DNA of 64,000 bases from Alphaproteobacteria bacterium (GTDB lineage: Bacteria; Pseudomonadota; Alphaproteobacteria; Bin95). The translations under genes were made by a program, and so were the position numbers. Shown here one piece after another: positions 1 through 64,000 of the stretch (the first letter of the stretch is position 1; every line of letters begins with the position of its first letter). Where the stretch lies: assembly GCA_965205265.1 (NCBI GenBank), contig CBDBGH010000003.1, positions 4,576,001 through 4,640,000 of the forward strand. Reading direction: 5' to 3'. Below the pieces are notes generated by a model. That model saw only the letters and a program-made list of their open reading frames with translations, ran no database searches and was not told the origin of the DNA.

Positions 1-97
1 AGTTCACCGGCACGACCTCGTAGGGCACCGACAGCTCCTCGCATATCCAGATGACGCGAAAACCGCGGGTCTGCGGGGCATGGTAGATTTTCAGCAT
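1..97 (-). CDS. Glutathione S-transferase family protein, N-terminal part (runs off window edge)
   Basis: Manual translation MLKIYHAPQTRGFRVIWICEELSVPYEVVPVN is a typical GST N-terminal thioredoxin-fold start. Confidence 0.8.
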   Translation of the reverse strand, partial: MLKIYHAPQTRGFRVIWICEELSVPYEVVPVN

Positions 98-193
98 GAT
101 GACGCGCCTCCGGTCTTATGTGCTTATATGGCGCATAGTACGACAAACACGCCGCCGTTGAACCGAAGCCTTCGCAACCGGAGAGTGGCCGAC

Positions 194-1420
194 ATGCAGG
201 AGTTTTCGTTGAATACCGCGCCGGAGGACCTGGAAGACCGGTTCGCGGCCGCATTCGGCGGACAGGTCTCGGTCGAGCGCCCGCTCGCCGCCAGCGGCAT
301 GGGCGTGCGCGTGTCAGGCATCGACCTCAGCCGCCCCTTGCGTCCGGCGCAGGTGGAACTGCTGCTGGATACGCTCAGCCACTGCCGGTTGATGACGCTT
401 GCCGGACAGGACCTCGGCCGGTTTTCGCTCGCAGCGTTCGAACGCTTCGCGAATCACTGGGGCGCGCCGGTCGCGCATCCCTCGAACTTCCTGCGTGGCG
501 GCAAGCCGGCGCAGCAGGACGGCGCCAGCGACGGCGCCATCGCCTGGCGGCCCTACGCGGAGCGCAAGGTTGCCGCCGCCGACGCCACTCTGCCCGGGGA
601 GGTCGAATGCCTGCCGCACGAATCGCCGGCGGTGCTGGTCGCAACGAACCTGCTCGGCAACGGCGAGAGCGACGCGCCGACGCTGAAGAATGGCGGTTCC
701 TGGCACACCGACATTGAATACGAGCCCTTGCCGATCTATGTGTCGATGTTCCTCGTCCACCATGTGCCGGTGGCGCGCGAGGCATCCAACGGGCAATGGG
801 TCGAGCCGCCTGCCGATACGGGCCCGGCCCCCTACCATCCCGGTTCCGACGACGAGCTCATGGCGCTTCGCAAACGCCTGCCGCTGAACGGGGAGACCGC
901 CTTTGCCGACACCGCCGCCGCATTCGCCGCCCTGCCGCCGGAAGAACGGGCAAGGCTGGAGGCGCTCCGGGTCCGCCGCCGCCTGAACGCGGGCGACGAA
1001 GGCTGGCTGACGGAACTCGTGCGCACGGACCCGCGTTCCGGGGTCAAGTCGCTGCACAGCCCGGTCTGGGCCTCGCGGCCGGGAGTCCGCCCGCCGATCG
1101 AGGTCGACGGCATGACGCCGGAGGCCTCCCGCGCCTTTCTGGACGGCCTCGAGAAGCATGTCCTGCAGCCGCAATTCCGCTACGACCACCTGCACAGGCC
1201 GGGCGACGTCACCATCTGGAACAACTACATGTCCCTGCACAACTCGCCGCCGATCAAGATCGGAATCGACAAGGCGGACGATGCGCGGCTGCTCTACCGG
1301 CTGAGCTGCAAGGGCGCGCCCGCCCTCGTGCTGCCCCGCGACGACGATCCGTCCTGGATCGAGAGCCACATCACCGCAGGCTACCGCTCGCCGGACTCCA
1401 TCGTCGGCGGGGCGCGCTGA
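194..1420 (+). CDS. TauD/TfdA-family Fe(II)/2-oxoglutarate dioxygenase
   Basis: G-V-R-V-S-G-I-D-L start, WHTD motif, GETAFAD, and GDVTIWNNYMSLH..R C-terminus; ATG 194 follows GGAGAG. Confidence 0.85.
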   Translation: MQEFSLNTAPEDLEDRFAAAFGGQVSVERPLAASGMGVRVSGIDLSRPLRPAQVELLLDTLSHCRLMTLAGQDLGRFSLAAFERFANHWGAPVAHPSNFLRGGKPAQQDGASDGAIAWRPYAERKVAAADATLPGEVECLPHESPAVLVATNLLGNGESDAPTLKNGGSWHTDIEYEPLPIYVSMFLVHHVPVAREASNGQWVEPPADTGPAPYHPGSDDELMALRKRLPLNGETAFADTAAAFAALPPEERARLEALRVRRRLNAGDEGWLTELVRTDPRSGVKSLHSPVWASRPGVRPPIEVDGMTPEASRAFLDGLEKHVLQPQFRYDHLHRPGDVTIWNNYMSLHNSPPIKIGIDKADDARLLYRLSCKGAPALVLPRDDDPSWIESHITAGYRSPDSIVGGAR

Positions 1421-1636
1421 ATCGGGCCGGAGCCGATATGAACCGCTCCGGCTTTCCCGGAGGCTCCATCCTGTGAGCGGGGAGGAGCTGTCACGGGAAG
1501 ACTTCCGGCGCGATTTGACAACACGCAACGGTCTGGGCCTAACTGCCGCGGCGATGGGGGAAATTGACGCCCGCCGCCTTCGTGCATCTGGCGTACGACT
1601 CGCGCGCACGGTTAACGACACAGTGGGGAAACCGGA

Positions 1637-2671
1637 ATGAGAACCAAATCGACAATCGCCGCGGCCGCAGTGCTGTTCGCCGGTCTCGGCGCGTCCAGCG
1701 TGCCTGCGAGCGCAGCAGAGCAGTGGAGCATGGCCACGCCGTGGGGCGGCGGGCCGCTGCTCGAATACACCGCCAAGGGCATTGCCCAGGAGATCGAGTT
1801 CCTCACAAACGGTGAGATCAAGGTCGAGGTGTTCCCGGGCGGCACGCTCGGCAAGGCGCTCAAAGTGACCGACACCGTGCGCAAGGGCGTCGCGGAAATC
1901 AGCCACAACTGGGCCGGTTACGACTGGGGCGTCGACCGGACGGGCGTGCTGTTCGGCGGCTTCGCCGGCACCATGGAACACGAGAAGATGGTCCACTGGA
2001 TGTTCCGCGGCGGCGGCGCCGACCTGCTGATGGAGTGGCGCCTGGCGAAGTTCGACGTGGCCTCCGTTCCTTGCGGTTCCGCGCCTCCGGAAGTGTTCAT
2101 GCACAGCCACAAGCGCGTTTCCTCGCTGGCCGACTACGAGGGCATGAAGGTACGCACGTCCGGCGCCTGGGCCGAGATCGCGCAAACGCTCGGCGCGTCC
2201 ACGGTCATCCTGCCCGGCGCCGAGGTCTATCCGGCGCTCGAGCGCAAGGTGGTGGACGGCATCGAGTGGGGCACACCGTGGATGAACGAGTCGGCCGGCT
2301 ATGAGAAGATCGCCAAATACATCGTCGTGCCCGGCATCCATCAGCCGACCGCGTTCCACGAGTGCCAGATCAACAAGGCCGTCTGGGACAAGCTCTCCGA
2401 CCGCAACAAGACGCTGCTTCGCCGTGCGGGCGAGCGCATGACGTTCAACTTCTGGATGGAAATCGGCCATCAGGACGCGCCGGCCTTCCAGAACTTCCTG
2501 AAGGGCGGCAACGAGGTCGTGGATCTCGATGCGGACTTCATCGCCAAGGCCAAGACCGCCACGGACGAGTGGGCTGCCAAGCAGGCCGGCGAGAACGAGT
2601 GGTTCGCGCGCGTCTGGAAGAGCCAGCAGGACTACGCCGCGACGTGGTCCGAGGCGCACCGCTACCGCTAG
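1637..2671 (+). CDS. dctP: TRAP transporter substrate-binding protein
   Basis: Signal peptide, TNGEIKVEVFPGG, GMKVRT, EVYPALERKVVDGIEW. Confidence 0.92.
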   Translation: MRTKSTIAAAAVLFAGLGASSVPASAAEQWSMATPWGGGPLLEYTAKGIAQEIEFLTNGEIKVEVFPGGTLGKALKVTDTVRKGVAEISHNWAGYDWGVDRTGVLFGGFAGTMEHEKMVHWMFRGGGADLLMEWRLAKFDVASVPCGSAPPEVFMHSHKRVSSLADYEGMKVRTSGAWAEIAQTLGASTVILPGAEVYPALERKVVDGIEWGTPWMNESAGYEKIAKYIVVPGIHQPTAFHECQINKAVWDKLSDRNKTLLRRAGERMTFNFWMEIGHQDAPAFQNFLKGGNEVVDLDADFIAKAKTATDEWAAKQAGENEWFARVWKSQQDYAATWSEAHRYR

Positions 2672-2784
2672 CGGCGGCCAGCCGGGCGGGCCATGAGGCC
2701 CGCCCGGTTCCTTTTGCGGTGTCCCCGGCCGTCGCGGCCGGGGCTTCACGCCCGGTTTGCCTCAGCGATGAGGAGTGACACGGC

Positions 2785-3321
2785 ATGGTTGCCCTCATCA
2801 GGGGAATAGAGCGCCTCTCCCAGTCCCTTGGCGTGGTCGGCGGCTGGGTCATGGCGCCGCTCATCTTGTCCATGGTCTATGAGGTGCTGGCGCGCCACCT
2901 GTTCGACGCGCCGACCTTCTGGGCCTATGAGGTAGGCTACATGCTCGCCGGCACCTGCTACCTGTGCGGCATGGCGTATTGCATGAAGGAGCGCGGCCAC
3001 ATCCGCGTCGACTTCATCTACGACAATATCGGGCCGAAGGGCCGGGCGGCGGTGGATGTCTGCGGCTTCGTGTTCCTGATGTTGCCGGGCGCGATCTGGG
3101 TCACCTTCGGACTCTACGAATATGCCCGGGAGGCATTCGAGAGCGGTGAGGTTTCCGGTGAATCCGCCTGGAACCCTGTGATCTGGCCGTTCAGGACGGT
3201 CTGGGCGGTGGCCTTCACGGTGCTCTGCCTGCAGGCGTTCGCCGAGCTTCTCAGGTCGGCGCGCGTGCTGCTGGGCCTGGCCGAGGAGGAAGGCTTCGAG
3301 CCGCATGGAGCCGAGCTGTGA
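2785..3321 (+). CDS. dctQ: TRAP transporter small permease
   Basis: Four hydrophobic segments, YEVLARHLF, GHIRVD. Confidence 0.92.
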   Translation: MVALIRGIERLSQSLGVVGGWVMAPLILSMVYEVLARHLFDAPTFWAYEVGYMLAGTCYLCGMAYCMKERGHIRVDFIYDNIGPKGRAAVDVCGFVFLMLPGAIWVTFGLYEYAREAFESGEVSGESAWNPVIWPFRTVWAVAFTVLCLQAFAELLRSARVLLGLAEEEGFEPHGAEL

Positions 3322-4640
3322 CCCTCGGCATCGGCCTCATGATGTTCCCCGCCCTGATGGTGGCCATCTTCATGGGCTTCCCCGTGGCGTGGTCGCTGAT
3401 GGGAATCGCCCTCATCTTCGGCTACTACCGCTTCGGCGACGCGCTCGTCTATCAGCTCGTGGCGAAGGTGGACGACGTCGCCTCCTACTACGTGCTCGCC
3501 GCCGTGCCGCTGTTCGTCTTCATGGGCGTGATGCTGGAGCGCTCCGGCATCGCCGAGCGCCTGTTCGAGGCCATTCACCTGTGGACCCGCCGGCTGCCGG
3601 GCGGCCTGGCGGTCGGCACCGTGCTGCTGTGCGTGGTATTCGCCGCGGCGAGCGGCGTTGTGGGGGCGACCGAGTCGGTGGTCGGGCTGCTCGCCATCCC
3701 GATCATGCTGCGCTACGCCTACAACAAGGGCCTCATTTCCGGCACCATCTGCGCGGGCGGCTCGCTCGGCACCATCATCCCGCCGTCGGTGGTAGTGGTC
3801 ATCCTCGGCCCGGTGGCCGACGTGTCGGTAGGCGACCTGTTCGTCGGCATGCTGTTCCCGGGACTGCTGCTCGCGCTGTCCTACGTGCTCTACATTCTGG
3901 TGCGGTGCATGCTGAAGCCCGAGGACGGACCGCGCCTGCCGCCGAGCGACGACGACCCGCCCCTGGCTCAGCGCATCTACATAACGGCGACGGCCATGAT
4001 GCCGCCGCTGGTGCTCATCTTCGCCGTGCTCGGCACGATCATGCTCGGCTGGGCGACGCCTACCGAGGCGGCGGCGATGGGCGCCATCGGCACCGTCATC
4101 CTGACCGTCGTATATGGCCGGTTCAACGTCGCCACCCTGCACGCCGCGTTCATGAAGACGCTCCAGGTGACGGCCATGATCCTGACCATTCTGCTCGGCG
4201 GGACCATGTTCGCCGGCGTGTTCGTCGCGCTCGGCGGGATCAGCGCCGTGGAAGGGCTGCTGGCGGCGGCGAACCTCTCCGCGACCGCGACCATCTTCAT
4301 CCTGCTGTTCATCGCCTTCATCGCCGGCTTCGTGCTCGACCTGATCTCCATCGTGCTGATCATCATCCCGGTGGCGGTCGCGGTGCTGCGCAAGATGGGC
4401 GTCGATGACGTGTGGTTCTGCATCATGTTCCTGATCGTCATCCAGACCAGCTACCTGACGCCGCCGATGGCGCCTGCCATCTTCTACCTGCGCGGCATCA
4501 GCCCGCCGGAGATCAAGCTCGCAGACATGTATCGCGGCGTGATCCCGTTCATTGTCCTGGAACTGGTGGTGCTGGCGCTGGTGTACTGGTTCCCGGGCCT
4601 GGCGCTGTGGCTGCCGAGCGTGGTGTTCAAGACGTTCTAG
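3318..4640 (+). CDS. dctM: TRAP transporter large permease
   Basis: LAAVPLFVFMG, GSLGTIIPPS, ATPTEAAA, SYLTPP; GTGA overlap with dctQ. Confidence 0.93.
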   Translation: MTLGIGLMMFPALMVAIFMGFPVAWSLMGIALIFGYYRFGDALVYQLVAKVDDVASYYVLAAVPLFVFMGVMLERSGIAERLFEAIHLWTRRLPGGLAVGTVLLCVVFAAASGVVGATESVVGLLAIPIMLRYAYNKGLISGTICAGGSLGTIIPPSVVVVILGPVADVSVGDLFVGMLFPGLLLALSYVLYILVRCMLKPEDGPRLPPSDDDPPLAQRIYITATAMMPPLVLIFAVLGTIMLGWATPTEAAAMGAIGTVILTVVYGRFNVATLHAAFMKTLQVTAMILTILLGGTMFAGVFVALGGISAVEGLLAAANLSATATIFILLFIAFIAGFVLDLISIVLIIIPVAVAVLRKMGVDDVWFCIMFLIVIQTSYLTPPMAPAIFYLRGISPPEIKLADMYRGVIPFIVLELVVLALVYWFPGLALWLPSVVFKTF

Positions 4641-4692
4641 CCGCGGTGCGATGGTGGTGGAGTGCCGATCGATCTCTGAGGTTGGGTAATTC

Positions 4693-5508
4693 ATGGCCGG
4701 AGCTCATTCCACCGGATCGTCGGGCAGGAATGCGCCGCTATCGGGCGGCGGCGTCGATATCCGCTTCGACGCCGGCGGCAGCGGGGCGCCGGTGCTGGTC
4801 ATGCTGCACGGCATCGGCGGCAATGCGGCGGTGTGGAGCCGGATGCTGCCGGTTGTGGAGCGGCGCTGGCCGGGACGCTGGGTCGCCGTCGATCTGCGCG
4901 GCCACGGGCGCTCGGCCCACGCGCCGCCTTACGGCTACGGCGTCTTCGCCGCCGACCTGGCAGGCGCGATCGGCGACCCGGAGGACGAACCGGTCCTGCT
5001 CGGCCATTCGATGGGCGGCGTCGTGGCGATGGCGCTGGCGACCGGGTGGTTCGGCGTCAAGGTGCGCCATGTCTTCGCCTTCGGCGTCAAGATCGGCTGG
5101 ACGGCGGACGAGGTCGCGCGGATGAAGGCGCTGGCCGCCAGGCCGGCACGCGTCTTCGACAACCGCGCGGAAGCGGCCGAGCGCTATCTCAGGGTCTCGG
5201 GCCTCGCCGGCCTTGTGGACCCCGCCGCGCCGGAGGCTCTGGCCGGCATCGTCGAGGCGGAGGGCGGCTTCCGGCTGGCGGCCGACCAGGGCATCTACGC
5301 CGCCGCCGGGCCTGAGGTCGGCAATCTCTACCGGGCTGCGGCGGCGCCGGTCCGGCTCGCCGCCGGCGAAGCCGACCCGATGGTGTCGCTGGCCGAGATG
5401 CAGGCGCTCGATCCGCAGGCCGCGCTGCTGCCCGGCCTCGGCCACAACTGCCATGTCGAGGCGCCGGAGCGGGTCTGGGAGCAGTTGGAAAGGACCCTGG
5501 AGGGTTGA
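4693..5508 (+). CDS. Alpha/beta-fold hydrolase
   Basis: LHGIGG, DLRGHGRS, GHSMGG nucleophile elbow, C-terminal GH; start uncertain. Confidence 0.85.
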   Translation: MAGAHSTGSSGRNAPLSGGGVDIRFDAGGSGAPVLVMLHGIGGNAAVWSRMLPVVERRWPGRWVAVDLRGHGRSAHAPPYGYGVFAADLAGAIGDPEDEPVLLGHSMGGVVAMALATGWFGVKVRHVFAFGVKIGWTADEVARMKALAARPARVFDNRAEAAERYLRVSGLAGLVDPAAPEALAGIVEAEGGFRLAADQGIYAAAGPEVGNLYRAAAAPVRLAAGEADPMVSLAEMQALDPQAALLPGLGHNCHVEAPERVWEQLERTLEG

Positions 5509-5516
5509 AGGCGAGG

Positions 5517-6830
5517 ATGAAGCGCCAACTCCACCTGAACCTGTTCATCTATGCCCGCGGGCACCATGAGGCGGCCTGGCGGCACCCCAGGGCTCCCCGG
5601 CGCGAATTGCTGGACATAGACCATATCGTCGAATGCGCGCGGAAGGCCGAGGCGGCGCACATGGACTCGATCTTCCTCGCCGATACGCTGGGGCTGGCGC
5701 CCGACTCGGACCGCACGGCGCGCATGTATCTGGACCCGTTCACCACGCTGGCGGCAACCGCCATGGCGACCAGCCGTATCGGGCTCATCGGCACGGCTTC
5801 GACGACGCATTCCGAGCCCTTCAATATCGCGCGCATGTTCGCCTCGCTAGACCATATCAGCCGGGGGCGGGCAGGCTGGAACATCGTGACGTCGTTCAGC
5901 ATCGCCGGGGCCAACAATTTCGACAGCAGGGGCCGGCGCTCCCATGCCGACCGGTACGAGCGCGCGGACGAGTTCGTGGAGGTCGCCAAGAAACTCTGGG
6001 ACAGCTGGGCGGACGACGCCATCCTGGACGACCGCGAGGCCGGCTACTACTACCGCCGCGAACGGGTCAGGCCCATCGACCACCACGGCCCCCACTACGA
6101 TGTGGCGGGACCCCTGAACATTCCGCGCGGCCCCCAGGGGTGGCCGGTGCTCGTCCAGGCCGGGTCGTCGGACACCGGCAAGAGCTTCGCGGCAAGGCAT
6201 GCCGAGGCGGTTTTCACCGCCCACATGACCAAGGCGACCGCGCAGGAGTTCTACAAGGACCTGAAGGCGCGAACGGTGGCCGGCGGACGGCCCGCGGACC
6301 AGTGCCTGGTCCTGCCCGGCATCAGCATGGTCATAGCCGGCACGGAGGCCGAGGCCAGGCGAATGGAACGGGAGCTCAACGAGATGGCGGATGTCGAGTC
6401 GAGCCTCTCCCGCCTCTCCCAGCGTTTCGACGGCCATGACTTTTCGCATATCCCACTCGACCGCGTGCTCACCGCCGGCGATTTCCCCGACCCGGCCGAG
6501 AACCAGAGTTCGCGCGGCCGCACGGAGTTGATTGTCGGCGCCGTCATGCGGGAGAATCTGACCATGCGGCAGCTGCTGGGGAAGCTGGCCGGCGCACGCG
6601 GGCACTTCGTCATGGCCGGAACGCCCGAACAGGTCGCCGACACCATCGAAGAGTGGATCGACGACGGCGCGGCCGACGGTTTCAACGTCATGCCGCTGCT
6701 TCTCCCGCATATGCTGGATGCGTTCGCCGACGAGGTGGTGCCGATCCTCAAGCGCCGCGGGCGCTTCCGCACGGCGTATGCTGGCGCGACGCTGCGCGAC
6801 CATTACGGTCTGCAGCGGCCGGCGGCGTAA
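5517..6830 (+). CDS. NtaA/DszA-type FMN-dependent luciferase-like monooxygenase
   Basis: AWRHP, FLAD, FASLDHISRGRAGWNIVTS, PQGWPVLVQAGSS, TLRDHYGL. Confidence 0.92.
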   Translation: MKRQLHLNLFIYARGHHEAAWRHPRAPRRELLDIDHIVECARKAEAAHMDSIFLADTLGLAPDSDRTARMYLDPFTTLAATAMATSRIGLIGTASTTHSEPFNIARMFASLDHISRGRAGWNIVTSFSIAGANNFDSRGRRSHADRYERADEFVEVAKKLWDSWADDAILDDREAGYYYRRERVRPIDHHGPHYDVAGPLNIPRGPQGWPVLVQAGSSDTGKSFAARHAEAVFTAHMTKATAQEFYKDLKARTVAGGRPADQCLVLPGISMVIAGTEAEARRMERELNEMADVESSLSRLSQRFDGHDFSHIPLDRVLTAGDFPDPAENQSSRGRTELIVGAVMRENLTMRQLLGKLAGARGHFVMAGTPEQVADTIEEWIDDGAADGFNVMPLLLPHMLDAFADEVVPILKRRGRFRTAYAGATLRDHYGLQRPAA

Positions 6831-6865
6831 CGCCCCGGCCCGATTTCCAGAAAGGAACACGAGAC

Positions 6866-8170
6866 ATGGCGGACGGCAGGCGGGCGAATGGCGGGGCCGC
6901 ACGGCACATCGACGAGGCCGTGCGCGCGATGACGCTGAACTACGGGGACGCCAGCGGCTGTCTGGCCGAGGCGCGCGAAGCCGATCCCGGCTGCGCGATG
7001 GCGGACCTCCTCGAAGCCTGGCTCCTGGCGCTGACCAAGGACGGAGCCCAGCTGGCGCGCGCGCGGGAGCTGCTCCCCGGCGTCGCCGGGGCCGGACTGA
7101 CGGAGCGCGAAGCGCGGCATCTGGCGGCGCTGCGCTTTGCTGCGAACGGCCGATGGGCGTCGGCGGTCGCCGTGCTCGACCGCCATCTGATGGACGACCC
7201 GCACGATCTGGCCGGCCATCAATGCGCGCTGCGCCTCGACGGCTATCTCGGCCGCTTCCATCGCGAGGCCGCCCGCGCCGCCCGCGCCTTGCCGTTCTGG
7301 TCGAAGGACGAGCCCGGCTACGGCATCATGCTGTCGTTCTACGGTTTCGGCCTGGAGGAGCTGGGAGATTTCGCCCGCGCGGAGGACGTCGCCCGCACCG
7401 CAGCGGAACTGGAGCCCTACGGCTACTGGCCGCACCACACCGTCTCCCACGTGCTGGAGATGACCGGCCGGCCGGAAGAGGGCATCGCCTGGATGGACGG
7501 CCGCCTGCCCTACTGGTCGGACCCGAAATGCAACAACCGGGTCCATATCTGGTGGCACAAGGCGCTGTACCACATCGAACTCGGCGAGTTCGAGGAGGCG
7601 CTTGCGCTCTATGACGACGAAATCCTGCCTGCGATGCGCGTGGCCGGCACACAGCTTTGCAATGCCGCGTCGCTGCTCTGGCGGCTCGAGACGCTCGGTT
7701 GCGAGGCGGGCGAACGCTGGAGCCGGCTGCTCCCGCTCTGGCAGGGGCTGCTCCCCGGCATGACGAGCCCGTTCAACGAGGTCCATGCCGCGATGACCGC
7801 GCTGCGCGCCGGCGACAGGGCCGCCTACGAAACGGTGCTGGACGGCATGAAGCGAACGGCTGCCGCGAACGGCGAACTCGCGCCCGCCTATCGGAACATT
7901 TCCATCCCCGCCGCCGAGGCCATGGCGTGCTTCACCGACGGCGACTATGCCGGCGCCGTCGATGGCCTGCTCACGGCCGAAACCCATCTCTGGCGCATGG
8001 GCGGCAGCGTTGCGCAGCGCGACCTTGTGGCGTGGACGCTCGCCGCAGCCGCCATCCGCACAGGCCGGCGCAATGTTGCGCTGTCGCTCGCCAACGAACG
8101 GCTGGCGCTCAGGCCCGGGAGCGCCGTGAACCGGCGCTTCCTGCAGGAGGCCCAAGCCATCGCGGCCTGA
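6866..8170 (+). CDS. TTC38-like tetratricopeptide repeat protein
   Basis: FGLEELG, HTVSHVLEM, HIWWHKAL, AASLLWRL, GGSVAQRDL motifs; RBS AAAGGA upstream. Confidence 0.8.
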   Translation: MADGRRANGGAARHIDEAVRAMTLNYGDASGCLAEAREADPGCAMADLLEAWLLALTKDGAQLARARELLPGVAGAGLTEREARHLAALRFAANGRWASAVAVLDRHLMDDPHDLAGHQCALRLDGYLGRFHREAARAARALPFWSKDEPGYGIMLSFYGFGLEELGDFARAEDVARTAAELEPYGYWPHHTVSHVLEMTGRPEEGIAWMDGRLPYWSDPKCNNRVHIWWHKALYHIELGEFEEALALYDDEILPAMRVAGTQLCNAASLLWRLETLGCEAGERWSRLLPLWQGLLPGMTSPFNEVHAAMTALRAGDRAAYETVLDGMKRTAAANGELAPAYRNISIPAAEAMACFTDGDYAGAVDGLLTAETHLWRMGGSVAQRDLVAWTLAAAAIRTGRRNVALSLANERLALRPGSAVNRRFLQEAQAIAA

Positions 8171-8248
8171 CGCTCACGGATGCAAACCGCGACCGGCGGG
8201 GGGCAATATTCCCGGCGCCGGGCAGGGATGACGGCGCCCGGCGGCAGC

Positions 8249-9304
8249 TAGAGCAGATTCGTTTCATTTGGGTTCATATCCGCATGCAGTGAAGAAGCTT
8301 CGGGCGTCCTGTGGAGTGACAGCATCGATGGCGTCGCGGATCGCATCCCAGAGCGTATGGACGGAGCGTGCTGCGGCCTTTTTCAGGAGAGCCTTGATTT
8401 TGGAGAAGGCCATCTCGATGGGGTTGAAGTCGGGGCTGTAGGGCGGCAGGAACAGGATGCCGGCGCCTGTGGCCTCGATAGCTTCTCGGATGGCGATGGG
8501 CTTGTGGGCCGGCAGATTGTCGAGGATGACGGTGTCGCCTGGCCTCAGGGTCGGGGCCAGGACCTGTTCGACATAGGCAAGGAAGGCTGCCCCGGTCATC
8601 GCCCCATCGATGGTCATGGGGGCGAGGATGCCGTCGAGCGTGAGGCCGGCGACCAAAGTGGTGGTCTTCCAGTGACCATGGGGGACGGGAGCGCGGCAAC
8701 GCTCGCCCCTGGGAGCCCGGCCATACATGCGGGCCATCTTGGTCGAGGTCCCGCTTTCGTCGATGAAGATCAGGCGCTCGGGGTCGAGCCCGGGCTGGTC
8801 TTCGAACCAGGCCTGACGCCGGCGTGCGACGTCCGGTCGGTCCTGCTCGGCAGCATGGGCCGTCTTTTTTTGCGCGTGATGCCGCGACGCTTGAAGAACC
8901 CATGCACCACGCTGGGCGGCGGCCGGTAGCCGACCGCCTCCTCAAGCCTGGCCGCGATCTCCTGGAGGGTCAGGTCGGGCTCCACCTCAACCCACCCCAT
9001 GATCAGATCGCCGTGACCCTCAATGCGCCCTGGACGGCTACCGCCGCGTGGCTTCGGCGAGAGGTCGCCTGTCAGGCGCGATTGGCTCACCCAGCGGATC
9101 GCAGACGACACCCCGACGCCAAAACGCGCCGCAGCCTGCCGACGCGACATCCCGGACTCAACCGCTGCAACCACGCGCCGACGAAGATCAACAGAAAGAG
9201 ACTGCGCCATGCGAGCTGGCCTCCTTCACCAGCCCCCATCGTGAATCACATAATCCGCCAATTGGGAATCCCTCAACGATTCAATCGCCCGCGAATTCGC
9301 TCTA
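8249..9304 (-). mobile_element. IS630-family insertion sequence
   Basis: Ends TAGAGCAGATTCG and (reverse complement) TAGAGCGAATTCG, each within CTAG (8248-8251, 9302-9305), consistent with TA duplication; two-ORF transposase. Confidence 0.92.
8264..9210 (-). CDS. IS630 transposase, OrfA (HTH) plus OrfB (DDE) joined by -1 frameshift
   Basis: Orf[21 protein letters not shown]; Orf[28 protein letters not shown]; slippery AAAAAAAG at 8864-8871 on minus strand. Confidence 0.88.
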
Positions 9305-10129
9305 GTGATAGGGGCGGTCGCCCTTGACGGTCACGCGCACGCCGCTTCTCGTTTCGGGATAGTAGTCCCAGGTCGCATGGTGCTGCGTGCAGCGGTTGTC
9401 CCACATGGCGATCGAGTTCGTCTCCCATCGGAACCGGCACTGGAACTGCGGATTGGCGTTGTGCGCATAGAGGAACTCGAGCAGCGCGTTGCTCTCCGCC
9501 TGCGTCATGCCCACGATGTTCTGCGTGAAGGGCCGGTTCACATAGATCAGCTTGCGGCCGGTTTCGGGGTGGGTGCGGATCACCGGGTGTATCGCGTGCG
9601 GATGTTCCTCCCGGCGCAGGCCGCCGCCGATCTGTTCGTAGCGGTTGATATGCACGTCGGCGGTGTGCAGCGCCTCCAGCGGCTCGAGGACGCTCTTCAT
9701 GGTGTCGGAGAGAGCGTCGTAGGCGGCATACATGTTCGCGAACAGCGTGTCGCCGCCAACCGACGGCACCGTGCTCAGGTGCAGGATGCTCGCCATCGGC
9801 GGCTCTTCGTCGGCGCTCACGTCCGAGTGCCAGTCGGTGCCCTCGGCGAAGGGCGAGGTCGCGTCGGCGTGGATCTTCATGAGCTCCGGCCGGTCGTCCA
9901 CGCATGGCGCGGACGGGTGGATGTGGAGCTCGCCGAAGCGGCTGCCGAACGCCACATGCTGGTCGTGGGTGATGTCCTGATCGCGAAAGAAGAGCACAAG
10001 ATGCTCGAGCAGCCCCCCGTGCAGCGTGCGGAAAGTCTCGTCGTCGAGCGGCTCACGCAAGTCCACGCCATGCACTTCCGCGCCGATATGGCGAGTGAGC
10101 GGCCTGAACTCGATAACGTCGTTCCGCAT
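9302..10129 (-). CDS. TauD-family dioxygenase (taurine dioxygenase-like)
   Basis: IGAEVHGVDL, WHSDVS, GGDTLFANM, HPVIRTHPETGRK, MWDNRCTQH; RBS AGGAGGAG. Confidence 0.92.
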   Translation of the reverse strand: MRNDVIEFRPLTRHIGAEVHGVDLREPLDDETFRTLHGGLLEHLVLFFRDQDITHDQHVAFGSRFGELHIHPSAPCVDDRPELMKIHADATSPFAEGTDWHSDVSADEEPPMASILHLSTVPSVGGDTLFANMYAAYDALSDTMKSVLEPLEALHTADVHINRYEQIGGGLRREEHPHAIHPVIRTHPETGRKLIYVNRPFTQNIVGMTQAESNALLEFLYAHNANPQFQCRFRWETNSIAMWDNRCTQHHATWDYYPETRSGVRVTVKGDRPYH

Positions 10130-10369
10130 TTTCTCCTCCTTTTGCGCACGGACATACCAGTGCCGGCAATCATGCGCAATCCGGCAGGGAGGCGTCAACG
10201 ATTCCATTCGCCCCGCTCGGAGCCGGTTGCGCCGGACGGCTTCGAACGCAGGAGGACGAGAGTCTACCGACCGACAGGCGGACGCAGGGCCGGCAGCACC
10301 ATGCAGGCCATGACCGCGATGAGAAATGCGGGTTAGGGTAGGCGGCGGCTCGGACGGGAGGGCGCGGCG

Positions 10370-11014
10370 ATGAACGAAGAGGGCGGGTTGCACATTGTCC
10401 ACGACGAGATCGTGGCGCCCGGCGCTCCGTGGTCGGCGCGCGTGAGGCGGGACCAGGTGTTGCGCATCGTCGATCTGGAGGGCGCGCAGGGCGTCGATTT
10501 CCTGTGTTACGACGCGGCCGACCCGCAGGAACGCTACTACGCGCCGAACACGATCAAGAAGAGCGGCACGCTTCGCCTGACCGAGGGCCATGCGCTCTAC
10601 TCGGACCGGGGACGGCCGCTTTTCACGATCGTGGCCGATTCCTGCGGCCACCACGATACCATCGCCGGTTGCTGCAGCGCCCCCAGCAACGCCATGCTCT
10701 ACGGCGTGGAAGGAGCGCCGGGTTGCCGGGAGAACTTCCTGGCCGCCCTGGCGGAGCACGGCCTGGGATGGAAAGACATCGTGCCCAATGTCAACTTTTT
10801 CTGCGCCGTGCCGGTCCGCGAAGGAGGCCGTCTGGCGGAGCGGACCTTCGTCAGCAGCCCGTCCAGGCCCGGCGACCATGTCGATCTGAGGGCCGAACGC
10901 GACGTCCTCGCCATCGTCTCCAACTGCCCCCAGGTCAACAATCCGGCCGCCGGGGGCCGACCGACCCCGATCCGCGTACAGATACTCGAATCCGGCGTCG
11001 TTCGGCCCCTGTAG
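10370..11014 (+). CDS. DUF1989 (urea carboxylase-associated/CgdAB-like) protein
   Basis: LRIVDLEGAQGVD, HDTIAGCCS, CRENF, NVNFF, SNCPQVNNP. Confidence 0.88.
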   Translation: MNEEGGLHIVHDEIVAPGAPWSARVRRDQVLRIVDLEGAQGVDFLCYDAADPQERYYAPNTIKKSGTLRLTEGHALYSDRGRPLFTIVADSCGHHDTIAGCCSAPSNAMLYGVEGAPGCRENFLAALAEHGLGWKDIVPNVNFFCAVPVREGGRLAERTFVSSPSRPGDHVDLRAERDVLAIVSNCPQVNNPAAGGRPTPIRVQILESGVVRPL

Positions 11015-11103
11015 AATTTCACGGCCATCCAGGCGCCGCAAATCCTGCGTCCGCTATCGTCCGGTGCGGACCGGCCGCAGGGAGCAGGCCGAGGAGATAG
11101 CCC

Positions 11104-12474
11104 ATGCCCGTCATTCGCAGCCTCGCCATCGCGTTCGGCGTCTTCCTGGTGCTGGCGGCAACCGTCGTTCACGCCCGGGCGGAGAGCACGGACCGCGCCG
11201 TCGTCCGGGCGTTCCTGACCCTGCTCGCCGGGGAGGCGAACGATAAAGGGCACGCGGTTCAGCTGATCGAGACGCAATGGGAACCGTCATTCCTGCCGAT
11301 GGCTCTCGAGGCAATCCGCCTGACCCGCAGCGCCGAGGTCTCCGGCGCCCTGGTGAGAATCATGGAACGGGAAACCGGCGCCCGGCTCGGCCACGACCTC
11401 AACGCCTGGCAACGCAGGATGTGGAACGCGCCCGAGGCGCGGCACCCGCGCTATGCTGCCTTCAAGAGCGCGCTCTACAGCCTCATCGACCCGCGGTTCT
11501 CGGCCTATTTCGACACGGGCGGCGAAACGCTCATCCGGCTCGACGAGATCGTCTGGGGCGGTGTGCGGCAGGACGGCATCCCGCCGCTTCGCGACCCGGC
11601 GATGCTGGCCGCGGAGGACGCCGGCTATCTGGAGGACGACCACATCGTGTTCGGCCTCTCCGTCAACGGCGACGCCCGCGCCTATCCGAAGCGCATCCTC
11701 GGCTGGCACGAGATGTTCGTCGACACCGTCGGCGGCGTGCCGGTCGCCGGGGTGTACTGCACGCTCTGCGGCACCGTGATCCTCTACTACACAGAGCATG
11801 AAGGCGTGAATCACGAACTCGGCACGAGCGGCTTCCTCTACCGTTCCAACAAGCTCATGTACGACCGGGCAACCCAGTCGCTGTGGAGCACGATGCTGGG
11901 CGCGCCGGTCGTCGGGCCGCTTGCCGGGAAGGGCATCGCGCTGAAGAGCGGGGCCGTGGTGACGACCAGTTGGGGCGAGTGGCGCCGGCGGCACCCCGGA
12001 ACCCGGGTGCTCTCGCTCGATACCGGCTTCCTGCGCAACTACGCCGAAGGGGCCGCCTACCGCGACTACTACGCGACCGACGAACTGATGTTCCCGGTCC
12101 CGGTCCTCGACACCCGGCTGAAGAACAAGGACGAGGTGTTCACGCTGCTGCTCCCCGGTCACCCCGAGGCGCCGCTCGCCATATCGGCCGCGTTCCTCGC
12201 CGCAAAGCCCGTCCATCACGATGCGATCGAAGGCACGGCGCTGGTGGTGCTCACCGATCCGTCGGGCGCGAACCGCGCCTATGCGAGCGAAGAGGTGACG
12301 TTCGCGCGGTGGGACGGCGACCGGCGCGCGGAGGACAGCTCCGGTGCGATCTGGACGATGGACGAGCACGCGCTGACCGCCGAGGACGGGCGTGCGCTCC
12401 GCCGTATCCCGGCGCAGCGGGCGTTCTGGTTCGGCTGGTACGCCGCGTTCCCGAACACACGGCTGGTGCAATAG
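11104..12474 (+). CDS. DUF3179 domain exported protein
   Basis: Signal peptide, WGGVRQDGIPPL, ARAYP, YCTLCG, SGFLYRSNKLMYDRATQSLW, FWFGWYAAFP. Confidence 0.88.
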   Translation: MPVIRSLAIAFGVFLVLAATVVHARAESTDRAVVRAFLTLLAGEANDKGHAVQLIETQWEPSFLPMALEAIRLTRSAEVSGALVRIMERETGARLGHDLNAWQRRMWNAPEARHPRYAAFKSALYSLIDPRFSAYFDTGGETLIRLDEIVWGGVRQDGIPPLRDPAMLAAEDAGYLEDDHIVFGLSVNGDARAYPKRILGWHEMFVDTVGGVPVAGVYCTLCGTVILYYTEHEGVNHELGTSGFLYRSNKLMYDRATQSLWSTMLGAPVVGPLAGKGIALKSGAVVTTSWGEWRRRHPGTRVLSLDTGFLRNYAEGAAYRDYYATDELMFPVPVLDTRLKNKDEVFTLLLPGHPEAPLAISAAFLAAKPVHHDAIEGTALVVLTDPSGANRAYASEEVTFARWDGDRRAEDSSGAIWTMDEHALTAEDGRALRRIPAQRAFWFGWYAAFPNTRLVQ

Positions 12475-12792
12475 CGGGCCGGCTCACCCTGCGGCGCCGC
12501 GAAGGGGTTCCGCAACCCGTACGCGAACAGGCGGACAGCCACTGTCAGCCGGACGCAACCCGATGAATTTCAGCAATATTTTTGGAAGCAGCGTTTAACA
12601 TGTATCGGGATCAGATGTGCCGCTGAATTCGGAATGGCGAAATGAGACTGCGCGGACCCGCTCGGCCGCATCGGCCGGGTTTGGACGCCGGACCGACGCG
12701 GATATTGACTGCGGGCTATTGCGACGACGCCCGCCACTGACACAAGAGCCTGCCGACCATAGGCGGAGACGATAGGGGGATATGGGGCGACG

Positions 12793-13068
12793 ATGACGCC
12801 CAAGCCCGCAGCAGGCGTGATCGATCCAGCGTTGCGGACTGGTGCGGGTGGACTGGAGCTGGGTTTCGCCTATACCGTCGCTGACCGAGTGCTGTTTCTC
12901 CAGAACGGCAGGATTCTCGAGCAGAGCGACCCGAAATCCGTGCTGCTCGACCCCGAAGAGGAAGGGACCCGGAATTTCCTGCGCGGCCACAGTTCGTTCC
13001 GTTTGCCCTGTCCGCAGGAGAATAGGCGGCAAGTTCATGAAAGCAGAATTCCCCCGGACGACGCATGA
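12793..13068 (+). pseudogene. C-terminal remnant of amino-acid ABC transporter ATP-binding protein
   Basis: ELGFAYTVADRVLFLQNGRILEQSDPKSVLLDP..TRNFL matches a GlnQ-type C-terminus; Walker motifs absent. Confidence 0.7.
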
Positions 13069-13960
13069 GGCGGAGGAAGACGACCGCAACCGCGACATCC
13101 GGATCTATGTCAATGGCGAGATCCTGCATCGCGACGAGGCGAAGGTCTCGGTTTACGATTCCGGCTTCCTGCTGGGCGACGGCATGTGGGAGGGCATGCG
13201 GCTCCATAACGGCAAATGGGCCTTCTTCGACGACCACATGGACCGGCTGTTCGACGGCTGCAAGGCGGTCTCTCTGGATATTGGCATGGACCGCGGTGAG
13301 ATTGCGGCCGCACTCCACCGGACGGCCGAGGCGAACGGCATGACGGATGACGCGCATTGCCGGTTGATGGTCACGCGCGGCGTCAAGGCCAAACCCTTTC
13401 AGCATCCGAGCCTCTCGCGCTCCGGGCCGACAGTGGTCATCATCATCGAGCATTCCCGCCCGGTGGACCGGTTCGCGGAACGCGGCGTCCGCCTGGCGAC
13501 GGTGCCGCAGGTGCGCGGCCTGCCGCATTCCCAGGACGCCAAGCTCAACTCGCATTCCAAGCTGAACTGCGTCATCGCGAGCCTCCAGGCCGAGGCGGCC
13601 GGCACCGACGAGGCGCTAATGCTCGACCCGCACGGCTTCGTCAACACGACCAACTCCTGCAATTTCTTCGCGGTCCGGCGCGGCGAGGTCTGGACCTCGC
13701 CCGGCGCCTACTGCATGAACGGCGTCACGCGGGGCAAGGTGATCGAACTTTGCCGGGCGAACGGCATCCCGGTGTTCGAGAAGAATTTCTCGCTTTACGA
13801 GGCCTACAGCGCGGATGAGGCGTTCCTGACGGGCACGTTCGGTGCACAGACGCCGGTCGGCGAAATCGACGGCAGGCAGCTCGGCTCGGGCTATGCCGGG
13901 CCCGTCACAAGGCGTATCCGCGCCCTCTATGAGGACCTTGTCAGGACCGATACGGAATAG
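13037..13960 (+). CDS. Class IV aminotransferase (IlvE/D-amino-acid aminotransferase-like)
   Basis: SVYDSGFLLGDGMWEG, HMDRL, DEALMLD, GVTRGKVI, ADEAFLTGT. Confidence 0.92.
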   Translation: MKAEFPRTTHEAEEDDRNRDIRIYVNGEILHRDEAKVSVYDSGFLLGDGMWEGMRLHNGKWAFFDDHMDRLFDGCKAVSLDIGMDRGEIAAALHRTAEANGMTDDAHCRLMVTRGVKAKPFQHPSLSRSGPTVVIIIEHSRPVDRFAERGVRLATVPQVRGLPHSQDAKLNSHSKLNCVIASLQAEAAGTDEALMLDPHGFVNTTNSCNFFAVRRGEVWTSPGAYCMNGVTRGKVIELCRANGIPVFEKNFSLYEAYSADEAFLTGTFGAQTPVGEIDGRQLGSGYAGPVTRRIRALYEDLVRTDTE

Positions 13961-14192
13961 GCGATGACCGCAGCGCTTTCTTCCCGCGAGCCGCTGGCCG
14001 GCGCAGCGAGGCACGGACAGATCGTCCACGCCCTGCGGGCGGTCGCAGCCGACGCCCGCCCGGATCCGGAGACGCCGCAACAATACGTCCTGTTCGGAGA
14101 CCGGATGGAGCCTTGCCGAAAGCAGTGCCATACATCCAGAACGCCCGGGGACTTGCGGGCGGTCCGGGGTCTTTCGGGGAGGAAGCGGCCGG

Positions 14193-16124
14193 CTAGGATT
14201 CGGCCCGCTTCCGCATGAAGCGGCCGGCGGCGAAGACCCCGGCCAGAACCGCCAGGCCCACGGCGTCGCTTTCGAGCCCCGGGAAGAGGAAGGCGGCGGC
14301 GGCGGCAAGAAGCGGCAGGCGCAGCGGCCATTCGATGCGGCCGACGCCGTACAGCCATCCTTCGAACCCGGCGGCCATCAGCCAGACGGCGATAATCGCC
14401 GTGCCGGTATCGTGCAGGATATCGAAGAACCCGCCCTCCAGGATCAAGGTCGGAGTCAGCACGAACAGGAAGGGCAAGATGAAGTTGATGATGCCCATGC
14501 GCATCGCCGTGAAGCCGGTGCGCAACGCATTGGAGCCGGAGATCGTCGAGGCCGCGACCGCCGCCAGCGCCACCGGCGGGGTGATGTAGGAGAGCATGCC
14601 CCAATAGAGGATGAACAGGTGGCTTGCGATGACATTCAGGCCGGCTTCCTGCAGCGCCGGGCCGAGCACGATCGCAAGGAAGATGTAGCAGGCGCTGACC
14701 GTCATTCCCATGCCGAGCACGAAACTCGTGACCGCGCCCATGGCGAGCAGAAACAACACGTCGTCGCCGGCGAGCAGCACCAGTTCGCTCGAAAAGGCGG
14801 GACCCACGCCGGTGAAGGAGAGCGCGCCCACGATCATGCCGATGCCGACCAGTATGCCGACGATATTGGCGATATTGCGCGCCGCATCGTCGAGCAGGTC
14901 GAGAAGCTGAACGGGACGAAAGGGGATACGGCCCGGCGCGAGCTTCGACATAACCGCCGAGGACAGAAGCAACACCAGGGTTGCGTAATAGGGCGCCTGG
15001 CTTTCCACGCCGACCCAGATCAGCAGGTAGATCAGTACGGCGAGACTGAACAGGAAGTGCCAACCGTCCGCGAGAACGGCGCCGAGTTTGGGAATTTCCG
15101 AACGATCCTGACCCACGAGGCCGTTTCGGGCGGCGAAGTTATCCGCCTGCAACAGCAGCGCCAGGTAAAACAGCACGGCCGGCACAAGCGCCGCGATAAC
15201 GACCGTCGCGTAGGAGATGTTGAGGATCTCGGCCATGATGAAGGCGACCACGCCCATAACCGGCGGCATCAGCGCGCCGCCGGTCGAGGCGCAGGCTTCT
15301 ACCGAGGCCGCATAGGTCGGCGGATACCCTGTGCGCCGCATGGTCGGGATGGTGAGTTTCCCGGTCGTTACGACATTGGAGATGACGCTGCCGGAAAGCG
15401 AACCGAAGAAGCCGCTGGAGAGCACGGCGACCTTCGCCGGCCCGCCCCGCGTCGTGCCCATGAGCGCGGTTGCAAACGACATGAAGAACTCGCCGCCGCC
15501 GGTAATCGCCAGCGCCGAACCGAAGACGAGGAAGCCGATCAGGATCGACGACACCGCCCGCATCGGCACTCCGATAATGCTCTCGGTGCCCATGGCATGA
15601 ACCCGCACGACTTCTTCGAACGGGCTTTCCGGCCCCCACATGAAGCCCGGCATCTGCTCTGCGAACAGCGGGTAGAGGAAAAAGAATCCGCAGATCGCGA
15701 AGAGTATCCAGCCGCCGATGCGGCGCACGGCTTCCAGTGCAAGCAGGCAGACCAGTCCGGCAATGACCGTGGCGTCGGTCGGGGCCAGGATGTCCCATCC
15801 CTCCTGAATGATGCGCTCGCCGTTCCAGGCAAGGTACAGTCCCGACGCGATCGCCAGGGCGAAGAGGGCCCAATCGTAGATGGGTATATGGTGGAAGGCC
15901 TTCTTGTGCGCCGGGTAAATGACAAAAACAAGCGACAGAAAGAGCGCGACGAGAATGTAGTAATAGGAGGTGTCGATCATCAGGTGGTCGACGAAGAACT
16001 GGAGATTGTAGATCTGGTTTATATGCAGAAAAATTCCCACAAAACCGAAAACCATAATCAATGGACGGGCGATTCCTCCTTTGCCGCGAACCGGCAGTCC
16101 CGAGGGTTCTTTGGCTTCGGTCAT
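14193..16124 (-). CDS. TAXI-TRAP fused permease (4TM/12TM)
   Basis: RGGPAKVAV, TIPTM, EACASTGGALMPPVMG, ITPPVALA. Confidence 0.92.
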   Translation of the reverse strand: MTEAKEPSGLPVRGKGGIARPLIMVFGFVGIFLHINQIYNLQFFVDHLMIDTSYYYILVALFLSLVFVIYPAHKKAFHHIPIYDWALFALAIASGLYLAWNGERIIQEGWDILAPTDATVIAGLVCLLALEAVRRIGGWILFAICGFFFLYPLFAEQMPGFMWGPESPFEEVVRVHAMGTESIIGVPMRAVSSILIGFLVFGSALAITGGGEFFMSFATALMGTTRGGPAKVAVLSSGFFGSLSGSVISNVVTTGKLTIPTMRRTGYPPTYAASVEACASTGGALMPPVMGVVAFIMAEILNISYATVVIAALVPAVLFYLALLLQADNFAARNGLVGQDRSEIPKLGAVLADGWHFLFSLAVLIYLLIWVGVESQAPYYATLVLLLSSAVMSKLAPGRIPFRPVQLLDLLDDAARNIANIVGILVGIGMIVGALSFTGVGPAFSSELVLLAGDDVLFLLAMGAVTSFVLGMGMTVSACYIFLAIVLGPALQEAGLNVIASHLFILYWGMLSYITPPVALAAVAASTISGSNALRTGFTAMRMGIINFILPFLFVLTPTLILEGGFFDILHDTGTAIIAVWLMAAGFEGWLYGVGRIEWPLRLPLLAAAAAFLFPGLESDAVGLAVLAGVFAAGRFMRKRAES

Positions 16125-16211
16125 GTCGGTCTTCTCATCGTATCGGGAGGCTCACAAGAAACTCCCCCGCCCGCATGGGGCGGGGGAGCGCCGTTGTGAG
16201 TCGAAAACGGC

Positions 16212-17378
16212 TTAGAGGTGTTCGTCGCGGTAGCGCTGCCACCAGGCGGGCCATTCCGCAGCGACATCCACTTTCTCTTTCTTTTCCCGCTTCTCCAGGC
16301 GCATGGCGTCGAAATCGGCGTTTGCCATCTCCCAGACCTCGATGACCTTTTCGAGCCGCGCAAGCCGCTCGTCGTGCCACGCCTGGTCTTCCGCCGTCCA
16401 GTAGCCCTTTTCCTTGGCGTAGCGGATCGAGCCTTCGTGCCAGGGCGCGTCCGCCGGCGGGCGGCCCGCCTTGTCGAGGGCCCAGTTGAAGGAGCTCGCC
16501 GTGGTGTTCTTGTAGTCGTCGAAGCTCATGTCGAGAGCCTTGACGAGGTTATAGACCTCATCGGCGCTCTGACGGGCATAGGTGGTAATCATCGGGTAGC
16601 GGTAGCCCACCAGCCATGCCGGATTCTCTTCCGAAAGGCCTGCGCCCCGCGTTTCTTCGACCGGCTTGACGAAGCTGATGATGCTCTTCATCGCGTCCCA
16701 GCCGGCCTTGTTCTCCGGCCGGAAGGGCGGCCAGTAGAGGCCGCGCGGGCTGGCCTCGATCTGGCGCATGTTCGCCGAAGTCGTCACGCTGCCGAAGGCG
16801 TCGAGCTGATTGGCCAGCAGCGCATCCTTCATGGCCCGGTAGCTGCCGAACCAGACCTGCTGTACGTCGTCCCGGGTGAGGCCGCCGAAAGCCAGGTAGC
16901 CGTCGTTCTTGACGTTGACGGAGGGGTTGGCCTTCACGAAGCCGATGCGCTTGCCCTTGAGGTCGGAGATTTCCTTGACGCCGATATCCGCAGCCGTCGC
17001 GAGCCCTACCGCAGCGACACGCCCGACGACGATCCGGAGGTCCTGCGGCCCCCATTCGCGCACGCCGAAATCGTATGTGCCTTCGGCGGCGAAGAAAGCC
17101 TCGTTGGCGAGGAAGCCGTAGGACACCTTGCCGGTCGTGATCGGCAACAGGCGGCCGATCGAAGTGCCGGCGGGCACGATTCGGATACGGGTTCCGAAGT
17201 TCTTCCTGAAGGCATTGGCGATGCCTGCGGCTTCGGCATAGCCGGATGAGCCGAGGTCGTAGGCGCTCCAGACCATGGATTTGGGAAGTTTCGGCGCGTG
17301 GCCATCAGCAGCAGCGACGCCCGCAAAGGCGATCGCGGCAGCGCCGGCGACGAGGCCGGTTGCGATGCGCGAAGTCAT
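16212..17378 (-). CDS. TAXI-family TRAP substrate-binding protein
   Basis: Signal peptide, AYDLGSSGY, DLKGKRI, PWHEGSIRY; upstream of fused permease. Confidence 0.88.
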   Translation of the reverse strand: MTSRIATGLVAGAAAIAFAGVAAADGHAPKLPKSMVWSAYDLGSSGYAEAAGIANAFRKNFGTRIRIVPAGTSIGRLLPITTGKVSYGFLANEAFFAAEGTYDFGVREWGPQDLRIVVGRVAAVGLATAADIGVKEISDLKGKRIGFVKANPSVNVKNDGYLAFGGLTRDDVQQVWFGSYRAMKDALLANQLDAFGSVTTSANMRQIEASPRGLYWPPFRPENKAGWDAMKSIISFVKPVEETRGAGLSEENPAWLVGYRYPMITTYARQSADEVYNLVKALDMSFDDYKNTTASSFNWALDKAGRPPADAPWHEGSIRYAKEKGYWTAEDQAWHDERLARLEKVIEVWEMANADFDAMRLEKREKKEKVDVAAEWPAWWQRYRDEHL

Positions 17379-18033
17379 ATTGGGTCGATTCTCCCGTTTG
17401 CGAAAAAGCGGTCGCCTATGTGAGGACGACCGCCCGGCCGCGTCCGTCCGGGACGCGACGAAGATCGACTATAGCCTTTCTCGTCGAGTTTGAGGAGCGG
17501 GTGGGCGCTGAATTCCGAGGCCAGGGCGGTGAGGCCAGGGCGGGCCAGGTATTCGGGGCCGAGGTCCTGCCGGCCTGTGCAACCCATCGGGTCGAGCGCG
17601 GTCACTACCTCGTCCTTGCGTCCACGGCGCATCGGAGCCCGATATTGCAGAACGGCCAGGCCTCAAGAGTGCCAATTTCAGCTTGCTCTCGGCCTTTCGG
17701 TGCTCTCCCGACCTTGTCCCGCTTGCAGCCGCCTTTGTGGCCGCCCCTGAAGACCGGCGTCTATTCGCGAAGCAGTCCGGCACTCTGTCCGGTGCGCGCC
17801 CGCTCCGGACAGAGAGTTCGTGCGTCGCACTTCGACCTGCAATTGCATTCGCGTCGAGGGCGGGGGTCCGGTTTGTGGCGGGGCGGCCCATGGCTCCCAT
17901 TTCGCGGTGCGGTTGCTGCTGGCGTTGCGGACGCGGGCGCCGATGAATCCGGTCCTGCCGGAGCGGAAGAGGGCCGGTTTCCGCCGGAGCCGTCCCCGTT
18001 CAGCAACCGGCGGATCCGTTCAGGACATGATGT

Positions 18034-18649
18034 TTACGAAGAGAACCTTGCAGCCGCCCGGGAAAACCCTGGCGGGTTCTCACGCCGCGGGTTCCTTGAT
18101 GGCGTCCGGCCAGATCCGCACGAGCGTCCGGTTGCGCTCCTCCGTCGAGTGGCCCCACTCGACATCCTTGAGCCCCGCGCCGACCCCGTAGCCCGACCAG
18201 CCGGTCCAGACAATGCGTTCAGATCCTCAAGGCGGGCATAGACATAATAGTTGTCCTGCCGGGTCCAGACCACGTCGAGGCGGCTGCCGTCGGGAAAGTC
18301 GAACCGGAGAGGTTCGAGGCCTCCGCGGTCGGCCCGGTCGAGAATGTCGAGGACCGGTTCGCAGGGCTCGCCGTTCCGGTCCTCGGTCCGGACGACCTCT
18401 TCGGGCAGATCGATGCCGTGTTCCAGCAGGTCGAGCTTCTGTCCGTTCAACCGGACCCAGACATCGTCCTGCTTATAGAGGCCGACATGGAGCGGCCCGT
18501 CGCCGAGCACGACATGGCCGTGGGGATTCTCCCGGATCTCCTTGTTGACCTCTTCCCGGGGCACGTCCTGGGCCGCGAAGGCGAAGCCGGGCCACACGCC
18601 TGGAACGGTTTCCGCCCGGTCGGAAATCTCCGTGGGAACTGTAGGCCAT
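18034..18649 (-). pseudogene. Hypothetical protein, apparently frameshifted just after the start codon
   Basis: Protein-like frame (TVPTEISDRAETVPGVWPGFAF..YYVYARLE); RBS GGAGCAGGAG plus ATG at 18649 is one base out of that frame. Confidence 0.4.
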
Positions 18650-20093
18650 CGTCTCGTTCTCCTGCTCCGGCCTCCAACCGGGGTCGATCGGCCGGGCGCC
18701 GGAAACCGGTTTGCAGTTCGGGAATTTTACAAGAGCCTCTTCCCGTAATATCGTCGTCCCATCTTCAGGGGGAAGCTGTGGCTCGCCCGCGAGGCCGAAC
18801 GGTCCCGGGGGCTTCCCTGTCATTGAACCGACTTCGAGAGCGCCGCTTCGCTGTCATCGACTGCGGCCTCCATTGCGGCCGAGGCGCCGCAACGAGCCCC
18901 TGCCGGCATCCTTGCAACGGCGCAAGCGCTTAGGCTGGCAGGACGCGCCGGACTTTCGAGGGGACGGGGCCGAATTGCAGGCCCGGTTCCGGCTTATGGC
19001 GCAAACCGCATCCGTGGCGCGTCGGTCCGAAGCCGGGCCGACCCATGACATGCCGGTCCGGACAGGACCGGCGGATAACCGGGAGTAGGATCGAGCTATG
19101 GAAAGTGTGTCCCTGTCGACGAAGAACTCGGAGTTTGAACTCGAACGCCAGAGCTACAGCGACGACCCGCTGGAGGATCGCGAAACCGATCTCTACCGCG
19201 GCGAGTACATCCTGTCCTTTGTGGAGAAGTGGGACGAGCTGATTAACTGGGCGGCGCGCGCCGAGAGCGAGGGACAGTTTTTCATCGATGTGCTTCGCGC
19301 CCGGGGCAAGGCATCCGTGTTGGATGTCGCCTGCGGCACGGGGTTCCACTCGGTGCGCCTGACCGAGGCCGGCTTCGATGTGACATCGAGCGACGGGTCG
19401 GCCACGATGCTGGCCAAGGCCTTCGAGAACGCCAGGGCGCGCGGGCTGATCCTCAAGACGGTCCAGGCCGACTGGCGTTGGCTGAACCGTCACATCCAGG
19501 GCAAGTACGATGCGATCATCTGCCTCGGCAACTCGTTCACCCACCTGCATGAGGAGCAGGACCGCCGCCGCGCCCTGGCCGAGTTCTACGCCGCGCTGAA
19601 GCATGACGGGATGCTGATCCTGGACCAGCGCAACTACGACGCCATGCTGGACGAGGGCTTTTCATCGAAGCACAAATACTACTACTGCGGCGACGAGGTG
19701 AATGCGGAGCCCGAATATATCGACGACAGCCTCGTCCGGATGAAATACAGCTTCGCCGACGGTTCCGACTACACGCTCAACCTCAGTCCGATCCGCAAGA
19801 ATTACATGCGCCGGCTGCTCGGCGAGGCCGGGTTCGCGCGGGTACGCACCTATGGCGACTTCCAGGAGACTTACGCCGAGAACGAGCCGGACTTCTTCAT
19901 TCATATCGCCGAGAAATCCACGCTGCATGTCGTGCGCTGGGGCGGCGGCGTCCGCGAGGAGGGCGAGAGCGACGTTCGCGACATCACCGAGGACTATTAC
20001 GACAGCGACGACGCCGACACGTTCTACTCGATGGTCTGGGGCGGCGAGGACCTGCATCTCGGCATCTACGAGACGACGCAGGACATTCGCGAG

Positions 20094-20308
20094 GCCAGCG
20101 CCGAAACCGTCGACCGGATGATGGCGATGCTGCCGGGTATCGGCCCCGGCTCCCGCGTTCTGGACATCGGCGCCGGCTATGGCGGCTCGGTGCGGCGCGT
20201 CGTCGGGCGGACCGGCTGCACGGCGACATGCCTCAACATCTCCGAGACGCAGAACGACACCAACCGGGCCAGGAACCGGCAGGCGAAACTCGGCAGCCGG
20301 ATATCGGT
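20094..20308 (+). repeat. 215-bp target-site duplication, left copy (right copy 24232-24446)
   Basis: GCCAGCGCCGAAACC...CCGGATATCGGT appears identically on both sides of the outer IS. Confidence 0.93.
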
Positions 20309-20427
20309 CCTGACTTCGACGGTTGGGCTGACTTCTGACCGATCTCGCGTCTGGAGTTTTCAGTAAAGCCAATGAGTTGGCAGTTGCGGTGCGGTCAAGC
20401 TGCGTTGTAGTGCCTAGTAAATCTTTG

Positions 20428-20518
20428 AGACTGTCAATGCCTCCGCCACGCGCTACACTCCCCCCATGTTCGTGCGCATCAAGACCTCCCCCAACAGCCC
20501 GCGACGCTCGGTCCAGAT
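20428..20518 (+). repeat. 91-bp target-site duplication of the inner IS, left copy (right copy 22435-22525)
   Basis: AGACTGTCAATG...GGTCCAGAT flanks the inner element on both sides. Confidence 0.92.
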
Positions 20519-20640
20519 CCTGACTTCGACGGTTGGGCTGACTTCTGACCGATCTCGCGTCTGGAGTTTTCAGTAAAGCCAATGAGTTGGCAGTTGCGGT
20601 GCGGTCAAGCTGCGTTGTAGTGCCTAGTAAATCTTTGAGA

Positions 20641-20669
20641 CTGTCAATGCCTCCGCCACGCGCTACACT
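20641..20669 (+). promoter_or_regulatory. Putative sigma70 promoter of the transposase (leaderless mRNA)
   Basis: CTGTCA-17 bp-TACACT, 6 nt before ATG 20676, no Shine-Dalgarno; also at 20431-20459 and 22438-22466. Confidence 0.5.
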
Positions 20670-20675
20670 CCCCCC

Positions 20676-22331
20676 ATGTTCGTGCGCATCAAGACCTCCC
20701 CCAACAGCCCGCGACGCTCGGTCCAGATCGTCGAGGCCGTGCGCGACGGCGGCAAGGTCCGACAGCGCATCGTCCGCCATGTCGGCGTGGCCATGGACGA
20801 GGACGAGCTCGAGCGCCTGAGGCAGCTCGGCGAGTACGTCAAGGCGAAGCTGGAGGACGAGCGTCAGCCGGCATTGTTTGCGCCCGAGAAGATCGCTGAG
20901 CAGGCGATCCGTGTCGGCCGCCGGGGGGACGGCAAGGAGGAACTCCCGGTCGACCTCAAGCAGCTTGAAGAGGAGCAGCGCCTGATCACAGGCATCCACG
21001 AGGTCTATGGCGAGATCTACCGGCTGCTGGGCCTCGACGCGCTGCTGCCGCGCTCGCGCTACCGGGCCTCCCATGACGCGCTGTTCCATGTGGTGATGGC
21101 GCGGGTAGCCAACCCCGACAGCAAGCGGGGCAGCGTGCGCCGGCTCGAGGAGGACTTCGGCGTGAGTCTTCCGCTCGAGAAGGTCTACCGGATGATGGAT
21201 CAGCTCGACGCGACGGTGATCGAGCGACTGCGCACGCGCGTCGGCGAGGCGAGCCGGTCGCTGCTGCCGGAGCCGGTCGCGATCCTCTTCTTCGATTGCA
21301 CCACGCTCTACTTCGAGACGGCCGCCGAGGACGAGCTTCGCCAGCACGGCTTCAGCAAGGACGGCAAACACAAGGACTCGCAGGTTCTGCTGGCGCTGAT
21401 GGTGACGCGCGAAGGGCTGCCGATCAGCTACGAGGTCTTCCCCGGCGCCACCTACGAGGGACACAGCATGGTCCCGGTCCTGCAGGACATGCAGCGCCGC
21501 CACCAGGTGGAGCGCACGGTATGCGTGGCCGACCGGGGCATGCTGAGCGCCGACAACCTCGACGCCATGGACGCCATCGGCGGCGAGTATGTCGTCGGCG
21601 CGCGGCTGCGCAAGCTGCCGCTCGCGCTGCTGGGGCAGGTTCTCGACCCCGGGACCTATGCCCCGCTGGAGGGCTCACAGGACCGCCGGGTCGGCGAGTG
21701 GGAGTACAAGGGCCGTCGCCTGATCGTCGTCTTCTGCCCCCAGCGCGCACGCAAGGACGCGCACGAGCGCCGCCATCAGGTGGAACGCCTGCTCGACAGG
21801 CTGGCCCGCAGCGACAATCCCAGGGAACTGCTCTCCAATCACGGGGCGAAGCGCTTCATCGCCGTCGAGGGCGACGCACGGCTCACGGTGAACCCGGAGA
21901 AGATCGCCGAGGCCGCACGATGGGACGGGCTCACCGGCGTCATCACCAATCTGCGCGACGCGCGCGTCACCGAAGTGATGGCTCACTACCAGGGGCTCTG
22001 GCAGGTCGAGGAGAGCTTCCGGATCACCAAACACGACCTGAAGATACGTCCCATCTGGCACTGGAACCCGGACCGGATCCGCGCTCACATCGCCATCGCC
22101 TTCCTGGCCTTCGCCTGCGTTCGACACCTTGCGTACCGCGTCGCCATCCAGAAGCGGCGGATGTCCCCGGAGGTCATCCGCTCCGCCCTCGTCCACCGCC
22201 AGTGCTCCCTGCTGCGCTGTCGGCAATCGGGCAACCGCTACGTCATCCCCTCGAAGCCGACACCGGCGGCGGAGCAGATTTACGCAACCATGGGGCTGCC
22301 CCTGACGATCACCCCGTATCAACTCGCCTGA
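20676..22331 (+). CDS. IS1634-family DDE transposase (551 aa)
   Basis: FFDCTTLYF, GFSKD, VADRGM, YQGLWQVEESFRITK (YREK-like), RIRAHI. Confidence 0.93.
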   Translation: MFVRIKTSPNSPRRSVQIVEAVRDGGKVRQRIVRHVGVAMDEDELERLRQLGEYVKAKLEDERQPALFAPEKIAEQAIRVGRRGDGKEELPVDLKQLEEEQRLITGIHEVYGEIYRLLGLDALLPRSRYRASHDALFHVVMARVANPDSKRGSVRRLEEDFGVSLPLEKVYRMMDQLDATVIERLRTRVGEASRSLLPEPVAILFFDCTTLYFETAAEDELRQHGFSKDGKHKDSQVLLALMVTREGLPISYEVFPGATYEGHSMVPVLQDMQRRHQVERTVCVADRGMLSADNLDAMDAIGGEYVVGARLRKLPLALLGQVLDPGTYAPLEGSQDRRVGEWEYKGRRLIVVFCPQRARKDAHERRHQVERLLDRLARSDNPRELLSNHGAKRFIAVEGDARLTVNPEKIAEAARWDGLTGVITNLRDARVTEVMAHYQGLWQVEESFRITKHDLKIRPIWHWNPDRIRAHIAIAFLAFACVRHLAYRVAIQKRRMSPEVIRSALVHRQCSLLRCRQSGNRYVIPSKPTPAAEQIYATMGLPLTITPYQLA

Positions 22332-22397
22332 CCGTCGACGAAGCACGGCTCGAAGAAATGCCGGATGTAGTGCCTAGCCGAAATGAGAACCAGGCAA

Positions 22398-22410
22398 TAT
22401 CAACTACTTA
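22398..22410 (+). promoter_or_regulatory. IHF-consensus site near the IS right end (also 24195-24207)
   Basis: TATCAACTACTTA matches WATCAANNNNTTR exactly. Confidence 0.55.
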
Positions 22411-22472
22411 TGCGAATCAACCGTCGAAGTCAGGAGACTGTCAATGCCTCCGCCACGCGCTACACTCCCCCC

Positions 22473-24128
22473 ATGTTCGTGCGCATCAAGACCTCCCCCA
22501 ACAGCCCGCGACGCTCGGTCCAGATCGTCGAGGCCGTGCGCGACGGCGGCAAGGTCCGACAGCGCATCGTCCGCCATGTCGGCGTGGCCATGGACGAGGA
22601 CGAGCTCGAGCGCCTGAGGCAGCTCGGCGAGTACGTCAAGGCGAAGCTGGAGGACGAGCGTCAGCCGGCATTGTTTGCGCCCGAGAAGATCGCTGAGCAG
22701 GCGATCCGTGTCGGCCGCCGGGGGGACGGCAAGGAGGAACTCCCGGTCGACCTCAAGCAGCTTGAAGAGGAGCAGCGCCTGATCACAGGCATCCACGAGG
22801 TCTATGGCGAGATCTACCGGCTGCTGGGCCTCGACGCGCTGCTGCCGCGCTCGCGCTACCGGGCCTCCCATGACGCGCTGTTCCATGTGGTGATGGCGCG
22901 GGTAGCCAACCCCGACAGCAAGCGGGGCAGCGTGCGCCGGCTCGAGGAGGACTTCGGCGTGAGTCTTCCGCTCGAGAAGGTCTACCGGATGATGGATCAG
23001 CTCGACGCGACGGTGATCGAGCGACTGCGCACGCGCGTCGGCGAGGCGAGCCGGTCGCTGCTGCCGGAGCCGGTCGCGATCCTCTTCTTCGATTGCACCA
23101 CGCTCTACTTCGAGACGGCCGCCGAGGACGAGCTTCGCCAGCACGGCTTCAGCAAGGACGGCAAACACAAGGACTCGCAGGTTCTGCTGGCGCTGATGGT
23201 GACGCGCGAAGGGCTGCCGATCAGCTACGAGGTCTTCCCCGGCGCCACCTACGAGGGACACAGCATGGTCCCGGTCCTGCAGGACATGCAGCGCCGCCAC
23301 CAGGTGGAGCGCACGGTATGCGTGGCCGACCGGGGCATGCTGAGCGCCGACAACCTCGACGCCATGGACGCCATCGGCGGCGAGTATGTCGTCGGCGCGC
23401 GGCTGCGCAAGCTGCCGCTCGCGCTGCTGGGGCAGGTTCTCGACCCCGGGACCTATGCCCCGCTGGAGGGCTCACAGGACCGCCGGGTCGGCGAGTGGGA
23501 GTACAAGGGCCGTCGCCTGATCGTCGTCTTCTGCCCCCAGCGCGCACGCAAGGACGCGCACGAGCGCCGCCATCAGGTGGAACGCCTGCTCGACAGGCTG
23601 GCCCGCAGCGACAATCCCAGGGAACTGCTCTCCAATCACGGGGCGAAGCGCTTCATCGCCGTCGAGGGCGACGCACGGCTCACGGTGAACCCGGAGAAGA
23701 TCGCCGAGGCCGCACGATGGGACGGGCTCACCGGCGTCATCACCAATCTGCGCGACGCGCGCGTCACCGAAGTGATGGCTCACTACCAGGGGCTCTGGCA
23801 GGTCGAGGAGAGCTTCCGGATCACCAAACACGACCTGAAGATACGTCCCATCTGGCACTGGAACCCGGACCGGATCCGCGCTCACATCGCCATCGCCTTC
23901 CTGGCCTTCGCCTGCGTTCGACACCTTGCGTACCGCGTCGCCATCCAGAAGCGGCGGATGTCCCCGGAGGTCATCCGCTCCGCCCTCGTCCACCGCCAGT
24001 GCTCCCTGCTGCGCTGTCGGCAATCGGGCAACCGCTACGTCATCCCCTCGAAGCCGACACCGGCGGCGGAGCAGATTTACGCAACCATGGGGCTGCCCCT
24101 GACGATCACCCCGTATCAACTCGCCTGA
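22473..24128 (+). CDS. IS1634-family DDE transposase, second intact copy
   Basis: Same 551-aa translation as 20676-22331; start codon supplied by the 91-bp duplication. Confidence 0.92.
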   Translation: MFVRIKTSPNSPRRSVQIVEAVRDGGKVRQRIVRHVGVAMDEDELERLRQLGEYVKAKLEDERQPALFAPEKIAEQAIRVGRRGDGKEELPVDLKQLEEEQRLITGIHEVYGEIYRLLGLDALLPRSRYRASHDALFHVVMARVANPDSKRGSVRRLEEDFGVSLPLEKVYRMMDQLDATVIERLRTRVGEASRSLLPEPVAILFFDCTTLYFETAAEDELRQHGFSKDGKHKDSQVLLALMVTREGLPISYEVFPGATYEGHSMVPVLQDMQRRHQVERTVCVADRGMLSADNLDAMDAIGGEYVVGARLRKLPLALLGQVLDPGTYAPLEGSQDRRVGEWEYKGRRLIVVFCPQRARKDAHERRHQVERLLDRLARSDNPRELLSNHGAKRFIAVEGDARLTVNPEKIAEAARWDGLTGVITNLRDARVTEVMAHYQGLWQVEESFRITKHDLKIRPIWHWNPDRIRAHIAIAFLAFACVRHLAYRVAIQKRRMSPEVIRSALVHRQCSLLRCRQSGNRYVIPSKPTPAAEQIYATMGLPLTITPYQLA

Positions 24129-24967
24129 CCGTCGACGAAGCACGGCTCGAAGAAATGCCGGATGTAGTGCCTAGCCGAAATGAGAACCAGGCAATATCAA
24201 CTACTTATGCGAATCAACCGTCGAAGTCAGGGCCAGCGCCGAAACCGTCGACCGGATGATGGCGATGCTGCCGGGTATCGGCCCCGGCTCCCGCGTTCTG
24301 GACATCGGCGCCGGCTATGGCGGCTCGGTGCGGCGCGTCGTCGGGCGGACCGGCTGCACGGCGACATGCCTCAACATCTCCGAGACGCAGAACGACACCA
24401 ACCGGGCCAGGAACCGGCAGGCGAAACTCGGCAGCCGGATATCGGTGGTGCACGGCGTCTTCGAGGACATCCCCGACCCGGACGCCAGCTATGACGCGGT
24501 ATGGAGCCAGGACGCCCTCCTGCATTCCGACCAGCGCGACAGGGTGCTGGCCGAAGTCTGGCGCGTGCTGAAGCCGGGCGGCCACTTCGTGTTCACCGAC
24601 CCGATGCAGGCCGACGACGTGCCGGACGGCGTGCTCCAGCCCGTTTACGACCGGCTCCAGCTCAACAGTCTCGGCTCCATGCGCTTCTACCGGGAGGCGG
24701 CGCAGGCGCTGGGCTTCGAGGTGTTGGCGCAGGAGGACATGACCCGTCATCTCCGCACCCACTACGACCGGGTGCGGGAGGAGCTCACGGCCGGTTACGA
24801 CAAGCTGCGGGAAAACGGCGCCTCGGCGGCGTATCTCGACAAGATGACCGTCGGCCTCGAGAACTGGGTGAAGGCCGCGGATGCCGGACACCTGGCCTGG
24901 GGCATCCAGCTTTTCCGCAAGCCGGAGTGAGGCGCCGGCGCGCCCGCCGCACCGGCCCGTTTGCATC

Positions 24968-25867
24968 ATGAACCGGTATATCCATGACAAAGAGACCGGC
25001 TGCTCCGGCATTCGGGTATCGTTCGAGCTGTTCCCGCCGAAGACGCCGGAAGGCCTGCTCAGACTGTACCGCGAGGTCGACCGGCTGGCGGCGCTGGAGC
25101 CGGAGTATTTCTCCGTCACCTACGGCGCCGGCGGTGCGACGCAGGGCCGCACCGGCGGCGTCGTCGACCGGGTGGCCGAGCGCACCGGCCTGCCCGTCGC
25201 CCACCATCTGACCTGTGTCGGGGCGAGCCGGGCCGGGATAGACGCGCTCGCCCGCAAACTCCGGGACTCCGGCATCCGGCGCATTGTCGCATTACGGGGC
25301 GATCCGCCGGGCGGCGGGTCTTACCGCCCGTCCGCGGGCGGTTATCCCTTCGCAGTCGATCTGGTCGAGGGGCTCATGCGCGTCGCCGACTTCGACATCG
25401 CTGTGGCCGCCTATCTGGAGGTTCACCCGGAGGCGGCGAGCCCGGAGGCGGATATCGACAATCTCAAACGCAAGTTCGACGCCGGCGCCCGCTTCGCGAT
25501 CACGCAATATGCCTTCGACACGGACACGGTGCTCCGCTTCATCGACCGCGCCAGGGCGGCCGGGATCGGCGCGCCGATCGTGCCGGGCATCATGCCGGTC
25601 AGCCATTTCGGCGGATTGAAGCGCTTCTCGGCCAGGTGCGGGGCATCGATCCCCGACTGGATGGAACGCATGTTCGAAGGACTGGACGAGCGGCCCCGGG
25701 CGCGCGCATCCGCCGCCGCGGCGGTGGCGATCGAGCAATGCCGGCGCCTCGCCGACGAGGGCCTGACCGACTTCCACATTTACACCCTGAACAAGGCGGA
25801 GGTCAGCATCGCGCTCTGCCGGGCCCTGCGGACCGGCGCCGGGCAGCCCGGCCTAAGCGCGGCCTGA
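24968..25867 (+). CDS. metF: 5,10-methylenetetrahydrofolate reductase
   Basis: SFELFPPKT, SVTYGAGG, HLTC, IVALRGDPP, NLKRK, FHIYTLN. Confidence 0.95.
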   Translation: MNRYIHDKETGCSGIRVSFELFPPKTPEGLLRLYREVDRLAALEPEYFSVTYGAGGATQGRTGGVVDRVAERTGLPVAHHLTCVGASRAGIDALARKLRDSGIRRIVALRGDPPGGGSYRPSAGGYPFAVDLVEGLMRVADFDIAVAAYLEVHPEAASPEADIDNLKRKFDAGARFAITQYAFDTDTVLRFIDRARAAGIGAPIVPGIMPVSHFGGLKRFSARCGASIPDWMERMFEGLDERPRARASAAAAVAIEQCRRLADEGLTDFHIYTLNKAEVSIALCRALRTGAGQPGLSAA

Positions 25868-26111
25868 AGTGTGGAAATCGATATGGCGACCGGTACCAGG
25901 CCGACATGGCTGCTGGACGTTAACTGCGGCGGAAGCGGAGCGCGGGCTTTGAGTAACACGAAGGCGGCGATAGTTGTTGAAGAGCGTGCCTGTGTCCGCC
26001 GGCGAAGAAGCGCACCGCGCCCGGTCCCGCCAACCGGACCGAACGGCTCCCGGAAGAGCATGGCAAGCCTGTCGACGGCGGCGGCATGGCAGGCGGGACG
26101 GTCGCTGTCCG

Positions 26112-26305
26112 CTAGGCAAAATCGACATTCATCGCATCCGCACGATAGCGGAAGCGATGTGTATAAAGGCGAGGAAGCATATTGCTTTTCGGTCGTATCG
26201 GGTTGCGATGCGCCGGAAGTGTTTGATCTTGTTGAAGTAGCGCTCGATGCGGTTTCGGTGTTTGTAGATTTCGGCGTCATAGCCGATGAGGCGCTTTCGG
26301 GTGCG
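26112..26305 (-). mobile_element. IS5-family remnant (transposase C-terminus and right end)
   Basis: Minus-strand YDAEIYKHRNRIERYFNKIKHFRRIATRYDRK, stop at 26129, end TGAATGTCGATTTTGCCTAG. Confidence 0.8.
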
Positions 26306-26646
26306 GGGTTCCTTTCGTGGTTAGAGTTTGTAGCTCTCACCACTGTTTCCCCGCACCGCGCTCCGAAATCAGGTCAGCGCCATTTCAAAATGACGCACGA
26401 CCCGCCGCTCGAACGACTACGACAGGCTTCATGGCAAGTTGACGTTCGACAGGCCCGCGGGCCCCGGTGGCGGAGACGGCGCTCGCACGCAAGCCGCCCG
26501 GCAAGGTCGGCAGCCGAGCGCCGCCGGTTCGCAAAGATGATTTCAGTGGCGCAAAATTCCCGGCTAATGCCTGGAAAGAAACCGCTATAATTCAACAGGT
26601 CGCGGGGACGGTTCGCGGCAGGTTCCTACAAAACGAGCACCGGCTA

Positions 26647-26736
26647 TGGCGGTGGGGGTGGGATTCGAACCCACGGTACGCTTGCGCGTACAACGGTTTT
26701 CGAGACCGCCCCGTTCAACCGCTCCGGCACCCCACC
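26647..26736 (-). tRNA. tRNA-Ser(CGA)
   Basis: Acceptor stem GGTGGGG/CCCCACC, anticodon loop CTCGAAA, long variable arm, GGTTCGAATCC, encoded CCA. Confidence 0.97.
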
Positions 26737-26849
26737 GCTGACGGGTCGTCGCGCGGCTTCTTACAGGCCGGCCCGCTTTCCGCCAACCTCTTTCTGCAGG
26801 GAAAGGCGCCGCGGCGCCCTGCCCGCCCGCGAGGCCGCAGGCTTGTTGA

Positions 26850-29664
<2,815 letters not shown>

Positions 29665-29668
<4 letters not shown>

Positions 29669-30921
29669 GCGAAGATGCAATCGAGATCGTGGCCCGGCTC
29701 GGCCGGGAGGCGCGGGCCGCAGCCGACAGGCTGGCGGTGACGCCGGGCGAGGTGAAGGACCGGGCGCTCAGGATGGCGGCCCAGGCGGTGCGGGACCGCT
29801 GCCCGCGCCTGCTGGAAGCGAATGCGCGCGACCTGGAGAGCGCGGCCCATCTGCGCGCCTCGCTGCTGGACCGGCTCCGGCTGGACGAGGCGCGGGTCGA
29901 GGCGATTGCAGAGGGGCTGGAGGAAGTCGCCGGCCTTCCCGACCCCGTGGGCTCCGTGGCCGCCTCCTGGACGCGGCCGAACGGCCTGCGCTTCGAACGC
30001 ATCCGCACGCCGCTCGGCGTGGTCGGCATCATCTACGAGTCCCGCCCCAATGTGACGGCCGATGCAGGCGGGCTCTGCCTCAAGTCCGGCAATGCGGCGA
30101 TCCTGCGCGGCGGCTCGGAGAGCTTCCATACCAGCACGGCCATCGTCGAGGCTCTTCACGAGGGACTGGCTGCGGCCGGCCTGCCGAAGGGCTGCATCCA
30201 GATCGTGCCGGTGCGGGACAGGGCGGCCGTCGGCGCCATGCTCTCCATGCGCGGCGCGGTCGATGTGGTGGTGCCGCGCGGCGGCAAGGGGCTGATCCAG
30301 CGCGTGCTGGACGAGGCGCGCGTGCCCGTGATCGGCCATCTGGAAGGGCTCTGCCACGTCTATGTGGACGGCGCGGCGGATCTGGAGAAGGCGCGGCGGG
30401 TGGCGCTCAACGCCAAGATGCGCCGCACGGGCATTTGCGGCGCGGCGGAAACCATCCTGTTCGACCGTGCGGTTGCCGAAAGCCACATGCCGGCGATCCT
30501 CGACGACCTGATCGCGGCCGGCTGCGAGGTGCGCGGCGACACGGAAGTCTGCGCCATGGAGGGCCGGGCCGTGCCTGCGGGCGAGGAGGACTGGAACACG
30601 GAATATCTGGACGCCGTGATCTCGGCCCGGGTGGTGGACGGTGTGGAAGGCGCGGTCAGCCATATCCGGCGTTACGGCTCGCAGCACACCGACACCATCC
30701 TGACCGAGGACGAGGCCGCCGCGGAGCACTTCCTCGCCCATGTGGACAGCGCCATCGTGCTGCACAACGCCTCGACGCAGTTCGCGGACGGAGGCGAGTT
30801 CGGCTTCGGAGCGGAGATCGGCATCTCGACCGACAAGTTCCACGCGCGGGGTCCGGTCGGGGCCGAGCAGCTGACCAGCTACAAATATGTGGTGCGGGGC
30901 GACGGCACGGTGAGGCCCTGA
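29665..30921 (+). CDS. proA: Gamma-glutamyl phosphate reductase
   Basis: [43 protein letters not shown]. Confidence 0.97.
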
Positions 30922-30924
30922 CCG

Positions 30925-31923
30925 GTGCAACCGGCGCGTGTCCGCCTCGCGCCGGCGGCGGGGCGCGTCCGCATTACGCCGGCCGCGGGGCGTATCGGCC
31001 TTCTCGGCGGGTCCTTCAACCCCGCCCATGCCGGCCACCGGCATATCTCCCTCGAAGCGCTGAAGCGCCTGCGCCTCGACCGGGTGTGGTGGCTGGTGTC
31101 GCCGCAGAACCCGCTCAAGGAAGAGGACGGCATGGCGCCGCTGGCCGAGCGCGAGGCGCTTGCCGCCGCCGTCGCCGACCACCCGCGCATCGCCGTGTCC
31201 TCGCTCGAAACCGGTCTTGGCACCCGCTATACGATCGACACCGTTCAGGCATTGAAACAGCGGTACCCGGCGGCTGATTTCGTCTGGCTGATGGGGGCCG
31301 ACAACCTCCGGCAACTACCCCGCTGGCGGGGCTGGCAGCAGCTGTTCCGCGAGGTACCGATTGCCGTTTTCGCGCGCGCGCCCTATCATGCCAACGCGGC
31401 GTCCGGCAAGGCGGCGCTCCGGTTCGCAAGGGCGCGGCTGCGCCCGGAACGGTCCGCGCTTCTGGCCGGCGGCAAGCCCCCTCTGTGGTGCTACCTGCCG
31501 GTCCGCCGCCACCCGGCTTCCGCAACGGCGATAAGGAGTCTCCGTTCGTCGATGCAGACATTCATGGCGCCCGCGCCCGCATCGCCCGGCAGTCCCGACC
31601 TCATGGGGGCCGTGCGTGCGGTGCTGGACGAAATGAAGGCGCTCGACGTGGTGGAAATCGACATGCGCGGCAAGACGGCCGTCTGCGATGACATGGTCGT
31701 CGCCTCCGGCGGCTCGCAGCGCCATGTCCAGGCGATCGCCGACAAGCTGGTCGAGGCGCTGAAGCCGATACTGCCGGCGGTTCCGCCGGTCGAAGGCGCG
31801 GCCCAGGGGGACTGGGTGCTCATCGACGGCGGCGACGTCATCGTCCACCTGTTCCGCCCGGAGGTCCGCGACTTCTACCGGCTTGAGAAGATGTGGGGCT
31901 CGCTGCCGCAGGAGCGCTCCTAG
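30925..31923 (+). CDS. nadD: In-frame NadD (nicotinate-nucleotide adenylyltransferase) and RsfS (ribosome silencing factor) ORF
   Basis: GGSFNPAHAGH, SPQNPLK, MGADN, SATAIR, then without a stop KALDVVEID, SQRHV, WVLIDGGDVIVHLF, FYRLEKMW. Confidence 0.85.
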   Translation: MQPARVRLAPAAGRVRITPAAGRIGLLGGSFNPAHAGHRHISLEALKRLRLDRVWWLVSPQNPLKEEDGMAPLAEREALAAAVADHPRIAVSSLETGLGTRYTIDTVQALKQRYPAADFVWLMGADNLRQLPRWRGWQQLFREVPIAVFARAPYHANAASGKAALRFARARLRPERSALLAGGKPPLWCYLPVRRHPASATAIRSLRSSMQTFMAPAPASPGSPDLMGAVRAVLDEMKALDVVEIDMRGKTAVCDDMVVASGGSQRHVQAIADKLVEALKPILPAVPPVEGAAQGDWVLIDGGDVIVHLFRPEVRDFYRLEKMWGSLPQERS

Positions 31924-32406
31924 ATGCGCTTCGCCGTGGTCGCGGTCGGCCGGATGCGCGGCGATCCGGCGGCGGCGCTGTTCGAACGCTACCGCAAGCG
32001 GCTGCGCGCACCGCTTTCGCTCGCGGAAATCGAGGTTCCGGCGGGGCCGGCGCGCGCCCGCCGGGAGGGCGAGCGCCTGCTCGCCGCCGTGCCGGCGGGC
32101 GCCGTGCTCGCCGTGCTGGACGAGGGCGGCGAGATGCTCTCCAGCGAGGAGCTCGCCAGGCGCCTCGCGCGCTGGCGCGACAGCGGGCGGCGCGATTGCG
32201 CGTTCCTGATCGGCGGCGCCGACGGACACGGCGCCGAGGTGCTGGAGAAGGCGGATCTCCGCCTCTCGCTCGGGCGCATGACATGGCCCCATCTGCTCGT
32301 CCGCGCTATGCTGGCGGAGCAGCTCTACCGGGCGGAGACGATCCTCGCCGACCATCCCTACCACCGGGGCAGGCCGAAGCCGGCCTTTCGCGCCGGCGCC
32401 GATTGA
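31924..32406 (+). CDS. rlmH: 23S rRNA pseudouridine-1915 N3-methyltransferase
   Basis: FLIGGADG, LSLGRMTWPH, EQLYRA, HPYH. Confidence 0.95.
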   Translation: MRFAVVAVGRMRGDPAAALFERYRKRLRAPLSLAEIEVPAGPARARREGERLLAAVPAGAVLAVLDEGGEMLSSEELARRLARWRDSGRRDCAFLIGGADGHGAEVLEKADLRLSLGRMTWPHLLVRAMLAEQLYRAETILADHPYHRGRPKPAFRAGAD

Positions 32407-32488
32407 ATAAGCTGGGTGGGTATCGCCCGCGCGCTTCGGGCCTGCCGGACCCTCCTTCCGGCGGGCCGGGAAAGGACAGGTAACCGTC

Positions 32489-33733
32489 ATGGTCATTCGC
32501 TTTCTGGCCATCCTTGCCCTGGCGGCCTTCGCCGGCTCGGCTGCGGCCGCGGACGACGACAATTACGACCAGATCTCGCTGTTCGGGACCGTGCTGGAGC
32601 GCATCCGGGCGGACCATGTGGCGGAGCCCAAGGTCGAAGCGCTGATCGAGGCGGCCATAAGCGGCATGCTCTCCTCGCTGGACCCGCACTCGGCCTATCT
32701 GTCGCCGCGCAGCTTCAAGGAAATGCAGGTCCAGTCGAAAGGCGAATTCGGCGGGCTCGGGATCGAGGTCACGATGGAGAACGGCCTGATCAAGGTGGTG
32801 TCCCCCATCGACGACACGCCGGCCTTCCGCGCCGGCCTCAAGCCGGGAGACCTGATTACCCATATCGACGACGAGGTGGTGCTGGGCCTCAAGCTCGGCC
32901 AGGCGGTGGACAGGATGCGCGGGCCGGTCAACTCGCCGATTACCGTCACCGTCCGGCGCGCAGACGAGGCGCCCTTCGACGTCACCATCGTCCGGGCCGT
33001 CATCCGCATCCAATCGGTCCGCCGCCGGGCCGAAGGCGATGTCGGCTATATCCGCATCACCTCCTTCAACGGCAATACGCTGACCGGCCTGAAAGACGCC
33101 GTTTCGCGTCTGAAGGAGGAGATCGGCGACGGGCTGAAGGGCTATGTGCTCGACCTTCGCAACAATCCGGGCGGCCTGCTGGAGCAGGCGATTTCGGTTT
33201 CCGATGCGTTTCTCAAGCAGGGCGAGATCGTTTCCACGCGAGGTCGGGACGAGGAGGCCGCCCAGCGCTTCAATGCCAAACCCGGCGACATTACGGGCGG
33301 TCTGCCGCTGGTCGTGCTCATCAATGAGGGTTCGGCCTCGGCATCCGAGATCGTGGCCGGCGCGCTCCGGGACCACCGCCGCGCGATCGTCATGGGCACG
33401 GGCTCGTTCGGCAAGGGGTCGGTGCAGTCCATGATCCCGATTACCGGCCATGGCGCGCTGAAACTGACGACGGCGCGCTACTACACGCCGTCCGGGGCAT
33501 CGATACAGGGCAAGGGCATCGAGCCTGACATCAAGGTCGAGCAGGCGGTGCTGTCGCCGGTCGAGGGCAGGCGCCGGGTTCGCGAGGCGGATCTGCGCGG
33601 CGCCCTCGACAAGGTCGAGACGCCCGAGTCCGGGGACGAAGAGAAGCCGGCGGAGCGTTCCGACTACCAGTTGATGCGCGCGCTCGACCTTCTGCGGGCG
33701 CTGTCCTTCTACAGCAGCGCCGCCTCCCACTAG
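32489..33733 (+). CDS. ctpA: Carboxyl-terminal processing protease (S41)
   Basis: LDPHS, PDZ domain, DLRNNPGG, SASASEI, FGKGSVQ. Confidence 0.95.
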   Translation: MVIRFLAILALAAFAGSAAAADDDNYDQISLFGTVLERIRADHVAEPKVEALIEAAISGMLSSLDPHSAYLSPRSFKEMQVQSKGEFGGLGIEVTMENGLIKVVSPIDDTPAFRAGLKPGDLITHIDDEVVLGLKLGQAVDRMRGPVNSPITVTVRRADEAPFDVTIVRAVIRIQSVRRRAEGDVGYIRITSFNGNTLTGLKDAVSRLKEEIGDGLKGYVLDLRNNPGGLLEQAISVSDAFLKQGEIVSTRGRDEEAAQRFNAKPGDITGGLPLVVLINEGSASASEIVAGALRDHRRAIVMGTGSFGKGSVQSMIPITGHGALKLTTARYYTPSGASIQGKGIEPDIKVEQAVLSPVEGRRRVREADLRGALDKVETPESGDEEKPAERSDYQLMRALDLLRALSFYSSAASH

Positions 33734-33752
33734 GCGGGGACACGCGAAAGCG

Positions 33753-34250
33753 GTGAGCGTTCGTCCGCCTGCGGGCTACCGGGCCAATGTCGGGATCGTG
33801 CTGGTGAACCCCGCCGGCGAGGTATTTGTCGGCCGGCGCCGCGACACGCCGGACGCCTGGCAGATGCCCCAGGGGGGTATCGACAGGGGCGAGACGGTCC
33901 GCGCCGCGGCCGCGCGCGAACTCGCCGAGGAAGCGGGAACCGACAAGGCCGAGGCGGTCGCGGAAACGCCCGGCTGGCTCACCTACGAACTGCCGGGGAA
34001 CCTGGCCCGGCGCCTCTGGGGCGGCCGCTACAGGGGGCAGGCCCAGAAATGGGTGCTGATGCGCTTTACCGGAACCGACGCCGATATCGACCTCTTCCGG
34101 CACAAACCGCCGGAATTCGATGCCTGGCGGTGGGTGTCGCCCCCGGAGTTGCTGGCAAGCATCGTCGCCTTCAAGCGCCCCGTCTACGAGCAGGTGCTGT
34201 CCGTCTTCGCCGAAGACCTCGAACGCCTGCGGGAGCGGGACCCGGCATAG
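33753..34250 (+). CDS. rppH: RNA pyrophosphohydrolase
   Basis: YRANVG, WQMPQGG, Nudix box RELAEEAG, GQAQKW, FKRPVY. Confidence 0.93.
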   Translation: MSVRPPAGYRANVGIVLVNPAGEVFVGRRRDTPDAWQMPQGGIDRGETVRAAAARELAEEAGTDKAEAVAETPGWLTYELPGNLARRLWGGRYRGQAQKWVLMRFTGTDADIDLFRHKPPEFDAWRWVSPPELLASIVAFKRPVYEQVLSVFAEDLERLRERDPA

Positions 34251-34361
34251 GCCGGCAGCCGCCGTCCCGCGCCCGTATTGACCCGCCCGGACGGAGCGGG
34301 TTTGATCCTCGCGGTTTTTCCGGGGGTTGCGCGGCTGCGCCCGGGCAAGCGGAGGGCGGGC

Positions 34362-35153
34362 ATGAGCCGTCGCATCGTCGATATTTCCGTTGCGTTGAAG
34401 GCCGGCATCGCGAGCGACCCGCCGCATATGCTGCCGGAGATCGACTATCTGGACCACCACGACACCGCCCCCGCCATGGCCGAGTATTTCGGCGTCGGCG
34501 TGGACGCGCTGCCGGACGGCGAGTATGCCGCCGTCGAGAAGGTCCGCATCTCCACCCATAACGGCACGCATCTGGACGCGCCCTGGCACTTCTTCTCGAC
34601 CATGAACCACGCGCTGAAGGAAGGCGGCGAGCCCTCCTGGCGCATCGACGAAGTGCCGCTGGAATGGTGTTTCCAGCCGGGCGTCAAGCTGGATTTCCGC
34701 CATTTCGGGGACGGCTATGTGGTGCAGCCGGAAGATGTCGAAGCCGAGCTCGACCGCATCGGCCATGCGCTGGAGCCGCTGGAGATCGTGCTGGTGAACA
34801 CCCGTGCGGGCTCGCGCTACGGCGAGGAGGATTTCATCCATGCCGGCTGCGGCATGGGCAAGGCGGCGACGCTCTGGCTGCTGGAGCGGGGCGTGCGCGT
34901 GACCGGCACCGACGGCTGGAGCTGGGATGCGCCTTTCTCATGGACGAGGGAGCGGGTGCGCGAGACCGGCGATGCCGGCCTGATCTGGGAGGGCCACCGC
35001 GCCGGGCGCGAGATCGGCTATTGCCACCTGGAGAAGCTGAGCAATCTCGAAACCCTGCCGGCGGACGGCTTCCATGTCGCCTGCTTCCCGGTCAAGGTGC
35101 ATCGCGGCTCGGCCGGCTGGACGCGGGCCGTCGCGATAGTGGACGGAGAGTGA
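34362..35153 (+). CDS. Cyclase/kynurenine formamidase-family metal hydrolase
   Basis: THNGTHLDAPWH, GTDGWSWD, HLEKL. Confidence 0.88.
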   Translation: MSRRIVDISVALKAGIASDPPHMLPEIDYLDHHDTAPAMAEYFGVGVDALPDGEYAAVEKVRISTHNGTHLDAPWHFFSTMNHALKEGGEPSWRIDEVPLEWCFQPGVKLDFRHFGDGYVVQPEDVEAELDRIGHALEPLEIVLVNTRAGSRYGEEDFIHAGCGMGKAATLWLLERGVRVTGTDGWSWDAPFSWTRERVRETGDAGLIWEGHRAGREIGYCHLEKLSNLETLPADGFHVACFPVKVHRGSAGWTRAVAIVDGE

Positions 35154-35154
35154 C

Positions 35155-35913
35155 ATGGGCTTTGCGGACTCGCTGAGGCTCGACGGCAGGACCGCGGTCG
35201 TCACCGGCGCCGGACGCGGCCTCGGCCGGGGCTGCGCGCTGGCGCTGGCGGAGCTGGGCGCGCATGTGGTGGCGGCGGCGCGCTCGGGCGACGAGTTGGA
35301 AAGCCTCGCTGCGGAAATAAGGGCAGACGGCGGCAGCGCGGAAGCCGCCGTGCTGGACGTGACCGACAGCGATGCAGTCAGGAGTTTCTTCGCCGGCCTC
35401 GCGCGCGTCGATGTGCTCGTCAACAATGCCGGCTGGAACCGCCCGCAGCATTTCTTCGAGGTCGAGGAACCGGTGCTCGACGCCATGCTGGCGCTCAATG
35501 TCAAGGCGGCGTTCATCGTGGCGCAGGCGGCGGCGAAGCGCATGGCGGAGGCCGGCGGGGGCGGTTCCATCGTCAACATGTCCTCGCAGATGGGCCATGT
35601 CGGCGGGCCTGAGCGCACGGTCTATTGCGCCACCAAGCACGCGCTCGAAGGCATGACCAAGGCGATGGCCATCGAGCTTGCGCCCCACGGCATCCGGGCG
35701 AACACGGTCGGCCCCACCTTCGTCGAGACGCCGCTCGCCGGGCCGTTCCTGCAGAACAGGGAGTTCCGCGAATTCGTGCTGGACAGCATCCCGCTCGGGC
35801 GGCTCGGCGAAGTCGCGGAGGTGGCGGCGGCCGTGGCTTTCCTCGCCTCGCCGGCGTCCTCGTTGATTACCGGGACGAGCCTGCTGGTGGACGGGGGCTG
35901 GACGGCGAAGTGA
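35155..35913 (+). CDS. SDR-family oxidoreductase
   Basis: TGAGRGLG, NNAG, YCATK. Confidence 0.92.
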   Translation: MGFADSLRLDGRTAVVTGAGRGLGRGCALALAELGAHVVAAARSGDELESLAAEIRADGGSAEAAVLDVTDSDAVRSFFAGLARVDVLVNNAGWNRPQHFFEVEEPVLDAMLALNVKAAFIVAQAAAKRMAEAGGGGSIVNMSSQMGHVGGPERTVYCATKHALEGMTKAMAIELAPHGIRANTVGPTFVETPLAGPFLQNREFREFVLDSIPLGRLGEVAEVAAAVAFLASPASSLITGTSLLVDGGWTAK

Positions 35914-36490
35914 GCGCCCTCACGCGGGCCTGCAATTCGGGCACGACCTCCGCCTCGAACCAGGGGTTCAGCTTCAGCCAGTTGTTCACCCGCCAGCTTG
36001 GATGCGGCGTCGGCAGGAATTCGGGCAGGTAGCTCCGCCAGGCGGCCACCGTCTCGCCGAGCGTTCGCTTGCGCCGGTTCCCGAGATACCGGGCCTGGGC
36101 GTAGGCGCCGGCCAGCACGGTGAGTTCCACGGCCGGCAGTTCGGCGCAGAGGCGCGGATGCCAGAGCGGCGCGCATTCCGGGCGGGGCGGGGCGTCGCCG
36201 CCGCGCGGCAGCCGGCCCGGATAGCAGAAGCCCATCGGCAGGATGGCCACCCGGCTCGCATCGTAGAAGTCCTCGGGCGCGAGGCCGAGCCAGGTGCGCA
36301 GCCGCCTGCCGCTGGGATCGTCCCAGGGCACGCCGCTGGCATGAACCTTCGTGCCGGGCGCCTGGCCGACGATCATCAACCGCGCCGTCGCTTCGGCCCG
36401 CAGCACCGGCCGGGGGCCGAGCGGCAGGTGTTCGGCGCAATGCGTGCAGGCGCGCACCTCCGCCAGCAGCGCCGCAAGGCGCGCGCTCAC
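35867..36490 (-). CDS. Uracil-DNA glycosylase-family protein
   Basis: GQAPG, WDDPSG, MGFCYPG, PPRPEC, PHPSWR. Confidence 0.88.
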   Translation of the reverse strand: MSARLAALLAEVRACTHCAEHLPLGPRPVLRAEATARLMIVGQAPGTKVHASGVPWDDPSGRRLRTWLGLAPEDFYDASRVAILPMGFCYPGRLPRGGDAPPRPECAPLWHPRLCAELPAVELTVLAGAYAQARYLGNRRKRTLGETVAAWRSYLPEFLPTPHPSWRVNNWLKLNPWFEAEVVPELQARVRALTSPSSPRPPAGSSR

Positions 36491-37035
36491 GGCGCGAAAG
36501 CCTCGCCGCCGAAGGGATAGCGGACTTCCTCGCGATAGACGGGCGCTTCGCCGCCGAGCCGGCTCGACATGAGCGAGAAGCCCCCGACGGCGAAAGCCGG
36601 CAAGCGGAAGGCGCCCCGGTCCTCGAGCCAGGCGGCGACAGCGGCGGGGCGTGCGCCGGCCGTGCGGCCGAGCGTGATGTGCGGGGTGAATTTGCGCTCC
36701 TCCGGGGGCAGGCCCGCGCGCACCAGCGCCGACTCGACCCGCCGCCTGAGCGCCGCCAGCGCCTTCGAGGGAGCGATACCCGCCCAGACCGCCCGCGGCC
36801 GCGCGCCGCCGAAGCTGCCGAGCGACTCGATCGCGAGCTCGAAATCCTCGCTGCCGACATGGCTGAGCGCGTCCGCCAGTTCCTCGGCGAAGCCGTTATC
36901 CACCTCGCCGATGAAGCGCAAGGTCAGATGGTAGTTCTCCTCCGGCGACCAGCGCGCGCCCGGCAGGCCGCCGGCGAGCCCGGCAAGCGCAGTCCGGACA
37001 TCCTCCGGCAGGAGTATCGCAGCGAAGAGGCGCAA
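36487..37035 (-). CDS. thpR: RNA 2',3'-cyclic phosphodiesterase
   Basis: TTG start LRLFAAI; two HxT motifs (HLTLRF, PHITL). Confidence 0.88.
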   Translation of the reverse strand: MRLFAAILLPEDVRTALAGLAGGLPGARWSPEENYHLTLRFIGEVDNGFAEELADALSHVGSEDFELAIESLGSFGGARPRAVWAGIAPSKALAALRRRVESALVRAGLPPEERKFTPHITLGRTAGARPAAVAAWLEDRGAFRLPAFAVGGFSLMSSRLGGEAPVYREEVRYPFGGEAFAP

Positions 37036-37046
37036 ATCCGGCCCGG

Positions 37047-38186
37047 CTACTCGAACAGCGTGAGGACGCCCGTATAGCCGTAGATTCGCCCGCCCGAAAA
37101 CTCGCCATTGGCGAAGAAGCCGGCGAGCGGCAGGTCGCCGATCTCTTCCCGAACGATTTCCATCTCGCCGTCCTCGGTGCCGAACATGTGCGGGCCGCGG
37201 GCGAGGCAGGAGACATAGACGCCGCCCTGGGCCGGCCGCGATAGGCGGTCCTTCACGCTCCGCAGCATGCGGCGCAGGTCCGCTTCCGCCGCCGCCGGGT
37301 CGCGCCGCACGAAGAACAGGCGTTCGCCCGGGTCGATCAGCGCGCCGAGCGCAACGATGCCGTCCTGCGCGTCGAGGCCGATGATGTTGCGGACGAGATA
37401 GTCGGCCTCCGAAGACCCCGGCACCGGCCGGGCGGCGTGGAGCCAGTGCGCCACCTCGCGGATGCGGGCGACGGAATCGAGGCCGAGATCGCCGCAAAGC
37501 ACATCGAAGGCGGGCTCGCCGTCGATCTCCAGCACGAGGTTGTTGTGGGAGCGCGTGACCGTGCGCGCCGGGCCGATAGGCGCGCAGCCCTGGCTGAGCC
37601 CCGAGACGACGCCGACCGCCTCGCCGAACACCAGGCCCGAAACCACCCCCTCCTCGACGGAGCCGGCAAGCTGGGCGGTCGGGCCTTCGGCGGACGCGAT
37701 GCCGCCGACGGTGAACGCGCCGAGCGTCTCGGCAAGCTCCGCCACGATTTCCCCCATGTTCGTGTTGCGCGGGTCGGCATGGAGCAGCGCCGTTGCGCGC
37801 GCCTGTCCCTCAGCCCATCCGGCGAGGCCCGCGCCCGCTTCGGCCGTGTCCTCCCTGATGCCGGGCACGAGGCGCACGGCGTCGTCCGGGAAGCGCAAGG
37901 CGGCCGCGGCAATTGCGGGCCGGCCGAATGCGGCGCGCCCGGTGCCGCAAACGCCCATGCCGACCGTGCCCGCCCAATCGACGATCCCGGTGTCTTCCCT
38001 GAGCGCCTCGACGACCTCGGGCAGCCGGTCGGCGATGCTGTCGCTTACATAGACGATGCCGGTATTCGCCCCGGCGGCGCCTTCCGCCAGCGCCGCCCGG
38101 ACGGGGCCGAATGCCGCTTGCCAGTCGCCGCCCTCGCCGAACCCCGCCGCTATGGCCGCCGGCCTCTCTTCTCCCGCGCCGCTCAT
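37047..38186 (-). CDS. FIST-domain protein
   Basis: SQGCAPIG, DYLVRNIIG, SCLARG, LAGFFANGE. Confidence 0.88.
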   Translation of the reverse strand: MSGAGEERPAAIAAGFGEGGDWQAAFGPVRAALAEGAAGANTGIVYVSDSIADRLPEVVEALREDTGIVDWAGTVGMGVCGTGRAAFGRPAIAAAALRFPDDAVRLVPGIREDTAEAGAGLAGWAEGQARATALLHADPRNTNMGEIVAELAETLGAFTVGGIASAEGPTAQLAGSVEEGVVSGLVFGEAVGVVSGLSQGCAPIGPARTVTRSHNNLVLEIDGEPAFDVLCGDLGLDSVARIREVAHWLHAARPVPGSSEADYLVRNIIGLDAQDGIVALGALIDPGERLFFVRRDPAAAEADLRRMLRSVKDRLSRPAQGGVYVSCLARGPHMFGTEDGEMEIVREEIGDLPLAGFFANGEFSGGRIYGYTGVLTLFE

Positions 38187-38196
38187 GCTGTCCGCC

Positions 38197-38901
38197 TTAC
38201 TCCCGGCCGCTGGCGCCGGGCCGTCCGGAGGATAGCGCCAGAAGGCGTGCGACGTAAGGCTTGAGGCGGGCTGCGACCGCAGCGGCGCCTTCGGCGTTGG
38301 GATGGATTCCGTCCGGCTGGTTGAGCGCCGGGTCAGCCGCCACGCCCTCCAGGAGGAAAGGATAGAAGACCACCTCGTAGCGCGCGGCGAGCCGGGGATA
38401 GAGGCCGTCAAAGGCTTCCACATAGGCGCGGCCCAGATTGCGCGGCGCCTTCATGCCGGCGAGCAGCACCGGAATGCCCTCCCCCGCCAGCCGGTCGAGA
38501 ATGGCAGCGAGCGCGGCTTCGGTCTCCGCCGGGTCGAGCCCGCGCAGCGCATCGTTGCCGCCGAGCGCCACCACCGCATGGCTCGGCCGGTCGCCCAGCA
38601 TCCAGTCGAGGCGCGCAAGCCCGCCCGCCGCCGTGTCGCCGGAGACGCCGCCGTCCAGCACCGCCGCGTCGACGCCGTCCGCCCTGAGCCGCCTGCGCAG
38701 TTGCGCCACCAGCCCGTCTTCGGGCGCCAGTCCGAAGCCGGCGGTGACCGAATCGCCCAGCATCAGCAGCCGCGCTTCGGCCGCCGCGGCGTCCGGCAGA
38801 TTGAGGAACACCGCCGCAAGGACGCAGGCGAGCGCGAAAGCCCCTTTCCATCGACGCCGCACGGCTTGCCGGATGAGCGGTTCCGGTCGATATGCTTCCA
38901 T
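38197..38901 (-). CDS. tesA: SGNH arylesterase/acyl-CoA thioesterase
   Basis: GDSVTAG, GVSGDT, LGGNDAL, DGIHPN; start uncertain. Confidence 0.88.
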   Translation of the reverse strand: MEAYRPEPLIRQAVRRRWKGAFALACVLAAVFLNLPDAAAAEARLLMLGDSVTAGFGLAPEDGLVAQLRRRLRADGVDAAVLDGGVSGDTAAGGLARLDWMLGDRPSHAVVALGGNDALRGLDPAETEAALAAILDRLAGEGIPVLLAGMKAPRNLGRAYVEAFDGLYPRLAARYEVVFYPFLLEGVAADPALNQPDGIHPNAEGAAAVAARLKPYVARLLALSSGRPGASGRE

Positions 38902-38930
38902 CGGAACTCCGAACGGCGCAAGGGACGGCA

Positions 38931-39551
38931 ATGGCTCCGCAACTCGTCTTTTACACCAATCCGATGTCCCGCGGACGGATCGTGCGCTGGATGCTGGAGG
39001 AACTGCAGGTCGGGTATCGTACTGAACTGCTCGACTACGGGCCGGCGATGAAGTCTCAGGATTATCTCGCGGTTAATCCGATGGGAAAGGTACCGGCGAT
39101 CCGCCACGGCGACACCGTCGTCACCGAAAGCCCTGCGATCTGCGCCTACCTCGCCGACGTCTTTCCAGACGCCGGGCTGGCGCCACCTCCGGGCCGGCGC
39201 GGCCCCTACTACCGCTGGCTGTTCTTCGCCGCGGGTCCGCTTGAGGCGGCCGTCGCCAACCGCGCCTTCGGGTTCGAGCTTCCGGCCGACAAGGAGGCAA
39301 TGGCGGGATACGGTAATTTCCAACTGGTGATGGACACGCTTGAGACGGCTGTCAGCGGCGATGGCTATGTCGCCGGCGAGGCCTTCTCGGCGGCGGATGT
39401 CTATGTTGGCTCGCATGTCGGCTGGGGCCTGCAATTCGAGCTGATCGAAACCCGGCCTGCCTTCGAGGCCTATTGGGCGCGGCTTAGCGCCCGCGAGGCC
39501 TACAAGCGCGCCACCGCCCTCGACGACGAAGCGGCCGCCGCAGCCGGCTGA
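38931..39551 (+). CDS. Glutathione S-transferase
   Basis: YTNPMSRGRIVRWMLEE, NPMGKVP, ESPAIC, FSAADV. Confidence 0.92.
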   Translation: MAPQLVFYTNPMSRGRIVRWMLEELQVGYRTELLDYGPAMKSQDYLAVNPMGKVPAIRHGDTVVTESPAICAYLADVFPDAGLAPPPGRRGPYYRWLFFAAGPLEAAVANRAFGFELPADKEAMAGYGNFQLVMDTLETAVSGDGYVAGEAFSAADVYVGSHVGWGLQFELIETRPAFEAYWARLSAREAYKRATALDDEAAAAAG

Positions 39552-39649
39552 CCCGGCCCGGGCCCGCTGCGGCATCCGGCGCGTTGAACGGGGCGGGTGG
39601 CGGGCCATATGCGCCGGGGAGGACCGGTCGGAAAAGGGAACGCACGCTC

Positions 39650-40327
39650 ATGGCAGGCTCGGACTGGGCGGTGGAGCTGGAGGATGTCCACCTCACTCTG
39701 GTGAGCGCCGCCGGGCCGGTCAATGTGCTCCGCGGCATCGACCTCGCGGTGGCGCCGGGCGAGTCGGTGGCCGTGGTGGGCTCCTCCGGGTCCGGCAAGA
39801 CCTCCACCCTGCTGGTGGCTGCCGGGCTGGAGCGGGCGACCGCGGGCCGTGTCTCGGTCGCCGGCCGCGACCTCGGCGCCATGACCGAGGACGAGCTCGC
39901 CAGGCTGCGGCGCGAGAAGGTCGGCATCGTCTTCCAGTCCTTCCACCTGATGGCGACCATGACGGCGCTGGAGAATGTCGCCGTGCCGCTAGAGCTTGCC
40001 GGGCGGCGCGATGCACTTGAGCGGGCGCGCGCCTGCCTGGAGGCGGTCGGCCTCGGCGCCCGCACCGGCCATTATCCGGGCGAGCTTTCAGGCGGCGAGC
40101 AGCAGCGGGTCGCGATTGCGCGCGCCTTCGGGCCGGCCCCGGCTGCGATCTTCGCCGACGAGCCGACCGGCAATCTCGACGGCGAGACGGGCCGCCGCGC
40201 ACTCGACGCGCTGTTCGGCCTCGCCGCGGACGGCGGCGCGACCATGATCCTCGTCACCCACGACCCGGCCCTGGCGGCGCGCTGCGGACGCCGGGTGCGG
40301 ATCGAGGACGGGCGCATTGCGGGCTGA
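39650..40327 (+). CDS. ABC ATP-binding protein (YbbA-like)
   Basis: GSSGSGKT, LSGGEQQRVAIAR, ADEPTGNLD. Confidence 0.92.
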   Translation: MAGSDWAVELEDVHLTLVSAAGPVNVLRGIDLAVAPGESVAVVGSSGSGKTSTLLVAAGLERATAGRVSVAGRDLGAMTEDELARLRREKVGIVFQSFHLMATMTALENVAVPLELAGRRDALERARACLEAVGLGARTGHYPGELSGGEQQRVAIARAFGPAPAAIFADEPTGNLDGETGRRALDALFGLAADGGATMILVTHDPALAARCGRRVRIEDGRIAG

Positions 40328-42824
40328 TCCCGCGCTCGCCTGGCGGCTGGCGCGGCGCGAAATGCGCGGCGGCTTCGCCGGCTTCCGCATCTTCCTCCTC
40401 TGCATCGCCATCGGCGTCGCGGCGATTGCGGCGGTCCATTCCATCTCCATGGCGGTGCAGACCGGCATTGCCCGCGATGCCCGCGCGCTGCATGGCGGCG
40501 ACCTCGCCGTGCGCACCACCTACGTGCCGGCGGACGCCGCCGCGCGGGCCGATTTCGCGTCCCTCGGGCGCGTTTCGGAAGTGGTCGAGATGCGGGCCAT
40601 GGCGCGCGCCGGCGGCGGCGCGGCGCTGGTCGAACTCAAGGCGGTGGACGGCGCCTATCCGCTCGCGGGCGCCCTCCGCCTTTCCGGCGGCATGGCGCTG
40701 GCGGACGCGCTGGCGGACGGCGGCGCCGTCGTCGAGGCGACCCTGCTGGAGCGGCTGGGCCTCGCCGTCGGCGACCGGATCGAGGTGGGCGACGGGTCCT
40801 TCGCCATCCGCGCCACGCTGGAACGCGAGCCGGACCGCGCCGTCGGCCTCTTCTCCTTCGGGCCGCGCTTCATGCTCGACGGGGAGGGGCTCCGGCGGAC
40901 CGGCCTCGTGCAGCCCGGAAGCCTGATCCGCTACAAATACCGCATCGCGCTGGACGAGCCGGGCCGCACGATTGCGGAACACCGCCGCCTCGCGGGCGAA
41001 TACGCCGACCGGGGCTGGCGGGTGACCGGCATCGGCTCGGCCGCCCCGGGCCTCCGGCAGACGATCCGGCGCCTTACGCTCTTCATGACGCTGGTCGGGC
41101 TGGCCGCGTCGATCATCGGCGGCATCGGCGTCGCCAATGCGGTGCGCGCGCATCTGGCCTCCCGGCGGCCTGCCATAGCGACGCTCGGCTGCCTCGGCGC
41201 AACGCCCCGGCTGATCGGCCTCGCATTCGGCCTCCAGATCGCGGCGATGACGGTGCTGGCGATCCTGGTCGGACTCGCTGTCGGGGCCGTCGCGCCCTTC
41301 CTCTTCGTCGGGCTGCTGGAAACCTATCTGCCCGTCGATCTTGCGCTCGGCGTCTATCCGGGACCGCTTCTATTGGCGGCGGCGTTCGGGGCGCTCACCG
41401 CCGCCGTCTTCTCCCTGCCGCCGCTCGCCGCCGCCGCGCGGCGCCCGCCGGTCGCGCTCTTCCGGGATGTCGAAGCGGCGGGCGGCGAACGGGCGGGCCT
41501 TGCCGCCGTCCTCGCGTCCGCAACGCTGGCGGCGCTCCTCGCCGCGCTTGCGGTCGCGACGGCGCCGGACCGGGTGCTGGCGCTCTGGTTCGTGGCCGGC
41601 ACGCTCGCGGCTTATGGCATCTTCTTCGCGGCCGCCACGGGCACCGTGCGCCTGGCGCGCCGCCTGAAGAGCGCCGGTCCGGGGGCGCTCCGCCGGGCGC
41701 TGGCGGCGCTCGCGCGGCCGGGCGGCGAGACCGGCGGCCTCCTCCTGTCGCTCGGCTTCGGCGTCACTGTGCTGGTCGCCGTCGCCTCGGTGGAGGAGGG
41801 GCTGTCCCGCCAGTTGAGCGAAGAGATCCCAGCCGATGCGCCGACCCATTTCTTCATCGACATCCAGCCGGACCAGGCGGCGCGGTTCGACGCCGTCATC
41901 GCCGGGACGCCGGGCGCGGTGCTGGACCGGCGCACGCCGCATCTGCGCGCCCGCATCGCCGCAATCGACGGCGTGCCGGCGGCCGAGGCGCAGGTGCCCG
42001 AGGACGCGCGCTGGGCGATCCGCGGCGAGCGCGGCCTCACCTGGGCCGCAGAACCGCCGGAGGGCACGGAGATCGTGGCCGGAAGCTGGTGGCCGGCGAA
42101 CTATCGGGGGCCGCCGCTCGTCTCCTTCGACGCCAATCTCGCCCACGCCTTCGGCCTCCGGCCAGGCGACCGCATCGCCTTCAACATACTGGGCCGCACC
42201 ATCGAGGCGGAGGTCGCCAATCTGCGCCGCATCGCCTGGCGGACGCTCAGGATGCAGTTCACCACAATCTTCGCGCCGGGGGCGTTGGAGCGCGCGCCGC
42301 AGACCTATATCGCCACCGTCCGCACGCCGCCCGAGGCCGAGGCGGGCCTGACCGCCGCCATGGCCGCGGCACTGCCCAATGTCTCGGCGATCCGGGTGAA
42401 GGACGCGCTCGCGCTGGTGACGGAGCTGGTGGCGCAAATGGGCATCGCGATCCGCCTCGTCGCCGCGGTCGGGCTGGCGGCCGGCCTCGCCGTGCTGGCG
42501 GGCGCCATTGCCGCCGGCCGGCGCCGCCGCCAGCGCGACGCGGTGGTCTTCAAGGTGCTGGGCGCGACCCGGGCCGACCTCGTGCGCAGCTACATGCTGG
42601 AATTCGCCATGCTCGGCGGCGTGGCGGCGCTGCTCGGCTCGCTGCTCGGCCTCGCCGCCGGCTATGTGCTGCTGGAGAGGGTCATGGACATCGCCTGGAC
42701 CGCGCCCGTCGCAACGGCGGCGGGCACGGCGCTGGCCGCCATCGCGGTAACGGCGCTGTTCGGCTTCCTCGGCACATGGCGCCTGCTCGGCCAGCCTGCC
42801 GCCCCGGCCCTCAGGGAGCCGTGA
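40317..42824 (+). CDS. ABC permease (YbbP/FtsX-like)
   Basis: LARREMRGG, GGDL, VELKAVDGAYP, FFIDIQPDQ, KVLGA. Confidence 0.9.
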   Translation: MRADPALAWRLARREMRGGFAGFRIFLLCIAIGVAAIAAVHSISMAVQTGIARDARALHGGDLAVRTTYVPADAAARADFASLGRVSEVVEMRAMARAGGGAALVELKAVDGAYPLAGALRLSGGMALADALADGGAVVEATLLERLGLAVGDRIEVGDGSFAIRATLEREPDRAVGLFSFGPRFMLDGEGLRRTGLVQPGSLIRYKYRIALDEPGRTIAEHRRLAGEYADRGWRVTGIGSAAPGLRQTIRRLTLFMTLVGLAASIIGGIGVANAVRAHLASRRPAIATLGCLGATPRLIGLAFGLQIAAMTVLAILVGLAVGAVAPFLFVGLLETYLPVDLALGVYPGPLLLAAAFGALTAAVFSLPPLAAAARRPPVALFRDVEAAGGERAGLAAVLASATLAALLAALAVATAPDRVLALWFVAGTLAAYGIFFAAATGTVRLARRLKSAGPGALRRALAALARPGGETGGLLLSLGFGVTVLVAVASVEEGLSRQLSEEIPADAPTHFFIDIQPDQAARFDAVIAGTPGAVLDRRTPHLRARIAAIDGVPAAEAQVPEDARWAIRGERGLTWAAEPPEGTEIVAGSWWPANYRGPPLVSFDANLAHAFGLRPGDRIAFNILGRTIEAEVANLRRIAWRTLRMQFTTIFAPGALERAPQTYIATVRTPPEAEAGLTAAMAAALPNVSAIRVKDALALVTELVAQMGIAIRLVAAVGLAAGLAVLAGAIAAGRRRRQRDAVVFKVLGATRADLVRSYMLEFAMLGGVAALLGSLLGLAAGYVLLERVMDIAWTAPVATAAGTALAAIAVTALFGFLGTWRLLGQPAAPALREP

Positions 42825-42860
42825 GAGGCTGGCTCCGCTCTTCGGCCAATGACGCACCGT

Positions 42861-42883
42861 TTGTCAATACGCTGTATTGACAA
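42861..42883. promoter_or_regulatory. Perfect inverted repeat overlapping TTGACA; putative autoregulatory operator
   Basis: TTGTCAATAC-GCT-GTATTGACAA, 30 bp upstream of an RHH gene. Confidence 0.65.
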
Positions 42884-42913
42884 CTTGTGTGAAGCCGCTC
42901 ATTCAGGCCGGCC

Positions 42914-43414
42914 ATGAACAAGACCGACCAGCTGCAGATCCGTGTCAGCCCCGTGGACAAGGCGCGAATCCGCGCGCGGGCGGAAGAGGCCGGCATGACG
43001 GTATCGAACTGGGTCCTGACCCGCCTGTTTCCTCCCGCCGAAGAGAAATTCCAGGCAGCGTTCCGCGCGCTCGCGGAAAATCCCGGCAAGCGTTCCTATG
43101 CGCTCGCGGCGATCCACGATCTTCTGGCCGGCCTCACCGGAGAGCAGTTGACGGAAGCGCTCCGCCGGCCGCCGGAGGCGGGCCTGTCCCCTCTGGACGC
43201 CAACTATGTGTGCGCGATGGTCGAGTATGCATGCCTGTCGCTGCACGGCGTGGCGCCTCCGGCATGGACGAGGGATGTCCCGCCGCTGAAGGAGCCGTGG
43301 TTCGCCAACTCCTTCGGGAGCGCGCCGATGCGGCTCTACCTGCTGACCCGGTCGCCGCCGCCATACCGGCGCCGGAACCTGTTCGTCGACTCCGTCCCGG
43401 GGGATCGCGTCTGA
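42914..43414 (+). CDS. Ribbon-helix-helix protein, putative antitoxin
   Basis: N-terminal LQIRVSPVDKARIRARAEEAGMTVSNWV; C-terminal PPAW..PWF..SP..RRRNLFV; TGATG coupling to next gene. Confidence 0.65.
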   Translation: MNKTDQLQIRVSPVDKARIRARAEEAGMTVSNWVLTRLFPPAEEKFQAAFRALAENPGKRSYALAAIHDLLAGLTGEQLTEALRRPPEAGLSPLDANYVCAMVEYACLSLHGVAPPAWTRDVPPLKEPWFANSFGSAPMRLYLLTRSPPPYRRRNLFVDSVPGDRV

Positions 43415-43953
43415 TGGAGGAACTGTCGAAACGGGACATCGAGGCTCTCTTCGGGCAGCTGAACGAGGAACTCGGGCGCAGAGGGGTCACGGGCGAGGTG
43501 TATCTGGTCGGCGGGGCGGTCATGTGCCTCGTTTTCGACCTGCGCGAATCGACAAAAGACGTGTACGCCTTCTTCCGCCCGGCCAGGGAAGTAAGGGAGG
43601 CGGCGCGAAGCATCGCCCTCGATTACGGCGTCTCCGGCGACTGGCTCAACGATGCCGTCAAGGGATATCTGGGCGAACATCCCGACTTCCGCCCCTACCT
43701 GGACCTCCCCCATCTGCGGATCATGACGGCCGCGCCCGAATACCTGTTGGCAATGAAGTGCCTCGCCATGCGCATCGGGGAGGAGTCCCGCGACGCGGAA
43801 GACGTGCGCTTCCTCCTGCGCTACCTGAATTTCACGGAGAGCGCCGCCGCGCTTGAGGCGGTGGGCCGCTACTATCCTTTGGAGAGAGTCCCGCAAATGG
43901 CGCTCTACGCGCTTGAGGAAATGCTGGCCGGTTCGGGCCCCAGAAGCGGCTGA
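43414..43953 (+). CDS. Nucleotidyltransferase (DUF6036/AbiEii-like), putative toxin
   Basis: YLVGGAVM, RESTKDVY, WLND, LLAMK, R..D..D motifs. Confidence 0.75.
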   Translation: MEELSKRDIEALFGQLNEELGRRGVTGEVYLVGGAVMCLVFDLRESTKDVYAFFRPAREVREAARSIALDYGVSGDWLNDAVKGYLGEHPDFRPYLDLPHLRIMTAAPEYLLAMKCLAMRIGEESRDAEDVRFLLRYLNFTESAAALEAVGRYYPLERVPQMALYALEEMLAGSGPRSG

Positions 43954-44049
43954 TTCGACGCCGGCTCTCCCGAACATCGCCTATCGTGACGCATCGTGCC
44001 GCGCGCTATGCTGGCCGGGACATCTGCGCGAAGCGGGGGAGACGGGGAC

Positions 44050-44817
44050 ATGGCGGAAATGCTGGCGGGCAAGGCGGCGCTGATTACGGGGGGCGCGAAC
44101 GGCATCGGGCGGGCGACGGCGCTGCTCTTCGCCGAGGAGGGTGCGCGGGTGGCCGCCGCCGACCTCAATCTCGAAGGCGCGGAGGAGACCGCCGCCATAA
44201 TCCGCGAGGCAGGCGGCGAGGCGATTGCGCTTTCCGTCGAGGTCAGCGACGCGGAGCAGGTCGAGGCGATGGTGGATGCGACCGTGGAGGCCTTCGGGCG
44301 GATCGACTGCGCCTTCAACAATGCCGGCATCGCGCCGGTCAATGTCGGCAACAACGCCAAACGGACCCATAGCTGGTCGGAGGAAGGCTTCGACCGCATG
44401 ATCGAGGTCAACCTCAAGGGCGTGTGGCTCTGCATGAAAAGCGAGATCGGGCGGATGCTGGAGACGGGCGGCGGGGCCATCGTCAACACCTCCTCCATCG
44501 CGGGGCTCGCCGGCCTGCCGACCTCGTCGGGCTATGTCGCGGCCAAGCACGGCGTCTCCGGGCTCACCCGCACCGCCGGCATCGAATACGCCACCGACAA
44601 TATCCGCGTGAACGCCGTCTGCCCCGGCTTCATCGCCACCGACATGACCCGCGAGGTCATGTCCCGGCGCGGCAACGAGCTCATGGCCCTGGTGCCGGCG
44701 CGGCGCATGGGCGAGGCGCGGGAGATCGCCGAGATGGTCTGCTGGCTCTGCTCGGACCGCTCGGGCTTCGTCACCGGGGCCACCTACAATGTCGATGGCG
44801 GCTACATGGCGTCCTGA
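44050..44817 (+). CDS. SDR-family oxidoreductase (paralogue 1)
   Basis: TGGANGIG, FNNAG, YVAAKH. Confidence 0.92.
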   Translation: MAEMLAGKAALITGGANGIGRATALLFAEEGARVAAADLNLEGAEETAAIIREAGGEAIALSVEVSDAEQVEAMVDATVEAFGRIDCAFNNAGIAPVNVGNNAKRTHSWSEEGFDRMIEVNLKGVWLCMKSEIGRMLETGGGAIVNTSSIAGLAGLPTSSGYVAAKHGVSGLTRTAGIEYATDNIRVNAVCPGFIATDMTREVMSRRGNELMALVPARRMGEAREIAEMVCWLCSDRSGFVTGATYNVDGGYMAS

Positions 44818-44848
44818 CGGGCGGAACGGAACGGGGGAGACAAGGGAC

Positions 44849-45619
44849 ATGGCCGGAATGCTGGCGGGCAAGGCGGCGCTGATTACCGGGGCCGGGAACG
44901 GCATCGGGCGGGCGACGGCGCTGCTCTTCGCCGAGGAGGGCGCGCGGGTGGCCGCCGCCGACCTCAACCTCGAACGGGCAGAGGAGACCGCCACCGCGAT
45001 CCGCGAGGCGGGCGGCGAGGCGGTGGCGCTTGGGGTCGAGGTTGTCGAAGCCGAGCAGGTCGAGGCGATGCTGGAGGCGGCGGCCCGGGCCTTCGGGCGG
45101 ATCGACTGCGCCTTCAACAATGCCGGCATCGGACCGGCCAATCTCGACCATTTCGGCCGGCGTACCCATGAATGGACCGAGGACGGCTTCGACCGCATGA
45201 TCGCGGTCAACCTCAAGGGTGTGTGGCTCTGCATGAAGGGCGAAATCGAGCGGATGAAGGCGGACGGGGGCGGCGGGGCCATCGTCAACACCTCCTCGGT
45301 CGCGGGCCTGCTCGGCCTGCCGGGCGGCAGCGCCTATGTGGCGGCCAAGCACGCCGTCTCGGGGCTGACGCGCACCGCCGGCATCGAATACGCCTCGGAC
45401 GGCATCCGCGTGAACGCCGTCTGTCCCGGCTATATCGCGACCGACATGACGCGCGAGGTACGCGCCCGGCGGGGCAACGAGCTCATGAACCGCGTGCCGG
45501 CGCGCCGCATGGGCGAAGCGCAGGAGATCGCCGAGATGGTCTGCTGGCTCTGCTCCGAGCGCTCCAGCTACGTCACCGGCGCCACCTACAATGTCGATGG
45601 CGGCTACGTGGCGTCGTGA
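44849..45619 (+). CDS. SDR-family oxidoreductase (paralogue 2)
   Basis: TGAGNGIG, FNNAG, YVAAKH; closely similar to the upstream gene. Confidence 0.92.
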   Translation: MAGMLAGKAALITGAGNGIGRATALLFAEEGARVAAADLNLERAEETATAIREAGGEAVALGVEVVEAEQVEAMLEAAARAFGRIDCAFNNAGIGPANLDHFGRRTHEWTEDGFDRMIAVNLKGVWLCMKGEIERMKADGGGGAIVNTSSVAGLLGLPGGSAYVAAKHAVSGLTRTAGIEYASDGIRVNAVCPGYIATDMTREVRARRGNELMNRVPARRMGEAQEIAEMVCWLCSERSSYVTGATYNVDGGYVAS

Positions 45620-45689
45620 GCCTCTGCCCTATCCGGTCCCGAAGGGAGCGCCGCCCCGCCTTGACAAGAGGGGAAGCCCCCGGCTAACC

Positions 45690-45708
45690 GGGTTACAAAG
45701 GCGTCACC
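45690..45708 (+). promoter_or_regulatory. Possible Pho box
   Basis: GTTAC (45692) and GTCAC (45703) at 11-bp spacing upstream of phnG; weak match. Confidence 0.3.
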
Positions 45709-45754
45709 GGGCTTTGCTCTCATAAGCGCCGGGCAAGCTGGAGCGGCAGGACCC

Positions 45755-46222
45755 ATGCCGACCTCGACCGGTTCGGACCCGCAGATTGCGGCGCGGCAGC
45801 GATGGATGGGCATTCTCGCCAGGGCGGAAGACGGCGCGCTGGAAGCCGCCTGGACCGGTCTGGCCGAACGGCCCGAATACCGGGTCCTGCGAGCGCCGGA
45901 GACCGGACTCGTCATGGTGCGCGGGCGCATGGGCGGCACGGGAAGCGCCTTCAACATGGGCGAGATGAGCGCCACGCGCTGCGCCGTGCAGCTGGAGGGC
46001 GGCACGGTCGGCATCGCCTGGGTCGCCGGGCGCAGCGCCCGCCATGCCGAGCTGGCGGCGGCCTTCGACGCCCTGCTCCAGCAGCCGGAGCGCCGCGGCG
46101 GGCTGGAGGAAACGGTAATCGCTCCCCTTGAATCGGCCGAGCGCGCCCGGCGCGAGGAGGACCGCGCGAACGCCGCCAGCTCGCGGGTCGAGTTCTTCAC
46201 CATGGCGCGGGAGCGGGAGTGA
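45755..46222 (+). CDS. phnG: C-P lyase subunit PhnG
   Basis: RQRWMGILA, PETGLVMVRGRMGGTG, FNMGE, VEFFTM. Confidence 0.95.
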   Translation: MPTSTGSDPQIAARQRWMGILARAEDGALEAAWTGLAERPEYRVLRAPETGLVMVRGRMGGTGSAFNMGEMSATRCAVQLEGGTVGIAWVAGRSARHAELAAAFDALLQQPERRGGLEETVIAPLESAERARREEDRANAASSRVEFFTMARERE

Positions 46223-46833
46223 GGCCCGTGGCGGCGGCAGGCAACGGATCGGCACTCCGGCCCGGCTTCCTTGCCCCGGTGGCGGACAGCCAGCAGGTGT
46301 TCCGCCGCGTGCTCCGGGCGATGTCCGAGCCCGGCTCCCTGCAGAATATCGCGGTCGATCTGGCCCCGCCCGCTCCCCTCGACCGCGCGACCGCCGCTCT
46401 CTGCCTGACCCTGCTGGATTTCGAGACGCCGGTCTGGCTGGACGCGGCGGCGGATGGCGAGGAGTTGCGGGCCTGGCTCCGCTTCCATTGCGGCTGTCCG
46501 CTCGTGGAGGAGACGGGCGCCGCGCGCTTCGCCGTCGCGGCCGCCCCGGCGGATATGCCGGCGCTCGGTGCGTTCCCGCTCGGCTCCGAGGCCTATCCGG
46601 ACGAGAGCGCGACCGTCATCCTCCAGGTCCCGTGCTTGGAATCCGGCGAAGCGGTCACGCTTCGCGGCCCCGGAATCGAGGATTGCCGGGAGTTTCGCGC
46701 GGCCGGCATTGCCGGGGGCTTCTGGAAGCAGCGCCGCGAGATGGAGGCGCTGTTTCCGCAGGGCGTGGACCTCGTGTTCGCATCGGGCGCGAGCCTCGCG
46801 GCCGTGCCGCGCTCCACAGAGGTGAGGTTCTGA
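46219..46833 (+). CDS. phnH: C-P lyase subunit PhnH
   Basis: SQQVFR..AMSEPG, WLRFHCG, YPDESAT, LRGPGI, FPQGVD. Confidence 0.95.
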   Translation: MRPVAAAGNGSALRPGFLAPVADSQQVFRRVLRAMSEPGSLQNIAVDLAPPAPLDRATAALCLTLLDFETPVWLDAAADGEELRAWLRFHCGCPLVEETGAARFAVAAAPADMPALGAFPLGSEAYPDESATVILQVPCLESGEAVTLRGPGIEDCREFRAAGIAGGFWKQRREMEALFPQGVDLVFASGASLAAVPRSTEVRF

Positions 46834-46834
46834 G

Positions 46835-47941
46835 ATGTATGTCGCGGTCAAGGGCGGCGAGAAGGCCATAGAGGCGTCCCACCGCCTGCTGGACGAGGCG
46901 CGGCGCGGCGACCCGTCCGTGCCGGAGGTCTCGACCCGGCAGATCGCGGAGCAACTGGGGCTCGCCGTGGACCGGGTGATGGCCGAAGGCTCGCTCTACG
47001 ACCGGGAGCTTGCGGCGCTTGCGATCAAGCAGGCGCAGGGAGACCTGATCGAAGCCGTCTTCCTGCTGCGCGCCTATCGCACGACCCTGCCGCGCCTCGG
47101 CAACAGCGAACCCGTCGATACCGCCCGCATGGCGATCCGCCGGCGGATTTCCGCCACCTTCAAGGACATTCCGGGCGGCCAGATTCTCGGGCCCACCTAC
47201 GACTACACGCACCGCCTGCTGGATTTCCGGCTCGCCGGCGAGGGCGGGTCGGGCGACGCCGCGGCCCCGGCGGAACGGGCGGATGCGCCGGCCGGGGAGC
47301 CGATGCCCCGCGTCGCGGACCTGCTGGGCCATGAGGGCCTGATCGAGGAGGAAGCCGCCCCGGACGCCGGGGAGGCCCCGCCGACGGACATCACAAGGGA
47401 GCCGCTCAGATTCCCCGCCGGGCGCGATGCACGGCTTCAGACACTGGCGCGCGGCGATGAGGGCTTCCTGCTTGCACTCGGCTATTCGAGCCAGCGCGGC
47501 TTCTCGAACAACCACCCCTTCGCCGGGGAAATCCGCTACGGGACGGTCGCGGTGGAGATCGTGCCGGAGGAGCTCGGCTTCGCCGTCGAGATCGGCGACA
47601 TCGAAGTGACCGAAGTGCAGATGATCAACCAGTTCAGGGGCAGCGCCGAAGCGCCGCCGCAATTCACGCGGGGATACGGGCTCGTCTTCGGCCACCAGGA
47701 GCGCAAGGCCATGTCGATGGCGCTGGTGGACCGCGCGCTCCGCGCAGCCGAGCTCGACGAAGCGGCGGTCTCCCCGGCGCAGGACGAGGAGTTCGTCCTC
47801 TATCACAGCGACAATGTCGAGGCGTCGGGCTTCGTGCAGCACCTGAAGCTGCCGCATTACGTGGACTTCCAGTCGGAGCTCGAATTGCTGCGGAAGCTCC
47901 GGGCCGAGTTCGAAGCCCCGCCTGCCGAGGCGGCGGAGTAG
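46835..47941 (+). CDS. phnI: C-P lyase subunit PhnI
   Basis: MYVAVKGGEKAI, LRAYRTTLPR, GFVQHLKLPHYVDFQ. Confidence 0.97.
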   Translation: MYVAVKGGEKAIEASHRLLDEARRGDPSVPEVSTRQIAEQLGLAVDRVMAEGSLYDRELAALAIKQAQGDLIEAVFLLRAYRTTLPRLGNSEPVDTARMAIRRRISATFKDIPGGQILGPTYDYTHRLLDFRLAGEGGSGDAAAPAERADAPAGEPMPRVADLLGHEGLIEEEAAPDAGEAPPTDITREPLRFPAGRDARLQTLARGDEGFLLALGYSSQRGFSNNHPFAGEIRYGTVAVEIVPEELGFAVEIGDIEVTEVQMINQFRGSAEAPPQFTRGYGLVFGHQERKAMSMALVDRALRAAELDEAAVSPAQDEEFVLYHSDNVEASGFVQHLKLPHYVDFQSELELLRKLRAEFEAPPAEAAE

Positions 47942-47947
47942 GCGCGG

Positions 47948-48868
47948 ATGGCGACGAGCGAAACATCTCCCGGCCCCGATGCCGCCCGGCCGGCGGAAGA
48001 CGGTTACAACTTCGCCTATCTCGACGAGCAGACCAAGCGGATGATCCGCCGGGCGATCCTCAAGGCCGTCGCCATTCCGGGATACCAGGTGCCCTTCGGC
48101 AGCCGCGAAATGCCCCTTCCCTTCGGCTGGGGCACCGGCGGCATCCAGATCACGGCCAGCATCATCGGAGCCGACGACACGCTCAAGGTCATCGACCAGG
48201 GCGCGGACGATACGGTGAATGCGGTCAGCATCCGCAAATTCTTCGCGCGGACGGCCGGCGTCGAAACCACGGAGCGGACGGAGGCCGCCACCATCGTCCA
48301 AACCCGCCACCGCATACCGGAAACGCCGCTCGGGGCCGGCCAGATCCTCGTTTACCAGGTGCCGATTCCGGAGCCGCTGCGCTGGCTGGAACCGAGGGAG
48401 GCGGAGACGCGCAAGATGCACGCGCTCGAGGAATACGGCGTCATGCATGTCCGCCTCTATGAAGACATTGCGCGCTTCGGCCATATCGCCACCTCCTACG
48501 ACTATCCGGTGCGGGTGAACGCCCGCTACCTGATGCGGCCCTCGCCGATTCCCAAATTCGACAATCCGAAGATGGACCGCTCTCCGGCGCTGCAATTGTT
48601 CGGCGCGGGCCGCGAGAAACGCATCTACGCCATCCCGCCGCATACCGGGGTGCGGAGCCTCGATTTCGACGACCACCCGTTCGAGGTCCAGAAATGGGAG
48701 GATGTGTGCGCGCTTTGCGGGTCGGGCGAGAGCTTCCTCGACGAGATCGTCACCGACGACCGGGGCGGGCGCATGTTCGTGTGCTCGGACACCGACTATT
48801 GCACCAGGCGCCGCGAAGCCGGACACGCCGGCCCCGCCGCCCGGGACCCGGAAGGGGGCGGGGCGTAG
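47948..48868 (+). CDS. phnJ: C-P lyase radical SAM subunit PhnJ
   Basis: YNFAYLDEQTKR, GWGTGG, CALC..FVCSDTDYC. Confidence 0.97.
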   Translation: MATSETSPGPDAARPAEDGYNFAYLDEQTKRMIRRAILKAVAIPGYQVPFGSREMPLPFGWGTGGIQITASIIGADDTLKVIDQGADDTVNAVSIRKFFARTAGVETTERTEAATIVQTRHRIPETPLGAGQILVYQVPIPEPLRWLEPREAETRKMHALEEYGVMHVRLYEDIARFGHIATSYDYPVRVNARYLMRPSPIPKFDNPKMDRSPALQLFGAGREKRIYAIPPHTGVRSLDFDDHPFEVQKWEDVCALCGSGESFLDEIVTDDRGGRMFVCSDTDYCTRRREAGHAGPAARDPEGGGA

Positions 48869-48890
48869 TGTCCTGTCTGCACACGCCCTT

Positions 48891-48976
48891 CGTCATGCCC
48901 GGACTTGTTCCGGGCATCTCCCTCGGGGCAGGCGCGGCAGCGGAAATGGATGCCCGGAACAAGTCCGGGCATGACG
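48891..48976. repeat. REP-type palindrome with 28-bp perfect inverted arms
   Basis: CGTCATGCCCGGACTTGTTCCGGGCATC and its exact reverse complement at 48949-48976. Confidence 0.88.
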
Positions 48977-49037
48977 GGATGGGGACGCCGGGATGGCCGT
49001 TCTGCGATGCAACGCATTTCAATTCCGGTACACCAGC

Positions 49038-49820
49038 ATGATGCCGGAGGCGCCACCGCTTCTCTCCGCCCGGGGCGTGACCAGATTCTATGGCGGCATC
49101 CTCGGCTGCCGCGATGTGTCGTTCGACATCTGGCCGGGCGAGGTGCTGGGCATTGTCGGCGAGTCCGGCTCTGGCAAGACGACGGTGCTGAACTGCATTT
49201 CCGCCCGCCTCGAACCCACTTCGGGAACGGTCGAATACGCCACGAGGCATGACGGTCCGGCCGACATCTACCGCATCGGCGAGCCTGCCCGGCGCCTGCT
49301 CATGCGCACGGACTGGGGGTTCGTCCACCAGAACCCGCTGGAGGGCCTGCGCATGGATGTGAGCGCAGGCGCCAATATCGGCGAGCGCCTGATGGCCGTC
49401 GGCGCCCGCCATTACGGCGATATCCGGCGGGCCGCCACCGACTGGCTCGACAAGGTCGAGATGGATACGGGGCGCATGGACGACCTGCCGCTGACCTTTT
49501 CGGGCGGCATGCAGCAGCGCCTCCAGATTGCGCGCAATCTGGTGACCGCGCCGCGCATCGTGTTCATGGACGAGCCCACGGGCGGGCTCGATGTGTCCGT
49601 CCAGGCGCGGCTGCTGGACCTCTTGCGCGGCCTGGTCTCGGACCTCGGGCTGGCGGCCGTCATCGTCACGCACGACCTGGCCGTGGCGCGGCTTCTGTCG
49701 CACCGCCTGCTCGTCATGCGCCGGGGCGAGGTTGTGGAGTCCGGGCTGACCGACCAGGTGCTCGACGACCCGCAGCACCCTTATTCGCAACTCCTCGTGT
49801 CTTCGGTGCTCCATCCGTGA
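49038..49820 (+). CDS. phnK: C-P lyase ABC-type subunit PhnK
   Basis: GESGSGKT, RTDWGFVHQ, GARHYG, FSGGMQQR, GLTDQVLDDPQHPY. Confidence 0.95.
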   Translation: MMPEAPPLLSARGVTRFYGGILGCRDVSFDIWPGEVLGIVGESGSGKTTVLNCISARLEPTSGTVEYATRHDGPADIYRIGEPARRLLMRTDWGFVHQNPLEGLRMDVSAGANIGERLMAVGARHYGDIRRAATDWLDKVEMDTGRMDDLPLTFSGGMQQRLQIARNLVTAPRIVFMDEPTGGLDVSVQARLLDLLRGLVSDLGLAAVIVTHDLAVARLLSHRLLVMRRGEVVESGLTDQVLDDPQHPYSQLLVSSVLHP

Positions 49821-49839
49821 GCGGGAAAGGCGGCATGTT

Positions 49840-50538
49840 TTGACGGCGGCGATCCGGATCGAGGGCCTGGCGAAGTCCTTCACCCTGCACAACCAGGGGG
49901 GCGTGCGCCTTTCCGTGCTGGCGGGCTTCGACCTCGCCGTGGAGCCGGGCGAGTGCGTGGCGCTTCACGGGCCCTCGGGTATCGGCAAGAGCACGGTGCT
50001 CCGCTGCATCTACGGCAACTACCGGGCCGACGGGGGGCGCATCCTCCTCAGCCATCGGGGCGGGATCGTGGACATGGCGGCGGCGCATCCGCGCGAAATC
50101 ATCGCCGTGCGCCATGAGACTCTCGGCCATGTCAGCCAGTTCCTGCGCGTGATCCCGCGCGTCGCGGCCGAGGACGTGGTCGCCGAAACCCTGCGCAATC
50201 GGGGCGCGGACCGGGAACATGCAACGGAAGCGGCGCGCGCCATGCTGCGGCGCCTCAACATTCCGGCCGCGCTGCACCGGCTGGCGCCGGCGACCTTCTC
50301 CGGCGGCGAACAGCAGCGGGTCAACCTCGCGCGCGTCTTCGTCGCCGACTATCCCGTGCTGCTGCTGGACGAACCGACCGCGTCGCTCGACAGGGAAAAC
50401 CGGGACGCCGCGATCGGCCTCATCCGCGAGGCCGTCCGGCGCGGTGCTGCGATTGTCGGTATTTTCCACGATTCGGGGGTGCGGGACGCCGTGGCGACGC
50501 GGACCGTGCCCCTCTCCGCCGCAAGGGAGGCGGCATGA
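49840..50538 (+). CDS. phnL: C-P lyase subunit PhnL
   Basis: KSFTLHNQ, GPSGIGKS, VSQFLRVIPR, FSGGEQQR, GIFHD. Confidence 0.95.
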   Translation: MTAAIRIEGLAKSFTLHNQGGVRLSVLAGFDLAVEPGECVALHGPSGIGKSTVLRCIYGNYRADGGRILLSHRGGIVDMAAAHPREIIAVRHETLGHVSQFLRVIPRVAAEDVVAETLRNRGADREHATEAARAMLRRLNIPAALHRLAPATFSGGEQQRVNLARVFVADYPVLLLDEPTASLDRENRDAAIGLIREAVRRGAAIVGIFHDSGVRDAVATRTVPLSAAREAA

Positions 50539-51674
50539 TGGCAGGCCTGACCGTTACCAATGCCCGGATCGTCACGCGGGACGAAATCGTGTCCGGCACC
50601 GTCGAGGTGGCTGACGGCCGGTTCTCGGCTGTCGGCGAAGGCTCCGTCGGCTCCGGCGCGGCGCTCGACTTCGAAGGCGATTACCTGCTGCCCGGCCTCG
50701 TCGAGCTCCACACGGACAATCTCGAACGCCAATTCACGCCGCGTCCCGGCGTCGAGTGGCCCGCGGAGACGGCAGTGCTGGCCCATGACAGCCAACTCGC
50801 CGCCGCCGGAATCACGACGGCGCTCGACACCGTGCGGATCGGCGGCGGCGACAAGGCCCGCCCGAAACATCTTACGGGCATGGCGGATGCCGTGAAGGCG
50901 GCGGCGCGGTGGGGCGTGCTGCGCGCCGAGCATTTTCTGCACTTGCGGTGCGAGGTCTCCAGTCCGGGCCTGATGGAACGCTTCCGGCCCTTCATGGACG
51001 ACCCCATGGTCCGCTTGGTTTCCCTGATGGACCACACGCCCGGACAAAGGCAGTTCGTCGATCTCGACAAGCACCGCGAGTATTACCAGGGCCGCTACGG
51101 CCTGAACGACGATGAGATGGACGATTATGTGAAGGCCAAGCAACAGGCGCAGCAGCAGTTCAGCGCCCGCCACCGGACGATGGTCGTCCAGGCGCTGGAG
51201 GGCCGGAACATCGCTCTGGCAAGCCATGACGACGCGACCGTCGAGCATATCGAGGAGTCGGTGCGCGACGGCGTCGCCATCGCCGAATTCCCGACCCGGC
51301 TCGAAGCCGCCGAAGCGGCGCGGCGTCACGGCCTCGCCGTGTTGATGGGCGCGCCCAACCTGGTGCTCGGCGGCTCGCATTCGGGCAACGCCTCCGCTCT
51401 CGACCTTGCCGTTTCGGGCCTGCTGGACATGCTGTCGTCCGACTATGTGCCGTCGAGCACGCTCCAGGGCGTGTTCCTGCTGCGCAACGGCATCCCGGAC
51501 ATGACGCTTCCCCGCGCGGCCAGGGTGGCGACGGCCAATCCCGCGCGGGCGGTCGGGCTGGAGGACCGGGGCGAGATTGCGGAAGGCAAGCGGGCGGACT
51601 TCATCCGCGTCAGGGAGGTCGAGGGCGTTGCGGTCGTGCGCGGCACATGGCGCGAAGGACAGCGGGTCGTCTAG
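50535..51674 (+). CDS. phnM: Ribose-phosphonate triphosphate diphosphatase PhnM
   Basis: ELHTDNLE, HLRCE, MDHTPGQRQF, ASHDD, GSHSGN, SSDYVP. Confidence 0.96.
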   Translation: MMAGLTVTNARIVTRDEIVSGTVEVADGRFSAVGEGSVGSGAALDFEGDYLLPGLVELHTDNLERQFTPRPGVEWPAETAVLAHDSQLAAAGITTALDTVRIGGGDKARPKHLTGMADAVKAAARWGVLRAEHFLHLRCEVSSPGLMERFRPFMDDPMVRLVSLMDHTPGQRQFVDLDKHREYYQGRYGLNDDEMDDYVKAKQQAQQQFSARHRTMVVQALEGRNIALASHDDATVEHIEESVRDGVAIAEFPTRLEAAEAARRHGLAVLMGAPNLVLGGSHSGNASALDLAVSGLLDMLSSDYVPSSTLQGVFLLRNGIPDMTLPRAARVATANPARAVGLEDRGEIAEGKRADFIRVREVEGVAVVRGTWREGQRVV

Positions 51675-51691
51675 GCGGGAGCGAGGGGCGT

Positions 51692-52237
51692 ATGCCGGCA
51701 GTGGACCGTATTGTGGAAATTCTCGAGACCAACGGCGCGGCGCAGTATGGCGACGAAGCCGTCAGCCAGCTTCAGCATGCCCTGCAATGCGCACATCTTG
51801 CGGAACGATCGGGCGCGCCGGATTCGCTCGTGGCCGCGGCGCTGCTGCATGACTTCGGGCACCTGATCCACAAGCTCGGCGAGGACGCCGCCGTGCGGGG
51901 CATCGACGACCGCCACGAAGCGCTGGGGCGCAAATATCTGGCCCGCTGGTTCGACGAGGACGTAACCGCTCCCATCGGGCTGCATGTCGACGCCAAGCGC
52001 TATCTTTGCGCAACGGAACCGGCCTATTTCGATACCCTGTCGCCCGCTTCCGTGCAAAGCCTGGAGCTGCAGGGCGGCCCCTTCAGCGAGGCCGAAGCTG
52101 CCGCCTTCATCGCACAGCCTCATGCGCAGGATGCGCTCGCCCTGCGCCGCTGGGACGAGCAGGCCAAGGACCCCGGGGCGGTCACGCCGGGCCTTGAGCG
52201 CTATCGTCCGTGCATCGAGGCCTCGATCCGGCATTGA
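51692..52237 (+). CDS. HD-domain oxygenase (PhnZ/TmpB-like)
   Basis: YGDEAVSQLQHALQCA, LLHDFGH, HE, HVDAKRYL, SLELQGGP, LRRWDEQAK. Confidence 0.88.
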   Translation: MPAVDRIVEILETNGAAQYGDEAVSQLQHALQCAHLAERSGAPDSLVAAALLHDFGHLIHKLGEDAAVRGIDDRHEALGRKYLARWFDEDVTAPIGLHVDAKRYLCATEPAYFDTLSPASVQSLELQGGPFSEAEAAAFIAQPHAQDALALRRWDEQAKDPGAVTPGLERYRPCIEASIRH

Positions 52238-52788
52238 CCGGCGGCCGCCTCGTCCTGGTCGTGGGCCCGAGCGGCGCCGGGAAGGACACGCTGATCCGGC
52301 AGGCCGAAGCCGAACTGGGTTCCGAGGCCCGCTATCGCTTCCCCCGGCGCTATATCACGCGGCCCGCCGGAGACCCGCATGAGGACCATGTCGCGCTGAC
52401 GGAGGAGGAATTTCTAGCGCGCGAACGGGCCGGCGAATTCAGCCTGGTCTGGCGCGCCCACGGCCTCGGCTACGCGCTGCCCCGAACGGTGGACAGCCTT
52501 GTTGCGGACGGGCTCATCGTCATAGCCAATGTGTCGCGAACCGTCGTCGGGCAAGCCCGAAGCCGGTTCGTGCGCGTCGGCGTCATTCAGGTGACGGCAA
52601 GCGGGGAGACGCTCGCGCTTCGCCTCGCCGGGAGGGACCGCGAATCTGCGGAGGACCGCGCCCGCCGTCTCGCGCGGCCCGCGCCGGCCTTTCCCGACGG
52701 CCCCGATATCCGCACCCTCGTCAATGACGGCCCGCTGGAAGCTGCGGCGGCGGCGTTTCTCGGCCTGCTCCGCTCCTTCGAGCTATGA
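52234..52788 (+). CDS. phnN: Ribose 1,5-bisphosphokinase PhnN
   Basis: VVGPSGAGKDTL, RRYITRP, WRAHGLGY, NVSR, RLAGRDRE. Confidence 0.93.
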   Translation: MTGGRLVLVVGPSGAGKDTLIRQAEAELGSEARYRFPRRYITRPAGDPHEDHVALTEEEFLARERAGEFSLVWRAHGLGYALPRTVDSLVADGLIVIANVSRTVVGQARSRFVRVGVIQVTASGETLALRLAGRDRESAEDRARRLARPAPAFPDGPDIRTLVNDGPLEAAAAAFLGLLRSFEL

Positions 52789-52797
52789 AGCCGTCTC

Positions 52798-53211
52798 CTA
52801 CTCGGCAGCCTCGGCCGAAACCGGCGCGTCCACGATCCGGGTCTCGAAATTCGCCGGCGCGACGATTTCCAGGACCTCGAAGTCCTTCGAGCAGGCGATC
52901 TCGCGATGCGCGATGCCGGGGCGCTGGTTGATGCAGTCGCCCTTCTCGATGCGGCGCACGCCCTCGCCCTCATATTCGAACTCGGCCCAGCCGTTCAGCA
53001 CCATGACGAACTGGAAGGTGCAGTCATGGACGTGCCAATGCTGCACATCGTCCTTCATTTCCTTGCCGTTCGCCTTGACGATATGGGCGATATAGTCGCC
53101 CTTGGTCGCCGCCTTGATGCCGAGGTCCCGGTATTCGAAGATCTCGCGCAGACCTTCCGTCCAGACGGCCTCCGAGGCCCTGTTGTGGGCAAAGTCCCAA
53201 TTGTCGGTCAT
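52798..53211 (-). CDS. Cupin-domain protein
   Basis: FEYRDLGI, WHVH..FQ, HRE..CS, LEIVAPA. Confidence 0.85.
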   Translation of the reverse strand: MTDNWDFAHNRASEAVWTEGLREIFEYRDLGIKAATKGDYIAHIVKANGKEMKDDVQHWHVHDCTFQFVMVLNGWAEFEYEGEGVRRIEKGDCINQRPGIAHREIACSKDFEVLEIVAPANFETRIVDAPVSAEAAE

Positions 53212-53360
53212 GGCATCCTCCGTTCGATGCTGCCGTCAATCCTACAATCGGCGCCGCGAAGCGTAAATCGGGACGGCGCTTCGTGGTATTGATGCATGGC
53301 TGGAGACTGACCTTGCCGCGCACCGCCGGGGTCGCGGCCGAAGCCCAGGGGAGACCGCCG

Positions 53361-54296
53361 ATGACCGAAGCCCGGACCGACCTCCCGCAATGGCGCGAGC
53401 CGGAGGCGTTGATCGAGACCGGCGCGCTCGAGAAGAGCCTGGGCGCGCCGGAACTGCGCATCGTGGACTGCACCACATGGCTGAGGCCGGCGGAGCCGGG
53501 CGACGACGCCCCTTACCGCGTGGTGCCGGGACGGGCCGAGTATGACGAAGCGCATATCCCGGGCGCCGTCTTCCTGGACCTCCAGGGAATGGCCTCGGAC
53601 CCCGGCACGCGCCTCAAATTCATGGCGCCGTCGCCCGAACGCTTCGCGGAGGCCATGGGCGCGCTCGGCATCGGCGACACCTCCCGCGTGGTGCTCTACT
53701 CGGCCGGCAGCATCATGTGGGCGACCCGCGTCTGGTGGATGCTGCGCGCCTTCGGCTTCGAGCGCGCAGCCGTGCTCGACGGCGGCTGGGGGAAGTGGAA
53801 GGCGGAGGGCCGCCCCGTCTCCTCCGAGCCGGCGCAATATCCGAGGGCGCGTTTCACCGCATCCTTCGCGCCGGACCGGTTCGTGGACCGGGACTATGTG
53901 CTTTCCCGGCTGGACGACGCCGATACCGTCATGGTGAATGCGCTCGCGCCCGCCTTCCATCTCGGCGAGGGGCCGAGCCGCTACGGCAGGCCCGGGCGCA
54001 TCCCCGGCAGCGTCAACGTGCCGGCGTCCGGCCTGCTCGACCCGTCCAACGGGGCCTTCGTGGCGCTGGACGAGGCGCGGCGGCTGCATGAGGAAGCCGG
54101 TATCGACCGGGACCGCCATGTCGTCGCCTATTGCGGCGGCGGCATCTCCGCCACTGTCGGCCTGTTCCTTCTGCACCAGCTCGGCTATGACGACCTGACC
54201 CTCTATGACGGCTCGATGGGAGACTGGGCCCCGGACCCCGGCCTGCCCATAGAAACGGGCCCGCAACCGCCTTCGCGCCGTGGGAGCCAGCCATGA
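53361..54296 (+). CDS. Tandem-rhodanese sulfurtransferase (SseA-like)
   Basis: HIPGA, LDGG, GRIPGS, YCGGGISA, LYDGSMGDW. Confidence 0.92.
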   Translation: MTEARTDLPQWREPEALIETGALEKSLGAPELRIVDCTTWLRPAEPGDDAPYRVVPGRAEYDEAHIPGAVFLDLQGMASDPGTRLKFMAPSPERFAEAMGALGIGDTSRVVLYSAGSIMWATRVWWMLRAFGFERAAVLDGGWGKWKAEGRPVSSEPAQYPRARFTASFAPDRFVDRDYVLSRLDDADTVMVNALAPAFHLGEGPSRYGRPGRIPGSVNVPASGLLDPSNGAFVALDEARRLHEEAGIDRDRHVVAYCGGGISATVGLFLLHQLGYDDLTLYDGSMGDWAPDPGLPIETGPQPPSRRGSQP

Positions 54297-55180
54297 CACT
54301 CCGGTTCCGCAAGCTTCACCCGCATTTCGCCGCCGAGGCGAGCCCGGTCGATCTCCGCCGCGTGCATGACGAGGAGACCCTGGAGAGCATCCGCGCGGCC
54401 ATGGACGAACATGCCGTGCTCGTCTTCCGCGACCAGGCGTTCTCCGGCGGGGAGCAGCTCGATTTCGCCGCCCGGCTCGACGGCGAGTTCCACCGCAAGA
54501 CCGGCTTCAGCGTCCTGCAGAAGAACCGCTTCGGCGACGAGGCGCTCTCCGATGTCTCGAATGTCGAGGCGGACGGGCAGGTGGTGGAAGCGGACAGCCG
54601 CAGGCGCCTCTACGCGCTCGGCAACCGCCTCTGGCACACGGACGCCTCGTTCCAGGACCCGCGCGGGCGCTATTCCATGCTTGCCGCCCTCGTGGTGCCG
54701 CCGGTGCCGGCCGACACCGAGTTCGCGGATATGCGCACCGCATACGACACGCTGCCGGAGGAGACGAAGGCGGGGCTGGAGGGCCTCCGCGTGCACCATT
54801 CCATCGCCCACTCGCGCATGACGCTCGGCTTCGAATTCTCCGAGGAGGAGCGCGACCGGCTCAAGGGCGCGGTCCACCCGCTCGTGCTGACCAACCCGCG
54901 CACCGGGCGGCGCGCGCTCTATCTCGCCTCGCACGCCTCGCGGATACTCGACCGCCCGGTGCCGGAAGGCCGGCTCATCCTGCGCGACCTGACGGAGCAC
55001 GCGACCCGGCCCGAACTCGTCTATCGGCATTCCTGGCGGGACGGCGATTTCGTCATCTGGGACAACCGCGCCACCATGCACCGCGCCTGCCCCTACGAAG
55101 ACACGGTGTACCGCCGGGAAATGCGCCGCGTCACCACGCTGGACACCGGCGACCCGGCGCGGGTTGCACAGCCGGCATAA
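54293..55180 (+). CDS. TauD/TfdA-family dioxygenase
   Basis: NRLWHTDASF, TEFADMR, IWDNRATMHR. Confidence 0.9.
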   Translation: MTLRFRKLHPHFAAEASPVDLRRVHDEETLESIRAAMDEHAVLVFRDQAFSGGEQLDFAARLDGEFHRKTGFSVLQKNRFGDEALSDVSNVEADGQVVEADSRRRLYALGNRLWHTDASFQDPRGRYSMLAALVVPPVPADTEFADMRTAYDTLPEETKAGLEGLRVHHSIAHSRMTLGFEFSEEERDRLKGAVHPLVLTNPRTGRRALYLASHASRILDRPVPEGRLILRDLTEHATRPELVYRHSWRDGDFVIWDNRATMHRACPYEDTVYRREMRRVTTLDTGDPARVAQPA

Positions 55181-55243
55181 CCGCGTCCCGCCGGTGTGTC
55201 TTTTGCGCCTGAGCGCGCCTTCACCGCTATCGGACCGCCTCGA

Positions 55244-56473
55244 ATGAAGCCCCTCGAAGACATCCGCGTGCTCTCGGTTACGGTGTTCCTCGCCGGCCCG
55301 TTCCTTGGCATGACGCTTGCCCGCTTCGGCGCGGAGGTCATCAAGGTCGAGATGCCGGGGGCGGGCGACCCGATCCGCAGCGCCGGACCCTTTCACGGGC
55401 CGAAAGGAGTGCATGCCGAGCGGCAGACGGAGGACGACCTCTCGGTCCGGTTCCTGAAACGGTCGGAAGGCGTGAAGAGCGTTACGCTCAACCTGAAGGA
55501 CCCGGAAGGGCGCCGGATGTTCCTCGACATGGCGAAGCAGTCCGACGTCGTGATCGAGAACCTCTCGCCCGGCTCCATGAAACGGATGGGACTCGGCTAT
55601 GAGGACATCGCCGCCGTCAATCCGGGCATCGTCTATTGTTCCATCGCCGGCTACGGCCAGACCGGCCCCTACAAGGACCTTCCCGCGCACGACCACCAGA
55701 TCCAGGCCATGTCCGGCATCATGGACATGAACGGGGCGGCCGACGGACCGCCGACGCGGATCGGCGTCTTCGTCGGCGACCTCGTGACGCCGCTCTACGC
55801 CGCCTATTCGATCCTGGGCGCGCTCCGCCACAGGGAGAAGACCGGCGAGGGCCAATATCTCGACGCCTCCATGATCGACACGCTCGCCACCCTCATGTTC
55901 ATGGAGCCGATGGAATATGTGCTGAAGGACGGGCAGCCGGTGCGCGCCGGTAATGACAGCCGCAACGACGTGACCGGCCTCTACCGCCTGAGCGACGGCG
56001 ACGTGATTATCACGGTGGGCCTGTCGCTGCGCCTCGGCGCCCTGCTCGGCGCGCTCGGCGCCCCGGAACTGCTTGAGGAGGCGCGTTTCGCCACCCCGGA
56101 GGCGCGGGAAGCGAATATCGCCGCGCTCAGGGCGGAAATCCAGGCGCGGCTCGGGGCATATAGCTGCGAGGAAGGGATTGCGCTGCTCCAGGGGGCGGGC
56201 GTGCCGGTTGCGCGCGTCCGCACGATCTCGGAAGCGATAGAGGACGGGCATTTCCGCGCGCGCGGCACGCTCAGGCCGATGTTCCGGCAGGGTTCGGACG
56301 AACCGGTGGAGGGCGGGGTCGTCTCGGGGTTCCCGGTCAAATTCTCCGGCGGCGATCTGCCGAAGCTCGACGGCGGCCCGCAGCTCGGCCACCACAATCG
56401 CGAGGTCTTCGGGCGGCTCCTCGGCCTCGACGCAGAGGCCGTGGCCGAGCTTGAGACGCGCGGGGTGGTATAG
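55244..56473 (+). CDS. CaiB/BaiF family III CoA-transferase
   Basis: LAGPF, GAEVIKVE, DVVIEN, GYGQTGPY, QAMSG, GDL. Confidence 0.92.
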   Translation: MKPLEDIRVLSVTVFLAGPFLGMTLARFGAEVIKVEMPGAGDPIRSAGPFHGPKGVHAERQTEDDLSVRFLKRSEGVKSVTLNLKDPEGRRMFLDMAKQSDVVIENLSPGSMKRMGLGYEDIAAVNPGIVYCSIAGYGQTGPYKDLPAHDHQIQAMSGIMDMNGAADGPPTRIGVFVGDLVTPLYAAYSILGALRHREKTGEGQYLDASMIDTLATLMFMEPMEYVLKDGQPVRAGNDSRNDVTGLYRLSDGDVIITVGLSLRLGALLGALGAPELLEEARFATPEAREANIAALRAEIQARLGAYSCEEGIALLQGAGVPVARVRTISEAIEDGHFRARGTLRPMFRQGSDEPVEGGVVSGFPVKFSGGDLPKLDGGPQLGHHNREVFGRLLGLDAEAVAELETRGVV

Positions 56474-56523
56474 GGTCGAGCCGCCCGGCGGCAGGAGCGA
56501 GGGAATCGAAGGGAGATTACAAA

Positions 56524-56733
56524 GATAGGTTGACGGGGGAGACCGACGACATTTCTTCCGTCATACCTCAACGCCCCCTCCGTCATACTCGGACTTGTTC
56601 CGGGTATCTCTCTCCACCGCTGCCGCCGGACGGCCGCATGGATACCCGGAACAAGTCCGGGTATGACGATATGGGGGCGGGTTGGACGCCGGAGAGAAGG
56701 TGCGAAGCCTCCCAAACCTGTTGTCAACCTATC
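56524..56733. mobile_element. MITE-like segment with 11-bp terminal inverted repeats enclosing a REP palindrome
   Basis: GATAGGTTGAC (56524) and GTCAACCTATC (56723-56733). Confidence 0.45.
56581..56668. repeat. REP-type palindrome, second family member
   Basis: CGTCATACTCGGACTTGTTCCGGGTATC ... GATACCCGGAACAAGTCCGGGTATGACG. Confidence 0.85.
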
Positions 56734-56770
56734 CATATAAGCCCCAATCGAAGGTTGTCTCTGTCCGATC

Positions 56771-56827
56771 GGAAATATTTAAATAAATTCTCATTACTCC
56801 TTGACATAAGGGAAAATATGCTACAAT
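56771..56827 (+). promoter_or_regulatory. AT-rich promoter-like sequence
   Basis: AT tract, TTGACA at 56801, extended -10 TGCTACAAT (15-bp spacer, short). Confidence 0.45.
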
Positions 56828-57222
56828 AGCAGCAGAGAGGCGGCTCCCGGGGCCGCCTTTCGCTTTTCTGCGCAGGAAAGCGGCTGGGGGCCGAAAAAAC
56901 CCCGGCGGGAGGCGATGGGAGAAGTGCGTCCGCCGTCTCGCGCGCGCAATCAGGCGCACGAACCGCGCCGGCGCGAAACGCCCGCCCGGCCGCGCACGGG
57001 CGCGCAGGCGATACGCGCGGAAAAGGGTCCCGCCGCAGGCCCGCGGCGGGAGCGGAACCGGATCGAAAGGAAGGACCTGTGCCGAAGACAGACAGGCGAC
57101 GGGACAAGGCGGAATGCCCGGAGCTCCTGCCCGAAACGACAGCGTCATGCCGGAACGGGCATCCGAATATGCGCTGTATGCATGAGGAACATGACACAAC
57201 ATGACATCTCGTAACTGCCCAG

Positions 57223-57378
57223 TGGAGCGGGCCCCTGGGGTCGGACAGTTGGGTTGAAAAGCATTGACAGGTGTGAGGGCACCGGAAGGATAGAGCTCAT
57301 GAGGAAGCACCGTACGAACCGTACATGCAGCATCGCCTTCAAGCGCCAGGTTGCCGAGGAGTATCTCGCCGGCGATAT
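57223..57378 (+). mobile_element. IS3-family remnant (left end and start of OrfA)
   Basis: TGGAGCGGGCCCCTGGGGTCGGACA end followed by MRKHRTNRTCSIAFKRQVAEEYLAG, then truncated. Confidence 0.7.
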
Positions 57379-57447
57379 CTCGTCCTTCTTCGCCGGCCTG
57401 CGCCAGAGCGCGGTCCGTTCGCCGGCGCGAAACAGGAGCGGAAACCG

Positions 57448-58116
57448 ATGACCTTCACCTGCATCGCGCGCGATGCGGCCACGGGCGAGCTCGGCATCGC
57501 GACGGCGACGCGCTCGCTCGCCGTTGGCGTGCGCGTGCCGCACGTCTCGCGCCTCGGAGCGGTCGCCATCATGGCGATTGCCGATTACCGCCTCGGCCGG
57601 CTGGCGCAGGACCTGCTGGCCAACGGGTGCCCCGCCCAGGCGGCGATCGACGCTCTCGTCGCGGCCGATCCCTGGCCCGAATACCGGCAATTGGGGATTA
57701 TCGATGCGGAAGGCCGGGTAGCGGCGCGCACCGGCAGGGAGAACCGGGACTTCGCCGGCCACCATATGCGCGACGGGCTGGTCGCGCTCGGCAATGTGCT
57801 GACCGGCGAGCATGTGCTGGACGCCATAGAGGGAGGCTTTCAGGGCGGCTCGCTGGCGGAACGCCTGCTCGCCGCGCTGGAGGCGGGCCGCGACGCCGGC
57901 GGCCAGCATGGCGGGCAGAACTCCGCCGCCCTCGTCACCTGGGGCGGGCACGACTTCCCGCGCGTCGATCTCAGGGTCGATATCCACGACGAGCCGGTGG
58001 GCGAGCTCAGGCGCGTGTTCGACGCCTGGACGCCCGCAGGCGACTACTACACGGAGCGGCAACTGGACCCCCGCGTGCGCCCCCTGCACGAGACGCTGCC
58101 GGGCCGGGGTTACTGA
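57448..58116 (+). CDS. DUF1028 Ntn-hydrolase family protein
   Basis: MTFTCIARDAATGELGIA, RQLGI, GNVL, DLRVD; RBS AGGAG. Confidence 0.88.
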   Translation: MTFTCIARDAATGELGIATATRSLAVGVRVPHVSRLGAVAIMAIADYRLGRLAQDLLANGCPAQAAIDALVAADPWPEYRQLGIIDAEGRVAARTGRENRDFAGHHMRDGLVALGNVLTGEHVLDAIEGGFQGGSLAERLLAALEAGRDAGGQHGGQNSAALVTWGGHDFPRVDLRVDIHDEPVGELRRVFDAWTPAGDYYTERQLDPRVRPLHETLPGRGY

Positions 58117-60383
58117 CCCCGGTTGTTTCCTGCCGCGTGGGCGGCGAAAACGGCCATGTTGACGACCTCGGACACCTTGGCGCCCATCTGGACGATCTGG
58201 ACCGGTTTGGAAAGCCCGAGCAGCACCGGGCCGATCACCGCCCCGCCGCCCAGCATCTGCAGCATCTTGGCCGAGATGTTGGCGGCGTGCAGGCTCGGCA
58301 TGACGAGCACATTGGCGGGCCCGGAAAGACGCGCGAAGGGATAGAGCTGGCGCATCAGTTCCTCGTCGAGCGCGGCGTCCGCCGACATCTCGCCCTCATA
58401 TTCGAAATCGACGCTGCGGGCGTCGAGCACGGATACCGCCTCGCGCACATGGGCGGCCTCGCCGAAGGGCGGGTTGCCGAAATTGGAGAAGGAGAGCAGG
58501 GCGACGCGCGGCTCCGCGCCCATATTGCGCGCCATGCCGGCCGCCGCCGTCGCGATGTCGGCAAGCTGCTCCGGCCCGGGCCGCTCGTTCACCGTGGTAT
58601 CGGCCACGAAGACGGTCTGGTTGCGGCTCACATAGAGCGTCACGCCGCAGGGCGTCGAATCGGCAACCGGCGGCAGCACGTGGCGCACATCCCCGAAACT
58701 CACCTGGAAGGACCGGGTGAGGCCCGTCACCATGGCGTCGGCGGCTCCCGCCGCCACCATGCAGGCGGCAAAGCAATTACGGTCCTGGTGCACCATGCGC
58801 TGTACGTCGCGCTGCAGGTAGCCCCTGCGCTGCAGCCGCTCGTAAAGCATGGCGATGTATTGCGCATTGTCTTCCGAGAGGGCGGCGTTGTGGATTTCCA
58901 GCGGCTCGCCGGAGGCGATGCCGAGCCGCTCCATCTGGGCCTTGACGATTCTCTCCCGCCCGACCAGCACCGGCGTGCCGAAACCCTGCCCGCGGAAGGC
59001 GAGCGCGGCGCGGATGGCGCGCTCTTCCTCGCCCTCCGCGAACACCACGCGGCGCGGCGCGGCCTGCACCTCGGCATAGATGCGCTGGAGGCTGCCCGAG
59101 GTGGAATCGAGGCGGGCGGCGAGCGCGGCCCGGTAGGCGGGCCAGTCCTCGATCGGCTTCTGCGCGACGCCGGTGTCGATGGCGGCGCGCGCCACCGCCT
59201 CCGGCACATTGACGATCAGGCGCGGATCGAAGGGCACGGGAATGACGTAGTCGGGGCCGTATTGCAGCCGCTTGCCGGGATAGGCTGCCGCCGCTTCGTC
59301 GGGCACGTCCTCGCGTGCGAGCGCCGCCAGCGCATCGGCGGCGGCGAGCTTCATCGCGTCGTTGACGGTCGTGGCGCGCACGTCCAGCGCGCCCCGGAAG
59401 ATGTAGGGGAAGCCCAGCACATTGTTGACCTGGTTCGGGTAGTCCGAGCGCCCGGTGCAGACGATGGCGTCGCCGCGGACCTCGCGCACTTCTTCCGGCG
59501 TGATTTCCGGGTCGGGATTGGCGAGTGCGAAGACGATGGGCTTCTCCGCCATCGACGCGATCATCTCGCGCGTGAAGGCGCCCTTGACCGAGAGGCCGAA
59601 GGCGATGTCGGCGCCCTTCATCGCTTCTTCGAGCGTGCGCATCGGCGTCTCGACCGCATGGGCGGACTTCCACTGGTTCATGCCCTCGGCGCGGCCCCGG
59701 TAGATGACGCCGCGCGTGTCGCAGAGCACGACATTCTCCGCCGGCAGGCCGAGCGCCTTGAACAGGTCCACGCAGGCAATGCCGGAGGCGCCCGCGCCGT
59801 TCACCACCATACGGCAGTCCTGGATGCGCCGGCCGGTCAGGTGGAGCGCGTTGATGAGGCCGGCGGCGGAGATGATCGCCGTGCCGTGCTGGTCGTCGTG
59901 GAAGACCGGGATGTCGAGCAGTTCGCGCAGGCGCTCCTCGACGATGAAGCATTCCGGGGCCTTGATGTCTTCCAGGTTGATGCCGCCGAAGCTCTTGCCG
60001 AGATAGCGCACACATTCGATGAAGGCGTCCACGTCCTCCGTGTCCACCTCCAGGTCGATGCCGTCCACATCGGCGAAGCGCTTGAAGAGGACCGCCTTTC
60101 CTTCCATGACCGGCTTGGAGGCGAGCGCGCCGATATTGCCGAGGCCGAGCACGGCGGTGCCGTTAGAGATCACGGCCACCATGTTGCCCTTGGCGGTGTA
60201 GTCGTAGGCGAGGCCCGGGTCCTTCTCGATCTCGAGGCAGGGCGCGGCCACGCCCGGCGAATAAGCGAGCGAGAGCTGGTACTGGGTGGTGAGCGGCTTG
60301 GTCGGCGTCACCTCAACCTTGCCGGGCCGCCCGGCGGCGTGCATCCGCAGCGCCTCGCGCCCGAGCGTGTCGTTGTCAACCAT
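58110..60383 (-). CDS. maeB: NADP-dependent malic enzyme with PTA-like domain
   Basis: LAYSPGVA, KPVMEGKAVLFK, GINLEDIK, FHDDQHGT, TGRSDYPNQVNN, VVFAEGE. Confidence 0.96.
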   Translation of the reverse strand: MVDNDTLGREALRMHAAGRPGKVEVTPTKPLTTQYQLSLAYSPGVAAPCLEIEKDPGLAYDYTAKGNMVAVISNGTAVLGLGNIGALASKPVMEGKAVLFKRFADVDGIDLEVDTEDVDAFIECVRYLGKSFGGINLEDIKAPECFIVEERLRELLDIPVFHDDQHGTAIISAAGLINALHLTGRRIQDCRMVVNGAGASGIACVDLFKALGLPAENVVLCDTRGVIYRGRAEGMNQWKSAHAVETPMRTLEEAMKGADIAFGLSVKGAFTREMIASMAEKPIVFALANPDPEITPEEVREVRGDAIVCTGRSDYPNQVNNVLGFPYIFRGALDVRATTVNDAMKLAAADALAALAREDVPDEAAAAYPGKRLQYGPDYVIPVPFDPRLIVNVPEAVARAAIDTGVAQKPIEDWPAYRAALAARLDSTSGSLQRIYAEVQAAPRRVVFAEGEEERAIRAALAFRGQGFGTPVLVGRERIVKAQMERLGIASGEPLEIHNAALSEDNAQYIAMLYERLQRRGYLQRDVQRMVHQDRNCFAACMVAAGAADAMVTGLTRSFQVSFGDVRHVLPPVADSTPCGVTLYVSRNQTVFVADTTVNERPGPEQLADIATAAAGMARNMGAEPRVALLSFSNFGNPPFGEAAHVREAVSVLDARSVDFEYEGEMSADAALDEELMRQLYPFARLSGPANVLVMPSLHAANISAKMLQMLGGGAVIGPVLLGLSKPVQIVQMGAKVSEVVNMAVFAAHAAGNNRGQ

Positions 60384-60491
60384 CGCGCTTGCCCCCGGCC
60401 TTCCGGCTCTTCGTCGCTCGGCGAATCCTAGTCCGGCAGCGGACCTCTTGCCAATGCCGCCCTGGCCCGGCCCAAGGACCGGGGGCGCCGC

Positions 60492-61277
60492 CTATTCGCT
60501 GACCCGGAAGACGGGGTCGCGGCCGAGGGGCGCGCCGCTGAGATAGCGGGTGAGGAACGCCGCGCAGAATTCGAGCTCCTCCGGCGGCACGGCGGGATGC
60601 AGGCCGGGATTGGCGTGGAGGCGCTTGTCGGCCGAACCGAGCGCGTCGAACAGGGCGAGGCACTGCTCGCGGGTGAAGAGCTCGTCCTCGAGCTGCCAGA
60701 TGAACAGCACGGGGCAGGAGATGACCCGGGCCGCCGCCTCGATGACCGGCTTGTAGTGGGCCGGCTCGGAAACGAGGCCCATCAGCCCCAGCACCGCCAC
60801 CGAGATGCGCGGCTCGGCCGCAACGAAGGGCGCGCCGTAGATCGTGCCCATCGACAGGCCCCAATAGCCGACGGGGCCTGCGCCGACCTCTTCCAGCCCG
60901 GAGACCGCCTCCAGCGCAAGCCGCCAGTCGCGCACCATGTCGCCGGCCGTGCCCTCGCGCTGCCATTCCGGCCAGAAGGAGGCGCGCCCGCCGGGTCCGG
61001 TCTGGCGGCGGCCGTGGACCGGCCCGTCGAGCGAGAGCCCGAAATAGCCTTGCTCGCGGCAGAGGCCGGCGGCGATGTCCGGGATCGGGCGCTGGTGCCG
61101 GTCGCCGGAGGCGCCGTGGCCGTAGCAGACGAGCGGCGCGCCGGGCTTCGAACCGTCGCCGGACCAGAGCACTCCCGTCACCGGGCGCGCGCTCGAATGG
61201 ATAGTGAATTCGCGCGCCGAGGCGCCGTCATGCCGCTCCGTTTCGTGCCATTCGAGCCTGTTGCCGGTCGCAGTCAT
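60492..61277 (-). CDS. Alpha/beta hydrolase (dienelactone hydrolase-like)
   Basis: GHG, DGPVHG, GLSMG, DELF, NPGLH. Confidence 0.8.
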   Translation of the reverse strand: MTATGNRLEWHETERHDGASAREFTIHSSARPVTGVLWSGDGSKPGAPLVCYGHGASGDRHQRPIPDIAAGLCREQGYFGLSLDGPVHGRRQTGPGGRASFWPEWQREGTAGDMVRDWRLALEAVSGLEEVGAGPVGYWGLSMGTIYGAPFVAAEPRISVAVLGLMGLVSEPAHYKPVIEAAARVISCPVLFIWQLEDELFTREQCLALFDALGSADKRLHANPGLHPAVPPEELEFCAAFLTRYLSGAPLGRDPVFRVSE

Positions 61278-61388
61278 GGGGTGCATCCTGAAGCCGTGGC
61301 GGGGGTTCGGCGGAGTGTTCGCCCGCCGGCCTTCCGGGTCAAGAAGGCCGCCTCGGGATTTTCACGGCGGCAGAGGGGGAGCATATCC

Positions 61389-62405
61389 GTGACACTGCAA
61401 TTCGGCCTTCGCGTGCCCACGGTGGGCGCGCCCCGGGATACCGCCGCCTATGCCGCCCGTGTCGAGGCCGCCGGCTTCGACTTCATGTGGGTGCCGGACA
61501 CGCCGCTGCTCGCCGGGCGCTGGCGGGATGTCTATATGCATCTGGGCGCGGCGGCCGGGAGTACGGAGCGCCTGCGGCTCGGCCCCGGCGTTACCAACCC
61601 GTTGACCCGCCATCCGCTGACCACGGCAAGCGCCATCGCGACCCTGGATGACGCCTCCGGCGGCCGGGCGGATCTGGTGGCGGGCACGGGCTACAGTTCC
61701 GCCTACATCATCGGGCGCAAGGCGGCGACCCTGGCCGATATGCGAGACGCGACGGCGCTCTGGCGCGGCCTGTTAAGCGGCCGGCCGACCGATCCGGGCG
61801 GCTCGGAGACCGTGCTCGACCCGGCCTACGGCCATGTGCCCATCCTGCTCGCCGCGACCGGCCCGCGCATGCTGGCGCTTGCGGGCGAAATCGCCGACGG
61901 CGTGCTCATCCATGTGGGCGCCGCGCCGGAGGCCGTCGCCTGGGCGCTGGAGCGGATCGACGCCGGCATGGCGGCCGCGGGCCGGTCGAGAGAGGAGGTC
62001 CGGCGCATCGTCGTGGTCACGGCCTGCATCGACGACGACCGCGAGCGCGCCATCGACCGTATGCGCCCCTGTGCGGCGGGCCTCTGCCGGCATCGCCATG
62101 CGGGCGTCTTCTTCCCCGGCATCGGGATACCGGCCCGGCCGGCGGACTATGCGGAGCCCTATCCGGACCTCGGCCATGCGGTGGACTGGGACGAGGCGAA
62201 GCGGGTGACGGCCTATGTGCCCGACGCCGCGGTGGAAGCCTGCGTCGCGCTCGGCTCCGCCGACGAGGTTGCCGAACGCGCGCGGGCGCTGGCGGCGCTC
62301 GACATAGACGCGATCTGGTGGCGCGACGAGGCGACCTGGACCCGGCCCGACCGGCTGATGGAGCGCCTCGCGGCCGAAGTGATGCCGCACTTCCGGGCGG
62401 GCTGA
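61389..62405 (+). CDS. Luciferase-like (Mer-type) flavin/F420-dependent oxidoreductase
   Basis: GPGVTNPLTRHP, ATLDDASGGR, AATGPRMLALAGEIADGV; GTG after GGGGGAG. Confidence 0.85.
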   Translation: MTLQFGLRVPTVGAPRDTAAYAARVEAAGFDFMWVPDTPLLAGRWRDVYMHLGAAAGSTERLRLGPGVTNPLTRHPLTTASAIATLDDASGGRADLVAGTGYSSAYIIGRKAATLADMRDATALWRGLLSGRPTDPGGSETVLDPAYGHVPILLAATGPRMLALAGEIADGVLIHVGAAPEAVAWALERIDAGMAAAGRSREEVRRIVVVTACIDDDRERAIDRMRPCAAGLCRHRHAGVFFPGIGIPARPADYAEPYPDLGHAVDWDEAKRVTAYVPDAAVEACVALGSADEVAERARALAALDIDAIWWRDEATWTRPDRLMERLAAEVMPHFRAG

Positions 62406-62488
62406 CGCGAAGCGCCCGCCTGGCTTGCCGCCCGCCCGCGCGCCGTCCAGACTGCCGGGGCGATGAACGGCCGGAGAGGAGAGAGGGC

Positions 62489-63016
62489 ATGGCGGACGGC
62501 TTCACGATCACGAAATTCAGGGATGTCGCGGACGGGCTGCAGGCGGGCCAGTTCGCCGTGGGCGAGCGGCGCAAGGCAGGCAGCCTCGACGATCTCGACC
62601 CCGTCCACAGGGATCTGCTCGACCGGCCGATCACGGTCTCGCTCGGCGTGATGACGCCGGACGGGCGTATCGGGCTCACGCCGATGTGGTTCGACTACGA
62701 GGGCGACAAGATCCTGGTGAACACCGCGTCCCACCGCTCCAAATGCGGCTGGATACGCGCCAATCCCGAAATGACGGTGCTCATCGTCAACCCCGACAAC
62801 CCCTATCACTGGGTGCAGATCCGCTGCACGGTGGAAGAGGAGCTGCGGGAATGGGAAGAGGGCGGCGAGCGCGTCACCCGGCAGCTCGACAAAATCTGGT
62901 CGAAATATACCGGCGCCGAGCCGCCCTACGGGCTGCGCGACCCCGAGATCGACGAGAAGCGGGTGCTGTTCGTCTGCCGGATCGACCGGATCGCCACCTT
63001 CGGCAGGCCCGCCTGA
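62489..63016 (+). CDS. Pyridoxamine 5'-phosphate oxidase-like split-barrel protein (PPOX class)
   Basis: PDG..LTPMWF, VNT..RSK..IRANP, DNPYHW. Confidence 0.75.
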   Translation: MADGFTITKFRDVADGLQAGQFAVGERRKAGSLDDLDPVHRDLLDRPITVSLGVMTPDGRIGLTPMWFDYEGDKILVNTASHRSKCGWIRANPEMTVLIVNPDNPYHWVQIRCTVEEELREWEEGGERVTRQLDKIWSKYTGAEPPYGLRDPEIDEKRVLFVCRIDRIATFGRPA

Positions 63017-63035
63017 CCGCGCTCGGGCAGTCGAA

Positions 63036-63509
63036 ATGACGAAACTGCGAGGCCCGGACCGTGTGAAAGCCGCCTTGGAGGCGCTTTCGCTCGATTGCGA
63101 GGTGCTGACCCTGCCCGACTCGACCCGGACGGCCGCAGAGGCGGCGGAGGCGGTCGGCTGCGCGGTGGGCGAGATTGCGAAGTCGCTGGTCTTCCGCGCC
63201 GGGGACCGCGCCGTGGTCGCTGTCGTCAGCGGCGGCGACCGGATCGACACGGCCAGGCTCGGGCAAGCCGTCGGCACGGAGGTCGGCCGGGCGGATGCCG
63301 GGTTCGTGCGCGCCGCGACCGGATTCTCGATCGGCGGCGTGCCTCCTCTCGGCCATGCGGGGCCCGTCGCCCTGTTCATGGACAGGGGCCTCTTCCGGTT
63401 CGCGCGGGTCTGGGCGGCGGCGGGCAGCCCGTTTTCGGTGTTCGCCATCGAGCCGGCGCGGTTGCGCGATGCCAGCGGCGCGACAGTCGCGGATATCAGG
63501 GTAGCGTGA
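63036..63509 (+). CDS. YbaK/EbsC aminoacyl-tRNA editing protein
   Basis: TRTAAEAA, IAKSLVF, TGFSIGGVPPLGH, WAAAG. Confidence 0.92.
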   Translation: MTKLRGPDRVKAALEALSLDCEVLTLPDSTRTAAEAAEAVGCAVGEIAKSLVFRAGDRAVVAVVSGGDRIDTARLGQAVGTEVGRADAGFVRAATGFSIGGVPPLGHAGPVALFMDRGLFRFARVWAAAGSPFSVFAIEPARLRDASGATVADIRVA

Positions 63510-63546
63510 GCCGCCGCGTTTCGGGCCGGGCGGGTCCGCAAGAGAT

Positions 63547-64000
63547 TCAGAACCGGAACTGCAAAGCGGCGGAGATGCGGCTTTCCGGGCCGCCGGTTCG
63601 CGGAGTGCGGCGCTCAGCGGCGAGTCTAAGCACGGGGCCCGCCAGCGGCCCCATGTCGAGCCCGAGCGTCAATTTGCGGTCGTTTGCGCCGGCGAGGCTG
63701 AGCGCCGCATACGGTTCGAACAGCGAACGGCGCAAGACGAAACGCCAGCCGGCCTTCAAGTCCAGGGCAGGCAGCGCCCTGCCGCCGCGTTTCGGGGCGT
63801 TGCGGGACCAAAGCCGTTCGGGTTTGCCGCTCCCGCCGGCCAGCGCCCCGTATGCCCCGGCCAGCGACCATGACGGCCCGCCGCGGTCGGGGTCCGCCGG
63901 CTGCCGCACCGTGGCCGTCAGGCCGAATTCCCGATATTCGCGACCGGAATGCCAAACAAGGCCCCGTAACCGGATATCCGCGTGCCCGGACGAGGCCGGC
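63547..64000 (-). CDS. C-terminus of probable outer-membrane beta-barrel/autotransporter protein (partial)
   Basis: Frame is open to the window edge; alternating beta-strand pattern and terminal ISAALQFRF. Confidence 0.55.
   Translation of the reverse strand, partial: PASSGHADIRLRGLVWHSGREYREFGLTATVRQPADPDRGGPSWSLAGAYGALAGGSGKPERLWSRNAPKRGGRALPALDLKAGWRFVLRRSLFEPYAALSLAGANDRKLTLGLDMGPLAGPVLRLAAERRTPRTGGPESRISAALQFRF

Follow-up and report, generated by a model that had tools for sequence, protein, structure and literature searches.

An IS1634-family insertion sequence nested in a copy of itself, with target duplications of 91 and 215 bp, in an alphaproteobacterial genome

In nearly all DDE transposons the synaptic complex grips the target rigidly at its two active sites, and the resulting target duplications are therefore short and constant in length. 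The insertion sequences IS1549 and IS1634 are unexplained exceptions to this rule. The window analyzed here, a stretch of 64,000 nucleotides from the genome of an Alphaproteobacteria bacterium (contig CBDBGH010000003.1, positions 4,576,001 to 4,640,000), contains an insertion sequence (IS) lodged within a copy of itself, and each of the two copies is flanked by a direct repeat of a different and unusual length. How did this arrangement arise, and what does it reveal about the way in which the element inserts?

All features of the locus lie on the forward strand. The inner element is a complete IS of 1916 bp (20519..22434), bounded by inverted repeats at 20519-20535 and 22418-22434. It divides the outer element into a left part with IS positions 1-210 (20309..20518; left inverted repeat 20309-20325; 100% identity to the IS copy) and a right part with IS positions 120-1916 (22435..24231; right inverted repeat 24215-24231). 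The interruption falls at IS position 210, and IS positions 120-210 are duplicated. The left copy of this 91-bp target-site duplication (20428..20518) matches exactly the right copy (22435..22525), which constitutes the first 91 bp of the outer right part. When one repeat copy is removed, the outer element is rebuilt from 20309-20518 and 22526-24231 to a length of 1916 bp, and its base-by-base alignment with the inner copy has 0 mismatches. The outer element is flanked by a 215-bp target-site duplication, the two copies of which (20094..20308 and 24232..24446) are identical to each other. The terminal inverted repeats are perfect over 17 bp (CCTGACTTCGACGGTTG); two of the pairs read as 18 bp because an adjoining T/A of the target happens to extend them. 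In the genome the 215-bp repeat is present in two copies and the 91-bp repeat occurs as part of the IS, both as expected; because of these copy numbers, and because both repeats adjoin precise IS ends, they are not chance matches. The original prediction had described both elements as rebuilding to 1916 bp, with the same 17-bp terminal repeats and with direct repeats of 91 bp around the inner and 215 bp around the outer copy. Each of these figures was reproduced to the base, and the nested element is confirmed with the coordinates and lengths given above.

The outer element disrupts a gene for a fused glycine/sarcosine and sarcosine/dimethylglycine N-methyltransferase. The 5' part of this gene occupies 19098..20308, in an ORF (19098..20366) that continues into the IS, and the 3' part occupies 24232..24930, where frame 0 from 24232 carries the methyltransferase sequence on. 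It is followed by a methylenetetrahydrofolate reductase gene (24881..25867), whose orthologous neighbour (L002:2944-3939) matches Pfam MTHFR. The intact orthologue of the disrupted gene (L002:1299-2993, 564 aa) has two methyltransferase domains and matches NF051855 (454 bits) and NF041675. In six of six relatives the orthologue is uninterrupted and the 215-bp stretch is single; therefore, the 215-bp repeat is a true target duplication. Within the element, the transposase gene is the sole ORF (IS positions 158-1813). In the inner copy it was found in the ORF list at 20676..22331 and encodes 551 aa, with matches to NF033559 and Pfam DDE_Tnp_1. The transposase gene of the outer copy (22473..24128) is still whole, its 5' end having been restored by the 91-bp duplication, and an in-frame ATG at 22383, in the right end of the inner copy, lengthens the open frame (22383..24128) to 581 aa. 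Both nested copies therefore retain intact ORFs, a practical consequence of the long duplication at this locus.

The transposase matches the IS1634-family model NF033559 over profile positions 1-482 of 483 with 341.3 bits (cut-off 100), and the second-best model, IS4, scores 45.8 bits, under its cut-off of 115. All 12 aligned homologues share D207, D286, E445 and Y438, as well as L441 at the position of the R in IS4, and K452 is conserved in nearly all of them. From the motif context, D207, D286 and E445 are the presumed catalytic triad. According to the 2008 family review, IS1634-family elements have a DDE triad and a YREK motif of variant form, usually without its arginine, and are 1500-2000 bp long, with a single transposase ORF and, in the review's table, the terminal consensus C-----YT; their target duplications are normally 5-6 bp AT-rich tracts (PMC2266710). 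The present element has the Y, E and near-invariant K of this motif with leucine in place of the arginine, is 1916 bp long, carries one ORF and ends in CCTGACTT, and it departs from the family norm in its duplications, with a median of about 140 bp. From its sequence it is assigned to the IS1634 family. The original prediction had called it IS1634. The family membership held (NF033559, 341 bits), whereas identity with IS1634 proper went beyond what the match shows; the element is unlikely to be the Mycoplasma one, because the genome has 68% G+C and the relatives are found in records titled Alphaproteobacteria.

Whether the two long repeats are peculiar to this locus can be judged from the other copies. 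The genome, assembled in 3 contigs, contains 61 IS copies with two ends. Of the 55 full-length copies, 53 show 100% identity, so the element is clearly recent and active, as had been proposed; the inner copy of the nested pair is identical to 53 others in the genome. Two inverted copies lie 310 kb apart with swapped flanks, and there is one tandem duplication of a flank together with IS 1-696. Altogether, 58 duplications were resolved, which span 5-573 bp (median about 140 bp) and only three of which are of 8 bp or less. Exact repeats of 6-573 bp abut both IS tips in 48 of the 55 full-length copies, and further duplications were resolved separately. The duplicated sequences are mutually unrelated and mostly present in exactly two copies in the genome. 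Tests on 56 of the 58 lengths (Rayleigh p = 0.56, window p = 0.25, close pairs p = 0.34) found no periodicity or clustering, such as the six values at 198-205 bp, in excess of a jitter null. The tabulation of all copies thus leaves the earlier reading of the locus standing, and long variable duplications are the normal product of this element.

The long repeats might instead be pre-existing duplications, or might have been left by recombination between IS copies, and the inverted pair and the tandem duplication do attest IS-mediated rearrangements in this genome. However, the empty sites are single in the relatives, both for the 215-bp repeat (6/6) and for a 466-bp repeat at another copy (5/5), exact repeats start from both IS tips in the great majority of copies (48/55), and recombination between copies yields the order IS-X-IS, not X-IS-X. 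An origin of this kind is hardly credible, and target duplication during transposition is the reading retained. For the four longest repeats (573, 568, 567 and 528 bp), no collinear empty site was found in the 5 relatives searched, because the DNA there is absent from them.

Repeats are lacking at two of the 61 two-ended copies (4956424 and 3249125), and two further copies have one unmatched end each. At the repeat-less copies a search for repeats longer than 1.5 kb, extended to 12 kb, detected none apart from one interrupted 111-bp case, and the flanks of both copies are absent or rearranged in the 5 relatives searched. Deletion-type insertions may have taken place at such copies, whose flanks are not conserved in the relatives. 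Where they can be resolved, insertions are always duplications and never deletions. As candidate excision footprints, the only two exact two-copy tandem duplications in the appropriate size range (572 and 127 bp) were considered and rejected, as their ends are without the A...T signature. The cumulative GC skew marked no origin or terminus from which copy orientation could be related to replication, and the plasmid collection searched with the IS gave no match.

The junctions share a sequence preference. Although T and A each make up 16% of the genome, 51 of 62 left ends have T immediately before them (position -1; p = 1e-30) and 45 of 61 right ends have A immediately after them (position +1; p = 1e-23). 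Among 100 reconstructed cut sites, there is a Y at -2 in 71, a T at -1 in 75 and a C at +1 in 66; cuts thus favour YT|C, symmetrically at both ends. At the nested locus, the 91-bp duplication has A as its first and T as its last base, like most other junctions, and both junctions of the inner copy are T|C; the left cut site of the outer element is G|G, against the preferred G|A. Related elements in other assembled genomes have the same sequence logo: of 72 loci, 53 have T at -1 and 57 have A at +1. Of these loci, 52 carry repeats of 16-1318 bp and 20 carry none. Two congeneric genomes hold one related copy each, and both copies are repeat-less.

With about 60 identical 1.9-kb repeats in the genome, assembly is hard, and the nesting could in principle be a misassembly of a locus that truly carries one copy, or two separate ones. 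Public contigs covering 20440-22510, all from short reads (4 runs, 3 studies), end at the IS tips, and in none of the 4 runs are the internal junctions at 20518/20519 and 22434/22435 bridged; such contigs speak neither for nor against nesting. Against misassembly, the internal junctions are exact joints between an IS tip and an IS interior, and a 91-bp duplication running from A to T between T|C cuts is the signature of the element, which a collapse or a chimaera would not create. Furthermore, every other copy is resolved in this 3-contig assembly, most of them with clean repeats. The nested assembly is probably correct, a judgement that rests on its internal consistency, and misassembly is very improbable.

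The history of the locus is most probably the following. A 1916-bp IS encoding a 551-aa DDE transposase entered the methyltransferase gene, which serves glycine betaine synthesis, and duplicated 215 bp of it; an identical second copy then entered this IS at positions 120-210 and duplicated 91 bp. The original prediction of two successive insertions is supported, since the inner copy duplicates IS positions 120-210 of the outer and the outer's target is single in the relatives. Alternatively, the nested pair may have formed elsewhere, where the inner copy hit the outer, and the composite of 3923 bp may have moved into the methyltransferase gene as a unit. With undamaged outer ends and two intact transposase ORFs, the composite could in principle make such a move, but the genome contains no second composite or internal junction (one partial match to positions 1-211 only). 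A composite would also demand the same number of events with a larger cargo, although nothing separates this order from the simple one, and we consider it unlikely.

In the simple order of two insertions at the locus, the second copy landed in the first, and the original prediction spoke of self-targeting. As a description of one nested copy the term is accurate, and it goes no further than description, because one self-hit in about 60 copies is close to the chance expectation. An active preference of the element for itself or its neighbourhood, by homing or local hopping, would also fit a tandem pair separated by 66 bp, whose duplications of 46 and 51 bp overlap, as well as six start-to-start distances below 5 kb. 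However, 3.5 such close pairs are expected (p = 0.13; regional null p = 0.28), and an arithmetic estimate for some 60 copies that cover about 2% of the chromosome gives approximately 0.6-0.8 self or near-self hits. The interior of the IS also has YT|C sites like other DNA. A preference is therefore unlikely, and the single self-insertion is about what chance predicts.

As to the mechanism, each IS end is joined beside a target T in YT|C context. The two transposon 3'-OH ends would each attack a YT|C site of their own, one on either target strand, so that the joints lie tens to hundreds of bases from each other with an invariable 5' stagger, and host repair or replication would copy the stretch between them into a long direct repeat. 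The second joint might be positioned by a synaptic complex that is flexible or looped, or might follow a fork or polymerase that advances from the first nick, two routes that sequence does not separate. The widely separated or migrating nicks suggested earlier fit the data and remain conjectural, and the uncoupling of the joints, their polarity and the host synthesis are all deduced from insertion products. For the explanation as a whole, that is, an IS1634-family IS, two insertions, long duplications as the normal product and presumably separate joints, we estimate a probability of about 85%. A more specific proposal is put forward tentatively, and may well prove wrong: in this clade the two ends of the element would be transferred singly, and without mechanical coupling, to two different YT|C sites of one target molecule, which lie as much as 1.3 kb from each other and invariably give a 5' stagger, and the host would finish the insertion by replication restart or strand-displacement synthesis across the duplex between them. 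To our knowledge, such a mode of target capture has not been described for any DDE transposase. If the proposal is true, duplication length would record the travel of a fork or polymerase, or the size of a captured target loop, before the second joint, and the element, which has about 60 identical active copies and a cut-site motif that is defined, would be a tractable model for such a mode.

The nesting as such is a minor curiosity; of more use is the element that produced it. Its 58 exact insertion junctions in one genome, together with 52 in related elements, constrain any mechanism, as do the symmetric YT|C preference, the occurrence of duplications only, where resolvable, and lengths of up to 1.3 kb in relatives. 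The element offers a named system in which the question of long duplications could be tested.

Among the known systems nearest to the element is IS50/Tn5 of the IS4 family, which resembles it in a DDE core where a large insertion separates the second D from the E (D286 and E445 here). An AF2 model of the transposase (mean pLDDT 76.8) retrieved Tn5 transposase entries as its top five Foldseek matches (E 2e-6 to 2e-5, probability 1.00), the best being the Tn5 transposase-DNA complex 1muh (E 2.3e-6), but the TM-scores are only 0.31-0.37 and a sequence search of solved structures gave no hit at E <= 1. According to the table of the family review, IS4-family elements make fixed duplications of 8-13 bp (PMC2266710), in contrast to the long variable ones here, and the R of their YREK motif is here replaced by L441. 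ISGka5 of Geobacillus kaustophilus, a typical IS1634-family member, shares the family model, size class, single transposase and C-----YT ends. However, a 6 bp duplication is reported for it after actual transposition (PMC8024623), like the 5-6 bp of typical members, whereas only 3 of 58 duplications here are of 8 bp or less. The closest parallels are IS1549 of Mycobacterium smegmatis and IS1634 of Mycoplasma mycoides subsp. mycoides SC, which have the transposase family in common with this element and, by published description, also its long variable direct repeats. As the original prediction stated, long repeats are known for both; the family review describes them as varying between copies (8-514 bp) and notes the lack of any proposed mechanistic model (PMC2266710); literature searches found no newer explanation for long duplications. 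IS1634 is also present in high copy number, 60-65 copies against 61 two-ended copies here, and drives inversions (PMC2266710; PMC3053259). The differences lie in the host, which here has 68% G+C, in the nearest transposase relatives, found in alphaproteobacterial records, and in the maximum length, which is 573 bp here and 1318 bp in relatives of this element against the 514 bp quoted for IS1549 and IS1634. Thus, judged by these published descriptions, the departure from the 5-6 bp norm parallels that of the two named exceptions, and since long variable duplications were already described for them, the element adds to a known behaviour.

A 1916-bp insertion sequence (IS) lies inside a second copy of itself. 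The repeat scan of positions 19500-25000 gave three exact direct repeats (300+ nt with a spacing of 1797, 216 nt with a spacing of 4138 and 210 nt with a spacing of 210); the terminal sequence TCCTGACTTCGACGGTTG appears at 20308 and 20518 and again, as the reverse complement, at 22418-22435 and 24215-24231. By script, the inner element occupies 20519-22434 (1916 bp) between exact 91-bp repeats (20428-20518 and 22435-22525), and the outer element, 20309-24231, stands between exact 215-bp repeats (20094-20308 and 24232-24446). These are the coordinates, copies and repeats of the original prediction, and its proposed base-by-base alignment shows the copies to be identical: the outer element minus the inner one and one 91-bp copy is 1916 bp long, with 0 mismatches to the inner element. 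The assembly reads, in order, IS positions 1-210, 1-1916 and 120-1916, with a precise IS tip at each of the two internal joints, so the only simple parse is a full copy inserted in another copy. This order is not what tandem duplication or slippage would yield. The tip-to-interior joints and the repeats abutting the IS tips also support the predicted two insertions, and the nesting is confirmed for the sequence as assembled. The beginning of the transposase gene falls within the 91-bp duplication, which leaves the outer copy, although interrupted, with an entire ORF (22473-24128) and even with an additional in-frame ATG upstream of it, at 22383. By itself, nesting is ordinary in an IS-rich genome.

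The element carries a single transposase ORF of 551 aa (20676-22331, IS positions 158-1813), which covers the whole NCBIfam profile of the IS1634-family transposase at 341 bits (cut-off 100) and also matches Pfam DDE_Tnp_1. Its length and its ends (CCTGACTT...) agree with the size class and end consensus of the family, tabulated as 1500-2000 bp and C-----YT (table in PMC2266710). Among 12 aligned homologues (45-93% identity to it), D207, D286, E445 and Y438 are invariant and K452 is nearly so. At the position of the R in the YREK motif of IS4 elements, this IS and its homologues have an invariant leucine, and the family section of PMC2266710 describes YREK variation of this kind. A sequence search of solved structures with the transposase gave no match. 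The best Foldseek matches of its AlphaFold model (mean pLDDT 76.8) are Tn5 transposase complexes with an E value of 2e-6, but their TM-scores are low (0.32-0.36). The family is known, and so is its oddity, which this new and highly expanded member shares.

The host genome consists of three contigs, and all 63 IS loci detected by BLAST are on the 5.46-Mb contig that holds the window (G000:C3). There are 55 full-length copies (53 at 100% identity, two with one mismatch), the outer nested copy, five copies split by a 2.79-kb IS21-type element and two truncated copies (IS 1-1579 and IS 1-696); both ends are present in 61. Exact repeats of 6-573 bp abut both tips in 48 of the 55 full-length copies. 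When each left end was paired with each right end, four split copies proved to have repeats of 374, 187, 161 and 151 bp. The fifth has one of 5 bp, and a seemingly repeat-less copy has one of 111 bp, the left half of the pair having later been cut by the 2.79-kb element. In total, 58 duplications of 5-573 bp were tabulated, with a median of about 140 bp by count of the listed values, and the other copies are thus not limited to short duplications. A resolved duplication of its own belongs to 57 of the 61 two-ended copies; two have none, and in two more one end is without a match. The repeats are unrelated to each other in sequence and mostly exactly two-copy, four lying within other repeated elements, and for 56 of the 58 lengths no periodicity or clustering was found beyond a jitter null.

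A 76-bp repeat is common to the ends of two distant IS copies. The inverted copies at G000:C3:4892940-4894855 and 5202993-5204908 have reciprocally swapped flanks (repeats of 100 and 172 bp), which indicates, from the junctions, an inversion by recombination between copies 310 kb apart. At locus L019 (G000:C3:4811944-4814566), a unit of about 1.29 kb, made of about 600 bp of flank and IS 1-696, is tandemly duplicated; its units are 96.6% alike and a 287-bp target repeat is present three times. The cumulative GC skew of the contig has no clean origin/terminus pattern (minimum 4.34 Mb, maximum 5.45 Mb), and the distribution of the copies is uneven (14 in the 2.0-2.5 Mb bin); both would be in keeping with extensive rearrangement of the chromosome by its insertion sequences. 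Two exact tandem two-copy duplications of 572 and 127 bp (G000:C3:20554-21698 and 4675487-4675740) fall in the size range of the IS duplications and have no IS between them; their ends are without the A...T signature, and they are probably not excision footprints.

Comparison with relatives identifies the repeats as true target duplications. The left and right flanks of the outer element align to overlapping coordinates in six of six relatives (locus 90-97% identical), so the stretch of about 215 bp is single there, and the 466-bp repeat of another copy is single in five of five. The four longest repeats (528-573 bp) have no collinear locus in the five relatives searched; their support is exactness, two-copy status and placement at the IS tips. 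In the region 19098-20308 plus 24232-25867, the outer element splits a fused two-domain methyltransferase gene that lies between CoA-transferase and methylenetetrahydrofolate reductase genes. The intact orthologue in a relative, likewise followed by a methylenetetrahydrofolate reductase gene, encodes a 564-aa fused glycine/sarcosine and sarcosine/dimethylglycine N-methyltransferase of the glycine-to-betaine pathway. Since the gene is intact in all six relatives examined, the strain has probably lost this route to glycine betaine.

The insertion sites follow a common rule. T stands directly outside the left tip at 51 of 62 ends (16% of the genome; p = 1e-30) and A directly outside the right tip at 45 of 61 (16%; p = 1e-23). 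Both bases occur in both repeat copies and therefore belong to the target, not to the IS. Of 53 locally paired copies, the 50 with repeats of at least 12 bp allowed 100 cut sites to be rebuilt, giving Y at -2 in 71, T at -1 in 75, C at +1 in 66 and T or A at +2 in 73. The pattern, YT|C with the bar marking the cut, is alike on both strands. Both junctions of the inner copy obey it (G|AG, AT|CG), as does one end of the outer copy (GT|G) but not the other (G|G). By the standard DDE mechanism, we infer that each transposon 3' end would be joined 5' of an A.

Related elements behave alike. A scan of one genome per species gave 79 loci with transposases 44-99% identical to the 551-aa protein, in records titled Alphaproteobacteria, Candidatus Poriferihabitaceae, Pseudohongiella, Pseudomonadales, Paracoccaceae, Chloroflexota and Bacteroidales. 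In 72 of these loci the two ends could be located by their motif (CCTGACTTCGAC or CCCGACTTCGAC), with T at -1 in 53, A at +1 in 57 and the same cut-site logo as in this genome. Abutting repeats of 16-1318 bp occur in 52 of the 72 (49 exact, three with 2-5 mismatches) and are missing at 20; single copies in two congeneric genomes have none (2/2). The longest are 1318, 1309, 978, 751 and 684 bp, and no further IS end motif was found in the 2.8-kb flanks of these loci. The first two are exact (L054:1526-2843 with 4767-6084; L034:1535-2843 with 4767-6075), at loci with transposases 90-93% identical to the 551-aa one.

Self-targeting was also predicted; one nested case is present, and a preference is not borne out. 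The IS makes up about 2% of the chromosome, and for about 60 insertions we calculate that 0.6-0.8 would fall in or near another copy. The genome has the nested pair and a single tandem pair, whose members are 66 bp apart. Six start-to-start distances are below 5 kb where 3.5 would be expected (p = 0.13; p = 0.28 under a regional null). Chance suffices to explain the self-insertion. The tandem pair (L025, G000:C3:2238312-2245209), where one spot was again hit twice, has one orientation and own duplications of 46 and 51 bp that overlap by 31 bp; its empty site in the related genome G007 has the expected overlap of about 31-34 bp. The 2.79-kb IS21-family element (L015:1479-4265, G000:C3:3851478-3854264, and 33 other places on the contig; IstA 200 bits, IstB 282 bits) exists as three sequence variants, with 34 full-length copies in all. 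Six lie inside or directly against 1916-bp IS copies, two of them at the identical IS position 1333-1341, and a seventh is in a target duplication. As the IS is so small a part of the chromosome, it looks like a preferred target of this element.

The products have the form X-IS-X, with X from 5 to about 1300 bp, and a symmetric cut-site preference. The two IS ends may be joined to opposite strands at separately chosen YT|C sites with a 5' stagger, and host synthesis would then copy the duplex between the joints. Such distances are beyond the reach of a rigid Tn5-like synaptic complex. The target might form a loop between two active sites whose coupling is loose, or the second joint might be made in the wake of a moving nick or fork; sequence alone does not discriminate between the two. 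No demonstrated target deletion was found. That deletion-type products are nearly absent argues for an imposed polarity, set perhaps by the complex or by which intermediates can be completed, an argument weakened by the four unmatched or repeat-less cases.

In its account of the family, PMC2266710 gives AT-rich duplications of 5-6 bp as the norm and IS1549 and IS1634 as exceptions with repeats of 8-514 bp, which bears out the long variable duplications named in the prediction; that account states that a mechanistic model had not yet been proposed. Full-text literature searches found nothing newer on mechanism and no report of the 1916-bp IS; the original IS1549 and IS1634 descriptions, outside this scope, may already give the cut-site rule or nested copies. 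The new value is modest and lies in three points: a large set of junctions, a cut-site rule (YT|C) and, in relatives, duplications of up to 1.3 kb. The 1318- and 1309-bp repeats are far longer than the 514 bp quoted there for IS1549/IS1634 (PMC2266710). ISGka5, which also belongs to the family, made a 6-bp duplication when it was seen to transpose (PMC8024623). IS1634 has about 60 copies in Mycoplasma mycoides and drives inversions there (PMC3053259).
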